A stretch of DNA of 62,251 nucleotides, counting the filler. It is 6 parts of 6 records of this genome, joined end to end, with 100 filler letters (N's around TTAATTAATTAA, not from the genome) between each part and the next. Parts side by side here need not be neighbours in the genome. Positions count along the whole stretch, not along the records: positions 1 to 13,402 come from SRR31156797_21009; 5 more parts are not named here. One strand, 5' to 3'. Made by a program: the position numbers and the translations under genes. This document shows positions 1 to 62,251 of the stretch, piece by piece. The first letter of the stretch is position 1. The number at the start of each line of letters is the position of its first letter. Below the pieces are notes generated by a model that was not told where the DNA came from, made no database searches, and worked only from the letters and a program-made list of their open reading frames with translations.

Positions 1-1
1 G

Positions 2-295
2 GAGCTCCAGAACGCGGTCCAGTTCGCCATTGTCCGGTGCAAATCCAACGAGATAATGCCCATGGATCTGCCCATGGAGCTCAGGTCGGTGTTGAAAAAT
101 AACCGGGTGCCCCATTTGCCCGGCGCAAGGAGCAACCCGGGCAAGCTTGGCCTGGAAGCCGTGAAGCTGGCCCTGGAACGAACCGGGGGCAACAAGGCAA
201 AGGCGGCACGGGAGCTTAGGGTCGGAAGGGCCACCCTTTACAGGTTCCTAGAAAAAAATCCCAGGGCGGCGGAGTTCGCGGCCTCCTTCCAATAA
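2..295 (+). CDS. sigma54-dependent Fis-family transcriptional regulator, C-terminal part (5' truncated)
   Basis: Frame is open from base 2 (ELQNAVQFAIVRC, end of a bEBP AAA+ domain) and ends in a Fis HTH: ALERTGGNKAKAARELRVGRATLYRFL. Confidence 0.85.
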   Translation, partial: ELQNAVQFAIVRCKSNEIMPMDLPMELRSVLKNNRVPHLPGARSNPGKLGLEAVKLALERTGGNKAKAARELRVGRATLYRFLEKNPRAAEFAASFQ

Positions 296-326
296 GAACA
301 AATGGTATTAAAAAAGGAGAGTATTC

Positions 327-521
327 ATGAAAGTCATTATCACAGACCAGTGTATGGGCGACAGAAATTGCAGCACCCTTTGTTCCGAGGTGTTTGAGTA
401 TGATGAGGATCAGCTTCGTGCCACTGTGAAATTTGAGGAAATTCCCGCCCATCTGGAGGATGTTGTCCGCAGGGCCGTAAGAGAGTGCGGTGCGGATGCC
501 ATCGAGATCATCGAAGAGTAG
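327..521 (+). CDS. single-cluster ferredoxin ([3Fe-4S]/[4Fe-4S], CxxDxxC type)
   Basis: 64 aa with CMGDRNCSTLCSEVF and a distal CGADAI; RBS AGGAGA upstream. Confidence 0.9.
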   Translation: MKVIITDQCMGDRNCSTLCSEVFEYDEDQLRATVKFEEIPAHLEDVVRRAVRECGADAIEIIEE

Positions 522-535
522 ATGGGAGAATGCCC

Positions 536-1111
536 ATGGTTAAATTTCGGGAAAGCAAGACTGCAAGGAATCTACTCATCGCCTATTCCGCAGAGACCCA
601 GGCCCGGACCCGGTATAATTTTTTTGCCAGCCGGGCCCGGTATGACGGGTACATTCAGATCGCCCGATTATTTGACGAAACCGCAGAACAGGAGTGTGAA
701 CATGCCCTGCGGTTTTTCAAGTTTTTTAACGGCGGAGAGCTTGAGATCACCTGGACATTTCCGGCCGGGGTCATCGAGGAAACCCGTGAAAATCTGCTGT
801 CCGCAGCGGATCTGGAACGGTTTGTCCATACCAGCATGTACCCGGGCTTTGCGAAAATCGCCCTGGAAGAGGGGTATCAGCGGGCCGCCGATACCCTGAA
901 CGCCATCAGCGTGGCCGAGCGCCAGCATGAAAAGCTTTTTCGCGGGCTGGCCGCAAATATTGCCCGGGAGCAAACGTTCCATAGGGATGAAGAAAAGGTG
1001 TGGCGGTGCATCAGCTGCGGTTACCTTCACAAGGGGGAGGGGGCTCCGGATAAATGTCCGGCCTGCGTGAAGCCCTTTGGTTTTTTTGAGCTGCATTGCG
1101 AGAACTGGTAA
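536..1111 (+). CDS. rbr: rubrerythrin
   Basis: Four-helix diiron motifs (AETQARTRY, QECEHA, AERQHE) plus a C-terminal rubredoxin-like CISC...CPAC domain. Start placed at ATG 536 after GGAGA; ATG 530 is also possible. Confidence 0.92.
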   Translation: MVKFRESKTARNLLIAYSAETQARTRYNFFASRARYDGYIQIARLFDETAEQECEHALRFFKFFNGGELEITWTFPAGVIEETRENLLSAADLERFVHTSMYPGFAKIALEEGYQRAADTLNAISVAERQHEKLFRGLAANIAREQTFHRDEEKVWRCISCGYLHKGEGAPDKCPACVKPFGFFELHCENW

Positions 1112-1112
1112 T
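1062..1112 (+). repeat. 51-bp direct repeat, copy 1 (3' end of rbr)
   Basis: cctgcgtgaagccctttggtttttttgagctgcattgcgagaactggtaat matches 2171-2221 at 48/51. Confidence 0.95.
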
Positions 1113-1337
1113 GGTTGACAGCCCCATCAGCCCGCATTTGTTACGGAAAATCAAGTAGTACATTTTTTAATGCTTTTTTCACCATTCCCCTATGGTTTCT
1201 TTTTTGACGAATGACAACGTACCGGCCATTTCCCCCAACCGGGAATTGTTGACTATCCTGTTTAGTCTGTGCTAATACCCCATCTTTTTGAAGATGCTGT
1301 TAATATGAAGGAAGTTGAATCGCTGTAAGGGTGGGGG

Positions 1338-2159
1338 ATGTTCATGCATAGAGAAAAATTAGCTGTTCTGTTGGTTGTCCTGTTGTCGTTTTTTACCGAT
1401 CCTGCCTATTGCGGGGAGAATCCGTTGTTTCCGACCAGCGAATTCAAGTTGGGTTATGAAGGCATGTACATGTACTATGATGAACCGGACGTTATGCATG
1501 AAAAAGGCGGTATCCACGGTGGGTTCGGATCATGGACAGGCTATTTCACCAAGCATTTGCTGATGGTGAATGTTGAAGCTGAAGGCGTTGCCGGCTCCTT
1601 GCGCTATGAGGGCAAGTACAGCGACGGCACCACTTTGGAATGCGACACCGATGATCATTTTGTGAGTGCATGTGCAACCGTTGGTATGGGGTTTGAGCTC
1701 GGTGGCATAGGCGTTACACCCTATACGGGAATCGCCGGACGATATTGGTACGACAAGATCAAAGCAACCGGTGGATATGAACGCAGAATTAAACAATATT
1801 ACCTTCCACTCGGGGTAAAAATTATTTCCCGCAAGGGGGATAAGTGGTCAATGGGCGGCATCCTTGAAGGAGACCTGTTACTTGGCGGCCAGGTGAAAAG
1901 TAAACTTTCCCAGGCCGGTTCCGAGTATGGCGATGCCAAAAATGACCAGGAATTCATGAAAGGCTTTGGCGGACGCGTTTCGGTTTTTATGGAATATGAT
2001 TGCGGCACCTACGCCCTTGGTCTGGAACCATATTTCCGCTACTGGCAGTTTGACGATTCAGAAAAGGATTTTATTCTCTATGGAGATTCCAACCATAATG
2101 TGATCGAGCCTGAAAATAAATTCTATATGTCTGGAATCAGGATGTATGTGACGTTTTAG
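1338..2159 (+). CDS. outer-membrane beta-barrel protein (autotransporter-barrel-like)
   Basis: N-terminal signal peptide, Gly/Tyr/Trp-rich amphipathic strands, C-terminal aromatic signature GIRMYVTF. Confidence 0.75.
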   Translation: MFMHREKLAVLLVVLLSFFTDPAYCGENPLFPTSEFKLGYEGMYMYYDEPDVMHEKGGIHGGFGSWTGYFTKHLLMVNVEAEGVAGSLRYEGKYSDGTTLECDTDDHFVSACATVGMGFELGGIGVTPYTGIAGRYWYDKIKATGGYERRIKQYYLPLGVKIISRKGDKWSMGGILEGDLLLGGQVKSKLSQAGSEYGDAKNDQEFMKGFGGRVSVFMEYDCGTYALGLEPYFRYWQFDDSEKDFILYGDSNHNVIEPENKFYMSGIRMYVTF

Positions 2160-2170
2160 TGTCAGTCAGC

Positions 2171-2221
2171 CCTGCCTGAAGCCCTTTGGTATTTTTGAGC
2201 TGCATTGCGAAAACTGGTAAT
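2171..2221 (+). repeat. 51-bp direct repeat, copy 2 (orphan duplicate of the rbr 3' end)
   Basis: cctgcctgaagccctttggtatttttgagctgcattgcgaaaactggtaat still encodes ...LKPFGIFELHCENW-stop. Confidence 0.95.
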
Positions 2222-2247
2222 TGCCGCCAGACCTTCGGGGAAACATG

Positions 2248-2274
2248 GGATGCCGGGTGAATGACCGGGCATCC
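2248..2274. terminator. possible terminator hairpin between convergent genes
   Basis: ggatgcc-g-ggt...acc-g-ggcatcc inverted repeat; no clear U-tract. Confidence 0.35.
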
Positions 2275-2304
2275 GGTCGTCGGGAACGCAAAACAGTCCC
2301 ATTT

Positions 2305-2649
2305 TTATTGAAGTTCGGTTTTTGAATCTTCAGGCGTTTGGGCTCGGTCCGATTCGGTGTAGTCCCTGACAACTTCTGCCACACGGATCCTGTATGACTC
2401 GAAAAGGGCGTCCCTGCCACTCTTCTGGGCGGAGCGATGCTCCATGACCCTGCGCCATTTTTCCACGGATTCCTCGTCCTCCCAGAAGGAAAGGCTCAGC
2501 AGTTTTCCTTCTTCGGAAAAGCTTTGGAACCGTTCAATGGAGATGAATCCTTCCCTGTTTTCCAGAAACCGGCGTAATTGGGATGCTATTTTGAGATATT
2601 CTTCTTTTCCTTCACGGGTTGGCTTGACTTCGAAAATGACTGCAAACAT
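2305..2649 (-). CDS. antibiotic biosynthesis monooxygenase (ABM) family protein
   Basis: MFAVIFEV...GFISIERFQS...LSLSFWEDEESVEKWR...HRSAQ..GR pattern. Confidence 0.85.
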   Translation of the reverse strand: MFAVIFEVKPTREGKEEYLKIASQLRRFLENREGFISIERFQSFSEEGKLLSLSFWEDEESVEKWRRVMEHRSAQKSGRDALFESYRIRVAEVVRDYTESDRAQTPEDSKTELQ

Positions 2650-2674
2650 ATTTGATCCTTTTTCTGGTTTTTAT

Positions 2675-3163
2675 TTATTGGTCCGTGGAACCAGCTTGCT
2701 CCAACCGGATGAGTTTTTCTTTGATGGCAACGCCATGGGCGAAGCCGGTGAGTTTGCCGTTTGCACCGATCACCCTGTGACACGGCACGATCAATGGGAT
2801 GGGGTTCTTGCTGTTGGCCATGCCCACGGCCCGTGCGGCGTTTTCATTCCCGATGGCCTTTGCGATATCCTTATAAGTACATAAGGTACCATGGGCAATG
2901 TTCGTCAATTCCCGCCACACTTTCTTTTGAAAATCGGTGCCCTTGGGGTTGAGGCGTACATTGAATTTTGTCCGTTTCCCGGTGAAATATTCGTTTATCT
3001 GGTTGATGGTATCCGTAAAAAACGCATGGTTGAGGATCCACTTTTCGGATATCTCAAAACATCGTTTCCCTTCCCCGGTGTTCAGGTGCAGATGGGAAAG
3101 CCCTTTGTCGTCTCCCACCAGGATAATTTCGCAAAACCGGGTTTCAAATCGGGTATAGTACAT
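2675..3163 (-). CDS. ogt: methylated-DNA--protein-cysteine S-methyltransferase
   Basis: GTDFQKKVW, ARAVG and active-site PCHRV motifs. Confidence 0.95.
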   Translation of the reverse strand: MYYTRFETRFCEIILVGDDKGLSHLHLNTGEGKRCFEISEKWILNHAFFTDTINQINEYFTGKRTKFNVRLNPKGTDFQKKVWRELTNIAHGTLCTYKDIAKAIGNENAARAVGMANSKNPIPLIVPCHRVIGANGKLTGFAHGVAIKEKLIRLEQAGSTDQ

Positions 3164-3168
3164 CTTGT

Positions 3169-4620
3169 TTATTCCTTACCGCTTTCCGCATTCCACAGGC
3201 ATAAGGTTGCATAGGATCTGTACGGGCGCCATTTTTCGGCCATTTTTATTATCTCTTTTCCGGACGGCGTTTTATCCCCTTTGGTAAGGGCTTTGATCAC
3301 GCCTAAATCGGTGGCCGGAAAGCTGTCTATCATGCCAAGGCCCCGCATGGCGACATAGTTGACGGTCCATTCTCCGATTCCTTTCGGGTTCGAGAATGCT
3401 TTGAAAAACGTAGCAAACGGCTGATTGGCCGTTAGATGAACATCCTTGGCAAGGATGGCCCTGGCCGCTGTTTGAATGGTTGCCTGCCGTGTCCGGGTCA
3501 ACCCCAGTTCTTCGAGATCGAGTGTCAGCAGTTCCGACGGGGTTGGGAAGAAATAGTCCAGGCCCTTGGGAAAGTTGTCCCCGGTTTTTATCGCCGCGTG
3601 CCTGGCAACCCTGGCTGCCACGGTGGTGGCTGCTTTTACGGAAATCTGCTGTCCGATGATCGCTCTTATAACAAACTCAAAGGGATCAAAGGCAACGGGC
3701 AGTCTTGGTACATGGCCTTTAACCATTCCTTTTGCCAGGTGCTTATCCCTGGCGAATTTGTCATTGATCACCGTAAAATCGGTATCAAGGTCAAACATTC
3801 TGCGAACCCTGTTATGGATCTCCATATAGCATTTTATGTCGTCACAGCCGATTCGTAATTCCAATGCGGACTGTTCCGGGTTGTCCCTGACAATAAAGAA
3901 TCCTTTTGTACTGTCTGTCCTGAAGGTCCTGGCATAGCTTTCCTCCGTTATAACTTCTATCCCCTCCATTGCCCTTTGCTCCATGAAGGAGAGTGTCTGG
4001 CGGAAATTGAACGGTTTTTTGTATTTGAGTAAAAGCGTGGTGTTGTCCGGGGGACCCGTTTGCGTTATTGCTTCTTCCCTTACCATTGTGGGTGTTTTGC
4101 CGAATATGGTTTTAAAAACCTCGTTAAATTGCCGGATCGACCCAAATCCCGATGCAAACGCGATATCCGTGATGGATTGATCCGAATACAAAAGCAGCTT
4201 CTTGGCAAACAGGGACTTGTGATACCTTGCGATCTTGATGGGCGGAACGCCCAGATGATCAACAAAGAGCTTTCTCAAATGTCTGTCCGACAGATGCAGC
4301 TCTTCCGCAAGGTCCTGGAGGGTGTGGTAGTTCAAATAGCCGTCATAGATCTTTTTAAGGGCGTTGTTCACGGTGGCGGCGCCATTGATATTGCCATTGT
4401 AATACTCGACTTCCACATCCGGCCTGCACCGGTAACAGGGCCTGAACCCCTTTTCAATCGCCTCGAATATGGTGTTGAAATAGGTGACATTCTCCTCCCT
4501 GGCAACAGGAGACGGACAAGAGGGTCTGCAGAAAATGCCGGTTGTTTTTACGCCAAACAGGAACTTACCGTCGAAGTTTTTATCCTTTCTTATTCTGGCG
4601 CTGCTGAATTCTTTGTTCAT
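3169..4620 (-). CDS. alkA: Ada-AlkA fusion (Ada Zn domain + AraC HTH + 3-methyladenine DNA glycosylase II)
   Basis: TTGIFCRPSC and RPCYRC Ada Zn motifs, AraC motif SITDIAFASGFGS, QQISV, HhH motif KGIGEWT, FPATD, WRPYRSYA. Confidence 0.93.
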   Translation of the reverse strand: MNKEFSSARIRKDKNFDGKFLFGVKTTGIFCRPSCPSPVAREENVTYFNTIFEAIEKGFRPCYRCRPDVEVEYYNGNINGAATVNNALKKIYDGYLNYHTLQDLAEELHLSDRHLRKLFVDHLGVPPIKIARYHKSLFAKKLLLYSDQSITDIAFASGFGSIRQFNEVFKTIFGKTPTMVREEAITQTGPPDNTTLLLKYKKPFNFRQTLSFMEQRAMEGIEVITEESYARTFRTDSTKGFFIVRDNPEQSALELRIGCDDIKCYMEIHNRVRRMFDLDTDFTVINDKFARDKHLAKGMVKGHVPRLPVAFDPFEFVIRAIIGQQISVKAATTVAARVARHAAIKTGDNFPKGLDYFFPTPSELLTLDLEELGLTRTRQATIQTAARAILAKDVHLTANQPFATFFKAFSNPKGIGEWTVNYVAMRGLGMIDSFPATDLGVIKALTKGDKTPSGKEIIKMAEKWRPYRSYATLCLWNAESGKE

Positions 4621-4748
4621 TTGGGAATTACCTGGTTGTCATCGGTTTTGTTTTAATCCTTTGTGCATGAAATATCGTTTTTCCAGGCGGTCTGGCAAGC
4701 GATTTTCGGATATGGCATTCATTGCCAGGAACGTTTTTTCAAAAAAGG

Positions 4749-4777
4749 TTGCATCTTGAGACGACTGGTCATATTAT
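4749..4777 (+). promoter_or_regulatory. sigma70 promoter of the TetR gene, with the operator in its spacer
   Basis: TTGCAT (4749-4754), 17 nt, TATTAT (4772-4777); the spacer carries ttgagacgactggtcatat. Confidence 0.7.
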
Positions 4778-4783
4778 GTGGCC

Positions 4784-5371
4784 ATGGAATCGAAAACAGA
4801 CAAAAAAAAACGGATGATCGCGGTGGGGCTCGAGATCATGTACCTGAAAGGATACAACGCCACCGGAATCCAGGAGATCGTTGACAAGGCAGGGGTGCCC
4901 AAGGGTTCCTTTTACAACTATTTCAAGAACAAGGAACAGTTTGCCGTGGAGATCCTCGACCATTATACCGGGGAGGTGCAGGCACGCCAGGAGACGCTTT
5001 TTTTCGATGCCTCCGTCCCTCCCCTTGCCAGGATTGAAAACTTTTACAAGGGGGTGGTGGACGAGTTTCTCCAGGAGGGGGCCTTCTGCCTTGGCTGCTT
5101 TGCCGCCAATCTGAGCCAGGAGATGGGGGATACCAGCGAAGCCATCCGCAGGGCTGCAGAAGCCTCCATCGCAAGGATGACAGGACCCGTGGAAGCGTGT
5201 CTCGTGGAAGCCCGGGACCGGGGCGATATCTCCATTGTTTATGACGCGTCCATCCTTGCGGCCTACATTCAGAACAGCTGGCTCGGCGCCCTCATGCGCA
5301 TGAAGGCGTCAAAGAGCGGGGAGTCCCTGAAGATTTTTCTCGAGGTGCTGGGCAAGGTGATTCTCAGGTAA
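4784..5371 (+). CDS. TetR/AcrR-family repressor, NemR-like
   Basis: HTH KGYNATGIQEIVDKAGVPKGSFYNYFKNKE and C-terminal FCLGCFAANLSQEM. ATG 4784 lies 7 nt after the -10 box with no RBS. Confidence 0.9.
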   Translation: MESKTDKKKRMIAVGLEIMYLKGYNATGIQEIVDKAGVPKGSFYNYFKNKEQFAVEILDHYTGEVQARQETLFFDASVPPLARIENFYKGVVDEFLQEGAFCLGCFAANLSQEMGDTSEAIRRAAEASIARMTGPVEACLVEARDRGDISIVYDASILAAYIQNSWLGALMRMKASKSGESLKIFLEVLGKVILR

Positions 5372-5386
5372 TTTTTTTAACAAAAT

Positions 5387-5405
5387 TTGAGACGACTGGT
5401 CATAT
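5387..5405. promoter_or_regulatory. second exact copy of the putative TetR operator
   Basis: ttgagacgactggtcatat is identical to 4756-4774; imperfect palindromic core GAC-N5-GTC. Confidence 0.8.
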
Positions 5406-5461
5406 CAAGAAGGTGGACCTTGGGACCGGGTGTTTTTTCCGGATAATTTAAGGAGGGAAGT

Positions 5462-5629
5462 ATGAAGACAGGATTGATGATATTGGTGTTCGTGGGCGTC
5501 TGGGTATTGCTCCAGGCATACATACTGCCAAAACTTGGCATCAGTACATGAATGAGGGATGCCTGCCAGGTGGCGGGCAAGGATGACAAAAAAAAGGCGG
5601 AGCCTTTCCCCATGGACAAGGGAGAGTGA
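5462..5629 (+). CDS. putative small membrane-anchored selenoprotein (55 aa, U-x4-C)
   Basis: RBS AGGAGG; MKTGLMILVFVGVWVLLQAYILPKLGIST-U(TGA 5549-5551)-MRDACQVAGKDDKKKAEPFPMDKGE; SECIS-like hairpin just downstream of the TGA. Confidence 0.7.
5560..5579 (+). promoter_or_regulatory. putative bacterial SECIS hairpin
   Basis: tgcctgcc-AGGT-ggcgggca forms an 8-bp stem (one G-U); the loop starts 16 nt after the TGA and contains GU. Confidence 0.65.
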
Positions 5630-5642
5630 AAACCGCAGTGTG

Positions 5643-5669
5643 AAGGGGCTTCCCAAAGAAGCCCCTTTC
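5643..5669. terminator. intrinsic terminator hairpin
   Basis: aaggggcttc-ccaaa-gaagcccctt, a perfect 10-bp stem 13 nt after the second TGA of the small ORF; convergent with nifS. Confidence 0.75.
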
Positions 5670-5725
5670 TGTCAGATCGGTCCTTGAACTCCTGTAAGCC
5701 GTTCATGGTCACAGGAGTCAAGGTT

Positions 5726-5788
5726 TATGGTTTCTTGCATATGAATAGAACCCATTCGGGGCATCAATTCGAGTGCAAAACTTCTATA
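5726..5788. repeat. short imperfect palindromic element (TAT..CTATA ends), copy 1
   Basis: Left arm tatggtttcttgcatatgaatagaacccatt matches 23037-23067 at 26/31; the right arm is a degenerate inverted copy. Confidence 0.6.
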
Positions 5789-5794
5789 GCGTGG

Positions 5795-6958
5795 TTACTC
5801 CTCCTGCTTCCAGAAGGGTGACATGTCCCTGAGCCGCTGGATGATCCCGGGCAGGGTGGCCACGATATGGTCCATCTCCTCCTGGGTGTTGTAGCAGGAG
5901 AGGGAGAAGCGAATGGTGCCGTGGGCCGATTCAAAGGGCACCTTCATGGCCATGAGCACATGGGAGGGATCCAAGGATCCCGAGGTACAGGCGGAACCCG
6001 AGGAGGCGCAGATGCCGGCCTCGTCCATGAGGAGCAGGATGGATTCGCCTTCCACCGCAGTGAAGCCGATGTTCAGGGTGTTGGGCAGCCTGTTCTCCCG
6101 GTCGCCGTTCACCGTTGCCGCTGGAATCAGTTCAACCAGCCGGGTTTCCAGATAATCCCTCAGCCCCCTGATACGGGTGTCCATCTCCTTGAGGTGCGCC
6201 TGTGCCAGCTCGCACGCTTTGCCGAGGCCGATGATGGCGGTGGTGTTCTCCGTGCCTCCCCGCCTCCCTTTTTCCTGGTGGCCGCCGTCCAGGAACGATG
6301 CGAACTTCAGCCCTTTTTGGACGTAGAGGGCGGCAACGCCCTTGGGCGCATGAATTTTGTGCCCGGAGAGGGAGAGCATGTTCACCCCGGCATCCTTCAC
6401 GTCAATGGGGATCTTGCCCACGGCCTGGACCGCGTCCGTATGAAAGAGGATTCCCTTTTCCTGTGCCCGCCGGGCGATTTCCTTGATGGGGAAAATCACA
6501 CCGGTCTCGTTGTTGGCCCACATGAGGGAAATCAGGGCGGTATCGTCCGTCATGCTCTCATAAAGCAGGTCCATGTCAAGGCGGCCTTTGCCGTCAACAG
6601 GGAGAAAGGTCACCCGGTAGCCCTTTTTCTCAAGCCCCTCAAGGGGGTTCTTGATGGCCGGGTGCTCCACCCCCGAGGTGATGATGTGCCGTTTATCCGG
6701 GTTGGCGGCAAGGGCGGCATGGATGGCCGCATTGTCACTCTCCGTGCCGCAGCTTGTAAACACGATCTCGTCGGGCTCGGCATTGATCAGCGCCGCCACC
6801 TGTTCCCTGGCGCGGGTGATGGCCCTGCCCACGTTGCCTCCGAATGAGTGCATGCTCGAGGGGTTGCCATAGAGTTCGCTGAAATAGGGGAGCATTTCTT
6901 CAAGCACTTCGGGTGCAACCCTGGTGGTGGCATTGTTATCGGTATAAACGATTTTCAT
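5795..6958 (-). CDS. nifS: cysteine desulfurase NifS
   Basis: DNNATT, YGNPSS, PLP lysine in SGHKIHAPKG, catalytic SSGSACTS. Confidence 0.95.
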   Translation of the reverse strand: MKIVYTDNNATTRVAPEVLEEMLPYFSELYGNPSSMHSFGGNVGRAITRAREQVAALINAEPDEIVFTSCGTESDNAAIHAALAANPDKRHIITSGVEHPAIKNPLEGLEKKGYRVTFLPVDGKGRLDMDLLYESMTDDTALISLMWANNETGVIFPIKEIARRAQEKGILFHTDAVQAVGKIPIDVKDAGVNMLSLSGHKIHAPKGVAALYVQKGLKFASFLDGGHQEKGRRGGTENTTAIIGLGKACELAQAHLKEMDTRIRGLRDYLETRLVELIPAATVNGDRENRLPNTLNIGFTAVEGESILLLMDEAGICASSGSACTSGSLDPSHVLMAMKVPFESAHGTIRFSLSCYNTQEEMDHIVATLPGIIQRLRDMSPFWKQEE

Positions 6959-6977
6959 ATGGGTTCCCTTTCTTAAA

Positions 6978-7541
6978 TCAGGCTTGTGTTTTAACAGACT
7001 CCACTATTTCTTCGATTTTGTCAATGCAGCTTCCGCACCCGCCGCCGGCCTTGAGGTAGTTGGTGACATCCTCCACCGAATCCAGGTGGTTCCGTTTGAC
7101 GGCATCGATGATCTCAAGGTCGGTGATATCAAAGCATTCGCACACCATTGTGCCGGGTTTCTCCAGGATCTGGATCCCCCTGAAGTTGTTGATCGCGTTT
7201 TTCAGGGCATTCTGACCCATGACCGAACAGTGCATCTTTGCCTTGGGAAGTCCGCCCAGGAAGTCTGCGATATCGTCATTGGTGACCTTAGCCGCCTCGT
7301 CCAGGGTCATTCCCTTGATGATCTCGGTCAGGGCCGAGGAGGAGGCAACGGCGCTGGCGCAGCCGAATGTCATGAATGTCGCGTCCGTGATCCTGTCGTT
7401 GTCGTTGACCTTCAGAAACAGCTTCAGGGCATCGCCGCAGGCCAGGGAGCCGGTTTCGCCAACGGCACTGGCGTCATCCATCTGTCCGACATTCCTGGGA
7501 TTCAAAAAATGATCTTTTACTTTATCTGTATATTCCCACAT
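6978..7541 (-). CDS. nifU: Fe-S scaffold NifU, two-domain form
   Basis: MWEYTDKVKDHFLNPRN, IscU-domain Cys in ACGD/FGC/MHC, BFD-like CECF...GGGCGSC; no C-terminal Nfu domain. Confidence 0.9.
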   Translation of the reverse strand: MWEYTDKVKDHFLNPRNVGQMDDASAVGETGSLACGDALKLFLKVNDNDRITDATFMTFGCASAVASSSALTEIIKGMTLDEAAKVTNDDIADFLGGLPKAKMHCSVMGQNALKNAINNFRGIQILEKPGTMVCECFDITDLEIIDAVKRNHLDSVEDVTNYLKAGGGCGSCIDKIEEIVESVKTQA

Positions 7542-7610
7542 GGTTATTCTCCTTGTATGTCAAGTCCCGCATCCATCCACGTTCTCGTTGATTGATAGCT
7601 TAACTGGAAG

Positions 7611-7640
7611 ATAACATACCACATTGTGGCAGATTGTCAA
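7611..7640 (-). promoter_or_regulatory. sigma70 promoter of nifU-nifS with a palindrome in the spacer
   Basis: Minus strand TTGACA-atctgccacaatgtgg-TATGTT (16-nt spacer, extended -10 TG); ccaca-a-tgtgg inverted repeat. Confidence 0.55.
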
Positions 7641-7655
7641 CGATGCCCCTGTCAA

Positions 7656-8486
7656 TTATGCGCCGTAGCTGTGAAGGCCGGGCAATAGATTGACTCCGAA
7701 ATAGGTGAAAATCACGGCGCCGAACCCTATAATGGAGAGAAACGCGATCCGTTTTCCCTGCCAGCCCCGCATGAGCCGGGCATGGAGCAGGGTGGCATAG
7801 ACAAACCAGGTGATCAGGGACCAGGTCTCCTTGGGGTCCCAGCCCCAGTACCTGCCCCAGGCGGAGTTGGCCCAGACCGCCCCGGTGACGATGCCCATGG
7901 TGAGAAACAGAAAGCCGAGCATCACCATCTGATGGGTCAGCTCATCGATGGTTTCAAGCTTTGGAAGGGCCTGGAGCAGGCGGCCCTTCCCCCCCTTTTC
8001 CTTGAGCAGAAAGATGATGGCAAAGGCAAAGGCCAGGGCAAAGGCCGCATACCCCACAAAGCAGGTCATCACATGCACGGACAGCCAGTTGCTCTTGAGG
8101 GCGGGCATGAGGGGCCTTATCTGACTCCCCACGTTCGGGGACAGGGACGCATAGGCCAGGCACAGGAAGCCCAGGGGCAGGACAAAGGCCCCAAGGGTCC
8201 GGTTCTTGTGCCGGAATTCGATGAACAGATAGAGCACCACGATGGCCAGGGCATAGAACACCAGGGATTCATACAGGTTTGAAAGGGGAATTCGGCCAAA
8301 ACCGGCTTGATAGGACTCCGCCCATCTCAGGAGGAATCCCCCAAGGTTACCCATGACGCCGGAAATGGCGGCCCACTGGGCAATCTTCCCCGGCAGGGGC
8401 TTTCGGAAAATCCATGCCGCTATATATAGAAACCCGGCCAGCCCGTATACAAATGTGGTTACAGATAAAATCAGTGAAGAGTTCAT
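7656..8486 (-). CDS. resC: system II cytochrome c biogenesis protein, WWD subunit (CcsA/ResC)
   Basis: PLSNLYESL, WLSVHV, GAVWANSAWGRYWGWDPKETWSLITW, C-terminal GLHSY. Confidence 0.93.
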   Translation of the reverse strand: MNSSLILSVTTFVYGLAGFLYIAAWIFRKPLPGKIAQWAAISGVMGNLGGFLLRWAESYQAGFGRIPLSNLYESLVFYALAIVVLYLFIEFRHKNRTLGAFVLPLGFLCLAYASLSPNVGSQIRPLMPALKSNWLSVHVMTCFVGYAAFALAFAFAIIFLLKEKGGKGRLLQALPKLETIDELTHQMVMLGFLFLTMGIVTGAVWANSAWGRYWGWDPKETWSLITWFVYATLLHARLMRGWQGKRIAFLSIIGFGAVIFTYFGVNLLPGLHSYGA

Positions 8487-8488
8487 GA

Positions 8489-9844
8489 TTATTCCTTTGC
8501 TTTAAAAATTGCCGTCATCTCTTTGATCCTGTTTTTCATGCCGACTTTGTTCCGGGTGGAAGCCCCCGACACGGTGACACGGGTGCCCGCGGGATCCTCC
8601 TGGACCTGGATGAACATCTTGTTGTGGGACATGAAAAAGGAGATGATGCACCCTGCGATCAGCAGAATAAAACCGGTATACACCAGCCAGACCCCCGGAT
8701 CTTTCTTTACCGAAAGTCCCGTGTAGAACCGTTTTTCCTGGGGGGCGACATTGATGACCCACTCCCCCTTTCTCATTTTGTCATAGGAGGGAAAGCGGGC
8801 GGGCAGTATCACTTTTAAGGGCTCTTTGCCCTCTTCGGTGATCTCGCACACATAGGCCTCCCCCACATTCTGGCCCATGAGGGTGTGGTTGTCCGCAATT
8901 TTTTTCAGGGTCAGCTTCCTGTCACTCCCGGGGAAGGGAACAGTCTTGCCCACGGATATGTCCATCTGCGCTTTCTCGCCGGTGGCCCGGTGGGTGAAAT
9001 TGAGCTTTTGCTTTTTGGCCCTCAGGTTGCCGTAGCTCGACTGATAGATGGTGAACCCCTTGTACTTCAAGGGATCGTTTACGATGATATCTTTCTTTGA
9101 CATCGGTTTCCCGTTTTCCAGGATTTCCAGGCTCGACCGGAACTCTTTGACGGAACCGGTCTTGTAGTAGCTGATGCTGAAGGCGTTACATTGGATTTTG
9201 AAATCAAGGGGGAGTGGGATGCCGCTGTTTCTCAGGCGGATGGTCCCGGCCGCTTCCCCCTCGGGAATGTTCACATGGCCGTCAATGCCGAAGAGGGACC
9301 CCAGGAGGGCGCCAAACAGTAACACAATGATACTCAAGTGGATGGCGTAGAACCCCAGGCGGGTCCAGGCCCCTTTTTCGGCAAACGCGGAAAAACCGGT
9401 GTCATCCTCCCGGATATGGACGGTTCCAAAGGTGCGGGACAGATGGGTTTTCACAACGTCCTTCAGCCCATGGGCAGGTTCGTCACAGGTGACCTCTTCC
9501 CGGATGGGGAGTTTCCTGAAGGCCGGCGTTCTCCTGAACACCATTTTGAGAGTAGGGGAGAGCCGTTTCAGGGAACAGGCCAGGATATTGACCGCAAGGA
9601 GGAGGATCAGCAGCCGGTACCACCAGGAGCCGTACATGTTGAACAGGTCAAATACATTGAAGAACCGGAAGAAGAACTCACCGTAGCTGTTGATGTAATC
9701 CGCCGGATGCTGGTTCTGGGGAATCAGGGTGCCGAAAATGGAGGTGAATGCCAGCAGTGTCAGGGTTGCCACCGTCAGCTTGACCGATACGAAAAAATCC
9801 CAGGCGTGGCCGGCAAGGCCGCCGGGCCGTGAATTGGTTTTCAT
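8489..9844 (-). CDS. resB: system II cytochrome c biogenesis protein ResB/CcsB
   Basis: GTLIPQ, YGSWWY, HLSII, VNDPLKYKG..IYQSSY, YTGLSVKKDPG. Confidence 0.92.
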   Translation of the reverse strand: MKTNSRPGGLAGHAWDFFVSVKLTVATLTLLAFTSIFGTLIPQNQHPADYINSYGEFFFRFFNVFDLFNMYGSWWYRLLILLLAVNILACSLKRLSPTLKMVFRRTPAFRKLPIREEVTCDEPAHGLKDVVKTHLSRTFGTVHIREDDTGFSAFAEKGAWTRLGFYAIHLSIIVLLFGALLGSLFGIDGHVNIPEGEAAGTIRLRNSGIPLPLDFKIQCNAFSISYYKTGSVKEFRSSLEILENGKPMSKKDIIVNDPLKYKGFTIYQSSYGNLRAKKQKLNFTHRATGEKAQMDISVGKTVPFPGSDRKLTLKKIADNHTLMGQNVGEAYVCEITEEGKEPLKVILPARFPSYDKMRKGEWVINVAPQEKRFYTGLSVKKDPGVWLVYTGFILLIAGCIISFFMSHNKMFIQVQEDPAGTRVTVSGASTRNKVGMKNRIKEMTAIFKAKE

Positions 9845-9857
9845 TGTCTCTCCTGTT

Positions 9858-10445
9858 CTATTTGTCCGTATGATCCCGGTAATGGGTGATCATCTCTTCC
9901 AGGGTCTGGTCCTTGGAAAACATGGCCAGGGGATTGATCCGGAGCAGTTCTTCCCAGACCCGGATCGCCTTTTCCCGGTCATTCATGTCATTGGCAAGGA
10001 CGATGCCCTTGTTTAGAAAGGCGGGTTGAAATGCCGGGTCCTGGGCCAGGGCACGGTCAAAGGTTTTGATGGCCATTTCCGGCTGTCCTGTCATCCGGTA
10101 CATCACGGCCAGGTCGGTGATGACGGCGGGATTCTCCCCCCCTGTATCAAGGGCCTTGGAATAGGCGTGGATCGCCTTTTGGTACTGGTCCGTGTCATAG
10201 TAGATGTTGCCAAGTTTTGTCCAGGCCGCCGTGTCCGCCGGATCTGCCTCGACCCTGGATACCAGCGCCGCCGTCATGGCGGCAAGATCGCCCTCCCGGG
10301 CCTGGCCGGACGCAGTAGGCCCGGATGATCCTGTCTTGAAAACAGCCGTACCGGCGCCGCCGATGAAGCCCAGCACAAAAATGATCACCGCGAAAATCAT
10401 TGCAGCCGACCGGGTCAATAGTATCTGATCCTTTTTCTCAGCCAT
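9858..10445 (-). CDS. membrane-anchored TPR protein (cytochrome c biogenesis-associated)
   Basis: N-terminal TM helix; TPRs (AWTKLGNIYYD..., AFLNKGIVL...); first gene of the resB-resC unit. Confidence 0.85.
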   Translation of the reverse strand: MAEKKDQILLTRSAAMIFAVIIFVLGFIGGAGTAVFKTGSSGPTASGQAREGDLAAMTAALVSRVEADPADTAAWTKLGNIYYDTDQYQKAIHAYSKALDTGGENPAVITDLAVMYRMTGQPEMAIKTFDRALAQDPAFQPAFLNKGIVLANDMNDREKAIRVWEELLRINPLAMFSKDQTLEEMITHYRDHTDK

Positions 10446-10727
10446 TTATTCCCCTTGTCCCATAAGGTTTTCAGTTATCTTCAATTTTTGGGCAGACCGG
10501 GCGTTGGCCTTCAATTCCCTGCCTGCGGATTCAAACTTACCAGGATTTATATATGGGAAAAATTACACCAGTCTTTCAGGAACATTACAATTTGGAAATG
10601 TTTGCCCCATGGGTTGACATTGTCCGATTTGGCTTACAATATGAATGATCTTTTCAAAATGGGCCGTTGGACCGTTTGAATGGATGAACTGTTTGCAGAT
10701 ACCACTTTTTCCAAGGATATGGGGTTT

Positions 10728-11405
10728 ATGAAATTGTTGATTATCGAGGATGACCGGGAGATCGCCGGGTTCATCAAAAAGGGATTCACCCAGGAGGGGT
10801 TTGTGGTGGACCATGCCGCGGACGGCGAGGAGGGCCTGGCCCTGGCCCTGGTGGAATCCTACGATGCCGCAGTGATCGATCTCATGCTGCCGAAACTGAG
10901 CGGGCTGTCCGTGATCGAGACCTTGAGAAAGCGGCAGATCAATCTGCCGGTGCTGATCCTGAGCGCCAGGCGCTCGGTGGACGACCGGGTCCGGGGCATC
11001 CAGCGGGGAGGGGATGATTATCTGGTGAAGCCCTTTGCCTTTTCCGAGCTGCTGGTGAGGGTGCAGGCCCTGATTCGCAGGTCCAGCGGCACCACCGAGC
11101 CGTCGGGGCTGTCCGTGGGGGATCTCTCCCTGGATCTGTTGACCCGGGAGGTGGTTAGAAACGGTGTATCCATTGATCTGCAGCCCCGGGAGTTCGCCCT
11201 GCTCGAATATATGATGCGGAACGTGGACCGCCCGGTGTCCAAGACCATGATTCTGGAAAAAATCTGGGATTTTCACTTCGATCCACAGACCAATGTGGTG
11301 GACGTGCTGGTCTGCCGGTTGAGAAACAAGGTGGATAAGGGGTTTTCCGAGAAACTGATTCACACCATCCGCGGGCTGGGGTATGTGCTTAAAACAGGGG
11401 CTTAA
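10728..11405 (+). CDS. OmpR-family response regulator (CusR/CzcR-like)
   Basis: MKLLIIEDD, DLMLP, DDYLVKPF, winged helix TNVVDVLVCRLRNKVD...IHTIRGLGY. Confidence 0.93.
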   Translation: MKLLIIEDDREIAGFIKKGFTQEGFVVDHAADGEEGLALALVESYDAAVIDLMLPKLSGLSVIETLRKRQINLPVLILSARRSVDDRVRGIQRGGDDYLVKPFAFSELLVRVQALIRRSSGTTEPSGLSVGDLSLDLLTREVVRNGVSIDLQPREFALLEYMMRNVDRPVSKTMILEKIWDFHFDPQTNVVDVLVCRLRNKVDKGFSEKLIHTIRGLGYVLKTGA

Positions 11406-12843
11406 ACTGAAAAAACGATTGAAAAAGGTCCGGTTGCCTCAAACCATCGGTTTCAAGGTGGCCCTCTGGTACGCCGGTTTCTTTATCCTGAGTTCGGCCC
11501 TGCTGTTTCTTTTTGCGTATTATTATCTTTCCTCCACCCTGGTGGAGCAGGACCGTGAAGAGATCCTGCAGGAGCTGACCGAGATCTCCTCCTTTTATGA
11601 GCTCGGCGGCATCCATGCCCTTGATGCGTTTTTGCAGGGTACCACCACTACCCGCAGGTCAAAACCGCTGTTTTTGCGGATTGCCAACTCGAAAAATGAA
11701 ACCATCCATCTGTTTTCACCCGGGATGTGGGAGGACTTCAACTATTCCCTGTTGGAGACAAATAACTTTTGCAGCGCCAAGTGCAGCCGGACCTGGATCC
11801 AGATCTCCTCTTACAACGGGGAGTATGTGCTGGACATCAAATCCACCTTCCTGAGCCGGGGACACTGGGTTCAGCTGGGGATGAGCAGCCAGGGCAGGGA
11901 AACGGTGCTCCGGCAGTTTCACAGGATCTTCCTGGTGGTGATGGTGCCCCTGTTTATACTGGGGCTTGGCGGCGGGATCTTTCTTTCCAGGCGAACCCTC
12001 CAGCCCCTGCGGCATATGATCCGTACGGTCCGGTCCATCGATATCGGCAAGGAGACGGCCACGGTGCCCCGCACCATGACCGGGGATGAGCTGGATGAAC
12101 TGGCCGGCCTTTTCAACGGGATGCTGGGTAATATTCACCGGCTGGTGGCCGGCATGAAAGACTCCCTGGATAACGTGGCCCATGACCTGAGAACCCCCAT
12201 GACCCGCCTGAGGAATATCTCGGAGATGGCCCTGCGGGAAAAGGATGATGTGCCCCTGTTGCGGGCGGCCCTTGAAAAGGGGATCGAGGAGTCGGACACC
12301 ATTCTCCGGATGCTGAACACTTTGATGGACATATCCGAAGCAGAGACCGGGTCCATGAATCTCCAGATCCGGCGGGCCAATGTTTCGGACCTGGTGGCCA
12401 ATATTGCCGATATGTACCAGTTTGTCGCGGAAGAGAAGGGGCTTTCCCTTCAGCTCTCGGTGGCGGAAGGGTTGTGGGCGGAGGTGGATGCCGGCCGCAT
12501 CAGCCAGGCCCTGGCAAACATCGTTGACAATGCCATCAAGTTCACCCCTGCCGGCGGCACCATTACCCTGGAAGCCTTTGGGGCCGACACCCATGTGATC
12601 ATCAAAACCCGTGATACCGGCCCGGGCATTGCCCCGGAGGATCTTTCCCGGATCTTCCGGCGGCTCTACCGGGCGGATGCGAGCCGCAGCGAAAAGGGGC
12701 TCGGCCTGGGGCTCAGCCTGGTCAGGGGAATCATCAATGCCCATAATGGCAGTATCCAGGTGGAAAGCACCCCCGGGGAGGGAGCCGTGTTTGAGATCCA
12801 TCTGCAAAAGTCCTCCCCACCGGCACCCGTAAAAAGGGGGTGA
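11383..12843 (+). CDS. HAMP-domain sensor histidine kinase
   Basis: Two TM helices, HAMP, H-box AHDLRTPM, N-box DNAIKF, DTGPGI, GLGLGLS. Exact start uncertain. Confidence 0.92.
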   Translation: MCLKQGLKLKKRLKKVRLPQTIGFKVALWYAGFFILSSALLFLFAYYYLSSTLVEQDREEILQELTEISSFYELGGIHALDAFLQGTTTTRRSKPLFLRIANSKNETIHLFSPGMWEDFNYSLLETNNFCSAKCSRTWIQISSYNGEYVLDIKSTFLSRGHWVQLGMSSQGRETVLRQFHRIFLVVMVPLFILGLGGGIFLSRRTLQPLRHMIRTVRSIDIGKETATVPRTMTGDELDELAGLFNGMLGNIHRLVAGMKDSLDNVAHDLRTPMTRLRNISEMALREKDDVPLLRAALEKGIEESDTILRMLNTLMDISEAETGSMNLQIRRANVSDLVANIADMYQFVAEEKGLSLQLSVAEGLWAEVDAGRISQALANIVDNAIKFTPAGGTITLEAFGADTHVIIKTRDTGPGIAPEDLSRIFRRLYRADASRSEKGLGLGLSLVRGIINAHNGSIQVESTPGEGAVFEIHLQKSSPPAPVKRG

Positions 12844-13062
12844 CGACGGTTCGCCCCTCCCCTGAATGGGGCTTGAAAAAAGTGAATTCGCCCTTGACAT
12901 GGGGGCCCAATCAACGAATACTCGAACACAGGTGGTAACGATTTAAGCTGGTCGATTTTTTCCCGGTTGCGATAACCCCACGGACCTTTGAAACACGGCA
13001 TTTCCCCGGCGGATGACCCTGGGCGGGGAGGGACCCATGGCGTTATATGAAGGAGGTGCAGC

Positions 13063-13402
13063 ATGGAAAAACACTCAGATCCCATTGCCAGGCTGGAGAC
13101 GCTGCAGCCGGTGAAAAAGCTGCTGGAGGAGCTCAGGGCCGGTCTGTTCGGTTACTGGGAGCTTGCGGACAGCGTCCTTGGACAGGGCGGTGTCACCCTC
13201 AAGGTTCCCAGGGAAGCGTATTTTTCCCTGGAAAGGAATTTTTTCTCGTTATTGTTTCTTTATTCCTTTTACCGGGCCGGGATTCCCAAAAAACGCCGTA
13301 TCCTGTACGCGTCCACCCTCCAGTGCCTCCGGGGCATGGTCACCGGGTGTGACAACCTGCTGGAAGATGAATATAAAAAGACCCTGGACACGGATATTCC
13401 GG
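13063..13402 (+). CDS. hypothetical protein, 3' truncated
   Basis: Strong RBS GGAGG; helical sequence with acidic GCDNLLEDEY motif; runs into the spacer. Confidence 0.7.
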
Positions 13403-13502
13403 NNNNNNNNNNNNNNNNNNNNNNNNNNNNNNNNNNNNNNNNNNNNTTAATTAATTAANNNNNNNNNNNNNNNNNNNNNNNNNNNNNNNNNNNNNNNNNN
13501 NN
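13403..13502. other. artificial contig spacer
   Basis: 44 N + TTAATTAATTAA (stops in all frames) + 44 N; abrupt composition change across it. Confidence 0.99.
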
Positions 13503-14450
13503 TTTTAAAAATCCACTTGGTTTTTTAGGAACTATTCCTTCTACTGATTTTACTAAAGCTTCAATATGCTCAGGAGTTGTACCACAACAACCACCTAAGA
13601 AAGATACTCCATTAAAGTCTAAAAACTCTTTTGTTAGTTCTGTAAACTCTTTTGGTTGCATTGGATAATAAGTTTGTCCACCTCTATTTTGAGGAAGACC
13701 TGCATTTGAGTGAACAGAAATTGGAAACTTACATACTTCACTTAAAGTTTTTACATGCTTATGTACTTGTTTTGGTCCAGTACCACAGTTAAACCCTAAA
13801 GATAAAATATTAAATGGCTCCATAATAGCTGCAATTGTCATCGCATCTGTTCCTATAAGCATAGTACCACTAAGCTCAATTGTTACAGATACCATAATAG
13901 GAATTTCTGGTGCTACTGCTTTTAGAGCATGAAGTCCAGCTTTGATTTGTAAAGGGTCTTGGCAAGTTTCAAGTAAAAACACATCTGTTCCACCATCAAC
14001 TAAACCTTGTGCCATGATTTTATAACCTTCAAACATCTCATCATATGTGATATGCCCTAAAGAAGGAAGCTTTGTTCCAGGTCCAATAGAACCTAATACA
14101 AATCTTGGTTTCTCAGGAGTTGAATACTTATCACAAGACTTTTTAACAAGCTCAGCCCCAAGTCGTGAAAGCTCATATGAAGTTTGTGGAATATCATACT
14201 CATCTAAAACCCATGGCATAGAACCAAAAGTATTTGTAGTAATAAAGTCAGCTCCAGATTTTGCGTAAGCATCATGGATACCTTCTAAAACATGAGGTGC
14301 AGTTAAATTTAAAAGCTCATTACAACCTTCTAAATTAATCCCTTCATGTAACCAGTACTCATCTTTGATATCTGCTATTTGAAGTTGTGTCCCCATAGCT
14401 CCATCAATAATTATAACTTTTTCTTCTATTAGTTTTTTTATGTCTATCAT
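13503..14450 (-). CDS. metH: B12-dependent methionine synthase, N-terminal homocysteine-binding domain (3' truncated)
   Basis: DGAMGTQLQ, TNTFG, GPGTKLPSLG, LETCQD, GFNCGTGP, SNAGLP, GGCCGTTPEHI. Confidence 0.93.
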
Positions 14451-14561
14451 TTTTTCTTATTATCTTTGTTTTTTTGGTTTATAAATAGTAGATAGTGTAT
14501 TTAAATTATGGTTAAAAAGTTGTTAAGCAATAAAAGTAAAAAAGAAATGCAACTTAGTTGT

Positions 14562-14587
14562 AAAAAAGTAGAGCAACGCCCTACTTT
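14562..14587 (-). terminator. rho-independent terminator after the TonB-dependent receptor
   Basis: Minus strand agtagggc-gtt-gctctact followed by a T-run. Confidence 0.8.
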
Positions 14588-14594
14588 CTTAGTT

Positions 14595-16940
14595 TTAGAA
14601 TTTGTAATTTAGACTTAAACTAAATACTCTTGGCTCTCCTGATGATATATGTCCCCATTGAGAAGCACCTTCATAATAAGCTTTATTTGTCACATTATCC
14701 ACATCAAACATAACAGTTAAATCATTTCCATTATATTTAGTTTCATACTTTAATCCCATATCCCATCTTGTCCAAGAAGGAAGCTTTACAGTTGAACCAT
14801 CTCTTACATATTGTTCATCACTATAAATTAAATAGTTTCCAAAAGATAAGCCTTTTACAAAAGGAACATCAACATCAAGTCCTATATTTGCTAAAAGCTC
14901 TGGAGCACCACCTACCTCATCATTTGCATAAGTTTGTTCAGTCTCTTTAATTTTTGTTTTCATATATGTTAATGCAGAAGAGAATCTAACTGTCTCAGTT
15001 AATTTTCCAAAAGCAGAAATCTCAATACCTCTGTGTTGCAACTTCATAGTTGAAGCATAAGTATTATCAGCTCCTGATTCACCTTTTTTTCTTTCCATAT
15101 CAAATAAAGCTAAAGAGTAATCAATATTATTGTAGTTGTATTTTGCACCTACTTCTATTTGAGTTGTCTTATATGGCTTTAAAGATTCACCTTCATTAGT
15201 ACTTCCAGAAGGAGCATTTTGTCCTGCACTTAAGCCTTGTGAATAGTTTGCATATAAACTTAAATCATCAAGAGGTTTATAAACAAGTCCAACAAAAGGA
15301 GAAATCCTTGAATCATCATAATGGCTTGTTTTATCACCAGAAGTATTATAATTTATAGATTCTACATTTTGATATCTTCCTCCAAAAGTAAATCTAATAT
15401 CTTCTGCTTCATTTGAAATAGTATCTGAGATAGCAAAAGACTCTAAAATAGTATCTGTTCTTTTTTCATCAGGTAAAGTTAAATCAACTTTTGAAATCTT
15501 TGTAGGATTATAAATATTACTATCATAATTTGTTGAATCTGTATTTACTCTAGTTTTAACTTTCCCCTCATAAGAAGATGCATCAAAATTAATTCTATGA
15601 TTTAAACTTCCTGTTTTGAATGATGTGTTTGCTTTTATTCCATATGTAAACCTTGAAACATCAAATGTCCCTTTACTAAACTTTGTTTTTACATCACCAT
15701 TTGAGTTTTGAAGGACTGCTCCTTTTTGAAATAATCTATCCACATCAGATTGTCCACCACCTAAATAAAAACCAACTTGAATATCTTCGTTAAAAAAGTA
15801 ATCAAACTTATATAAAGCTAGATTTTCATCCGCCTTTGAATATTCCCAATCTTGAGCTAAGTTAAAATCATTATCAGGTGCACTTGCTAAATCTACTCCA
15901 TCAGCTATATACAATCTTCTAAAAGGAGCATCAATATTTTCAAAAGTTGAAATATAATCTAAACTTGTGATAAAGTTGTCAGCTATATAGTCAAGACTTA
16001 AAGACCCACTAAATGCTTCACTCTCTAAATTATCAATTACAGAGTCACCATTGTCATAGGCTAAATTTAGCCTTGCACCAAATTGCTTATCTTCTCCAAA
16101 TCTTCTTGAGATATCAGTTGCAATTCCTGGTCTTGAATCATTTGTATATCTTAACTCAATCTCATTTGAGTCTTTATATGCTCTTTTAGGAACTAAGTTT
16201 ATAGCTCCACCTGTATTTCCTTTTGGAGACATTCCAAAAAGAATTGTACTTGGTCCTTTTACAACAGATACTGCATCAAAAAGATCAGTGGGCACTTTGT
16301 AGTTTGGAGCTACACCATATATACCATCAAAAGCATATTCACCTTGATTCCAATCTCCTAAAGGAACACCTCTTAAATAAAATGATTCAGCATTATCTCC
16401 ATATGCTCCTGAGCTTCGTACAGAAGAGTCTTGAGTAATCAAATCACTTAATTGTCTAGCTTGATTATTTTTAATACTATCTTTAGTAAAAGTAACCACT
16501 GACATTGGAACATCTTTTATATTTGACTCACCAAATAATCCTAGATTTGCATCACTTGAAAAGTTTTTATTAGCCATTTTAGTTTGTAGGCTTTCAGTTA
16601 CATTTACTTCACCTAGATTATCAGACTCTTTTGAAGAGGTGTTACTCTTTTTTTCTTTGATGATAATTGTATTTTTATTTAAAACTGCTTCTAAACCTGT
16701 TCCTACTAGAAGTTCTTCTAATGCTTTTTCTAACTCTTTTACATCGTTAATATCATTTACTTTTCGTGACTCTAAAAGCTTATCTTTTGCAATATATGAC
16801 AATTTAGATTTTTTTGATATAATCTCTAATGCCTCTTTTAAAGTTTTATCTTTTATGGTGTACGACTCTTGGGCAAAAAGATTTACACTTAAAAGTAAAG
16901 CTAAACTTGGGGCAACTAACGAACTTTTCAGTAGCTTCAT
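14595..16940 (-). CDS. TonB-dependent siderophore-type receptor with N-terminal signalling (STN) extension
   Basis: Signal peptide, STN-like domain, plug motifs (VVKGPSTILFG...GGAINLVPKRA), C-terminal box NVTNKAYY...LNYKF. Confidence 0.93.
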   Translation of the reverse strand: MKLLKSSLVAPSLALLLSVNLFAQESYTIKDKTLKEALEIISKKSKLSYIAKDKLLESRKVNDINDVKELEKALEELLVGTGLEAVLNKNTIIIKEKKSNTSSKESDNLGEVNVTESLQTKMANKNFSSDANLGLFGESNIKDVPMSVVTFTKDSIKNNQARQLSDLITQDSSVRSSGAYGDNAESFYLRGVPLGDWNQGEYAFDGIYGVAPNYKVPTDLFDAVSVVKGPSTILFGMSPKGNTGGAINLVPKRAYKDSNEIELRYTNDSRPGIATDISRRFGEDKQFGARLNLAYDNGDSVIDNLESEAFSGSLSLDYIADNFITSLDYISTFENIDAPFRRLYIADGVDLASAPDNDFNLAQDWEYSKADENLALYKFDYFFNEDIQVGFYLGGGQSDVDRLFQKGAVLQNSNGDVKTKFSKGTFDVSRFTYGIKANTSFKTGSLNHRINFDASSYEGKVKTRVNTDSTNYDSNIYNPTKISKVDLTLPDEKRTDTILESFAISDTISNEAEDIRFTFGGRYQNVESINYNTSGDKTSHYDDSRISPFVGLVYKPLDDLSLYANYSQGLSAGQNAPSGSTNEGESLKPYKTTQIEVGAKYNYNNIDYSLALFDMERKKGESGADNTYASTMKLQHRGIEISAFGKLTETVRFSSALTYMKTKIKETEQTYANDEVGGAPELLANIGLDVDVPFVKGLSFGNYLIYSDEQYVRDGSTVKLPSWTRWDMGLKYETKYNGNDLTVMFDVDNVTNKAYYEGASQWGHISSGEPRVFSLSLNYKF

Positions 16941-16966
16941 TTTTTTCCTTTTTTCTTTTATGATTT

Positions 16967-16981
16967 TGAGAACTATTATCT
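16967..16981. promoter_or_regulatory. probable Fur box upstream of the receptor
   Basis: tgagaac-t-attatct; 3 mismatches to the 7-1-7 TGATAATnATTATCA consensus. Confidence 0.55.
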
Positions 16982-17027
16982 CTAATACATTAAACGAATA
17001 AGATTTGAAAAACGGACAGAATATTTT

Positions 17028-17993
17028 TTATTTTTTTGATATTTTTAAAACTTCTTCTTTTTCTTCTATTTTAAGAGAATACAAAAGCTTTATAGAATCA
17101 AGGAAATCATCAAAATGTTTTGTAGAAAACTTCCCTGAAATTTTTAATTGTGAGATTTCATAAGAGTCAAACTCTACTTTTTTATTAACATATCTTTGGA
17201 AAAAAGATGTAGCATCTTTTAAACTATTATTTTCTAAATATATAAAATCATTTTTCCAACTAGCTATTTGAGTTAAATCTGCCCTACTAAAATCTAGAAT
17301 ATTTCCTTTGTTATCTAAAGAAAAACTTTCCTCTTTTTTTAATTGAATTAAGTCTTTTTTCTTTTTTAAATCAGAGATATGACTTACTTTAACCACTCCA
17401 CTAAGAACCTTTACAGTTACTTTTTCATCTAAATTTATAACCTCAAACTTTGTTCCTAAAACCTCAATCTCTGCATTTTTCATTCTAATAATAAATGGTC
17501 TAGTTTTATCCTTTGATACAAAAAACAAAGCCTTACCTTCTTGAAAGTCAACAACTCTTTTATCTTTATAGTATTCAACTTTTAGTTTAGATTTTACGTC
17601 TAAATCTATCAAAGAGTTATCCTCTAATGCAATATTTAATATCTTTTCATTTTTACTAATAAACTCTTTAGAAAAGAGTACTCTATTACTCTCTTGCAAA
17701 AAGAAAAATGATAAGAACACTAAGGCTACTATAGATGCAGCAAGATATTTACTTTTTTGAAATATATTTATTTCTTTATGCTCTTCATTAAACTCACTAC
17801 AAAGCTCATCTATAAACTTATCATCCAAACTTTTACAGTCAAAAAGAAGCTTTTTATTTTCATCATATGATTTTTTGTGGGTTTTATTTTCCAACCAGAC
17901 CTTTAAGTCATTTTTTTCTTTTTTATTTAAGCCTTCTTTCTCTTTTATTATCCAAGCTATTGCTTTTTTATCTATCTCTTCTAATAAATCCAT
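17028..17993 (-). CDS. fecR: FecR-family anti-sigma/sensor
   Basis: AIAWII N-terminal domain, one TM helix, LEDNSLIDL, G.ALFFVSKDKTRPF, VLGTKFEV, SWKND. Confidence 0.9.
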   Translation of the reverse strand: MDLLEEIDKKAIAWIIKEKEGLNKKEKNDLKVWLENKTHKKSYDENKKLLFDCKSLDDKFIDELCSEFNEEHKEINIFQKSKYLAASIVALVFLSFFFLQESNRVLFSKEFISKNEKILNIALEDNSLIDLDVKSKLKVEYYKDKRVVDFQEGKALFFVSKDKTRPFIIRMKNAEIEVLGTKFEVINLDEKVTVKVLSGVVKVSHISDLKKKKDLIQLKKEESFSLDNKGNILDFSRADLTQIASWKNDFIYLENNSLKDATSFFQRYVNKKVEFDSYEISQLKISGKFSTKHFDDFLDSIKLLYSLKIEEKEEVLKISKK

Positions 17994-18466
17994 TAATACT
18001 CTTTCTTCATTTGTTCTTTTATCTTCAATGTTGCCCTTGTTATATTTTTTTCTACAGCATTTACACTTATTCCCATGATTTCAGAAATCTCTTTTCGTGT
18101 AAGCCCTTTATAAACGTGTAAAACAAAAGCCTGTTTATTTCTCTTTGAAAGAGTACTAATACATTTTTTTAATTTTTGTTCTCTTTTTTCATCACTTAAG
18201 ATTTCTTCTGGACACTCTTTTTTAGGGATTGAATATTGTTCTTCTTCGAAACTTGTATAGGATATTTTTTTATTTTTTCTAGCCTTATCTATCACAAGAC
18301 TATAAGCTATTTTATATAGATATGCTTTTTGAATAGTAGTCTTTTCAGCTTTTTTATCTATCTCTAAAGCTTTAGCATAGGTTTCTTGAGTAAGATCCCT
18401 TGCTAAATCTTTATCTTTTGTAAGTCTTAGTAAATAGTAAGAGATCTCTTTATAATACTCTAACAT
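17993..18466 (-). CDS. fecI: ECF sigma factor, FecI-like
   Basis: ARDLTQETY, AYLYKIA, region 4 EISEIMGISVNAVEKNI; coupled to fecR. Confidence 0.88.
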   Translation of the reverse strand: MLEYYKEISYYLLRLTKDKDLARDLTQETYAKALEIDKKAEKTTIQKAYLYKIAYSLVIDKARKNKKISYTSFEEEQYSIPKKECPEEILSDEKREQKLKKCISTLSKRNKQAFVLHVYKGLTRKEISEIMGISVNAVEKNITRATLKIKEQMKKEY

Positions 18467-18487
18467 TCAAACTCTTTATACTAAAAC

Positions 18488-19252
18488 TTACTCTTTTATA
18501 TCAAAAGTTAATGTTGCAACATTTATCTCTTTATCGCATTTTGTATTATCTTTTAACTCTTTTTCTAATTCTACTTTTACTAACCACTTACCTGCTTTAA
18601 GTGGCAATATTTCCGTAACTCCTCTTAAGTCAGTTCTTCCATAATAAGCATATTTGCCTTTTAAATATCCTTCTAAAGTTGCTTTAACTACTGATACTTT
18701 TAAAGGTCTGTTTTTAAATAAAACTTTTACCTTAAAAGGTTCTCCTACTTTGTAATCTTTTGGATTAGATAAAGGTATTATTTCTAGCTTATGTCCAATA
18801 GGTTTTGTAATAATATCACTATGTTGATTCCCTATAGAAAATATATTTTTAGCTTCTAGATGTGCCTTTTCACAATATGTTGCTTTTGTTGAAATTTCAT
18901 CTTTTGCTTTACCTTTAAACCACTTAAAGTTTTCATCTTTTGTCCAGTAAGTTGGTTTATAAACCCCTGATAAAATATATGAGCCATTTTCAAGTTTTTG
19001 ATTTAATTCATAATTATAGTTAGGACTAGAACTTCTTTTTAATTCAAGGGTCTTTTTTTCACCTGTTATTTTTAAAGCTTCAAAAATATCTACTCTATCT
19101 TCTGCTATTTTTTCTAGCTTTGGAAAGTCGTGACCATATCCAATGTTAAAAGAAGGTGTTGTATTGTTTTGTGAGTCTACCCAAAACTCATGGGCACTCA
19201 AACTTGTAACTGCAAGAAAAATAAACCCTATTAGAACTTTTTTAATATTCAT
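18488..19252 (-). CDS. DUF4198-family periplasmic metal-binding protein
   Basis: Signal peptide then AHEFWV (N-terminal His), GYGHDFP, LEIIPL, TDLRG...GKWLV. Start at ATG 19252 after AAGGA. Confidence 0.8.
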   Translation of the reverse strand: MNIKKVLIGFIFLAVTSLSAHEFWVDSQNNTTPSFNIGYGHDFPKLEKIAEDRVDIFEALKITGEKKTLELKRSSSPNYNYELNQKLENGSYILSGVYKPTYWTKDENFKWFKGKAKDEISTKATYCEKAHLEAKNIFSIGNQHSDIITKPIGHKLEIIPLSNPKDYKVGEPFKVKVLFKNRPLKVSVVKATLEGYLKGKYAYYGRTDLRGVTEILPLKAGKWLVKVELEKELKDNTKCDKEINVATLTFDIKE

Positions 19253-19266
19253 AACTATTTCCTTAT

Positions 19267-19281
19267 TGATAATAATTTTCA
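19267..19281. promoter_or_regulatory. Fur box
   Basis: tgataat-a-attttca; 1 mismatch to the 7-1-7 consensus, 14 nt upstream of the DUF4198 start. Confidence 0.75.
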
Positions 19282-19340
19282 TAATTGTAGTTATTAAATA
19301 TTAAATTTTTTATTAAAGCTAAAGGGTTTATTGTAAATTT

Positions 19341-19940
19341 TTAATTATCAGAAAGTAAAACTCTTATAACACTAGCTTCACCTTGATGACCTTTTCCCTC
19401 ATCTAAAATAGTGATTTGCTCTTTTATATCTGCATCTGAAAAAGCATAATGATTTTTAAAATCTTCTACTTTGTATAAAAGTTTTTCATCCTTTGGTCCA
19501 CCACTTGAAAAGTTTAACTGATTTACAGAGAAAAACTCTCCTACAAATACACCTTCAGAAGCTAATGACTCATCAATATTTTCAAACAGTTTTGCTCTAT
19601 CTTCTTCGTACATATGCAAATAAGAAGCAACTATTGCATCATATTTTTCATCTGCTTCCCAGTCATTTAAGTCTAGACAAATAGTCTTAATATTTAAGCC
19701 TTCTTCTTTTGCTCTTTGCTCTAATTTTGAAAGACCAATATCAGAAGCATCAATTGCAGTTACATCAAAACCTCTTTTGGCTAAGAAAATTGCATTTCTT
19801 CCTTCGCCTTCACCTAAACATAAAACCTTTCCAGCTCTTTTAAAAAGTTTTACTTTACTTGCTATAAAACTATTTGGCTTTAATCCATAAAGATATCCAT
19901 CTCTTGAAAATTTGCTATTCCAAAACTCTTGTTGAGACAT
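19341..19940 (-). CDS. class I SAM-dependent methyltransferase (TehB-like)
   Basis: FWNSKF...YG.KPN, VLCLGEGEGRNAIFLA, SGGP, EGKGHQG. Confidence 0.85.
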   Translation of the reverse strand: MSQQEFWNSKFSRDGYLYGLKPNSFIASKVKLFKRAGKVLCLGEGEGRNAIFLAKRGFDVTAIDASDIGLSKLEQRAKEEGLNIKTICLDLNDWEADEKYDAIVASYLHMYEEDRAKLFENIDESLASEGVFVGEFFSVNQLNFSSGGPKDEKLLYKVEDFKNHYAFSDADIKEQITILDEGKGHQGEASVIRVLLSDN

Positions 19941-20157
19941 ATAATATTACCTTTAATTTTTTATTTGGATAATATCAAATTAAAAAGAAAATATTCTTAA
20001 AAAAACTCCATGTTAAATTCACATTAGTTTAATATAATTATTAGTTGTAGAGGTAAAAACAATCATTCACTTTAATTTAAAGCAAGCTTGGATAAACTAT
20101 CAGACAAAAATCAAAAAGTAACTTGAAAACAATTACTTTATTTATAGGGATGGATAA

Positions 20158-20193
20158 ATGACAGAAGCAAAATACATCTGGATGGATGGGAAA
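20158..20193 (+). CDS. ilvE: probable branched-chain aminotransferase, first 12 codons only
   Basis: MTEAKYIWMDGK after an RBS-like GGA; typical IlvE N-terminus, but very short. Confidence 0.55.
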
Positions 20194-20293
20194 NNNNNNN
20201 NNNNNNNNNNNNNNNNNNNNNNNNNNNNNNNNNNNNNTTAATTAATTAANNNNNNNNNNNNNNNNNNNNNNNNNNNNNNNNNNNNNNNNNNNN
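20194..20293. other. artificial contig spacer
   Basis: N44-TTAATTAATTAA-N44. Confidence 0.99.
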
Positions 20294-20323
20294 AAGCTAA
20301 TAAGCTAGGCCTGACCCCAATAG

Positions 20324-20351
20324 AAAAGGGCGGGCATGAAGCCCGCCCCTT
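20324..20351 (-). terminator. intrinsic terminator downstream of the receiver gene
   Basis: gggcgggc-atgaa-gcccgccc hairpin with an A-run on the left, i.e. a U-tract on the minus strand. Confidence 0.7.
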
Positions 20352-20411
20352 GTGGTACCCATTTTACAGGAGTTAATGGAGTACTACTGGCTGCCGGTTG
20401 GGGGCCGGGGA

Positions 20412-20861
20412 TCAGTTGTCTTCAAACACCCTGGAGGGATGGCGGATGATCTTGCCGATCCGGGCCTGGTTGATCTTTTCTTCCATGGCTCTTTTTTTGT
20501 CCCGGGCCTCGAGCACCTTGGCGATGAGGATATCTATCTCACAGGGTTTTATGAGATAGTCAAAGGCCCCTGACTTCAAGCCTTCAATTGCGGATTCGGT
20601 GGTGGCGTGGCCCGTGAGCATGATCACCTCCACCAGGGGGTGCTGGCTCTTGATCCTGCGCAGCACCTCGCCACCGGCCATGCCCGGCATCTTGACATCC
20701 AGGATCACCACGTCGATCAGTTGTTTTTCGAGGATGGCAAGGGCGTCCTCCCCGTTGGTGGCGGTATAGACGTCGCAGGCCTTCTTTTTCAGAAGGGTGG
20801 TGGTGGTCTGCAGGAACCGCTCTTCGTCATCTACGATCAATAATCTTGTATCAAGCATCAT
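20412..20861 (-). CDS. stand-alone response regulator (receiver + short helical tail)
   Basis: LLIVDDE, LDVKMPG, LTGHAT, FDYLIKP; no DNA-binding domain. Confidence 0.92.
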   Translation of the reverse strand: MMLDTRLLIVDDEERFLQTTTTLLKKKACDVYTATNGEDALAILEKQLIDVVILDVKMPGMAGGEVLRRIKSQHPLVEVIMLTGHATTESAIEGLKSGAFDYLIKPCEIDILIAKVLEARDKKRAMEEKINQARIGKIIRHPSRVFEDN

Positions 20862-20916
20862 GCCTCCTTTGGGTCTTGTATTTTATCTTCAAGGGCGTTC
20901 ATTCGTATTTCTTATC

Positions 20917-20932
20917 AGCAATTTTGGTGCCA
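20917..20932 (-). promoter_or_regulatory. sigma54 -24/-12 promoter
   Basis: Minus strand TGGCAC-CAAAA-TTGCT, a perfect consensus 55 nt upstream of the receiver gene. Confidence 0.8.
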
Positions 20933-21137
20933 CGGGCCCAGGGGGGGGCGAGGGCGCTTTTTTTGCTTCCATGGCCACGGGTGCCGGTCCCAATGCCGGG
21001 TTCTTTTACAGATTGTAAATCAGGCTGACACAAAAAATCGCGCCGGGTTTTGATCGGGGAAGGAAGGAAACGGTGCGGGGATGAATTGTATTGTGAAAAC
21101 AGGGGGATATTTGCGGCGTTACGCTTGCTTGCCCCTG

Positions 21138-21153
21138 TGGCATATCCCTTGCA
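21138..21153 (+). promoter_or_regulatory. sigma54 -24/-12 promoter
   Basis: TGGCAT-ATCCC-TTGCA, about 70 nt upstream of the transporter start. Confidence 0.8.
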
Positions 21154-21222
21154 AAAATGGGGGGAAACCGATCTTGAGACAAAACGTTTAGCTTTTAATA
21201 GGGAATCGTAAAAGGAGATAAA

Positions 21223-22890
21223 ATGAGAGCGGAAACACTAGTGGATACTGATGATACCCTGGCCTGGTGGAAGAACCGACCCGGCTACAAACCCTGTATT
21301 TTACTGCTGGGCCTTGCCATCATGCTCTTTATGGCATTTTCACCGGCGCCCGACAGCCTGATGAAGCTTGTCCAGGAAAAGGCGCCGCCCGGGTACAAGC
21401 TGTCAGCCAACTGCCAGACCATCATGGACACCGTGAACAAGCGGCTGCATCCCAAGGCGTTTTCCCGGTACCAGCAGGCCGTTGCCAATAATCAGCCGGT
21501 GCCCGGGACGGTGACCGAGGCCCTTGTCTCTGCGGAAGAGGCGGCCCGGCTTGCCAAGGTGATGGTGGGCATCCTCATTGTGGCGGCCCTGTTCTGGGGC
21601 ACGGAGGCGATCTCCATCGGCGGGACCGACATCATGGTGGCCGTTCTCATGTACCTGTTCTGCATCCTGCCACCCAACGATATTGCCAAGGCCTATTTAA
21701 AGGATGCGGTCTTTTTCATCTTCGGCATCCTTGCCGTTGCCGTGGGGGTGTCCAAGACCGGGCTTGACAAGCGCATTGGGCTCATCCTGCTCAGCCGGAT
21801 CAGGAGCACCAAGGCGTTCTGCTTCATCTTTTTTCCCACCCTGAGCGTGTCTGCGGGCTTTTTGTCCGAGCACGCCCTGGTGGCCCTCCTCATTCCCGTG
21901 CTCATGGGAATCTACAAGGCGACCTGCAAGGCCCACGGTGTTGACCGGGATAGGGCGCTGGCCATCCTGCTGCTCCTCGGCCTCACCTTTGCCGGCAACA
22001 TCGGGGGCCCGGGTTCGCCTGCGGCGGGCGGCCGGAACGCCGTGATGGTGGGCTATTTCGCGGATATGGGCGCGCCCATCTCCTTTGCCCAGTGGATGGA
22101 GCGGGGATTGCCCTTCGTGCCCGTCATGGCCCTGACCCTGGGCATCTACATGTACATTGCCCTGAAACCCAAGTTCCGGGTGCCGGACATGAACCCCAGC
22201 GAGATCGTCAAACGTGAAGTGGCCATGCTGCCCAGGTTCGGCGGCCAGGAAATGATCATGGCCTTCATCCTCATTGCCATGATCATCTCCTGGATCATCC
22301 TTGGCGAACATTATGGCCTGGGCGGCCCCACCCTGGTGGCCGTGTTTGCCATGATGCTTGCCCGGATCGTGGTGTGGGAGGATCTCCAGCAGGAGGTGGC
22401 CTTTGACGTGGTGGGCCTCTATGCTGCGGCCTGCGCCATGGGCGCCGGGTTGAAGTTCACCGGCGGCGCCCTGTGGCTGGCCAAGGGATTCGTGGCCATC
22501 ATGCCGGAGTTCATGACCCAGGGGGCGGGCCTGCCTTTGGGGGTCGCCATCATGACCGGGACCCTGACCAATTTCATGAGCGACGGCGCCACCGTCTCCG
22601 CCCTGGGGCCCGTGGTGCTGCCCATGGCTACCCTCACCGGTGTCCATGTGTGGAAGGTGGGGCTTGCCTGCGCTTTTTCCTCCTCCTTTGCCCATTGCCT
22701 GGTGGTGGGAACCCCCAACAATGCCATCTGTTTCGGCATGGGCAAGGATCCCGAGACCGGGGAGCGCATGCTCAGCGTGTTTGATTTCGTGAAGTACGGA
22801 GTGCCCTTCTGGATTCTCTGCATGGGCGTTCTTTATCTCTGGACACTGGTGGGATATTGGTCGTTTATTTCATGGCCCGGGTTGGGGTAA
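21223..22890 (+). CDS. SLC13/DASS family anion transporter
   Basis: Multi-TM; FWGTEA, GLDKRIG, GGPGSPAAGGRNA, TNFMSD, VGTPNNAI. Confidence 0.9.
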   Translation: MRAETLVDTDDTLAWWKNRPGYKPCILLLGLAIMLFMAFSPAPDSLMKLVQEKAPPGYKLSANCQTIMDTVNKRLHPKAFSRYQQAVANNQPVPGTVTEALVSAEEAARLAKVMVGILIVAALFWGTEAISIGGTDIMVAVLMYLFCILPPNDIAKAYLKDAVFFIFGILAVAVGVSKTGLDKRIGLILLSRIRSTKAFCFIFFPTLSVSAGFLSEHALVALLIPVLMGIYKATCKAHGVDRDRALAILLLLGLTFAGNIGGPGSPAAGGRNAVMVGYFADMGAPISFAQWMERGLPFVPVMALTLGIYMYIALKPKFRVPDMNPSEIVKREVAMLPRFGGQEMIMAFILIAMIISWIILGEHYGLGGPTLVAVFAMMLARIVVWEDLQQEVAFDVVGLYAAACAMGAGLKFTGGALWLAKGFVAIMPEFMTQGAGLPLGVAIMTGTLTNFMSDGATVSALGPVVLPMATLTGVHVWKVGLACAFSSSFAHCLVVGTPNNAICFGMGKDPETGERMLSVFDFVKYGVPFWILCMGVLYLWTLVGYWSFISWPGLG

Positions 22891-22910
22891 CCCGGACATG
22901 ATTCGGTGTT

Positions 22911-22947
22911 GAAGGGTCTGGGCAGACTACCCCTGCCCGGGCCCTTC
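22911..22947 (+). terminator. hairpin downstream of the transporter
   Basis: gaagggtctgggcag-actaccc-ctgcccgggcccttc. Confidence 0.6.
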
Positions 22948-23036
22948 GGCACCATGATTATCCTATGATGTTTTTACTGATTGGGATGAAAAAAAGCGAT
23001 AAACTTGTTATAAACCGTGAGCAACGGGTAAACGCG

Positions 23037-23116
23037 TATAGCGTCTCGCATATGAATAGATCCCATTTCTTACTACAATAGGTAATTGGGTATCCACTGG
23101 ATTGCGAATGTCTATA
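23037..23116. repeat. short imperfect palindromic element, copy 2
   Basis: tatagcgtctcgcatatgaatagatcccatt...aattgggtatccactggattgcgaatgtctata; related to 5726-5788. Confidence 0.6.
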
Positions 23117-23133
23117 GAAAGGGGTATTCAGTA

Positions 23134-24807
23134 ATGAGCAAACCCATGTACCGGGTGTTCCGGCGGAAGATGATCATCATTACGCTTCTGATCTCCTTTG
23201 TGCCGCTGACACTGCTTGGGTACACCATCTATTACGGTTTTGCCAAAGCCTACTGCCAGCGGGTAGAACAGCAGATGACCGCCCGGGTAACGGCCTGCTC
23301 CCAGAGCCTGGACCTGTTCCTGGAGGAGCGGAAGGTGATCCTGTCCGCCATTGCCAAGTCCGGCTCCCTTTCCTACTATAACGATTCCTCCCATCTGCGG
23401 GAGCTGTTTGAGACCATCAATACCCAGACCGGCGGCGGGCTGGTGGATCTGGGCGTCATCGACAGCCGGGGCGATCATCTGGCCTATGTGGGCCCCTACA
23501 GCCTGGAAGGTCTCAACTACCGGGAGCAGGCATGGTTCAACCTGGTGATGGCCAAGGGGATCTACGTGAGTGATGTCTACATGGGCTTCCGGCAGATGCC
23601 CCATTTTGTGATCGCGGTCAAGGCCGGGGACGCCGCCGGGGACTGGATACTGCGGGCCACCATCGATCCTGAAATCTTTGCCCGGATCGTGACCACGGCC
23701 CAGACCGGCAAGACCGGGGACGCCTATATCATCAACCGCGGGGGCATCTGCCAGAGCCCGTCCCGGTTCGATGAGAAATCGATCCTGACCCCCTCCGGCA
23801 TGGATCCCTTGCGGTTCGGTTCCAGCACCACGGTGGTGAAAAAGACCACCCGGTCGGGCCAGCGCCTGGTCCATGCCGGTAAATGGATCAACAACGGCAA
23901 ATGGCTCCTGGTGGTCACCCAGGACCTGGACGAACACCTGCCTTCCTTTGCGGATATCCAGGCCGAGGAGGTCACCATTTTCCTCGTCGCCCTCCTTGCC
24001 ATTGTGGTGACCACGGTGGTGACCACCGGCATGAGCGTGAACAAGCTCCAGGAACGGGACAGGGAGCTTGCGGAGCTCAACGCCCACCTCATTCAGACGG
24101 ACAAGATGGCGGCTCTGGGCAAAATGGCGGCGGGGGTGGCCCACGAGATTAACAATCCCCTGGGGATCATCGCCACCAAGGCGGGCTGGATGCGGGATCT
24201 GCTGGAGGAGGAGGAATTCAGGGACAGCGACAACTTTAAGGAGTATGACCAGGCCCTGCGGAAGATCGAGGAGCATGTGGAGCGGGCCGGCAAGGTGACC
24301 CACAACATGCTGGGGTTTGCAAGAAGCATGGAGCCGGTCATGGAGCGGGTGAACATCAACGGGGTGCTGAAAAAGACCCTGGAGTTCCTGGATCATCACG
24401 CTCAGATCAACAACATCCGGATCGACACCGGGTTTGACGAAACCATCCCCGAGATCATGAGCGACCGGTCCCAGCTCCAGCAGGTGTTCCTGAACATTAT
24501 CAACAACGCCGTGGACGCCATTGAAAAACAGGGAACCATCACGGTCCGGACGGCAAAAAACACGGAGAACCTGGTTATTGATATCAAAGACACGGGCAAG
24601 GGCATTCCCGATACGGTGAAAAACCGGATCTTCGATCCTTTCTTTACCACCAAGGCTGCGGAAAAGGGCACAGGACTGGGGCTCTCTATCACTTACAGAA
24701 TTATTGAGAAATTGGGCGGAACCATCCGGGTGCGGAGCCGGAAAGACAAAGGCACCTGCTTCACGGTTGTTCTGCCCCTGACACTTTCGAAAAAAACAAT
24801 TGCATAA
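23134..24807 (+). CDS. NtrB-type sensor histidine kinase with Cache-like periplasmic domain
   Basis: Two TM segments, YVSDVYMGFRQMPHF, AHEINNPL, QVFLNIINNA, FDPFFTTK, GTGLGL. Confidence 0.93.
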   Translation: MSKPMYRVFRRKMIIITLLISFVPLTLLGYTIYYGFAKAYCQRVEQQMTARVTACSQSLDLFLEERKVILSAIAKSGSLSYYNDSSHLRELFETINTQTGGGLVDLGVIDSRGDHLAYVGPYSLEGLNYREQAWFNLVMAKGIYVSDVYMGFRQMPHFVIAVKAGDAAGDWILRATIDPEIFARIVTTAQTGKTGDAYIINRGGICQSPSRFDEKSILTPSGMDPLRFGSSTTVVKKTTRSGQRLVHAGKWINNGKWLLVVTQDLDEHLPSFADIQAEEVTIFLVALLAIVVTTVVTTGMSVNKLQERDRELAELNAHLIQTDKMAALGKMAAGVAHEINNPLGIIATKAGWMRDLLEEEEFRDSDNFKEYDQALRKIEEHVERAGKVTHNMLGFARSMEPVMERVNINGVLKKTLEFLDHHAQINNIRIDTGFDETIPEIMSDRSQLQQVFLNIINNAVDAIEKQGTITVRTAKNTENLVIDIKDTGKGIPDTVKNRIFDPFFTTKAAEKGTGLGLSITYRIIEKLGGTIRVRSRKDKGTCFTVVLPLTLSKKTIA

Positions 24808-24819
24808 CAGGAGGTAGTC

Positions 24820-25266
24820 ATGGAAATTAAGGTATTGGTTGTTGATGATGAGATCGATTTCCTCGAAACCATCGTAAAGCGGCTTGAGAAAAAGGGGCTC
24901 CACACGGTGGGCGTCACCAGCGGCGAAGATGCATTGCTCAAGCTCCAGGAGAAGTACTTTGACGTGATTCTCCTGGACATCAAGATGCCCGGCGGCATGG
25001 ACGGCCTGGATGCCCTGAAGGAAATCAAGGCCAGGCAGCCCCTGGCCGAGGTGATTTTGCTCACCGGCCACGGCACCGTGGAATCCAGTGTCGAGGGCAT
25101 GCGCCTCGGCGCCTTTGACTATGTGCTCAAGCCCGCCAAGTTCGAGGAATTGTGCGAGAAGATCGCCCAGGCCTACATGAAAAAGGCGGACCAGGACAAC
25201 AAGATCCGCAAGGCAAACATCCAGCAGCTCCTGCGCTTCCCCGGAAGGGTGTTTGACCAGGATTAG
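24820..25266 (+). CDS. stand-alone response regulator (receiver + short helical tail)
   Basis: VLVVDDE, LDIKMPG, LTGHGT, FDYVLKP; paralogous to 20412-20861. Confidence 0.92.
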   Translation: MEIKVLVVDDEIDFLETIVKRLEKKGLHTVGVTSGEDALLKLQEKYFDVILLDIKMPGGMDGLDALKEIKARQPLAEVILLTGHGTVESSVEGMRLGAFDYVLKPAKFEELCEKIAQAYMKKADQDNKIRKANIQQLLRFPGRVFDQD

Positions 25267-25280
25267 CCCCCCCGTTTATC

Positions 25281-25308
25281 GTTGCGGCCGTTCACTAACG
25301 GCCGCAAC
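25281..25308 (+). terminator. intrinsic terminator hairpin
   Basis: gttgcggccgtt-cact-aacggccgcaac, a perfect 12-bp stem 14 nt after the stop. Confidence 0.75.
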
Positions 25309-25903
25309 ACCTTTCTCCGGATGATATACTCCTTTTTTTTCTTATTTCTCAGCGTGCGAACTGCGTTCTTTGGAAATAACACCTCAAAAAAATTAGGTTT
25401 TACAAAAAAAATACTTGTAGAATTGCTTTTTTTGCGATAAAGATCCTGCTCCATAGTAAATGCAGGTCCCCCGCTTCAAAGGGGGGCGGAAGTATTTGCT
25501 CAGGAGAGGGGTGCTTTGTGGGCCGGACAGTGGGTATTGTTGACTTGGGGGGTATATAATTTGCTGTTGTTTTGATACCGTATAAAGATGTTACGACCCC
25601 TGTCCCTTTGAAGTGTCGCTGAAATAAATCGTTCGATGGATCATGAATTCTTCCTTATTATCGGTCTCGACGTCATTTCATTCTATCTGAGGCCGGATTT
25701 CCGCGTATTTTTATAGATAGCTCACCATGGGATGGTCCGCTGACTTCATGGGACCATTGCGGGGTCGTTCCTTTTACTGACTGTTCCGGTCGTTTTGTGA
25801 TTGAGTGATCCGGAAAAAAATCCGGGGTTTTGCAAGTGAATATGAGGTGGTTATGGGGAAGCGCGCTTCAAGCGATTTAAAAGGTAAGGGTATGGAGGAT
25901 CGT

Positions 25904-28138
25904 ATGACATCCGGGAAGGAAGAAGATCAGGCCAGGGTCTGGCACAAGGGGCTTATTGCACAACTTGAGCCACGGGTTATGTATGACGGCGCCGCCGGGG
26001 TTGCGGCCGTGGATGCCTTCGATGCCGTCCATGACAATGACGGCGCCGACCCGGTTGACAGGGCCGATGGCCACCTGACCGTCCCTGAACCCTGTGCGGC
26101 GCCCGGTGAGCATGACGGTCAACCGGAAACGGCCGCTCTCTTCGATGCCTTGGAGGCCACACCCGCCCCCCGCCGTGAAATCGCCTTTGTGGAATCATCC
26201 CTTAAAGATGCAGAAGCCGTTATCTCCTCCCTGGATCCTTCCATCGAGGTCTACAGGCTCGATGGAACCTCCGGCGGACTCGACACAATCACCCGGATAC
26301 TGGCCGGCAGAAAGGGGGTTGACGCGATACACCTCTTTACCCACGGCTCTCCGGGAAAGCTGAATCTCGGCAGTGAAACCCTGAGCCTTGAAAACATGGA
26401 TACCGTATCGGATCAGCTTTCAGCCGTGGGAGACGCCATGGCTGAAACCGGGGATATCCTGGTTTACGGCTGTAACATTGCTGAAAACCCTGAATTTGTG
26501 GACGCGCTTGGCCGTCTCACCGGGGCTGACATTGCCGCCTCGGAGGATGCCACGGGCGGTGCCGGCCATGGCGGGGACTGGGATCTTGAATACCGGACCG
26601 GCGCCATTGAAACCCGGATAGCCGTTCATGATCCGGATGTGGATATTATGGGGCTGTCAGCCAGGGATGATAACTATTCCATGGGGGAATGGGGACCGGA
26701 TGGGAACACCAGCGATAGATTCGGCAGCATCCTGGAAAACGATAATTTTGGCAGTGGTGGTGTTTTTGACGCTGAAGTTTACGTCGATAAGGTTTTTTCC
26801 AATGGTAAGCAAATCTGGTCCGACAGTAGCGGTTCCCATAGGAATGCTGACAATACGTATCAGGTTCCCTATTATAACTGGGAAGAGGTTCCCGGATCCA
26901 ATGGGGGATTATTCAGTATCGGTGGCTGGGAATCCAACATCCGCTTTAAAACCGATGAGACCTTTCTTGCCGGTCTAAAGCCCGGAGAAACCAGGACAAC
27001 CTCCATAGAGTATTCCATTGATTGCATGAAAGGCAGCTCCGGTTCCTCCAACAGGGCAAGAATAACCGTTACCATCACCGGCAACACTCCCCCTGAGGTG
27101 CACAACGAGATAATCAGCACCCCCGAAAATACCCCTGTTTCCGGGAACGTGCTTGATAACGACAAGGCGTTCAATGATGACGCCATGTATCTAAACGAAA
27201 TAAACGGAAGCTGGTCCAACCTGAGGCGTGCTGTTGAAGGAAGCAAGGGCGGTACCTTTACCATCGAAAGCGACGGTAACTTTACCTTTGATCCCGGGGA
27301 CGAGTTTGACTATCTTGTGCCTGGAAAATCGGTCACCACTTCCGTAGAGTATACGGTTACCAATGCGGGTAATAAAGTGACGGGCACCCTTGAAGTGACC
27401 GTAGAGGGTGAAAACGATACCCCATCGGATATCTATTTCGGAACGGTGGACAGCCCGGACTATACCATCGAGCCGGGCCACGGTCTCGTGGATGTGAATG
27501 AAGGCGGTTCCGGATTCGGCACGCCAATCATGTACGGCTGGGATGACAATTATCAGAAGATCGATGTCTCGGACGTTTTCCCGGAGGGATTCAATTTCTT
27601 TGGAAAGCATTATGACTCGGCCGAGGATTTGTACATCGGCACCAACGGCTACATCACATTCGGCCATGGAAGCTATAGCTACATGCCTTCAGGTATTCCC
27701 GGGTATACAAGAGGGCCCATGATTGCGGCCCAGTTTGACGATATCGACCTTGGCACCTCCGTAAAAGGAAATACCGCAACCGGAAATTCCAAGGGCACGG
27801 GAAGGCTCTATTTCCATAAGGATGCCGCCAACGGCATTCTTACGATCACCTGGGACGATGTGGGCTATTTCAACACATACAACGGGCCGGAGGACGGGGA
27901 AACCGGGAAAGGCAACGCCTTCCAGATCAGACTCCATAATATCGGCGGCGGAGACTTTGCCATCGAGTTCCGGTATGAGGATATCTCGTGGACAAGGGGG
28001 CAGCCGGGCGGCGATTATCGCGGGTACCCCACCGCCGGATGGACGGCCGGGGACGGGGTCAATTACGGTCTGGTGACAGGCTCCGGAACGGATATCAACG
28101 GCGATTCCACAGGATCGGCGACCGACAGCGCTTTTCTC
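25904..28138 (+). CDS. giant surface/adhesin protein N-terminus (LEPR-xLL, DUF4347, Ig/VCBS-like repeats, NIDO-like domain), 3' truncated
   Basis: LEPRVMYDGA; DUF4347 motifs IHLFTHGSPG, DILVYGC, TGADIAASED.TG...GGDWDLE; GNVLDND...FTFDPG repeats; IAAQFDD/FRYEDISW. Start at ATG 25904 after GGAGG. Confidence 0.85.
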
Positions 28139-28238
28139 NNNNNNNNNNNNNNNNNNNNNNNNNNNNNNNNNNNNNNNNNNNNTTAATTAATTAANNNNNN
28201 NNNNNNNNNNNNNNNNNNNNNNNNNNNNNNNNNNNNNN
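28139..28238. other. artificial contig spacer
   Basis: N44-TTAATTAATTAA-N44. Confidence 0.99.
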
Positions 28239-28559
28239 AACGGTACAAACAAGACCGACGATGCCGGGTTTTGTCAGCAAAGCCGCTGCCAGAGATAACA
28301 ACAGCATCAACAGGAGCGGGCGTACCGCAAAGGGATAGAGGAAAAACTGCGGGAGCCGTTTCCAGAAAGGATCGATAATATTTTCTACACCTAACCACTG
28401 AACGAAGACATTGCATCGAGGACACAAGTGTTGTTGTTCGTTCTGACAAAAACCGCCCATCTCTCTGGTTTCGACGCATTGCGGGCAAAATGTCCTGTTG
28501 CATCGATCACAATGCCAATGGGCGGTTCGTGCCGGATGATATGTGCAGTTCTGTTTCAC
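28239..28559 (-). CDS. B-box zinc-finger membrane protein (DUF4013-like), 3' truncated
   Basis: CTYHP..AHWHCDRC...FCPQC...CPRC, then PFWKRLPQFFLYP and a TM helix. Confidence 0.75.
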
Positions 28560-28741
28560 TTGACCTCTCCGTTATGATTATTTTTCATACACTTTTTTGC
28601 AAATATTAAAATGGATTCAATAAATGCAAGAATCGTACAAACGGAGATGAAATTTAATTCCTTGGGAATACAGTAGCGCAGGAACTTGCCCCTGGTGGGT
28701 GCTCCCTGGTTTCCATCCTGGCAGATGGAACAGGAATCCAT

Positions 28742-29380
28742 CTAATATCGCGTGAAATATTTGTGCAATCGATCTATCCAGCCGATGATAATCTTCTTCC
28801 GTAATTTACCAGCTGTCTGAGGGTCATTTTTCGATAACGCTTGAATGGTATCTTCAATCTCTTGAGCCTCCATCTTGATTTCTGAAGAGACGTCGGTCTC
28901 ATCGAAAGTCAAGTGCCAGACACGCAACGTCTGATTGTAGAGCAGTTCAGAAATTTCTTGAAGGGTTTTGCAGTCCGCCGCCTGAAACAGAATATGCCGA
29001 AATGCCTTATCCAGCGCCACCAATTCTTCTCTGGCCTTTTCAATCTTTATTTTTTTGCAGGACTTGAGAAGAGTTGCCATCTCAGAAAGATGAACAGGGT
29101 TTATATTCTGGGCAGCTAACCGGCCGAGTTCCCCTTCAATAAGAATGCGGCTCCGGTATACCTCTTTTAGCTCCTTGAAATCGATCTTTGTAACCTGGAT
29201 ACCCATTCTTGGAATAATCGTAACGAGCTTTTCCCATTCCAATCGCAACAACACTTCCCGGATAGGGGTCTGACTGACCCCCAACTCATGTGCCAATTCT
29301 TTGGGGCTAAGGTTTTCTCCTGGAACAAAATGAAGGCTCAAAATTCGTTGTTTGATGGTTGAATAGACTTTTTCGTTCAT
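28742..29380 (-). CDS. GntR-family regulator (FCD type)
   Basis: wHTH PGENL...LAHELGVSQTPIREVL.RL. Confidence 0.92.
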   Translation of the reverse strand: MNEKVYSTIKQRILSLHFVPGENLSPKELAHELGVSQTPIREVLLRLEWEKLVTIIPRMGIQVTKIDFKELKEVYRSRILIEGELGRLAAQNINPVHLSEMATLLKSCKKIKIEKAREELVALDKAFRHILFQAADCKTLQEISELLYNQTLRVWHLTFDETDVSSEIKMEAQEIEDTIQALSKNDPQTAGKLRKKIIIGWIDRLHKYFTRY

Positions 29381-29386
29381 GGGCGC

Positions 29387-30826
29387 TCACCCGTTTGTTT
29401 TTTTGTTTTTTAGTTGCAATTTCCTATAGTTCGGTGACCAACCGATTTGTTTTTCCAAACAACAGGCTGTTTTCAGCAACTGTTCCTCTTTAAAGAGCCC
29501 TCCTACAAGCTGAACCCCTATTGGCAGACCGGAAGAATGCGTACCACAGGGAATGGATATGGCCGGGTTGCCGGACAGGTTGAAAAAGCTGGTATAGCGT
29601 GTAATGGCATTTCCAACCGGCTCTTTTTCACCTTCAACGGTTACGAATCGAGAACCGATTTTCGGAGCGGTTATCGGACAAGTCGGCGTAAGAATAATAT
29701 CAACATTTTCCAACGTCTGCTTTATCTGGTGACGATAGTCCTGCATCACCCGTTTTGCACGGATGTAATTTTCGGCTAAAATAAATTGGCCAAGCGTCAT
29801 CCCACCGCGCATATCTTCGCCATACAGGCCTTTTTTTTCCGGCAAATACCTGCTGTGATAGGAAAGCACTTCCGGCAGCTGTATGAGTAGGGAAACCGTA
29901 CGCGTGTTTTCCATTGGCGGCATCTCAATATCGATGACTTCCAACCGGTTGGTTTCGCATGTGCGGATCACATCGTTTACGGATTCCAAAATTTCAGGGT
30001 CCATTTTTTCATAAAAAAAGGACCTGGGGATTCCAATACGCAATTTATCCCCTTTCAGACAAGCCAAATCCGCAAGCGACTTTGTTGTTATCGGTTGAAA
30101 AGAGGCCTCCCTACCCCCATTTTGGACAAGTGTCTTGAAAACAACATAGGCATCAACGACCGATCGTGTAAAAATGCCCATGTGGTCCAATGACCAACAA
30201 TACGGGATGACGCCCTTGAGATCGATCAGCCCGTAGGTCGGCTTCAGGCCCACAACCCCGCACAGGGCCGCAGGTGCTCTTGTCGAACCTCCCGTATCCG
30301 TTCCCAGTGAAAAAGCAGCGAGACCGGCAGCGACAGCTGAGGCTGAACCGCTGCTGGAGCCCCCGGCCAGGCACGATGTATCCCATGGATTGGATGCCGT
30401 TCCGAAATGATCGTTTTCTCCCGTTGCGCCATAAGCGAATTCATGCTGATTCAGTTTTCCAAGAAGTACACCGCCGGACGCACTTAACGTTTGTATCGCC
30501 CTGGCATCCGTATCGGGTATCCAGTCAGCCAGCACCCGCGATCCTCCCGTTGTGAGAATATCCCTTGTCTGGAATAGATCTTTACAGGCGTATGGGATCC
30601 CGTGCAGCATACCCAAATAGGTACCACTGCGCATCTGATCCACCGCTTTTTGTGCGGCGAGGCGAGCTTTCTCACCGGCAACGGTGATATAGGCCTTTAG
30701 TGTGTCGTTACTGCATTCGATTTGATCCAAAAAAGCATCAACAAGATCAACCGGCGAAACAATGCCCTTTTCAATCATTGTTGCCAATTCAGTGATTGGC
30801 TTGGATGTCAGCGTGTTGTCTTTCAT
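29387..30826 (-). CDS. amidase-signature enzyme (GatA-like)
   Basis: LHGIPYACKD, GGSSSGSA, GTDTGGSTRAPA (Lys-cisSer-Ser triad). Confidence 0.93.
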   Translation of the reverse strand: MKDNTLTSKPITELATMIEKGIVSPVDLVDAFLDQIECSNDTLKAYITVAGEKARLAAQKAVDQMRSGTYLGMLHGIPYACKDLFQTRDILTTGGSRVLADWIPDTDARAIQTLSASGGVLLGKLNQHEFAYGATGENDHFGTASNPWDTSCLAGGSSSGSASAVAAGLAAFSLGTDTGGSTRAPAALCGVVGLKPTYGLIDLKGVIPYCWSLDHMGIFTRSVVDAYVVFKTLVQNGGREASFQPITTKSLADLACLKGDKLRIGIPRSFFYEKMDPEILESVNDVIRTCETNRLEVIDIEMPPMENTRTVSLLIQLPEVLSYHSRYLPEKKGLYGEDMRGGMTLGQFILAENYIRAKRVMQDYRHQIKQTLENVDIILTPTCPITAPKIGSRFVTVEGEKEPVGNAITRYTSFFNLSGNPAISIPCGTHSSGLPIGVQLVGGLFKEEQLLKTACCLEKQIGWSPNYRKLQLKNKKTNG

Positions 30827-31050
30827 TGTCCTTCCGTATCAGCAGACAACAGGCCAGCCGGCTCGATATCTTTGAGATCGAGTTCAATAAGTTTCTGCGT
30901 ATCCACAATGATTTGTTGAAACCCGGAAATGACGCCGAACTTTGGTGAAACAAGTTCATCCAGATCCGCATCGTCCCATTCATGCGTTGGGAATTCGGCC
31001 AAAATATTCTCAAGCACCGCCTTTGTCAAAGGCCTATTTTTTTTGCTCAT
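30823..31050 (-). CDS. small acidic protein, possible GatC/AtzG-like amidase partner
   Basis: 75 aa, overlaps the amidase start (ATGA), ends ...LDLKDIEPA, resembling GatC-like tails. Confidence 0.6.
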   Translation of the reverse strand: MSKKNRPLTKAVLENILAEFPTHEWDDADLDELVSPKFGVISGFQQIIVDTQKLIELDLKDIEPAGLLSADTEGQ

Positions 31051-31052
31051 CG

Positions 31053-32210
31053 CTATAACACCTGCAGATCTTTTGGAAATGGAGTCAGATAGTCGAACCC
31101 GCTATCCGTTACAACAATTGAATCGCCGACACGTGCAGCGGCCTTTTCAGGAATCGATACCGCACCGTCAACGGCAAAGGTCATCCCAGCCTGGAGGACA
31201 GTCCTGTCGTCCACTTTCAGTTCCGGTTTTTCAATTAGCGAAAACCCAACTGCACGACCTGTCCTGTAACAGAGCCCGAACCCCTCTTCCTGGTATACCT
31301 TGGCAGCAGAAAAATGAACCTCCTCTGCAACAGCCCCGGGACGAATCTGTTTCAGGGCGGCTGCCTGCGCCCTGAGTGCAATTTCGTATAGCCTCGCTTC
31401 TTCATCCGACACTTCGCCGACCCAATACTGCCTATCAAAACCAAGTTTTACGCCTTTGAAATTATTCATTTCGCAAAAGCACATATAAACGGACTCTCCC
31501 CGTTTGACCCGGCGGGTCGTGGGCCTTCGATGGACCATGGAAAGATCCGGCCCCCCGGACTGCAGCACTTGCAAATTGTGTATCATGGGTGAAAAGAGGC
31601 GATCGGGTCCCTGGTCCGTCAAAAATTCTGCAGCCTTGCGGGTACCTGCAGCAATAACCGCCAGGGCAACTTCGTACTCCGGAACCCCTTCTGCAATAAC
31701 ATCCTTACCTCCCTGGCACATGGCCACGGAGACCTCACCGGCCTGCCGCATTACCTCAATTTCGTCTGGTGTCTTAACCATTCGCAAATCGGACAAAATA
31801 GGCGAAATATCCACAATCTCCCGATCTGGCATCGTGTCGCGTAAATATCCGGCGATCATCGGATGCGTTTTGTCAACTTCTATACCGATTGTCTTAATGC
31901 CTTTAGCGCCAGCGACGCTTTGCAAACATTTTCGCCACTCCCCATCGACACCATCCGACCATTGCTCGATCGTATCGATCCAGGTCATTTTCTCCGCCAT
32001 TTCAGCTTCCAAACTCGGTGTGATAATAACGCTGTCTCCTACGCTGGGTACTGCCAGCAGGGTGGGCCGCCCGAATTGCATGCCAAGGTACCCCCAAAAA
32101 GCGGAAAGGTAAAAAACGCTATCCAAATCCTGGATAACGGCAATATCAATTCCGGCAGCCCCCAAACGATTTTTCAAATCGGTCGTTCGATTTTGATGAG
32201 CATTGTTCAT
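31053..32210 (-). CDS. M24 (pita-bread) fold hydrolase, creatinase/ectoine-hydrolase-like
   Basis: Creatinase-N domain and LRMVKTPDEIEVMRQAG; canonical metal ligands replaced. Confidence 0.85.
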   Translation of the reverse strand: MNNAHQNRTTDLKNRLGAAGIDIAVIQDLDSVFYLSAFWGYLGMQFGRPTLLAVPSVGDSVIITPSLEAEMAEKMTWIDTIEQWSDGVDGEWRKCLQSVAGAKGIKTIGIEVDKTHPMIAGYLRDTMPDREIVDISPILSDLRMVKTPDEIEVMRQAGEVSVAMCQGGKDVIAEGVPEYEVALAVIAAGTRKAAEFLTDQGPDRLFSPMIHNLQVLQSGGPDLSMVHRRPTTRRVKRGESVYMCFCEMNNFKGVKLGFDRQYWVGEVSDEEARLYEIALRAQAAALKQIRPGAVAEEVHFSAAKVYQEEGFGLCYRTGRAVGFSLIEKPELKVDDRTVLQAGMTFAVDGAVSIPEKAAARVGDSIVVTDSGFDYLTPFPKDLQVL

Positions 32211-32245
32211 GATTTCAATCTCCTGAAAAACAACGGGTAAGGGGT

Positions 32246-33013
32246 TTAAAACTCTCTTAAAAGCCTACCATATCCATCGATAGGATCCTTTATACCTGCC
32301 AAGCGAAGCGTCTCCCAGATCATAGCCTGATTGCTGACAATCACCGGTTTCCCGGCAGCATTTTCAATTTCATCGACGACATCCAAAGAGCGTAATGCAC
32401 CACAGCTGATGAAAATGGCTTCTGCCTCTGGCGTATCGATACTTAATGCAAACTCTTTGATATAGTCCGGGGCCACCTTGACCATCGAAGAATCATTTGT
32501 AATGTTGAGGCCTTTGATATTTAAAACGTGGAAGCCCTGATCCTCCAGATATAATTTTTCCATCTGGTTCAGTTCGTCAATGTAGGGTGTGCCCACAACG
32601 ATCCGCTTCACGCTGAATGTTTGCAATGCATGAATCACACTGGCGATCAATGATGTGGCAATAGCTTTCGGGGCTCCTTTGTTCAGTTCTGCCGCCACCT
32701 GATCTTCCCCCAAGACCATGCTTCCCGAAGTGCATGCGTAACACACCACGTCCAGGTTCTCATTGGGTAAAATCCTTGCAGCGGCAGCGGCAAGCCCTTG
32801 GCCCACCCCATCCAGCGTATTGACAGTAATCGCGTCCTTTATCCAGACTCTGGAAAAATGGACACCAACACCCTTCGGGGTCAGACCGAACACATCCTCT
32901 TCGATCGTTTGCTCCGTTGCGAGCAAAACAAAACCAATCTTCGCTCGCCAATGGCGCCCCTGGTCAAAACGGACCGTCGCTGGCGAACTCTGTATATTGT
33001 CTTTTTCTATCAT
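32246..33013 (-). CDS. Asp/Glu racemase superfamily protein (maleate isomerase/arylmalonate decarboxylase/EutA-like)
   Basis: YACTSGS, GTPY, FISCGAL, GKPVIVSNQA; both catalytic Cys are present. Confidence 0.88.
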   Translation of the reverse strand: MIEKDNIQSSPATVRFDQGRHWRAKIGFVLLATEQTIEEDVFGLTPKGVGVHFSRVWIKDAITVNTLDGVGQGLAAAAARILPNENLDVVCYACTSGSMVLGEDQVAAELNKGAPKAIATSLIASVIHALQTFSVKRIVVGTPYIDELNQMEKLYLEDQGFHVLNIKGLNITNDSSMVKVAPDYIKEFALSIDTPEAEAIFISCGALRSLDVVDEIENAAGKPVIVSNQAMIWETLRLAGIKDPIDGYGRLLREF

Positions 33014-33069
33014 CGCTCCACAATCGTTTGATGTAAAAATTAAGCTACTGAAATCAGGTCGTCTTATTT

Positions 33070-33091
33070 AAATATATTTCAAAATATATTT
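33070..33091. promoter_or_regulatory. tandem palindrome, candidate GntR operator
   Basis: aaatatattt-ca-aaatatattt next to a minus-strand TTGACA; the same 10-mer recurs at 33265-33274 beside the opposite promoter. Confidence 0.55.
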
Positions 33092-33405
33092 GTGAAACAA
33101 TCTTGTCAAGCATTTTACACCAATTAACCCTCCGAAAACACCTTATCTCCTCAATTATCCGATTTTGTTAAGCGCCATCAAAGATATTCACTTTAACCAT
33201 CCGCGCCAAACAAAACGCTTTTCACAAATTTTCATTGACAAATTTTTTGCTTGAAAATATTAATAAATATATTTATAAAAATATTCTACACAACAACAGC
33301 TCTACACTGTTAATTGGATCAGGCACCTTTTCCACGCAACGCAATTTCAATTGGGTACAGCCAGCAAATTGTGTTTTTCTTTCAATTTTTATAGAGGAGA
33401 CAAAA

Positions 33406-33950
33406 ATGAAAAAATGGACGAATTGCAGTGTAATCCTTGCTTTCGCGTTTCTTTTAGCAACCGGCGGCAATGTCTTTGGGGGAGATGCGATTACGATTGT
33501 CTCTTTCGGGGGGGCCTACACGCAAAGCCAGATTGACGCCCACCACAAACCGTTCACTGAAAAAACAGGCATCAAAGCGAACTCCGTCGATTACAATGGT
33601 GGGATTGCGGAAATCCGCGCCCAGGTGGAATCCGGAAATGTTAGCTGGGATGTCGTGGACGTTGAGACACAAGACATTGTGGCGGCATGTGATGAAGGGT
33701 TGCTTGAGGTAATTGACATCTCTAAAGTGCCTGCCGGGAAGGATGGAACACCCGCGGAAAAAGATTTTATCCCCAACGCGATCCACGAATGTGGGGTCGG
33801 CAATATTGTCTGGTCGACGATCATCGCTTATGACAAGACACGTTTTCCCGGTGAGAAACCATCCACGATTAAAGATTTTTTCGACGTAAAAAAATTCCCG
33901 GGTATGCGTGGGATCGTAAAACGGCCCACCGCTATCATTGAATATGCATT
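33406..33950 (+). CDS. ABC transporter substrate-binding protein (PotD/PotF-like), 3' truncated
   Basis: Signal peptide, VSFGGAYTQSQ, IRAQVESGNVSWDVVD, DFFDVKKFPG.R; RBS GAGGAG. Confidence 0.88.
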
Positions 33951-34050
33951 NNNNNNNNNNNNNNNNNNNNNNNNNNNNNNNNNNNNNNNNNNNNTTAATT
34001 AATTAANNNNNNNNNNNNNNNNNNNNNNNNNNNNNNNNNNNNNNNNNNNN
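33951..34050. other. artificial contig spacer
   Basis: N44-TTAATTAATTAA-N44. Confidence 0.99.
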
Positions 34051-34252
34051 CCGTTTGGAGCGCTAGTTTTTACATGTTTTACCCCTGCGTGTCAACACAA
34101 AAAACGCATTGCTATTATTTTTTTTTATCATTCAAGAAAAGGTTGTTCTAAATACCTTGTTCCGCTGGTACAGGTTTGCTATATTTTTAAGTATTAACGT
34201 CTTGGGTAAACTCAGGGTATAATAGACCAATACAATAGGATTACAAAAGGTT

Positions 34253-34858
34253 ATGGGACTACTTTCCGGTGCTGCATCGTTCACCAGGTTTTCAGTTGAG
34301 GGCGAACTGCCCGATCACTTTTGGGACTTTGTAGCTGACAGGGTAGCTGCAAACAGTTTTCGGGACATAGACGACACCATGGACGAATACTCCATCGGTT
34401 GGGTGTCTGTTGCCGACATGTTTGACGCTGACTTTGCCTACAGCTCCTATGCCGCTGGAGATTATGTAGTGCTAACCATGCGGACCGACGAACGAAAGGT
34501 TTCCCCTGCTGTACTCAAAAAATATACCATGAAGGAAGAAGCCCGCATCAAAAGAGAGAAAGAAATTCCACGCCTCAGTAGAGCGGTACGTTTGGAAATA
34601 AAAGAGCGTATTCGCGCAGAACTCATTCGTAAATCCGCCCCCATCCCTGCGACCTACGACTTGTGTTGGAACCTCTCAGAAAACACCCTGCTTTTCTTTT
34701 CCACCAGCAAAAAAGCCATAGCATTATTAGAAGACCTTTTTAAAGAAACATTTGAAATGTCTCTTATCCTGCAGATTCCGTGGCTGACAGGTTTAAAAAT
34801 GATCGAAGAAGAAGCTGCTGAAAATTACGAAGCAATGCGCCCGGCAGTCCTCCTGTAG
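34253..34858 (+). CDS. RdgC-like protein, N-terminal half
   Basis: SFTRF, SIGWV, MR.DERKVSPAVLK, LFKETF; resembles the first half of recombination-associated RdgC. Confidence 0.7.
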   Translation: MGLLSGAASFTRFSVEGELPDHFWDFVADRVAANSFRDIDDTMDEYSIGWVSVADMFDADFAYSSYAAGDYVVLTMRTDERKVSPAVLKKYTMKEEARIKREKEIPRLSRAVRLEIKERIRAELIRKSAPIPATYDLCWNLSENTLLFFSTSKKAIALLEDLFKETFEMSLILQIPWLTGLKMIEEEAAENYEAMRPAVLL

Positions 34859-34894
34859 TAGATCCCCATCACACCTATACCAAACGGAGATACC

Positions 34895-37003
34895 ATGAAC
34901 AGCATTATCCTTGCAGTCATTGGCATTATGGTAGTAATTGTTGCCATTTTGTTGGTGAAAAAAGTCAGCAATAAAAAAGATAAAACACCGCTCCCCACAC
35001 CGGCTGATGAGCAGGATAAGCAACGACAAGAGGTAATTAAAGCAGCAGAGGCAGAAGAATCTGACCACCATATTTCCCCCCCTGGCGCCGTAGAGGTAGA
35101 GACAAAAAAAGATTCCCTTCCGGAAATGTCTGTAGAAGAGGCCACTCCTGAGGAAGAGATAGCCGCCCCCCTGCCAGAAACAAAAGAACAAGAACCTGTA
35201 ATTCTAGACCAAGCTGAACCTGAAGCAATACCTACCGAAAAAACCCAAGAGGATGAAGTTGCAACAGCACCAGCCCCCACTGAGCCTGAAAAGTCCGAAC
35301 CCGTTGAAACGACATCAATCATTCAGGAAAAAGCTCCAACGCCTACAGCTGAAAAAGAACCGCTAGAACCTGAACAAGTCACGGAGCAACTCACTGTAAA
35401 AACCGATGAAGCTGCCTCCGCTGCTGTGGAGAAAATTGCCCCCTCCACTCTGGAAGTAGAGTTGGAGACCGAAGAGGAGGCCCAGCCAGCAGAAGCGATT
35501 ACCCCCCCAGAGTCTCAGGAAATAGAAGCTGCTCCTGTCCCAGAAATTGTTGCAAAAGATGCTACTTCTGAGCAGGAAATAGAACTACAGCTGGAAGCTG
35601 ATGAACAAGAAGCTGCAATTCCGGACGAAGTTGAACCGGAGGAACCTGAATCCGTCGAACCGACACCAAGTGTCCAGGAATCAGCACCAGTTCCTGTGGT
35701 TGAAAAAGAGCTGCAGGAACCTGAAGAAGCTGCTCCCATCGACGCTGAAGAGATTACGGTTCAAGTCTCGGTTGCTAAAATACAACTCACCCTTGAACAA
35801 TACGCAGAACGGCTCAATCAACAAGAAGAGCAACAACGTGCAGCCCTGCAGCAGGCTATCACAACACAACAGGACCAAAAAAGGGATACCCTCCAGCGCG
35901 AGTTGGTACTGATGAACGAAAAACTCGCCTTGCTTGACGAAAGCTACCAGGAAGAACTTTCCTGCTACGACGACGTACTGCAGGCGGTGGAAGAACTGGA
36001 ATCCAGCCTCGACAAAAAGGCTGCTGCTCAAGCAAAAAGCGACCTTGTCGCAGGAATACCAGGCACAGCAGAAGCACTGCTGGCAGGCCTGATGGACGCA
36101 CCAGGCGGCTCAAAAGGTGTTGGAGCCTATTACAGCGGCAGGCTTGCTGAAAGCCGGTTCGACCTATTGACAGCGCTGCAGCGTTACAAAACTTCACTGC
36201 AAGAGGACAGCGGCAATTCTGACTATCTCTTTGCCGCCGGCCTTACCGCCCGACGCCTCTTCAAATATAAAGAGGCGGTGAACTGGCTGGAGCAATATGT
36301 ATCCATCTGCGCCCAGAAAAACCAGGATGACCCAGTCCTGCTCGCCCAGGCCAAACGCGAACTGGCATATACCTATGTCACCAGCGGGCAACATAAAAAA
36401 GCTGGACCAATGTACAAAGAGGCAATGACCGGATTTGCCAAGCATTTAGGACAGGAGAGTCCTGAAATGGCCATCAGCTGGTTCCAGATTGGTGAACTTC
36501 AGGAAACGCTGGGAGAATATGACAAGGCCGTTGCACTCTACAAAAAGGCCCTGGCAATTCTTGAAAAAAGGCAAGGCAAGGATCATCCAATGCTCACCGG
36601 CCTGCTTGACAAACTTGCAGCCCTTTGCATGGAACTGGAAATGGAAAGGGAAGCAGTCCCTCTTTATGAACGTTTGGTGGCCATACGGAAAAAAACACTC
36701 CGTCCCACCCACCCCCAATTGGCAATGAGCCTTAATAATCTTGCAGAATCATACCGGCTGCAGAGGCAGTATGCTGAAGCAGAGGAGTGTTATCAGCAGT
36801 CTATGTCCATTGCAGAGCAGACCCAAGGCAAGGACCATCCAAGCGTGGGCGCCATCCTCCAGGAGCTTGCCAAACTATGCTCAAACCAACGTAAAAATGA
36901 CGAAGCAGAGAAATATCAGACCAGAGCTACGGCTATTTTTGAAAAAGCAGTGGCTGCAGAGGACAAACGGTCTAAAAACACTTCTCTTTCTCTGGATTTA
37001 TGA
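34895..37003 (+). CDS. membrane-anchored TPR protein with long acidic Pro/Glu linker
   Basis: N-terminal TM, ~270 aa E/P/A/T-rich region, coiled coil, kinesin-light-chain-type TPRs (HPQLAMSLNNLAESY). Confidence 0.85.
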   Translation: MNSIILAVIGIMVVIVAILLVKKVSNKKDKTPLPTPADEQDKQRQEVIKAAEAEESDHHISPPGAVEVETKKDSLPEMSVEEATPEEEIAAPLPETKEQEPVILDQAEPEAIPTEKTQEDEVATAPAPTEPEKSEPVETTSIIQEKAPTPTAEKEPLEPEQVTEQLTVKTDEAASAAVEKIAPSTLEVELETEEEAQPAEAITPPESQEIEAAPVPEIVAKDATSEQEIELQLEADEQEAAIPDEVEPEEPESVEPTPSVQESAPVPVVEKELQEPEEAAPIDAEEITVQVSVAKIQLTLEQYAERLNQQEEQQRAALQQAITTQQDQKRDTLQRELVLMNEKLALLDESYQEELSCYDDVLQAVEELESSLDKKAAAQAKSDLVAGIPGTAEALLAGLMDAPGGSKGVGAYYSGRLAESRFDLLTALQRYKTSLQEDSGNSDYLFAAGLTARRLFKYKEAVNWLEQYVSICAQKNQDDPVLLAQAKRELAYTYVTSGQHKKAGPMYKEAMTGFAKHLGQESPEMAISWFQIGELQETLGEYDKAVALYKKALAILEKRQGKDHPMLTGLLDKLAALCMELEMEREAVPLYERLVAIRKKTLRPTHPQLAMSLNNLAESYRLQRQYAEAEECYQQSMSIAEQTQGKDHPSVGAILQELAKLCSNQRKNDEAEKYQTRATAIFEKAVAAEDKRSKNTSLSLDL

Positions 37004-37061
37004 TTAAGTGCATGACACTTTAAAAATCCCTCAAACCGACTGTATGTAATGAGTTAAAATT

Positions 37062-37601
37062 ATGGATCTTGTCGATCTTATACAGGAAAAGCGTTTCCTT
37101 GGTCAGGAGTTTCTGGCTTGGCTATGGTACAAATCCGAAGAAAGGGGAGGCAGTGTTGACCTTCCTGAAATTGGAGATATTCTGGTTGTCTTTGAAAAGC
37201 ATATGCTGCTTGAATACGGCGAAGGAGATACCAATGAAAAAGTAATTTGCCGAGGTCTGCAGACCGAGCTCAAAGAGGCCCGCGAGGGAATGCGGCTTGC
37301 AAAAAAACCAGAACAGGCAAGACTGCGCATTGCTCGCGGTGACCACGAGTACGGGGTAACCCTGTCAGCAAGCCTAATGGAATTTCGTAATGTCCGTCTG
37401 CCAAAAACCGCTGGAACAGAAGACGGCAACGACGCTGACAGCCTGGAAGGTCAAATCCTTGAAAGGATAGTCCTGCTCGAAGAGCTGACCTTTCTTGTCA
37501 ACGAACTCTTTCGGATGTTTATCAATATCAGGGTGTCTGATAGCAAGTGGGCTGACGAACTATTGTTAATACGTCAATGGGTAGGAGAAGGACTAACATA
37601 A
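37062..37601 (+). CDS. RdgC-like protein, C-terminal half
   Basis: FLGQEFLAWLWY motif, which I recognise from the partner of deltaproteobacterial RdgC-like N-halves. Confidence 0.65.
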   Translation: MDLVDLIQEKRFLGQEFLAWLWYKSEERGGSVDLPEIGDILVVFEKHMLLEYGEGDTNEKVICRGLQTELKEAREGMRLAKKPEQARLRIARGDHEYGVTLSASLMEFRNVRLPKTAGTEDGNDADSLEGQILERIVLLEELTFLVNELFRMFINIRVSDSKWADELLLIRQWVGEGLT

Positions 37602-37661
37602 GACCACACCGGGCACCTGTTTTCCAAGTACAAAAAAGATATACAAACAAGTAGGAATTTC

Positions 37662-39089
37662 ATGGAATTTGAAACCGTAATTGGGCTGGAAGTGCATGCC
37701 CAGATGAAAACCAAGAGTAAAATATTTTGCGGCTGCTCAACTGAATTTGGTGCGCCGCCCAACACCCATACCTGCCCAGTTTGCCTGGCCATGCCCGGCT
37801 CCCTGCCGGTGCTCAACAAAGAGGTCGTTGAATCAGCCATCAAGCTAGCGCTGGCAACTGATTCGAGCCTTAACCAGGAAAATATCTTTGCCCGAAAAAA
37901 CTATTTTTACCCAGACCTGCCCAAAGGATACCAGATTTCCCAGTTTGAGTTGCCCATTGCTGAACATGGCAAACTGGAAATTGACGTCGAAGGGACCTTG
38001 AAAACCATCGGCATTACCCGAATCCATATGGAAGAAGATGCAGGTAAACTTGTCCATGACGAACAGGAACCGGTGAGTCACGTTGATCTCAACCGTGCTG
38101 GTACACCCCTACTGGAGATTGTCAGCGAGCCTGACCTGCGCTCACCGGAGGAGGCCACAGCCTATTTGAAAAAGATGCATGCCATTGTCAGGTATCTGGA
38201 TATATGTGACGGCAACATGCAGGAAGGGAGCTTTCGCTGTGATGCAAACATCTCTCTGAGGCCTGCAGGACAGGAGGAACTCGGCATCCGAACCGAACTG
38301 AAGAACATGAACTCGTTCAAGAACGTTCAGTTGGCGCTTGAGTACGAAATACGTCGCCAGCGTGATGTCCTCCTTGATGGCGGCAAGGTCGTCCAGCAGA
38401 CTCTTCTGTGGGACCCGGATAAAAACCAGACCGAACCCATGCGCGGCAAAGAAGAAGCCCATGACTACCGGTATTTTCCGGACCCTGATCTTGTTCCCGT
38501 GGTTGTTGATGACCAATGGATCGACACCGTTCGTGGAAATTTACCGGAACTGCCGGACAACAAAAGAAAGCGTTTTAAGGTCGAGCTGGAACTCAGCGAC
38601 TATGATGCCGAAATACTCACCAGTTCAAGGAACTTGGCTGATTATTTTGAAACAGCATTTGCAGAGTATACCAATGCAAAAAAACTGGCAAACTTCATTG
38701 GCACCGAGTTACTGCGTGAGTTCAGCGCAGAAACTATTGATACCTGCCCTGTAAAACCTGGCCAACTCGCCCGCCTGATGAACATGATCGAAGACAGTAC
38801 CATTTCTGGCAAAATAGCGAAGACGGTATTTGCTGACATGCTCGAATCCGGGGCCGATCCAGATCTGATCGTCAAAGAAAAGGGCTTGGTGCAGATGAGC
38901 GATGCAGGTGAATTGCAGACCATTATACAAGAAATAATTGCTGCAAACCCAGGACAGGTACAGCAATTTCGCGAAGGCAAAACCAAAGTTATAGGTTTTT
39001 TTGTGGGCCAACTCATGCAGCGTACCAAGGGCAAAGCCAATCCACAAATGGCAAACAAACTTTTCCAACAGGAACTCAGCAAACAATAA
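37662..39089 (+). CDS. gatB: Asp/Glu-tRNA amidotransferase subunit B
   Basis: [43 protein letters not shown]. Confidence 0.97.
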
Positions 39090-39099
39090 CTGTTTGATA

Positions 39100-39846
39100 G
39101 TGGACAAACAACAATGGCAGGACAAAGGCAAGGGCCACCGTCAACGGTTACGCGATAAATTTCTGGAACAAGGCATAGCCGCCTTTTCAGACAGCGAAAT
39201 CATAGAACTGCTGCTCAGTTTTGGTACGCCCCGCTCTGATTGCAAGGAACCGGCGCGGTCCGCCTTGGAATACTTTGGCTCGCTTCCAGCAGTATTGGAT
39301 GCTCCTGCCGCTCAATTACAGGAGATAAAAGGACTGGGATCAAAAAACATTTTTGCACTGCAGTTCATACAAGCCGTTGCCAGACGTTACCTGCGACTTC
39401 GTTTGTCAGGAAAACAGTATATCAGCTCCTCCAAAGAGGTGGCGAACTACCTTATCCACACCATGCGCGGCTTAAAGCGTGAAGTACTGACAGTTGTTTT
39501 CCTTGATGCAGCCCATGCCATTATCGACACTGAAATTGTTGCCCAAGGCACGGTAACCGTTAACACAGTTTATCCCAGAGAACTGATTGCCATGGCGCTT
39601 GAATATAATGCCAGCGCCATGGTCATCGCCCACAATCACCCTTCAGGCAACCTGCAGCCTTCCCCCCAGGACAGAAAACTTACGACCTCTCTCCATCTTG
39701 TCTGCTCATTCATGCATATCAATTTACTCGACCATATCATTGTCGGCTCCGGCGAAAAAGTATACAGTTTTGCCGACCATGGACTTATGGACTCGATCCG
39801 TGAACAATGCAAAGGGACACTTGCCAACCTCAGCCAACATGGATAA
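39100..39846 (+). CDS. radC: RadC family JAB/MPN protein
   Basis: GHRQRLR, VYPRE, AHNHPSG..PS..D, LLDHIIV; GTG start at 39100. Confidence 0.93.
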   Translation: MDKQQWQDKGKGHRQRLRDKFLEQGIAAFSDSEIIELLLSFGTPRSDCKEPARSALEYFGSLPAVLDAPAAQLQEIKGLGSKNIFALQFIQAVARRYLRLRLSGKQYISSSKEVANYLIHTMRGLKREVLTVVFLDAAHAIIDTEIVAQGTVTVNTVYPRELIAMALEYNASAMVIAHNHPSGNLQPSPQDRKLTTSLHLVCSFMHINLLDHIIVGSGEKVYSFADHGLMDSIREQCKGTLANLSQHG

Positions 39847-40987
39847 AACAGGTCCGGGCATTTACCTGCATGTCCCCTTTTGTTTAAGTAAATGCAGCTA
39901 TTGCAGCTTTTACTCCTGTACAGGGACTAACACGCTTATTAGGCAGTATCATGCTGCGGTGACCGGGCGTTTGAGCACTCTTCAGCAGCTCGCCCCTTGG
40001 AAGGACCTTACCTTTACCACAATTTTTTTTGGAGGGGGGACACCGTCCATCCTCCCGGTCCCGCTGCTCGCCGACCTGGTTACTCTTATTCTAAAAAAAT
40101 TTTCAATCGCCTGTGACCAGGCAGAAATTTCCATTGAAGTCAATCCCGCTACTATTAACCAGGAGGGGCTGACAAGACTCCGTCAAGCAGGCTTCAACCG
40201 GCTTTCCATTGGTTTTCAGTCTCTTGATGACCAGCAACTTAAACGTATAGGACGCCCTCATTCAGCCGGGGATGCCCTTGCGACGTATGCAGCGGCAAGA
40301 AAAGCAGGATTTAGCAACATCAGCATCGACCTCATGTATGGCCTGCTCGACCAAAAGCCACACCAGTGGAGCAAAATACTGAACCAGGCCATGGAACTTA
40401 CGCCTGACCATATCTCCATGTACGAACTCACCCTTGAACCTGGAACGCCTTTAGCCATTGGTGTCGATAAAGGCGAGGTTGCCCTGCCCAATGAAGACGC
40501 AGTATTGGAAATGATGGAAACCACCCGAAAAACAATCAGCCAGTCGCCTTTAAAACGATATGAGATCTCAAATTATGCGTGCCCAGGGTACCGTTGCCGC
40601 CACAACCTCAATTACTGGAAAAACGGCAGTTACCTAGGAGTTGGACCAGGAGCAGTTTCTGCCTTTGAAGGAAAAAGGTGGAGCACCAGGGAAGATCTTA
40701 CCCAATTTACAAATGCTGCAAACTCACTTGAGCTGGAAGAAGGAGAGGCGGAGGTCCTTGACCATGAGGCCTATTTTCGCGAAACCGTTATGATCGGTCT
40801 CCGTCTGACCGAAGGGATAGACCTGAAAATACTGCATGATCGATTCAACATCGATCCACTGATCTACTACGGAAAAACATTAACCCGCCTGCTTGACCGG
40901 AAGCTACTCGAGCTCGACGGCCCAAAACTCAGATTAACCCATCATGGACTTGCGCTGGCTAACACGGTTATGGCCGAACTCGTCTAG
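39839..40987 (+). CDS. hemW: radical SAM heme chaperone HemW
   Basis: YLHVPFCLSKCSYC, FGGGTPS, YEISNY, HNLNYW. Confidence 0.9.
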   Translation: MDKTGPGIYLHVPFCLSKCSYCSFYSCTGTNTLIRQYHAAVTGRLSTLQQLAPWKDLTFTTIFFGGGTPSILPVPLLADLVTLILKKFSIACDQAEISIEVNPATINQEGLTRLRQAGFNRLSIGFQSLDDQQLKRIGRPHSAGDALATYAAARKAGFSNISIDLMYGLLDQKPHQWSKILNQAMELTPDHISMYELTLEPGTPLAIGVDKGEVALPNEDAVLEMMETTRKTISQSPLKRYEISNYACPGYRCRHNLNYWKNGSYLGVGPGAVSAFEGKRWSTREDLTQFTNAANSLELEEGEAEVLDHEAYFRETVMIGLRLTEGIDLKILHDRFNIDPLIYYGKTLTRLLDRKLLELDGPKLRLTHHGLALANTVMAELV

Positions 40988-41234
40988 ACGCAATGCTTGT
41001 AACTCTGATGACAATGTCGTTAACGTAAAGGATCGATCTGTAATTTAAGCAGTCTTCCGCCGGTACTCTTTTATGATTACGTGGATATTCTTTCCCTGAC
41101 CTTTTAGGGGTTCGGTTGCCATACCCAATGTTTCCATTACACCGGAGACTCTATTCTTTATAGCTAAAATTGACTTTTAAAGAAGTATCATGATAGTATT
41201 CTGCATCCCAGAGAGGACTTGGGTTAAATTTCGA

Positions 41235-41900
41235 TCAATCGAAAACTGCTAGTATATCGGAAGACAACACTTCTCCTTGTCGAGTAACAAGAGTATTACT
41301 CCCTCCGTCCCCAAGATTAACACCAGTAACCTCAGAGCATATAATTGAGGAGCAATTGATTTCGCTCCCTGAAGAATCGGCAGCATCAACAACAATACTA
41401 TATTCACCTGAAGAGGCTTCAGTGCCTTCATCAGTCAATCCGTCCCACGTTAAATAATGGCTACCGGCCTCATACTCACTGCAAGAGAGTTCAGCTGTTG
41501 TTTTGCCATTTAGCTGGATGAGTAACGTTACATCCTCTGCAGAGGTCTCAAGGTTGTACCCAAGCTCTACGGTTCCACCATCATAATCAAAAGTATCTCC
41601 GTAATAGGCTACATCTTGTCCGAGTGTATCCAGTGAAAAAGATTGATTGGTAGACAATGTCGTCAACATTGATTCTACGTTGTCGTTAAGGTTCATTAAC
41701 TGCTCAAGGCTACTGTACTGCGCCAACTGGGCAGTGTATTCCGTTGCATCTGTAGGGTTAAGTGGATCCTGATTTTCCATTTGAGCAACCAGGAGCGTGA
41801 GGAAGTCTTCTTTATCCATCACCTGGTCACTGCCACTGGTGCCGGAAAGGCTTGTTACAGCTGTTGAGTTACTTGTTATCGTGTCGATTGTGCTGGTCAT
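41235..41900 (-). CDS. flgD: flagellar hook cap protein
   Basis: DFLTLLVAQMENQDPLNP, AQLAQYSSLEQL, WDG. Confidence 0.93.
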   Translation of the reverse strand: MTSTIDTITSNSTAVTSLSGTSGSDQVMDKEDFLTLLVAQMENQDPLNPTDATEYTAQLAQYSSLEQLMNLNDNVESMLTTLSTNQSFSLDTLGQDVAYYGDTFDYDGGTVELGYNLETSAEDVTLLIQLNGKTTAELSCSEYEAGSHYLTWDGLTDEGTEASSGEYSIVVDAADSSGSEINCSSIICSEVTGVNLGDGGSNTLVTRQGEVLSSDILAVFD

Positions 41901-41911
41901 AACATATCCTT

Positions 41912-43204
41912 TCAAGAGGTTACATTGTAGCTTTCAAAAAAACTCTCCAAATAACTGGCCTGGGAATTAAGACCGCTTACTATTTCCTCCATGGCAGCAT
42001 ATTTTGCCTCAAGGGTTTCTCTTCTTTTCTCGAGCCTCGTCTCCATGGATTCAATATCGTCATCCAGTCTTGAAACCTGGCTTTCAATAGAATTTTCCCT
42101 GGTAACGTAGAAGCCACTGATGGAATCGATTTGGTCACTGAGAAAATCATCCAGGCTGGTCATTACACCGACAGTTTCCTCGCCTCCCACTAGAGAAGAG
42201 ATAACGCTAGAGGGATCCTCTTTATATACTTCAGAGAGCTTAGTTGAATCAAAATCCAACTCACCAGTCTCCCAGTTAGAGGAAACCCCTAACTCGACAA
42301 ATACATAGCTGGTTAATTTATTTTTCAGGCTGCGCTGGAGATTTTCCATGTCGGAACCAAGAGTTGAATCTGATCCGTTAATGGTTTCCACATAGGTATT
42401 GATAGCATTGTAAGCATCTACCATCTCCTGCAATTTAGTCGAAATGACTTCTTCTGTATCTGATTCAATAACGACGCTCTTAGCGCCATCATCTCCCGAT
42501 GTATCAATCAGTGTTATCGTGGATCCCTTTATACCGTTGGTCATTGTGTTGCTGTTGCTGTAATAATCCACTCCATCAACAATAATGTGTGATTTTGTAC
42601 CTTGGATAGTGTGACCATTATCGGTCGTATCCAGGGTAATGCTGCCTGTTCCGATAATATCAATTTCTTCACCTGAGCTGTCTGCGGTAAGAATCATCTT
42701 GTACCCTTCTCCGGTACCGTCATCTGCTATGCTCGCTGTTAATCCGTATTCACTCTCATTAATTTGATCCACCACCTCCCCGAAAGTCAGTCCATCATAA
42801 GCAAATGTTTCTCCACCAATTTGAAGCTCACCATCAAGAAGGGTTGTGTCAGTATCGGCAATGTATTCGTCATTTATGTCTTTTTGCTGTTGAGCAAGAT
42901 CTATTATCTCAACAGAATAGGTTCCCTCACTAGTGAGGCTGGTGGTACTTACTGTGAAGTAATCCGACCCGTTGTTGGTTGCTTCCGGGGATTGCAAGTC
43001 ACTTTTATCATTAAGCGCACTTGTTGCGTCATAAAAGGATTCCAGCAATGTATTGAACTCGCTATAAGAGTCGAGTTTTACTTCTAAATATTCTTTTTCC
43101 GACTCCATGGTATCGAGAGGCAAACTCTCGACTTCCATGACAGCATCGATAATCGATTCTGTATCTATGCCGCTTGCCAGACCAGAAAACGTGATAGAAG
43201 ACAT
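41912..43204 (-). CDS. fliD: flagellar filament cap protein
   Basis: ITFSGLASGID, GTYSVEI..LAQ, C-terminal L.AKYAAME...LNSQ. Confidence 0.9.
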   Translation of the reverse strand: MSSITFSGLASGIDTESIIDAVMEVESLPLDTMESEKEYLEVKLDSYSEFNTLLESFYDATSALNDKSDLQSPEATNNGSDYFTVSTTSLTSEGTYSVEIIDLAQQQKDINDEYIADTDTTLLDGELQIGGETFAYDGLTFGEVVDQINESEYGLTASIADDGTGEGYKMILTADSSGEEIDIIGTGSITLDTTDNGHTIQGTKSHIIVDGVDYYSNSNTMTNGIKGSTITLIDTSGDDGAKSVVIESDTEEVISTKLQEMVDAYNAINTYVETINGSDSTLGSDMENLQRSLKNKLTSYVFVELGVSSNWETGELDFDSTKLSEVYKEDPSSVISSLVGGEETVGVMTSLDDFLSDQIDSISGFYVTRENSIESQVSRLDDDIESMETRLEKRRETLEAKYAAMEEIVSGLNSQASYLESFFESYNVTS

Positions 43205-43300
43205 TGTTTACTCCTTTATTTGTTGTATTGTCTCGGTGAAGGGCAGCCAATCACGGGGCTTTCAAGTATTCGGAATACAAAGACTTCAAAATGCAAGCCG

Positions 43301-44179
43301 TTATAGGTAGTCCATTAATTTAAGTGACGAGACCCTGCCAGCTACCTGCATGGCAGCTTCCAGAGTAAGTTCCATTTGAGCAACATCCGACAGCACTTCG
43401 GTCAAATCAGCGTCCTGAAAACCAGATAGACTCTCCTGGAGGAGAACCTGTGCACTGGTGTGCATCGATACCAAATCTTCCATTTGGGCCATTGTGTTTC
43501 CCATACTACTTTGCTGTGAACGCACCTGGTCAGCTGCTTTTTCCAAGGTATCTAACTCAGCAGATATCAAGGTTGAATCATTGCTTTGCAAAGCAGTGTT
43601 GAGATCTTCAAGGCTGGTAAATAGATTCACTGGACTCATAAAAAGTTCTTCTCCAGTAATGTTTTTGGCGACAATTGCCCCAGGGCTGACCTCAACCATT
43701 TTGTGATTAGTAGTACCTGTGTAAGTGACTGGGGTTCCTGAAAAGGGCGGATTATGATCGTTGTATCCAGAAAAAATGTATGTCCCTCGATCTTGGGTAT
43801 TACCAAGGTCGAGAAGCCTTTGCTGAAGTTGGGATACTTCGTCGACAAGGGTTTGCCTATCTATTGCTGAAAGGGAATCATTGGCGCCTGAAATAGCTAT
43901 TTCCTTGGCACGCGCCATGATGTCTTCGACATTGTCTACATAAGTTTCAGCAATGGATAAGTTGTCCTCCACATGGTTACAATTCTCGATAAATTGCTCA
44001 TTCTTTGTCAACTCACTTCGACAGGAAATGATTGAAGCAACTGAAGAGGGGGCATCAGATGCCTCGGATACTTCTACACCTGTAGCGGCCTTTACGTAGA
44101 GACCATTGAGGGTGTCTGATGCGTTGGACAGATTGTACTGCAGAAGTCGGTAGGTAGATGCATCTCTTGTTATCTGCAT
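43301..44179 (-). CDS. flgL: hook-filament junction protein 3
   Basis: ATG....ASDAP, GNT....YIFSG, C-terminal DADL...LEAA...LKLMDYL. Confidence 0.88.
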   Translation of the reverse strand: MQITRDASTYRLLQYNLSNASDTLNGLYVKAATGVEVSEASDAPSSVASIISCRSELTKNEQFIENCNHVEDNLSIAETYVDNVEDIMARAKEIAISGANDSLSAIDRQTLVDEVSQLQQRLLDLGNTQDRGTYIFSGYNDHNPPFSGTPVTYTGTTNHKMVEVSPGAIVAKNITGEELFMSPVNLFTSLEDLNTALQSNDSTLISAELDTLEKAADQVRSQQSSMGNTMAQMEDLVSMHTSAQVLLQESLSGFQDADLTEVLSDVAQMELTLEAAMQVAGRVSSLKLMDYL

Positions 44180-44188
44180 AGTAAGCCT

Positions 44189-45580
44189 CTACAAGTTTAT
44201 TAAGGTATCCAGCATTTCCTGGATAACGGACAAATAATGGCTTGCTGCCTCGTACCCGGTTTGATACTGAACCAACAAAAGCATTTCCTCGTCAATGGAT
44301 ACACCTGACAGAGAGTCCCTCTGGGTACTGGTATCAAGCAACAACCCATAGCTATCGGTGAGATGCTGCTCGTTACTGCTCACGAAGAGTCCCGCTTTAG
44401 CTGCAATACGCGAATATTCGCCAGTGAAGCTGGTATTGTTTATGCTTGTTGTTTCATCAAGTGCTGCTATTTCAAGCGCTAGAGAATTATCTCCAGATAA
44501 GCCGCTTGTTCCAGCTGCAATTAATGATGGATCGTTTATCGCGACCGTGATGGAAGCCGCTGCACCTTGCCAGGCAGGGGCTGTTGGATCGAGGGGCGGA
44601 GTAAAGGTAAAGATCTCACCAGCTGGATCCCCGTTTTGGTCCAACCCGGTCAGGTGTGTGGTATTAACGGCAGTGGCGAGTTCGTAGATGAGGTAATCTA
44701 TTTCGTCCTCCAGTTCGGGTATGACCTGATCACGTACTTCCACTAAGCCTTTAACTGTTCCACCAAAATCGTCCCCACTAAGAGAATATGCTGAACTTCC
44801 ACTGGTAAGTTTGAGCTCTACAAGCCCTCCGACACGATCGCTGGAGAGGGTCGAAGCCTGATCTCCGTTAACCAACGGCAGCCCGCTCTCCATCTGTATA
44901 CAGACCATCCCATTATTGTCGGTATAACTGGTAGCGCCTATACTCTCGCTTACATGCTGAACCAATAGATCACGTTGATCACGAAGCGTATTGGCATCAC
45001 TTCCTGATAGCTCAGCTTTTCGAATAGAATCATTGAGCGATGCAATTTGTTCGAGCTGATCGTTGAACTCTGGAAGGAGAGACTCCAGGTCGCTATTTAT
45101 GCTTTCTGTAACATAGCCGAGTTGCTGTGCAATTTGATTAGCTTGATCTGCTAGATTTCCTGCCTCCTCGATAATTTGCTGCTGTTCCGTTGTTCCATCA
45201 GGGTTGCTGCTTAACTTTCCCCAAGAATCAAAAAAAGCATCGATATCACTGGAAAGGGCTGAATTATCTATGGAGAGCAATTGCTCTATATCATTCAGTG
45301 GACTGGCTTTAGCGCTATACTCTCCATAATCGGCGCTTTGTGATATAAGTTGCTGTGTTATGAAGGGATTTTCGACTCGTTGTATTGAGCTAACCGTACT
45401 ACCGGTTCCCAATATGAGGTTCCCCAGTTCAAGAGAAGTAGCACTGGTAATTGAAGTGTCTTGTCGGGAGTAGCCCTCTGTACTGGCATTGGCAATGTTA
45501 TTTCCGGTCACCTGTACTGCGGTCTGGTTTGTATAAATCCCGCTTGCCCCCGTGTAGAGTGAGGTGATAAGACCTGCCAT
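44189..45580 (-). CDS. flgK: hook-filament junction protein 1
   Basis: GNNIANASTEGYSRQ, LRDQRD, SGVSIDEEM...YQ.GYEAA. Confidence 0.93.
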   Translation of the reverse strand: MAGLITSLYTGASGIYTNQTAVQVTGNNIANASTEGYSRQDTSITSATSLELGNLILGTGSTVSSIQRVENPFITQQLISQSADYGEYSAKASPLNDIEQLLSIDNSALSSDIDAFFDSWGKLSSNPDGTTEQQQIIEEAGNLADQANQIAQQLGYVTESINSDLESLLPEFNDQLEQIASLNDSIRKAELSGSDANTLRDQRDLLVQHVSESIGATSYTDNNGMVCIQMESGLPLVNGDQASTLSSDRVGGLVELKLTSGSSAYSLSGDDFGGTVKGLVEVRDQVIPELEDEIDYLIYELATAVNTTHLTGLDQNGDPAGEIFTFTPPLDPTAPAWQGAAASITVAINDPSLIAAGTSGLSGDNSLALEIAALDETTSINNTSFTGEYSRIAAKAGLFVSSNEQHLTDSYGLLLDTSTQRDSLSGVSIDEEMLLLVQYQTGYEAASHYLSVIQEMLDTLINL

Positions 45581-45582
45581 AA

Positions 45583-45939
45583 TTAAGCACTCCTCGCCAT
45601 CATTTTTGGGATTGACCTGTAGACAGCTGGAATGGCATCGATTCCATAGGTCATAGCAGACAAGTCGTAGAGGTACTTTTGCTGTCTAGCAATTGCCCTA
45701 AGTCCAGACAAAAGAATGTGACGGTTGTGTCGGATGTTAATTTTTATTTTTCTAATTAGTTCCTGTTCTTCATCGCTGGGTGTACATTCATTTGCTTTGA
45801 TCCTTGCGAGAAGAGTATTCTTCTCTTGATGGATCTCTTGAAGCAGCGACATGTTGAGATGTATGATGGCCGCTCTTTCCTTTTGTAAAACTAGATTGAG
45901 CTGTTGCAGATCTTCTTTCTGATTTTTTTTTCCAACCAT
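45583..45939 (-). CDS. flgN: FlgN-like export chaperone
   Basis: 118-aa helical protein directly upstream of flgK (L..ER.AI...K, N..N...TYG). Confidence 0.55.
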   Translation of the reverse strand: MVGKKNQKEDLQQLNLVLQKERAAIIHLNMSLLQEIHQEKNTLLARIKANECTPSDEEQELIRKIKINIRHNRHILLSGLRAIARQQKYLYDLSAMTYGIDAIPAVYRSIPKMMARSA

Positions 45940-45954
45940 GACGTATCCCTTCTG

Positions 45955-47214
45955 TTACCTCGTTATATTCAATAATTCCTGAAGCATCTCATCTACGGTG
46001 GAAATGACCCGCGAATTCGCCGAATAACCATTCTGGATGGTTATCAGATCAACAAATTCGTTGGAAAGATCCACATTGGACAGCTCTAATGATTGAGTTA
46101 CCAAAGTCCCCTGTGACTCTCCGGGGTAGCCTACGGTAGGAGAACCCGACTCAGAAGTGGCAAAAAAGAGTGAACCACCTGCCTGATCGAGGCCATCCGG
46201 GTTTGCAAATGTAGCTAAGGAAAGAACACCGGCTGGAATTGCTTTATTATTTGAATACAGGACATTAACAGTGCCATCCGATTCAATGGAGACGTCGGTT
46301 ACCTCGCCAGGTGGGTAACCGTCTTTATCTTGGGCAAAAACGGTAGAGTTGCTATCAAACTGAGTGGTTTCAAAATTATAGGTAATAACTTGAGCTGGGT
46401 CTGATCCATTGTTCCATGCAAGCGCATCGGTTATACCAACATCGCCTGCAGTGAGATTTCCATCTTCATCAAAAGTAAGGACACCGTTACCGACCAGCGT
46501 CTGATCTTCGACCCCGCCTGCAAGTAAATCCGCACTATCTACAGCTATGTTATACTCCCAAGTGAGGTCAGCTGTTTTCGAATAGTAGCAAGTGGCATTA
46601 TGTGCAGTCCCAAGAGTGTCATATACGGTGGCAGTGGTTGAATAATTCGATGTTTCAGCTGGCAACGCAATGTCAAAAGCCGCAGGTATTTCAGCACTTG
46701 CATTAAGGTTGGTCTGGAGAAACACATTTTCCGTTTCCTGAGCTGCCACCTGGGTTACAAGGTCTAACTGGATATCACCTATTACGCCTTCAACTAATTC
46801 ACCATTTTCATTGTAGGGAGCCCCTTGAACACGATACCCATCGGCAGTCACAAGAAACCCTTCTGAATCAAAGGAGAACGATCCATTACGGGTATAAGAC
46901 ATGGTCTCATTATCAGAAGAGCTTACTATGAAAAAGCCATCTCCCTCGATAGCGACATCGGTTGCATTGCCGGTTGATTCGAAACCTCCCTGGGTGAAAG
47001 TGGCCTGAACAGACTGCACCTGAGTGCCCCTTCCAACCTGTGAATTGCCGCTGGAACTTGCTATATTTTCTGCCAGTAAATCGGAAAAAATAGTAGAGCT
47101 CCCCTTGTAGCCGACAGTATTACTGTTAGCTATATTGTTTCCAGTTACCGTCATTGCCTGGGAGTTGCTCTGCAGGCCGCTGGTAGCAGTATAGAGTGAA
47201 CTTGAAAGTCCCAT
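45955..47214 (-). CDS. flgE: flagellar hook protein
   Basis: GNNIANSNTVGYK, QVGRG, DVAIEGDGFF, YTRNGSF, LELSNVDLSNEF. Confidence 0.95.
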   Translation of the reverse strand: MGLSSSLYTATSGLQSNSQAMTVTGNNIANSNTVGYKGSSTIFSDLLAENIASSSGNSQVGRGTQVQSVQATFTQGGFESTGNATDVAIEGDGFFIVSSSDNETMSYTRNGSFSFDSEGFLVTADGYRVQGAPYNENGELVEGVIGDIQLDLVTQVAAQETENVFLQTNLNASAEIPAAFDIALPAETSNYSTTATVYDTLGTAHNATCYYSKTADLTWEYNIAVDSADLLAGGVEDQTLVGNGVLTFDEDGNLTAGDVGITDALAWNNGSDPAQVITYNFETTQFDSNSTVFAQDKDGYPPGEVTDVSIESDGTVNVLYSNNKAIPAGVLSLATFANPDGLDQAGGSLFFATSESGSPTVGYPGESQGTLVTQSLELSNVDLSNEFVDLITIQNGYSANSRVISTVDEMLQELLNITR

Positions 47215-47273
47215 TTGTACCTCCTGGGTAATCGTGCCCTTTGCCCTTTCTTTGTTACGGCTGGAGAAAGATC

Positions 47274-47394
47274 ATATCGACCACGATTCAGTACCCTTAT
47301 ATTCATATGCCGCAGCAATCCCTGCCGGTATCATCCATCCTGGAATTAGGGGCGTTCCCTACAATGTATATCGACAAGGCACTTGCCTAATTTT
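47274..47394 (-). promoter_or_regulatory. two candidate sigma28-type -10 elements upstream of flgE
   Basis: Minus-strand GTCGATAT at 47274-47281 and 47368-47375, each with an A-rich tetramer 15 nt upstream; -35 matches are weak. Confidence 0.35.
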
Positions 47395-47767
47395 GTTGCT
47401 ATTACGTAATGTTAGTATTGAATGCGTGGCAATTTCGTAACAGTGCGTAGCAAACGTAACAAAATGTCAAAGATAGAATTTTAAAGATGAAAAAGATTCA
47501 GGGTATGCTGCCAGCTGACTGAAAATGCGAAAAATATTTCAGGCAAACATTTGAATAGATGGAAAAACAATGATGAAAGTTTCAATAAACTTGAGAGAAA
47601 TATTACCGGGAACAACATGAAGTACACGAACCGCAAACTGTGCCACAGCCAAGCAATGAATAGTGACCGGGACCGTTTTATTTGGAAGGGAGAGGTATGA
47701 TGAGTAAAATGGGATGATTACCCCCCCAAATAAATAATGCATTCATAAGTAGAATTTTCCATTAAAG

Positions 47768-47867
47768 NNNNNNNNNNNNNNNNNNNNNNNNNNNNNNNNN
47801 NNNNNNNNNNNTTAATTAATTAANNNNNNNNNNNNNNNNNNNNNNNNNNNNNNNNNNNNNNNNNNNN
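47768..47867. other. artificial contig spacer
   Basis: N44-TTAATTAATTAA-N44. Confidence 0.99.
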
Positions 47868-48047
47868 AATCAGGAGATAGCCCCGATCCGGTTGTTCCGC
47901 ACCAAAAATCAACCTCAGAAGCGTTGTTTTTCCCGCACCGCTGGGGCCTGTTACAAAAACAAATTCCCCTTTCGTAATCCTGAGATTTATATCGTCCAGA
48001 GCAACATGAGGACCATATTTTTTAAACAGGTGAAAGAGTTGAATCAT
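47868..48047 (-). CDS. ftsE: cell-division ABC ATPase FtsE, 3' truncated
   Basis: MIQLFH..KKY...[21 protein letters not shown]. Confidence 0.75.
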
Positions 48048-49373
48048 CTAATAAGTGCCCATTGCTCTGAAAAGCCTTGCCCGGGCCAGATGGTAGTCAA
48101 AGAGCGCACTAAAATGGTTGACCCTCGCCCGGGTCAGGTACCGCTGCGCATCCAGGACTTCGGTGGAGGTACTGACCTGGGCTTTGTAACGCTCCTGACT
48201 CACCCTCAGGTTCTCCTCTCCCTGCTCCACCGCCTTTTTTGTGATGGGAATGTTCTCCTCGGCGGTTTTGAGATCTAAAACAGCATCTTTTATTTGAAGT
48301 TGTATCTGCTCCTCCAACTCCATTTTGGTCTTGAGGACTTCATTTTTCACGCTTTGCTGCTGCTTCACATTATAATAAGTCTTTCCCCACTCCCAAAAGG
48401 TCCATTCCAACCCTACGGCCGCCTCCCAGTTACTGGCTTGATGAAATTCACCGCCTGACACTGAAGCCGTATCCCCCTGCTTGATATAATCCCACGTAAA
48501 AACCACTTCAGGATAAAATTTACTTCTGCTTAACCGGATTTGCTGATCCGTCTGAAGGATGTTGACATCCATCAGCTTCATTTCAGGCCGGTTTTTAAAG
48601 GCAATTTCCACGTATTCTTGAAAATTACCCTTTTCCGGGTTATGCACGCTGATTTCTTCGACTTCCACCTCCGCATTTACAGGCCTGGACAGAACCGCAT
48701 TGAAATTGGACCGTGCCAGTCTGGCCTGATTCCTGGCGGACGTCAGATCATGTTTGGAATTACTGGCGTTAACCTCCGATTCCAGCAGGTCATTGATGGG
48801 GATCATCCCCACCTTGTAGAAATTACGGGCCACTTCCGCATGCCCTTCCAGGGCTTCCGCGGCTTTCTCGGCGGTCTCCACCGCCATGTCCGCCGTGAGG
48901 ATATTGAAATAGGCAGCCTTGGCCTCAAGGGCCAGGTCCAACTCCTGGGTCTGAACCTCCAACTGAGATTGATCAATACCCAATTCCGAAAGCCGGTAGG
49001 CGCTGAGAATGGCAAACCCGGTAAAAATCGGTTGGGTGACCCTTCCAGTCCATTGGTAATTGTTTTGGCTTCCGATGGGTATCGGCCCACCCAGGCTCGG
49101 AAAAAAGACCTCCTGTTCAAAGCCGTACCGTTTGTATCCATAGGTGGTACTCAATTTCGGCAGAAAATCCGCCCGAGCCTGGTTCTTTACATACTCAGCC
49201 TGATTGATCTGTTCCTTCTTCGCCTTCAACTTCCAGTTGTTCTCCAGGGCCTCTTTGACACATTGATCCAGCGTATAGACCTTTGTTTCAGCGGCCGAAT
49301 CCCGGTTTGAAAAACAAAGGGTGGATAGCAGACAAATGGTCCATAGCGTTATGAACCAGCCTTTATGTCTCAT
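48048..49373 (-). CDS. TolC-family outer membrane channel
   Basis: Signal peptide, TLDQCV..ALEN, QPIFTG, AYFNIL, ERYKAQ.STSTEVLDAQ; RBS GGAGGA before ATG 49373. Confidence 0.9.
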   Translation of the reverse strand: MRHKGWFITLWTICLLSTLCFSNRDSAAETKVYTLDQCVKEALENNWKLKAKKEQINQAEYVKNQARADFLPKLSTTYGYKRYGFEQEVFFPSLGGPIPIGSQNNYQWTGRVTQPIFTGFAILSAYRLSELGIDQSQLEVQTQELDLALEAKAAYFNILTADMAVETAEKAAEALEGHAEVARNFYKVGMIPINDLLESEVNASNSKHDLTSARNQARLARSNFNAVLSRPVNAEVEVEEISVHNPEKGNFQEYVEIAFKNRPEMKLMDVNILQTDQQIRLSRSKFYPEVVFTWDYIKQGDTASVSGGEFHQASNWEAAVGLEWTFWEWGKTYYNVKQQQSVKNEVLKTKMELEEQIQLQIKDAVLDLKTAEENIPITKKAVEQGEENLRVSQERYKAQVSTSTEVLDAQRYLTRARVNHFSALFDYHLARARLFRAMGTY

Positions 49374-49596
49374 CTGATACTCCTCCAAAACAATCCATAT
49401 GGTATTGACGCTTAAATATGGGTATTCATTAAAACAAGGTCTTAAATATGTCAATGCAAACTTTAAACTCAAGACTCTCAACCCTTTATAGTATTTTGTC
49501 TTGACGAAATACTAAAATGATGTAAAAAGTTGCTGACGTTTCCCATGGAAGGCGGTATTTTTCTTGAACGGCACTCAAGGCATGGAGAATTTCAAA

Positions 49597-50946
49597 ATGG
49601 CCTCTACAGCAAGATCAAAAGCGATGCTCCTGGTTCCCCTGGTGTTGCTTCTGTTTGGAGTCGGCGCCCTGGCCATGAAGCGGGTGGAAGACCAAGCGCA
49701 GAAAAAAGCCAACCTTAAAAACGAAACGCCACGCCCCCTTTCCGTACGTTGCATCAGAGCCATATCCGGCCCCATTCAGGCCCTGGTTTTCGGAGAAGGA
49801 ACAGCCCGGGCCGTTCGCCGTGAATTTCTGACCTTTGAACACCAGGGAAAAATCACTTATGTCAAATTAAACGAGGACGGCCAGACCGTGCGCGCAGGCG
49901 ACCGGGTTCAGGGACCCAAAGAAGGGGAAAATCTTGGCGAGATCCTGGCATCTCTGGATAAAAGGGAGCATCTGGAACAGTTGAAAGTCTCAGGATCCAA
50001 TCTGGTGGAAAGCGAGCAACAGGTCAATATCGCACGCTCCCAAATCGGCGAAGCGAAAGCGCAACTGCAGCTGGCCGAAGACAATCTCAAACGCCATGAA
50101 AAACTCTACCGGGTGAAGGCCATCTCCAGATACGAGCTGGATGTTGCACGCACCCGGGCCAAAACGGCACGGGCTGCCGTCACATCCGCAAAAGCCAGGC
50201 TGGGGGCGGCACAATCCGGAGTAAAGGCCGCCCAGGCCCGCATGAAACAGGCGCGGCTCCCCATGGAACGTACCAGCATCTATGCGCCATTTGACGGAAT
50301 CCTCACCTTCGTAAACATCAACAAAGGGGATTACTTTGCACCCAATCTCATTAACAGCAGCAGCGAGGAAGCCCTGCTTAAAACCATCCCCATGGTGGTC
50401 ATTGACCCCACACAATTTGAAGTCACCATGGAACTCCCTTATTTCGAGGGTGCCCTGGTTCGACCGGGACAACCGGCCATTATCATCACCTCCGCCGATA
50501 TGATACCTTCTCCCGAGGACCTTCAACCGGGAAAACCTTTATTAAAGGAAGGGGTGATGCGGGGAACGGTTTTCTCGGTGAGTCCGGCCATCAGCCCGGG
50601 AGGACGTGCCATTCAGATCAAAGTCAGAACCGAAAAAGGTCCTCAAAACATTCGGGACGGCATGTTCGTCACCTGCTGGATAGTCGTTGCGGAAAAGGCG
50701 GACGCTGTGGTGGTCCCTTATGATGTCTTCGTTTACCGGAACAACAAACCCTATGTGTTCGTTGTTGACCCGGCAGAGGGGCGCGTTGAACAGCGACAGG
50801 TGGTTGAAGGCATTGCCGGCCTTTCAACGGAGGAAATCCTTGAGGGGGTCCGGACAGGTGAATTGCTGGTCAATGATGGACGGCATCGCCTCAGCAATGG
50901 GGCACCCGTGACGGTAATAGAAATCGTCGGAGAAAGCCAAAAATGA
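49597..50946 (+). CDS. RND efflux periplasmic adaptor subunit
   Basis: N-terminal anchor, alpha-hairpin, IYAPFDG, VSPAI, GMFV. Start uncertain (49582 or 49597). Confidence 0.9.
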   Translation: MASTARSKAMLLVPLVLLLFGVGALAMKRVEDQAQKKANLKNETPRPLSVRCIRAISGPIQALVFGEGTARAVRREFLTFEHQGKITYVKLNEDGQTVRAGDRVQGPKEGENLGEILASLDKREHLEQLKVSGSNLVESEQQVNIARSQIGEAKAQLQLAEDNLKRHEKLYRVKAISRYELDVARTRAKTARAAVTSAKARLGAAQSGVKAAQARMKQARLPMERTSIYAPFDGILTFVNINKGDYFAPNLINSSSEEALLKTIPMVVIDPTQFEVTMELPYFEGALVRPGQPAIIITSADMIPSPEDLQPGKPLLKEGVMRGTVFSVSPAISPGGRAIQIKVRTEKGPQNIRDGMFVTCWIVVAEKADAVVVPYDVFVYRNNKPYVFVVDPAEGRVEQRQVVEGIAGLSTEEILEGVRTGELLVNDGRHRLSNGAPVTVIEIVGESQK

Positions 50947-53900
50947 CCCGGCAAACATTACCACCTGAAACCGAACCCCATGGGCCATCGAAACATCCGC
51001 CTTCCGGCCGCGATCCTATTCCCCCCGTAATGCGGTTCTTTTTCATTCGTCCCATCTTTGCCATCCTTCTCACATTCCTGCTGGTGGCTTCCGGTCTTAT
51101 GGCGTATCAGTCCATTGTCAAGGAGGCGGCGCCGGATCTGGCCATTCCCCAGGCCATCGTACAGACGGAATGGATCGGAGCGGATCCTGAAACCATAGAA
51201 AAGCAGGTGACCAACCAGATTGAAAAAAAAATCAAATCCATAAAGGGCCTCAAGCGGATCCGTAGCGCCTCCTTTAATTCTTTTTCCGTAATCGCGGTGG
51301 AGTTTACCCCATCGGCGGACCTCATGGAATCCATGCAGATTCTGCGGGAAAAAGTACGGGATGCGGAACCGGATCTGCCCAAGGATTCAAAAAAGCCCAA
51401 GATTGAACAGGTTTCCGTGGACGACACCCCCATGTTGACCATTGCCCTGTTCGGTGAGGTGGATCCCATCATTATCGGAAATGCCGCAAAATATCTCAAA
51501 GATCGTTTGGAAAAAATCCCCGGGGTAAAAAAGGTTGATCTGGGCGGAAGACGCAAAGAAGTGGTCCAGATTCTGCTGGATCCGGACCGTTTGGTGGCTC
51601 TGGGCATTTCCCCCACAACGGTTCGGGACAAGATTCGGACGGCTAATCTGGACATGCCCTGGGACAAAATTGAAAGCGATGAGATCGGGGCCACCATCAG
51701 GCTGTATGGACGCTTTAGAGATGTCAAAGACCTTGCCCGACTCCCGGTATCCCGATTGAGCGCCGGCCGCGTGGTCCGGCTTGACGAAATCGGGGATGTC
51801 CACCGGGACCTGGAAAGGGAAAAATCTCAGGTCTCCGTCAGTTGGACCGGGTCTGAATTTGCCACGTCCATTGACCTGTCGGTCATGAAGGTTCCGGGGG
51901 TGGACACCCTCAAAACCATTGAACGGATTAAATCAACCCTGAAACAGGAGTTTGAAGGTCCCGGGGTGCCGTACGGCCTCAACTACAGCATTACCTCCGA
52001 TCAGTCGGAATTCATCTGGGAAAAACTGAGGGATGTCTTCAACAACGGCTGGCAGGCCATGCTTTCCGTCTTTGTGGTCCTCTTCTTCCTCCTTTCATGG
52101 CGCGAGGCCCTGGTAGCGGGACTCTCCATTCCCGTGACATTCTTAGGGGCCCTTTCTCTCGTCAGCCTCCTGGGATACAGCCTCAACGAAATGGTGATCA
52201 TCGGTATGGTCATTGCGCTGGGCCTTCTGGTGGATGTCTTCATCCTCATGATGGAAGGGATGCACGACGGCATCTTCCTGGAAAATCTGCCGTTCGGTCA
52301 ATCCGCCGTTAAAACGGTTAAAACCTACGCCATGCCGGCCTTTGCGGGCCAGGCCACCACGATCCTGGCCATGGTTCCCCTTTTCGGCATCGGCGGGATC
52401 GATGGCAAATTCATCCGCATTATTCCGGTAACGGCCATCTGTTGTCTTGTACTCAGTTTCGTCATAGCACTCTTTGTGGACATCCCCCTTTCCCGGGCGG
52501 TTTTCAGAAACATTAAAAAGGATGCCCCCAAAAGCCGAATCGACCGCATCACCGAGGTTGCATCCAAGCGGTTGTGTAACTGGAGCCTGGCGGTAACCGT
52601 TCGAAACAAAGGGACGGCGCTTGCGGTCACGGGCATTACGGTGGCACTCCTGATTTTGTCGTTGATGGGGGTGGGGCTTCTGCCCAGCACACTCTATCCC
52701 AAGGGGGACGGGCGGAACCTGGGAATTACCGTGGAATTGGCGCCAGGTACGACGCTTTCCCGTTCACGGATGGTGGCCCATGACCTTGGCGAAATTCTCC
52801 GATCAAAACCGTATCTTCAAAGCGTCGTTAAATTCGTGGGTCAAAAAAGCCCGCTTTCGCGCAACTCCATTGCCGAATCCCTCATGCCTTTCAAGGACAG
52901 TGCCTATATCGGATTTTCATGTATTTTTAAACCGTTGGATGACAGGGAAAAAATGGCCTTCCAGTACCTGGAAGATCTCCGTTTTGAACTGACCCGGGCA
53001 CTTCACCCCTACCCCGGCAGCACCCTGGTGTTTACACCCCAGACAGGGGGGTCCTCCACCGAAGACCCCATCCAGATCCAGCTGTCAGGCGACGACATGG
53101 AAATCCTGCGCCACATGTCCCGGGAAGTACAGAGCGCTCTCACGAAAATCCCGGGGGCATCGGATGTGCGCGATAACCTGGGGCCTTCCCGTTTCGACAT
53201 TAAACTCCTCCCCAAGCGAGAGGCCATGGACTTTCATAAAATCGATCAGAGCGACCTTGCCTATCAGGTAAGATTTGCCATGACCGATGATGAAATCGGA
53301 AAATTCCCTTTGGAAGGAACCGAAGAGGATCTGGAAATTCATTTGGGCCTGGCGTGGCCGAGCCGCAAAGGACTTCCGGGGGGACCCACCCGCATTGAAG
53401 AAATGGGACTGATTCGACCTTTCAAACCCGACGGCCGGACCGTCTCCCTTTTCTCCATCCTGGATCCCGTACTGGGCGAGGCACCGCTTTCCATCACCCA
53501 TCAGGGGGGGCAACGTTCCGTGACCGTCATGAGCAAAACCAACCATCGAACGGTGAACGAAATATTATCGGATCTTACACCGGTCCTGAAAAAACTAAAG
53601 ACGGACTGGCCCGCAGGGTATGATTACCATTTCGGTGGAGAAGCGGAATCGGCCGCTGAAACCTATTCATCCGCCGGAAAAATGTTTTTCGTGGCCATCT
53701 TTCTGGTCTTTGCCCTTCTGGCCCTTCAATTCGGCTCCTTTGTCCAACCCTTTATTATCATGTTATCCCTTCCCTTTGCCATGATCGGAACATTCGGCGG
53801 TTTTTTTCTGGCCTGGATTCCCTTTTCTTTTCCGGCAATGATCGGCATCATCGCTCTTGTGGGTATTGTGGTCAATGATGCCATTGTCATGATCGAAACC

Positions 53901-54161
53901 ATGAACAAACACCGAAAAGCGGGACTTTCCGTGCGCGAAGCGGCCGCCAGGGGCGCGGCGGACCGCTTAAGACCCATTGTGAGCACCACCATTACGACTG
54001 TGGTGGGTCTGATCCCCCTTTCCCTGAGCAGCCCCATGTGGATGCCGCTCTGCAATGCCATCATATTCGGGCTGATCTCCGCCACCCTGATCTCCCAGTT
54101 GGTCGTCCCCTGTCTTTATCTGCTCCTGACCCCGAGCAAACCCTCGGCAGCCACATCGTAA
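50943..54161 (+). CDS. RND efflux permease (AcrB/MdtB-like)
   Basis: 1072 aa, FIRPIFA, GADPETIE..VT..IE, RLRPI..TT.TTV.GL.PL. Confidence 0.93.
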   Translation: MTRQTLPPETEPHGPSKHPPSGRDPIPPVMRFFFIRPIFAILLTFLLVASGLMAYQSIVKEAAPDLAIPQAIVQTEWIGADPETIEKQVTNQIEKKIKSIKGLKRIRSASFNSFSVIAVEFTPSADLMESMQILREKVRDAEPDLPKDSKKPKIEQVSVDDTPMLTIALFGEVDPIIIGNAAKYLKDRLEKIPGVKKVDLGGRRKEVVQILLDPDRLVALGISPTTVRDKIRTANLDMPWDKIESDEIGATIRLYGRFRDVKDLARLPVSRLSAGRVVRLDEIGDVHRDLEREKSQVSVSWTGSEFATSIDLSVMKVPGVDTLKTIERIKSTLKQEFEGPGVPYGLNYSITSDQSEFIWEKLRDVFNNGWQAMLSVFVVLFFLLSWREALVAGLSIPVTFLGALSLVSLLGYSLNEMVIIGMVIALGLLVDVFILMMEGMHDGIFLENLPFGQSAVKTVKTYAMPAFAGQATTILAMVPLFGIGGIDGKFIRIIPVTAICCLVLSFVIALFVDIPLSRAVFRNIKKDAPKSRIDRITEVASKRLCNWSLAVTVRNKGTALAVTGITVALLILSLMGVGLLPSTLYPKGDGRNLGITVELAPGTTLSRSRMVAHDLGEILRSKPYLQSVVKFVGQKSPLSRNSIAESLMPFKDSAYIGFSCIFKPLDDREKMAFQYLEDLRFELTRALHPYPGSTLVFTPQTGGSSTEDPIQIQLSGDDMEILRHMSREVQSALTKIPGASDVRDNLGPSRFDIKLLPKREAMDFHKIDQSDLAYQVRFAMTDDEIGKFPLEGTEEDLEIHLGLAWPSRKGLPGGPTRIEEMGLIRPFKPDGRTVSLFSILDPVLGEAPLSITHQGGQRSVTVMSKTNHRTVNEILSDLTPVLKKLKTDWPAGYDYHFGGEAESAAETYSSAGKMFFVAIFLVFALLALQFGSFVQPFIIMLSLPFAMIGTFGGFFLAWIPFSFPAMIGIIALVGIVVNDAIVMIETMNKHRKAGLSVREAAARGAADRLRPIVSTTITTVVGLIPLSLSSPMWMPLCNAIIFGLISATLISQLVVPCLYLLLTPSKPSAATS

Positions 54162-54243
54162 ATGCGATTTTTTTCTGCCGGGTCAGAAAGGTTTGCTAAA
54201 ATATGGATTTGCTGCAACCAGAACAAAAAGGGAGAACGTCAAA

Positions 54244-54999
54244 ATGATCCAATTCTTAAGCATCCGATTTAAGTTCAGGACCCTTCTCATATTATTGTTC
54301 ACCCTTGCCATAACGGATCCTATATTGAAGCAGTTCGGCAATTACGGCCTGATGTTTCTGGACATCATTTTCACCGTGGCACTTCTAACGGCCCTCTATT
54401 CCGTGAGCAGCAACAGACGTATCCTGATTGCAGGCATCATTCTGGTCGCCCCTATTTTCATTCTGGGCCTGTCAAACTACGCCAAAACCGATTTTTATCT
54501 GACCCTTCTGGTCTATACCCTAGGCATTACCTTTTTCGGGCTTGTGAGCATATCCATCCTCATTCATATCATGGCGGAAGAGAGGGTTACGGTGGATCTC
54601 ATCTACGGTTCGGCATGCGTCTACCTTCTCATCGGCTTTGCGTGGGCCATTTTTTACGGTTTCATTGAAGTACTTTTGCCGGGGTCTTTCCAAATAGCCG
54701 GAAAGGTTATGGGACGTCCGGAATCGCTGGGGCAGTACAGTTTTTTAAATGAAAACCTGGCCTACTTCAGCTTCATCACCCTGACCACCCTTGGGTATGG
54801 CGATATCACCCCTCTCACCGGGCCTGCCAAAACAGCTTCGGCCCTTGAAGCCATCGTGGGCCAGCTCTACATCGCCCTTCTGGTGGCGCGGCTCGTGGGG
54901 CTTCAGATCTCGCAATCCATGGAATCCAAAAGGGATCAGAATAAAACAGGAAAAGACTGCATACCGCTTCTGGAAAAAAATCGAACCAAGAAAAAATGA
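54244..54999 (+). CDS. potassium channel family protein
   Basis: Multiple TM helices; selectivity filter YFSFITLTTLGYGDITP. Confidence 0.9.
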   Translation: MIQFLSIRFKFRTLLILLFTLAITDPILKQFGNYGLMFLDIIFTVALLTALYSVSSNRRILIAGIILVAPIFILGLSNYAKTDFYLTLLVYTLGITFFGLVSISILIHIMAEERVTVDLIYGSACVYLLIGFAWAIFYGFIEVLLPGSFQIAGKVMGRPESLGQYSFLNENLAYFSFITLTTLGYGDITPLTGPAKTASALEAIVGQLYIALLVARLVGLQISQSMESKRDQNKTGKDCIPLLEKNRTKKK

Positions 55000-55838
55000 G
55001 TCGGCATAAAACCATGGCTTCAAGGCCTTACGAGAATCTTTATATCTATTTAATAAACGGCGCCCTAACGCAATCCGATGAAAACGCTTTGGACGATGCG
55101 TTCATCGGAAACTGGGTGGAGGAAAAGAGCGCATTTCTGTTCTTCTCAGCCCCCGCGGAAAAACAGGTCGAAGGGTTACTGAAACGCAGGCGGGAACTGC
55201 GTCTTGAGGACAGCTTTCATTTTACCTATGAAGACTGGCAGGGAGGCGGATTGGATACGCTTAAAATCGGGCCGTTCCTGGTGGTTCCGCCCTGGCTGGA
55301 AACGCCTGAAACGGAAGGGTCCATCAAAATCCTGCTGGATCCCGGGGTGGTCTTCGGCAACTGCCTGCATCCCACAACCAGAACCTGTCTGGAAGCGCTT
55401 TCCATGGTGGCGGGACAATCCAGCTTGGGCCATGTGCTCGATTTGGGAACGGGAACCGGCATTCTGGCCATCGCCGCGGTCCTGTTGGGCGCTGACGAGG
55501 CTCTGGCGGTGGATTTCAACCCCCTTTGCGTCAAAACCGCCGCCGGGAACATTGAACTCAATGGACTGGGGGATCGGATGAAGGCCGTTTGGGGAAAAGC
55601 GGAAGATTTTGCAGAAGAAAGCACTGACCTGGTGGTCGCCAACATTCAGCATGAGGTAATCCGGGATTTCTTAACCAAAAACGCCCTTTCCGGACCGAAA
55701 ACCCTGATCATTTCAGGCCAGATGCGGAGTCAATCCAGGGTTCTAAAAATGCAGCTGGGACGGCTGGGATATGACACCGTGAGGGAATGGGACCATGACA
55801 TGACCTGGTTTACCGTCCTGGCAAAAAAAGTCCCCTGA
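54996..55838 (+). CDS. prmA: PrmA-like (ribosomal protein L11) methyltransferase
   Basis: DPGVVFG...HPTT..CL, VLDLGTGTGILAI, DLVVANI; N-terminal domain divergent. Confidence 0.7.
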   Translation: MSRHKTMASRPYENLYIYLINGALTQSDENALDDAFIGNWVEEKSAFLFFSAPAEKQVEGLLKRRRELRLEDSFHFTYEDWQGGGLDTLKIGPFLVVPPWLETPETEGSIKILLDPGVVFGNCLHPTTRTCLEALSMVAGQSSLGHVLDLGTGTGILAIAAVLLGADEALAVDFNPLCVKTAAGNIELNGLGDRMKAVWGKAEDFAEESTDLVVANIQHEVIRDFLTKNALSGPKTLIISGQMRSQSRVLKMQLGRLGYDTVREWDHDMTWFTVLAKKVP

Positions 55839-55848
55839 ATATGGGCAT

Positions 55849-56256
55849 CTAGCCCGCCTTCTCCTCCAGCGAAACAACCAACGGAATCACATGCAGCTGC
55901 CGGGACATTTCCCGGGTGGCCCCCAACTCCCAGCCGGCACACTGATAATCCCCATTCAACCGACTTTCAATTTCGCCCACCAGACCCTTTACATTGATCA
56001 CCGGATGTCGCTTGAAAACCTGTGGAAGCCCGTAGGTAAGATTACAGGCCAGACATCTGCCCGGGCGTTCCCGCAATTGAAATTCAAAATGGAGTTCCTT
56101 TCCACGATGTCCCTTGAAAACCAGCCCGATGTCAAAGGCACCCTCCGATGCATCTCCGAACAGAGATTCAAAAAACTCATCGGCCCGCCCATGAGGAAAG
56201 AGCCCCTCAAGATCATCCCCGCTGAAAAAATCTTTCAATTCGCCATTTACCGTCAT
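55849..56256 (-). CDS. conserved hypothetical CxxC protein
   Basis: FF..LFGD..EGA.DI and RPGRCLACNLTYGLPQVF.RHP pattern, which I recognise from Desulfobacterota. Confidence 0.75.
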   Translation of the reverse strand: MTVNGELKDFFSGDDLEGLFPHGRADEFFESLFGDASEGAFDIGLVFKGHRGKELHFEFQLRERPGRCLACNLTYGLPQVFKRHPVINVKGLVGEIESRLNGDYQCAGWELGATREMSRQLHVIPLVVSLEEKAG

Positions 56257-56499
56257 AAATCCGCTCCAAAAACGATAATCTAATCCATAAACAGTTTATA
56301 TCTAACACAAAAGGTCTCCAAAGCGAACAAAAAAAGAACACTTTCAGGAAAGTGCCCTTCCTTTTTCGGTGGAAACAGGCGAAGCATTCTTGACTTTCCC
56401 GGACATCCGACGGTAATAGAGATAAACTTTGCAGATTAAAATCTCATACGGTTGGCACACTGGAGAAACGTCAGCAACCCAACCCACTCAGGTACCTTT

Positions 56500-56994
56500 A
56501 TGGACGCCACCGAAAACCGATTTCCCATCCCAAAACTTCAAGGACACCACTGTTTCGCATGTGGTACAGACAATCCCATCGGGTTGAACATGCAGTTTTA
56601 CCGCACGGGCCATATGGTCTGCTCGGACATTACCCTGAATAAGAACCATGAAGGCTGGGAAAACATGGCCCACGGCGGCATCACCTCCACGCTGCTGGAT
56701 GAAGTCATGTCCTGGACCGTGCTGTATTTCAAAAGAACCTTTCTGGTCACCCGAAAAATGGACATGAAATATATCAAACCGGTGCCCCTGGGCGTGCCAT
56801 TGACCGTACGGGGGAAAATCCTGGATGAAACGGGCGCCCCAAAAATCATCATCAGGGGCGAAATCGTGGATGCTCAAAAGAAGCTTCTGGTCAGAAGCCG
56901 AGGCGAATTTGTGATGCTGGCTGAAAACCGGCTTTCTTCCGTTTCCCAAGGCATGAAACAGGAAATGATGGATATGTTTGAACAATTCGGATAA
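56500..56994 (+). CDS. PaaI-family thioesterase
   Basis: CFACG..NPIGL, HGG...TLLDE. Confidence 0.9.
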   Translation: MDATENRFPIPKLQGHHCFACGTDNPIGLNMQFYRTGHMVCSDITLNKNHEGWENMAHGGITSTLLDEVMSWTVLYFKRTFLVTRKMDMKYIKPVPLGVPLTVRGKILDETGAPKIIIRGEIVDAQKKLLVRSRGEFVMLAENRLSSVSQGMKQEMMDMFEQFG

Positions 56995-57039
56995 CCCAAT
57001 CCAAGCCGCAAAAAAAACCGAAAAAAGGACCTAAATCCC

Positions 57040-58380
57040 ATGTATACAGGATCACAGAAGCAGACCGTTGCCATTGTACCCTATGAAAAACCGACGGACT
57101 CTGTACGGAAAACCGTGGATTTATCCAAAGGACTGGACCACCTGCCTGCCGATGCAAGCGTATTCATAAAACCCAACATCGTTTTCTGGAGCCGTTTTGG
57201 CCCCTTTCCCGCCTACGGCGTCATTACCACGAGCCGGGTTGTGGAAGACATGGTCATCCTGCTCAAAGAAAGAGGCATCAAGAAGATCGTGATCGGAGAG
57301 GGCATTGTGCTTTTTGATCCCCGAGACCGTGAAACACCGGCCCATGCCTTTGAAACCCTCGGCTATAACACCTTGAAAAAAAAATACGGCGTCGAGATTG
57401 TCAACCTGTTTGAGCAGCCCTATGAAAAAATTAAATTTCGTGACGGTACGGTCCTCAATTTCAGCACGGACTTTCTCAAGGCGGATTTCGTGGTCAATAT
57501 ACCCGTGCTTAAAACTCACGCTCAAACAGTTGTCACCCTGGGAATCAAGAACCTGAAAGGAACCCTGGATATCAATTCTCGAAAAAAATGCCACAGTGCG
57601 GACACTGAAAAGGATCTTCACTACATGATCGCCAGGTTTCAAGAGATCCTGCCCAAGGGATTTACACTCATTGACGGGATTTATACCAACGAAAGGGGGC
57701 CCGGTTTTGACGGAAAGATAAGGCGTAAAAACCTGCTCATCGGAAGCCGGGATGTGATCTCCGCCGACAAGGTGGGCGCCATGGTGCTCGGCTATGACCC
57801 TTGGGAAGTTCCATACCTGGCTCAGACCGCCCATGAAGCCGGCAGACCCGTTAATCTGTCGGATACCGTTGTGGCGGGAGAAAAAATTGAAGCCGTGACA
57901 TCAAAACACCAATATAGTTTTCCCTATACGCCGGACGAATCTCAATCACTTCCCATAACCATGAAACGCATGGGGATTCAGGGGTTGAGCTTTCGCAAAT
58001 ATGATCATTCCATGTGTACCTATTGCTCCCTTTTAAATGGTATGATTCTGACGGCCATTTCGCAATCATGGGAGGGCGAACCGTGGGACGACGTTGAAGT
58101 ACTGACCGGAAAAATCATGGCGCCCACACCCGGAAAAAAGAAAACAATTCTCATGGGAAAATGCATGTATCAAAGCAATAAAAATAATCCGCATATCAAG
58201 GAAATGTTTGCCGTTAAAGGGTGTCCCCCGTCCATGACGCAGATCGTGAAAGCCTTTCAAACTGCGGGAATTCCCATCAGCCCGGATATTTTCGAAGCCA
58301 AAGAAAGGCTGCCGGCTTTTTTCATGAAAAAATATGAAGGGAAACCGGATTTTGACATGGGCCTGTTCAGGGTGAAATAA
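57040..58380 (+). CDS. DUF362 family Fe-S protein
   Basis: VFIKPN, PVLKTH..T.VTLGIKNLKG, C-terminal CTYC...GKC...KGCPP. Confidence 0.85.
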   Translation: MYTGSQKQTVAIVPYEKPTDSVRKTVDLSKGLDHLPADASVFIKPNIVFWSRFGPFPAYGVITTSRVVEDMVILLKERGIKKIVIGEGIVLFDPRDRETPAHAFETLGYNTLKKKYGVEIVNLFEQPYEKIKFRDGTVLNFSTDFLKADFVVNIPVLKTHAQTVVTLGIKNLKGTLDINSRKKCHSADTEKDLHYMIARFQEILPKGFTLIDGIYTNERGPGFDGKIRRKNLLIGSRDVISADKVGAMVLGYDPWEVPYLAQTAHEAGRPVNLSDTVVAGEKIEAVTSKHQYSFPYTPDESQSLPITMKRMGIQGLSFRKYDHSMCTYCSLLNGMILTAISQSWEGEPWDDVEVLTGKIMAPTPGKKKTILMGKCMYQSNKNNPHIKEMFAVKGCPPSMTQIVKAFQTAGIPISPDIFEAKERLPAFFMKKYEGKPDFDMGLFRVK

Positions 58381-58396
58381 ACGCAACCGGTTACGG

Positions 58397-59956
58397 TTAT
58401 TTAAGGTACGGTTCCCTGAGACCTTTCTTGAAAATCTTACCGGAACCGGTCTTGGGAAGGGCTTCCAGGAAATCCACGCTCTTGGGCGTTTTGTAGCCAG
58501 CCAGATCCTTTCGACAGTAGGCGATAATCTCTTCCGCGACAACGGAGCGCCCTTCCTTCAACACCACGCAGGCCTTGACCGCTTCTCCCCAGTGGGCATC
58601 CGGCACACCGATGACTGCGGCTTCCAGCACATGGGGGTGGGTGTAGAGAACATTTTCCACCTCCGATGAATAGACGTTTTCACCGCCCGTAAGGATCATG
58701 TCCTTTTTGCGATCCACAATATTCACATACCGCTCCGCGTCCATGACCGCCAGATCCCCGGTATAAAGCCATCCATCCCGAATGGCCTTGTGGGTCTCAT
58801 GGGGGAGACGCCAGTAGCCCGGCGTCACCGTATCCCCTTTCACAATGATCTCACCCACCTGTTTTTCGTCCATGGCCACATCATTTCCCTTTTCATCCAC
58901 CACACGAAGACTCACGCCGATAAATTCCCGCCCGGTTTTGGCTTTGAACGTAAGCTGCGCTTCAGTGGACAGGGTTTTCAGGTGATCCTTTAAAATGGAA
59001 AGGGTTAAATAGGGGCTGGTCTCCGTCATACCGTAGGTCTGGATATAATCGCACCCGAAAGCATCCACAATTTTACGCACTGTCTCCGGCGCAATGGGCG
59101 CACCGCCGCTCAGCACCACCCTCAGGCTGGAATAATCGAATTTTCCCACATGGGAATGGTTCACCATCATGTTAAGCATGGTGGGAATCAGGTTGCTGAG
59201 GGTAATTTTTTCTTCCTGAATCAGGCGGCACACGGAAAGTGCATCAAAGGAAGGGAGAAGGACATGTTTTCCTCCCACCCATGTCAGCGCGAAGGTGGCC
59301 CAGGCATCGGCCAGATGGAAAAGCGGCGCCACGTGAAACCACCGGTCCTGATCCGTCAAATGCAGTTCGGCAATGGTGCCCAATGCATGGCTTTTGACAT
59401 TTTTGTGGGTCAGCATAACCCCTTTGGGTCGCCCCGTGGTGCCGCTGGTGTAATAGAGGTGGGCCACGTCATCATCGCATATGGCAGGGGCCGGAGGTGG
59501 TTCATGGGGTTGGCTTTTCAATAACGTTTCATATTCTATGTGTGCCTCATTCAAACCATGGGCATGGGTTCCCGTCAGAACGGTTTTTTCCAGGGTTGAC
59601 ACACTTCGTGACAGGTCTTTCGCTTTTTCAAAAAAGGCGTCTTGCGCGATCAGCATGCGTGATTCGCTGTCGTTCAGGATTTCCGCAATCTCCCGGGTTG
59701 AAAGCCGGTAGTTGAGCGGCACCAGAACAATTCCCAGATGGGCGGCCGCAAAATAGGCTTCGAGAAATTCATGGGTGTTTTCATGGAGCACCGCAATCCG
59801 GTCGTGTTTCTCAAGGCCCAGGTCCCGCAACCCCTGCGCCAGGCGCCAGACTCTTGCGGCGAACTCCCGGTAAGTCATCCGCAAGTCTCCGCAGACAACG
59901 GCCTCTTTTTCAGGATACAGACGAACCGCTTTGGGAAGCAATTCATTCAATGGCAT
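58397..59956 (-). CDS. long-chain fatty-acid--CoA ligase
   Basis: YTSGTTGRPKG, YGMTE, TGD, DRKKD, PKTGSGKI; RBS AGGAG before ATG 59956. Confidence 0.93.
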   Translation of the reverse strand: MPLNELLPKAVRLYPEKEAVVCGDLRMTYREFAARVWRLAQGLRDLGLEKHDRIAVLHENTHEFLEAYFAAAHLGIVLVPLNYRLSTREIAEILNDSESRMLIAQDAFFEKAKDLSRSVSTLEKTVLTGTHAHGLNEAHIEYETLLKSQPHEPPPAPAICDDDVAHLYYTSGTTGRPKGVMLTHKNVKSHALGTIAELHLTDQDRWFHVAPLFHLADAWATFALTWVGGKHVLLPSFDALSVCRLIQEEKITLSNLIPTMLNMMVNHSHVGKFDYSSLRVVLSGGAPIAPETVRKIVDAFGCDYIQTYGMTETSPYLTLSILKDHLKTLSTEAQLTFKAKTGREFIGVSLRVVDEKGNDVAMDEKQVGEIIVKGDTVTPGYWRLPHETHKAIRDGWLYTGDLAVMDAERYVNIVDRKKDMILTGGENVYSSEVENVLYTHPHVLEAAVIGVPDAHWGEAVKACVVLKEGRSVVAEEIIAYCRKDLAGYKTPKSVDFLEALPKTGSGKIFKKGLREPYLK

Positions 59957-60032
59957 AATCTTAACTCCTTTTTGATCTAATAATCCCGCCCATTCAATAA
60001 CCCGAAATTTAATGGGATAACCGAAAAGACGC

Positions 60033-60851
60033 TCACGGAATCGCTTCAAATGACCGGATGGCTGAACGTACGACGTTTCGCATGCTCACGTTTCCAAAGC
60101 AAAACCATTTGATAAAATGCTGCTCTTTCAACCCCAGCTCACGAAATATCCGCTTTTCTTCGCACCCTTCTTCCCAGATTCTCTTGATGCTTCCATAAAG
60201 ATCTTCTAAAAACTGCAATTTTGATGCGATCCGCTGTTTTCCTTTTGTGGGTTTTGGGTGATGATTGCATAAAACAGTATCGAAACCAAAACAGAGGATT
60301 TTTCTCAGGCTTTCGATCTGATCTGAAATCACCTCGTCGGCCCTGAAGTATTTTATTCTGTCTGCAAGATACAAATCGCCCGAAAAAATAATGCCTCGGT
60401 TCGGTTCATGATAAATAACATGATCCTTGGAGTGCCCGGGTGTGTGAATTGCCTTGAGCCTGAAATTTGTCGTTTCCATAACCTCCGGCACGACCTCCAT
60501 TTCAAGGGGGACGGTTTTCCCCCACATGTAGTGCTGGTAGGGAAAAATACTGAAATCCGTTTTCATTTTCCCAACAGCCAAAGGATGTCCATAAACGGAA
60601 ACATTCAGGACATCCTTCAGGGCTGCGGCATTCCCGCTGTGATCTTCATGGTGATGGGTCAAAACGGCATTTTGAATATTACCGGCCTTCGCAATTTCAA
60701 TCACTTCCCGCCGCATGTGACGCAGACCCGTATCCACCATGAGATCATCCACCACATAAAGATAGACTGTCATCATGGGATGGCCGAACGGGGACCAGCC
60801 AAGTTCATAACCTTTCACATCCCCGAATTTGCGGCTTTTTACAAATCTCAT
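60033..60851 (-). CDS. metallo-beta-lactamase-fold hydrolase
   Basis: THHHEDHSG, TPGH, SGD. Confidence 0.9.
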   Translation of the reverse strand: MRFVKSRKFGDVKGYELGWSPFGHPMMTVYLYVVDDLMVDTGLRHMRREVIEIAKAGNIQNAVLTHHHEDHSGNAAALKDVLNVSVYGHPLAVGKMKTDFSIFPYQHYMWGKTVPLEMEVVPEVMETTNFRLKAIHTPGHSKDHVIYHEPNRGIIFSGDLYLADRIKYFRADEVISDQIESLRKILCFGFDTVLCNHHPKPTKGKQRIASKLQFLEDLYGSIKRIWEEGCEEKRIFRELGLKEQHFIKWFCFGNVSMRNVVRSAIRSFEAIP

Positions 60852-60875
60852 GGTTTCTTCATGTCTGAGAGATCC

Positions 60876-61280
60876 TCACTCATCCTCATAAACATTGGCA
60901 ATGCAGCAGAGAAAGGTGGCCGGTTCCGTGTCGGACAGATTTTTCATGCCATGGGGTTCCATACTGGGAATATAGATGGCATCTCCAGGCCCGACCATCT
61001 TGCTGGAAACCAACTCATTGGTTTCCAGGTCATACTGCCAGCATTCAAAACGTCCTGAGAGGATATACATGGTCTGGTGATAAAAATGGTTGTGGATGGG
61101 AATTTCGCCTCCCGGCTCAGCCGTAAAATGGCGCAGGCCGTATTCGGGTGTACCCATATCATCCTCTCCACATTTGCTCAACCACCGAACACTGATGCCC
61201 TTTACCTCATGGATCACACCCCGATAGGGAAATGTGTCAATTTTTATGGTCTCGCAGTCTTTAAAATTTTGAACGATCAT
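60876..61280 (-). CDS. cupin domain protein
   Basis: PGGEIPIHNHFYHQ..YILSG...PGD.IYIPS.EPH. Confidence 0.88.
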   Translation of the reverse strand: MIVQNFKDCETIKIDTFPYRGVIHEVKGISVRWLSKCGEDDMGTPEYGLRHFTAEPGGEIPIHNHFYHQTMYILSGRFECWQYDLETNELVSSKMVGPGDAIYIPSMEPHGMKNLSDTEPATFLCCIANVYEDE

Positions 61281-61344
61281 GGCCAATCTCCTCATATTAC
61301 AATTACGTTTAGTTAGCCTAAAAAATACCGTTTACGGATGGGTG

Positions 61345-62251
61345 CTAATGTTTATAACCGCCGGCAGATTCCTCGGTCAGAGGCGTTCTCACCGGGTTAT
61401 TATAAAAATAATCGATACAGCGCCGCATGTCACCCATGAGCAAGTTGCCAAGATCCCGGCTGACGCCGCGGCGCACCAGGATACGCTGGATCACCAGGTC
61501 CTCCCTGTTTGGGGGCATGGAATAGGCCGGCACCTGCCATCCTCTGCTTCTCAGCCGGTCTGCAAGATCGTAAAGGGTAAATCCCGGATTGACCCCATCC
61601 TTAAGGGACCAGCAGAGGGCCGGGATCCCGCCCCGGCCGTCATAAATCACCTTGAACAGCCCCATTTTACGGATCTCATCAGCCAGATAAGCAGCGGTAT
61701 GATAACAGGCCCGGTGAATTTTGCCATACCCCTCTTTGCCCAATCGCAGGAAATTGTAGTACTGGGCAACGATCTGTCCCCCGGGTCGCGAAAAGTTCAA
61801 AGCGAATGTGGGCATATTACCGCCCAGGTAATTGACCCTGAAAATCAATTCATCGGGCAAATCTTTCTTATCACGCCAGACAGCCCAGCCAACACCGAGG
61901 GACGCCAAGCCAAACTTATGGCCGGAGGCGTTGATGGATTTTACACGCGGCACACGAAAATCCCACTCCAAATCGGGATCAACAAAGGGGGCTAAAAACC
62001 CGCCGCTTGCGCCGTCCACATGGATGGGGATATCGAGACCCGTATCTTTTTGAAGCTGGTCCAGAGCATCGGCAACGGCTTTAACCGGTTCATACTGGCA
62101 GGTGAAGGTGACGCCCAGGGTGGGAACCACACCAATGGTATTTTCGTCACAACGTTTCACCACTTCTTCGGGCGTCATGATCAGGCGGTCACCATCCATG
62201 GGGATCTCCCGCAATTCCACATCCCAGTAGCGGGCGAACTTGTGCCAGCAG
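61345..62251 (-). CDS. gadB: glutamate decarboxylase, 5' truncated
   Basis: [24 protein letters not shown] lysine in SGHKFGL, YLGG, LNFSRP, GWQVPAY. Confidence 0.93.

What the first reader, a model, noticed from the sequence alone, without database searches (positions are those of the whole stretch)
5462..5629. Unannotated small membrane-anchored selenoprotein candidate with U-x4-C motif and SECIS
Seen: strong RBS (AGGAGG), then a 29-codon hydrophobic peptide ending ...ILPKLGIST, an in-frame TGA (5549-5551), and an open continuation MRDACQVAGK... to a second TGA at 5627-5629 followed by a terminator. Just after the first TGA is tgcctgcc-AGGT-ggcgggca, an 8-bp stem whose GU-containing loop starts 16 nt downstream. 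Known: bacterial SECIS elements lie immediately 3' of UGA with a G early in the apical loop (E. coli fdhF GC-AGGUCU-GC), Sec often partners a nearby Cys, and Desulfobacterota are selenoprotein-rich. Inference: a 55-aa single-pass redox or metal-binding selenopeptide controlled by a NemR-like sensor. I cannot assign it to a named selenoprotein family. The alternative reading is a 29-aa peptide that stops at the TGA.
Basis: partly seen in the sequence, partly recalled or inferred. Interest (0 to 1): 0.85.

Follow-up and report, generated by a model that had tools for sequence, protein, structure and literature searches.

The report
New small membrane selenoprotein family
This is a 55-residue membrane-anchored peptide gene whose in-frame TGA very probably encodes selenocysteine; it belongs to a widespread, apparently undescribed selenoprotein family of sulfate-reducer-type bacteria that often sits in a thiol-stress sigma-factor operon.

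Summary
Window 5462-5629 has an AGGAGG site, 29 hydrophobic codons, TGA, 25 more open codons with Cys five codons on, and an 8-bp hairpin 8 nt after the TGA.

Comparative data support selenocysteine. All 110 related loci read have TGA at this codon, never TAA or TAG, followed by x4-Cys. The residue two codons past the TGA is Arg by six codons or Lys by two. The hairpin covaries and is specific to the TGA forms. Natural homologues have Cys at this position in an unbroken frame. selA, selB and tRNA-Sec occur in 5 of 5 carrier genomes tested. The window's own genome is not held.

The family was found in 174 of 401 sampled genomes of the phylum. It matches no Pfam or NCBIfam model and is not among the 119 families tabulated in a 2026 review.

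Function is inferred, not shown. In 53 of 80 Desulfobacterales loci the gene overlaps a downstream ECF sigma gene, which an RsrA-like zinc anti-sigma follows in 52. Cys forms sit directly after a homologous zinc-finger protein in 30 of 77 loci. In the window's subclade a TetR regulator precedes the gene instead.

Best guess: a stress-induced, cytoplasm-facing Sec/Cys redox peptide at the membrane.

The parts
4778..5371 (+). TetR-family regulator gene directly upstream on the same strand. It is a putative controller of the peptide gene in this subclade.
   Evidence: It matches Pfam TetR_N and TetR_C_13. Its best NCBIfam hits are AcuR (137 bits, cut-off 247) and CurR, both below cut-off. The same order is seen in L019, and in L001 with two genes inserted between.
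5390..5405 (.). Conserved element AGACGACTGGTCATAT just after the TetR gene. It is a candidate operator (inferred).
   Evidence: It is kept in the window, L019 and L001 while the flanking intergenic bases differ. In L001 it precedes the inserted FeS gene rather than the peptide.
5420..5447 (+). Sigma-70-like promoter match, TTGGGA-16-GATAAT.
   Evidence: Consensus scan, 9 of 12 positions matched. This is a consensus match only.
5451..5456 (+). Shine-Dalgarno sequence AGGAGG, 5 nt before the ATG.
   Evidence: Read. A purine-rich site precedes the ATG in the relatives.
5462..5629 (+). Selenopeptide gene of 55 codons plus stop. Sec is at codon 30 and Cys at codon 35.
   Evidence: Searches show the frame. 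The 80 genome loci and 30 phylum-wide loci have the same layout, with a median length of 54 residues.
5465..5533 (+). Transmembrane helix, residues 2-24, ending in the invariant Q18, Y20, L22, P23, K24 motif.
   Evidence: The AlphaFold2 model gives a helix at residues 2-24 with block pLDDT 87-89. Invariant columns are listed.
5549..5551 (+). In-frame TGA, read as selenocysteine (U30).
   Evidence: TGA is present in 110 of 110 related loci and in all 150 listed matches. Natural homologues have Cys here.
5560..5579 (+). SECIS-type hairpin with an 8-bp stem and loop AGGU.
   Evidence: It is in the minimum-free-energy fold. Across relatives 85.9% of cells are paired, against 33-72% when the partner is slid, with compensatory pairs. 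It is specific to the TGA forms.
5564..5566 (+). Cys35 codon (TGC), the partner of Sec in the U-x4-C motif.
   Evidence: Cys is invariant here in all Sec and Cys forms aligned. The TGC/TGT choice covaries with the paired base.
5627..5629 (+). True stop codon (TGA) of the peptide gene.
   Evidence: Relatives end with TAA, TGA or TAG 17-43 codons after the Sec codon.
5642..5668 (+). Terminator-like hairpin with an 11-bp stem, lying between the peptide gene and the convergent nifS gene (5795-6958, minus strand).
   Evidence: -22.5 kcal/mol, z -2.76. The T-run is weak, and the scan did not list it.

Best explanation
Window 5462-5629 is a real gene for a roughly 55-residue bitopic membrane selenoprotein. 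Residues 2-24 form one membrane helix. The conserved juxtamembrane motif QAYxLPKxGxxT-U-x4-C follows, and then a disordered, Lys-rich tail.

The UGA at codon 30 is decoded as selenocysteine with the help of the hairpin 8 nt downstream, a bacterial SECIS. This part is shown by comparison, at about 0.9.

By the positive-inside rule the Sec/Cys end faces the cytoplasm (inferred).

The mechanism is also inferred, at about 0.4. Sec30 and Cys35 form a reversible selenenylsulfide at the inner face of the membrane. The peptide would thus be a thiol/oxidant-stress effector or sensor.

Its expression has been placed under stress regulators. In most Desulfobacterales it is the first cistron of an apparently autoregulated ECF-sigma/RsrA-like anti-sigma operon. 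In Cys-form lineages it follows the homologous zinc-finger protein. In the window's own subclade it follows a TetR-family regulator.
For: **Sec decoding**
- TGA, never TAA or TAG, followed by x4-Cys, is found in 80 of 80 genome loci plus the window, in 30 of 30 loci drawn across the phylum, and in all 150 listed matches.
- The protein is conserved past the TGA. Codon +2 is Arg through six codons or Lys through two. Codon +5 is always Cys. Codon position 2 varies least. The tails of sigma-less loci show third-position-highest variation.
- Natural Cys homologues have an unbroken frame: P0002 (E 2.6e-11), 30 of the 58 longer hits fetched, and 77 of 80 metagenome loci.
- 92 of the 150 listed representatives stop exactly at residue 29.
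- In the hairpin, 85.9% of cells are paired against 33-72% when the partner is slid. Pair 15-28 is CG 30 / UA 29 / UG 5. None of 500 shuffles reached the covariation score.
- The hairpin goes with the TGA. Mean z is -1.77 in 102 distinct Sec forms and -0.04 in 67 distinct Cys forms. A stem of at least 5 bp occurs in 97 of 102 against 39 of 67.
- selB, selA and tRNA-Sec are above cut-off in 5 of 5 carrier genomes, including the closest relative G001.

**Anatomy**
- The model gives a helix at residues 2-24.
- Net charge is about 0 at the N end and +2.07 in the flank after the helix, over 110 distinct peptides.

**Context**
- An ECF sigma gene lies directly downstream in 53 of 80 loci, and a zf-HC2 protein follows it in 52.
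- That zinc-finger protein's best NCBIfam hit is RsrA, at 5.1e-9 and below cut-off.
- A homologous zf-HC2 protein lies directly upstream of the Cys forms in 30 of 77 loci. Thioredoxin is upstream in 19 of 77, and a YgaP-like_TM protein is downstream in 35 of 77.
- An ECF-type motif, GTAACC-N13-15-GTCT, sits 78-128 nt before the start codon in 19 of 27 loci of one type.
- TetR-then-peptide order holds in the window, in L019, and in L001 with an insertion.
Against: - No selenium or peptide has been measured.
- The window's own genome is not held. The window contains no tRNA and no other evident Sec gene.
- The selA co-occurrence test is uninformative. 371 of 401 sampled genomes have selA, and 8 of the 20 listed selA-less genomes still carry the TGA gene. 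Genome completeness was not given.
- The hairpin overlaps conserved codons (CQVT), so part of its conservation could be protein-level.
- The related loci are not phylogenetically independent.
- Function: U-x4-C is not a classical redox motif.
- The neighbours differ between clades. Only 4 of 30 phylum-wide loci have sigma plus the zinc-finger protein.
- The window's relatives G001 and G005 have no close copy of that zinc-finger protein (best E 1.7e-6 and 6.5e-7, against 1.3e-33 in G002). It is therefore not an obligate partner.
- The model is low-confidence beyond residue 24.
Confidence: 0.6

Rival explanations
1. The TGA is a plain stop. The product is the 29-residue hydrophobic peptide, and the downstream hairpin and conservation serve RNA-level regulation or, in relatives, the overlapping sigma gene.
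For: - Gene callers end 92 of the 150 listed representatives at residue 29.
- In 52 relatives the sigma start codon lies 34 or 40 nt after the TGA, so some downstream conservation is shared with another gene.
- The single-sequence hairpin z-score is modest (-2.06).
Against: - 0 of 110 loci use TAA or TAG at this codon.
- Codon +2 is kept as Arg or Lys through eight codons, and Cys +5 is invariant, also in the 28 sigma-less loci.
- Cys-form homologues read straight through with C-x4-C.
- Tail length is kept at a median of 54 residues.
- The hairpin is lost where Cys replaces the TGA.
Confidence: 0.05
2. It is a true selenoprotein, but the Sec/Cys pair binds a soft metal (Hg, Cu, Cd, Zn) or a cluster. 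The peptide would be a membrane metal trap or chaperone rather than a redox couple.
For: - Two soft ligands sit five residues apart next to the membrane.
- Some Cys forms carry extra Cys runs in the tail, such as ..TCMSGGCCG..C...
- Known metal-handling selenoproteins exist (review table).
- nifS and nifU lie next to the gene in the window.
Against: - No metal transporter or MerR/ArsR-type gene was seen among the conserved neighbours.
- The conserved partners are thiol-stress types: an RsrA-like zinc finger and thioredoxin.
- nifS/nifU adjacency was seen only in the three genomes of the window's subclade.
Confidence: 0.2
3. It is the small third subunit of a membrane redox module made of a Tat-exported 4x[4Fe-4S] protein (HybA/HmcB-like) and a 154-160-residue four-helix membrane protein.
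For: - The trio is contiguous on one strand in 29 of 80 loci.
- In L001, the closest relative, the peptide gene starts 10 nt after the membrane-protein gene.
Against: - The pair is absent next to the gene in the window and in L019.
- It is absent in the 27 loci of the sigma-only type and in 28 of 30 phylum-wide loci.
- No pairing test was run.
Confidence: 0.1
4. It is mainly a regulatory partner of the RsrA-like zinc-finger protein. It would act as a membrane tether or redox relay that passes oxidation to the anti-sigma factor, as Orp1/Gpx3 does to Yap1 (that comparison is recalled).
For: - The adjacency to homologous zf-HC2 proteins is kept in both the Sec and the Cys forms, although the gene order differs.
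- These proteins are soluble, about 82-100 residues long, and carry C..H-x3-C-x2-C.
Against: - Carriers without a close copy of the zinc-finger protein exist: G001, G005 and G003.
- 26 of 30 phylum-wide loci lack it nearby.
- Binding was not tested.
Confidence: 0.15

Closest known systems
Bacterial selenoprotein genes with a SECIS directly after the UGA (E. coli fdhF type; features recalled)
   Same: An in-frame UGA is followed within about 10 nt by a stem-loop with G/U in the apical loop. The loop starts 16 nt after the UGA. Cys homologues exist.
   Different: The protein is only about 54 residues, is membrane-anchored, and has U-x4-C. The 119 families tabulated in the 2026 review mostly show UxxC/CxxU types, and none was described as a small membrane peptide in the parts I read.
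YgaP-like transmembrane domain (Pfam PF11127, DUF2892)
   Same: Both share a juxtamembrane motif, W-x-L-x-K-L-G-x-x-x-C, and the Cys aligns with Sec30 in hhalign. Such a protein is the next gene after the Cys forms in 35 of 77 loci.
   Different: Only 14 columns align, at probability 36% and 16%. hmmscan finds no PF11127 hit for the peptide at E up to 1. The peptide has one helix rather than two.
SigR-RsrA thiol-stress sigma/anti-sigma pair (as in the abstracts listed)
   Same: The partner genes in most Desulfobacterales loci are an ECF sigma and a small soluble zf-HC2 protein whose best NCBIfam hit is RsrA.
   Different: The RsrA hit is below cut-off (36 bits against 62.5). A selenopeptide gene is the first cistron and overlaps the sigma gene. 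No description of that arrangement was found in searches.
TsoA, the LULAXC-motif selenoprotein (NF045695, as listed in the review)
   Same: It is a small-motif selenoprotein with Sec and Cys a few residues apart.
   Different: No NCBIfam hit was found at E up to 1. The spacing is U-x3-C against U-x4-C. I have not seen its sequence or the paper describing it (not held).

Membership tests
Bacterial selenoprotein gene (Sec-decoded UGA) | The in-frame UGA is conserved among homologues and not replaced by other stop codons | tested here: met
   TGA is present in 110 of 110 loci and in all 150 listed matches.
Bacterial selenoprotein gene (Sec-decoded UGA) | Homologues have Cys aligned with the UGA | tested here: met
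   P0002; 30 of the 58 longer hits fetched; 77 of 80 metagenome loci.
Bacterial selenoprotein gene (Sec-decoded UGA) | Protein-level conservation on both sides of the UGA | tested here: met
   Codon +2 is Arg or Lys through eight codons, and Cys +5 is invariant.
Bacterial selenoprotein gene (Sec-decoded UGA) | A SECIS stem-loop lies directly 3' of the UGA and is kept through compensatory changes | tested here: met
   Loci with a different downstream peptide (L109, L110) have other hairpins.
Bacterial selenoprotein gene (Sec-decoded UGA) | The host has selA, selB, selC and selD | tested here: inconclusive
   The window's own genome is not held. selB, selA and tRNA-Sec are present in 5 of 5 carrier genomes, including the closest relative. 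selD was not searched.
Bacterial selenoprotein gene (Sec-decoded UGA) | Selenium is detected in the product | not testable with these tools
   This needs 75Se labelling or mass spectrometry.
YgaP-like_TM (PF11127) | Match to the family profile | tested here: not met
   No hit at E up to 1. hhalign aligns 14 columns at probability 16-36%.
TsoA and other NCBIfam selenoprotein models | Match to any NCBIfam model | tested here: not met
   0 families at E up to 1 for the peptide. For 10 Cys forms there was one chance-level hit and nothing else.
DMAC1/Dmo2-like domain (PF15055) | Score above the gathering threshold | tested here: not met
   14.8 bits against a cut-off of 27, E 0.033.

The most novel reading that the evidence does not exclude
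In the Desulfobacterales relatives the UGA/SECIS does double duty. The ECF sigma gene's ATG lies at a fixed 34 or 40 nt after the UGA, in the +1 frame, 3 or 9 nt past the SECIS hairpin. The distance to the peptide's own stop varies from 32 to 59 nt. The hairpin loop plus two stem bases reads AGGUGA, a Shine-Dalgarno-like sequence.

Whether a ribosome stops at the UGA or inserts Sec and runs on over the sigma start would then set how much sigma factor is made. That would be a switch sensing selenium or SelB status for a stress regulon. The window's own copy, which has no sigma gene, would be a derived stand-alone form.
Probability: 0.1. Interest if true: 0.9.

Novelty: new member of a known kind. 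Interest (0 to 1): 0.72.

Why it matters
If confirmed, this adds a selenoprotein family that standard annotation misses. Gene callers cut it at residue 29 or read the TGA as W or G. Yet it was found in 174 of 401 sampled genomes of a whole phylum.

It would be one of the shortest selenoproteins and would be membrane-anchored. Its repeated coupling to an RsrA-like zinc finger and an ECF sigma factor gives a direct handle on how anaerobic sulfate-reducer-type bacteria sense thiol or oxidant stress at the membrane.

Cultured carriers exist, so the proposal is testable: Desulfosarcina widdelii, D. alkanivorans, D. variabilis and Desulfonema magnum.

Tried and rejected
- **Own genome:** not held, so sel genes could not be sought in the host.
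- **Window RNA features:** no tRNA. No Rfam match at gathering thresholds. Only chance-level matches around the gene.
- **A second Sec gene in the window:** 17 TGA-split frames were listed and 8 were scanned. None had a domain spanning the TGA.
- **selA co-occurrence across 401 genomes:** uninformative, because 371 have selA.
- **Sigma-54 promoter pattern before the gene:** 0 of 81.
- **Homodimer test:** run with natural Cys forms (alignment A4). The answer was 'no answer', score 0.02 against a mark of 0.32, and the tool did not use the alignment. This is not evidence either way. It used the only complex job, so peptide with zinc-finger protein and peptide with membrane protein were not tested.
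- **Structure model:** only the helix is confident, so no fold search was made.
- **YgaP-like_TM homology:** weak.
- **Metagenome scan:** the first attempt with A4 failed because the alignment was too diverse. It was repeated with 9 closer Cys forms.
- **RNA runs:** three metatranscriptome runs held only 5-6% of the sampled words. When laid, one 211-nt contig of a near relative (10 differing letters, 1 gap) covers 5386-5580. Short contigs of other family members match only 5546-5589. DNA can be present in such libraries, so I do not count this as expression.
- **Literature:** Haft and Tolstoy 2025 (PMC12013261) is not held.

Full report
**What is in the window.**
AGGAGG lies at 5451-5456, 5 nt before ATG 5462. 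Twenty-nine mostly hydrophobic codons follow, then TGA 5549-5551. The frame continues open for 25 codons (MRDACQVAGKDDKKKAEPFPMDKGE) to TGA 5627-5629.

The hairpin tgcctgcc/aggt/ggcgggca occupies 5560-5579 and is part of the minimum-free-energy fold (z -2.06). An 11-bp hairpin at 5642-5668 (z -2.76) separates the gene from the convergent nifS. Its T-run is weak, and the consensus scan did not list it.

A TetR-family gene (4778-5371) lies 90 nt upstream. The peptide hits no NCBIfam model at E up to 1. Its only Pfam hit is a sub-threshold DMAC1/Dmo2 match.

**Relatives.**
A word-indexed protein search returned 12 proteins. One, P0002 (50 aa, E 2.6e-11), reads ...LPKLGISTCMRDACQVTGK..., with Cys exactly where the window has TGA. 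The other 11 end at ...LPKLG(I/V)(S/A)T.

A scan of one genome per species found 165 confirmed relatives among 265 pattern matches, and the best 80 were kept. All carry Desulfobacterales-type or 'delta proteobacterium' titles, including four complete genomes.

In all 80, and in the window, the codon after ...G-x-x-T is TGA, and Cys follows five codons later. The second stop is TAA, TGA or TAG 17-43 codons on.

A profile of 57 rows was searched in 401 genomes sampled across the phylum of one carrier. The rows were the window, 55 of the 80 loci chosen by eye to drop near-duplicates, and P0002. It matched in 174 genomes. Every one of the 150 listed matches contains a TGA; 29 further matches were not listed.

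The 30 loci fetched from that search again show TGA plus x4-Cys in 30 of 30. One of them is the same place as L015.

**Is the part after the TGA translated?**
Two codons after the TGA, the distinct sequences have Arg by CGG, CGC, CGA, AGA, AGG or CGT, or Lys by AAA or AAG. Four have Ser and three Gln. Codon +5 is always Cys, by TGT or TGC. Codon position 2 varies least.

In the 28 loci (27 genome loci and the window) without an overlapping sigma gene, tail codons +9 to +17 show entropy 1.43, 1.11 and 1.77 for positions 1, 2 and 3. The median length is 54 residues, range 46-73, over 110 distinct peptides.

**The hairpin.**
The ungapped alignment of 81 sequences has 72 distinct rows. For the 8-pair stem, 85.9% of cells are standard pairs, against 33-72% when the 3' partner is slid. 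Pair 15-28 is CG 30, UA 29, UG 5, other 8. Pair 18-25 is UA 63, CG 6. Pair 13-30 is GC 32, UA 8, other 30. None of 500 shuffles reached the covariation score or the paired percentage.

Two caveats apply. The stem lies in conserved codons, and the rows are related. However, one covarying site is a synonymous third position paired with a first position.

Loci whose peptide differs downstream (L109, L110) carry different hairpins.

The 42 nt after the codon fold better than shuffles in 102 distinct TGA forms (mean z -1.77; 53% below -1.5; a stem of at least 5 bp with a G in the loop in 97). This is not so in 67 distinct Cys forms (mean z -0.04; 3% below -1.5; 39 with such a stem), even though their G+C is higher. 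The shuffles in that script were mononucleotide shuffles.

**Sec machinery.**
No genome is held for the window. The window has no tRNA gene and no other evident Sec gene.

In five carrier genomes, selB, selA and tRNA-Sec are all above cut-off. One of them is G001, whose locus L001 is syntenic with the window, 89-93% identical in DNA, and 93% identical in the peptide. selD was not searched.

Across the 401 sampled genomes selA is nearly universal (371 at E up to 1e-60). Co-occurrence therefore says nothing. 8 of the 20 listed selA-less genomes still have the gene, and completeness was not reported.

**Cys forms and gene-caller artefacts.**
A profile search of 1.84 billion representatives gave 727 hits at E up to 0.001. 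Of the 150 listed, 92 stop at profile position 29.

I fetched the other 58. At the Sec position, 30 have Cys, 23 Trp, 2 Gly, 2 Arg and 1 Ser (counted by eye; the script gave 22 W and misplaced one). I read W and G as TGA called under other genetic codes; this is inference.

The Cys forms share W14, P23, G26, T29, C30 and C35. They have no Pfam or NCBIfam family. Where sources name them, they are 'hypothetical protein'.

**Anatomy.**
The AlphaFold2 model from the 57-row alignment shows a helix at residues 2-24 (block pLDDT 87-89) and nothing confident after it.

Net charge is about 0 for the first four residues and +2.07 for the 18 residues after the helix. I therefore infer an N-out, C-in topology, with the U-x4-C motif at the cytoplasmic face.

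**Gene context.**
- *Sigma operon.* In 53 of the 80 loci an ECF sigma gene (Sigma70_r2 plus r4_2) follows on the same strand. In 52 it is followed by a soluble zf-HC2 protein of about 90 residues. That protein's best NCBIfam hit is RsrA (5.1e-9, below cut-off).
- *Overlap with sigma.* The only in-frame ATG before the conserved N-terminus of sigma lies inside the peptide gene, 32-59 nt before its stop. That is 34 or 40 nt after the TGA, just past the hairpin.
- *Upstream genes.* Upstream there is either a Tat-signal 4x[4Fe-4S] protein (HybA/HmcB-like) plus a 154-160-residue membrane protein (29 loci), or a histidine kinase, a 233-residue protein and a sigma-54 activator.
- *Promoter motif.* A GTAACC-N13-15-GTCT motif lies 78-128 nt before the start codon in 19 of 27 loci of the second type, and before the FeS gene in 7 of 26 of the first. 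The pattern was defined after looking at the sequences. It resembles ECF promoters, which is recalled knowledge.
- *Across the phylum.* Only 4 of 30 loci have sigma plus the zinc-finger protein. One clade of nine has other neighbours.
- *Cys forms.* These came from 80 metagenome loci. 77 matched the motif; L177, L185 and L186 did not and were left out. They lie directly after a homologous zf-HC2 protein in 30 loci and directly before a YgaP-like_TM protein in 35. Thioredoxin is upstream in 19, and a cytochrome bd-I-like protein is downstream in 18. Many of the contigs are short.
- *The two zinc-finger sets are homologous.* They align end to end with invariant C, H-x3-C-x2-C. An HMM built from the Cys-form set finds the Desulfobacterales set in 52 of 80 loci.

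**The window's subclade.**
The window and L019 have TetR directly before the peptide gene. L001 has the FeS and membrane pair inserted between them. L001 and L019 also have about 1.3 kb more DNA between the peptide gene and nifS, which in L001 holds two HdrB/HdrC-like genes; the window lacks this stretch.

A 16-nt element after the TetR gene is kept in all three.

G001 and G005 have no close copy of the zinc-finger protein (E 1.7e-6 and 6.5e-7, against 1.3e-33 in G002). That protein is therefore not an obligate partner. The peptide looks more like a stress-regulated effector that different lineages placed under different regulators.

**Literature.**
I read passages and section 7 (parts 1 and 2 of 3, holding Table 1) of the 2026 review of prokaryotic selenoproteomes, PMC13188914. 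Its 119 families include none matching this one.

I saw passages only of the Olavius symbiont paper (PMC1976440), BSepDB (PMC13326102) and the 2022 Haft preprint. None mentions a small membrane selenoprotein or a sigma factor. Haft and Tolstoy 2025 is not held.

Full-text searches found no description. Supplements were not seen and may bear on novelty.

**Verdict.**
The gene is very probably a selenoprotein gene, at about 0.9. It represents a family that I could not find described. A redox function at the membrane in thiol-stress responses is my best inference, at about 0.4. The rivals are metal binding, a subunit of the FeS/membrane module, and a partner of the zinc-finger anti-sigma.

Noticed in passing
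L002-L080 (e.g. L010:2187-2925): The ECF sigma gene starts inside the selenopeptide gene, in the +1 frame. Its ATG is 34 or 40 nt after the TGA and 3 or 9 nt past the SECIS hairpin. The hairpin loop plus two stem bases reads AGGUGA, which is Shine-Dalgarno-like.
   Followed up: partly
L006-L054, 78-128 nt before the peptide start: A GTAACC-N13-15-GTCT motif, resembling an ECF promoter, is present in 19 of 27 sigma-type loci. It also occurs before the stand-alone copy in L057.
   Followed up: partly
window 5413-5418; many loci 20-30 nt before the start codon: A (A/G)TGGAC(A) word recurs shortly upstream of the ribosome-binding site. TGGACA is present in 19 of 27 and 18 of 26 loci of the two sigma types, and GTGGAC in the window. 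Its meaning is unknown.
   Followed up: no
window 5372-5461 against L001:2465-4000: The closest relative has a Tat-FeS gene and a 154-residue membrane-protein gene inserted between the TetR gene and the peptide gene. It also has two HdrB/HdrC-like genes after the peptide gene. The window lacks all four.
   Followed up: partly
L139-L190 (e.g. L176:4239-7171): The Cys-form loci continue with three genes: a YgaP-like_TM protein ending in Cys-rich ..KLGLRxCC.C.., a 463-residue cytochrome bd-I-like protein fused to a c-type cytochrome domain, and a membrane protein of about 375 residues with no Pfam family.
   Followed up: partly
P0014-P0033 and others: Database proteins of this family carry W or G where the genomes have TGA. 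I take this as metagenome gene calls made under genetic codes 4 or 25. Two carry R and one S, which is unexplained.
   Followed up: no
window 2675-3163 (-) and 3169-4620 (-): A methylated-DNA-protein-cysteine methyltransferase (active site PCHRV with Cys) lies here with an Ada/AlkA-like gene. The methyltransferase family is listed as a selenoprotein family in some bacteria, but here it is the Cys form.
   Followed up: no
window 5546-5589: Metatranscriptome contigs from two studies (X3, X4) match only the TGA-plus-hairpin stretch. They diverge upstream into other ...LP(K/R)LG(V)(S/P)T codons, so they come from other family members present in RNA libraries.
   Followed up: no
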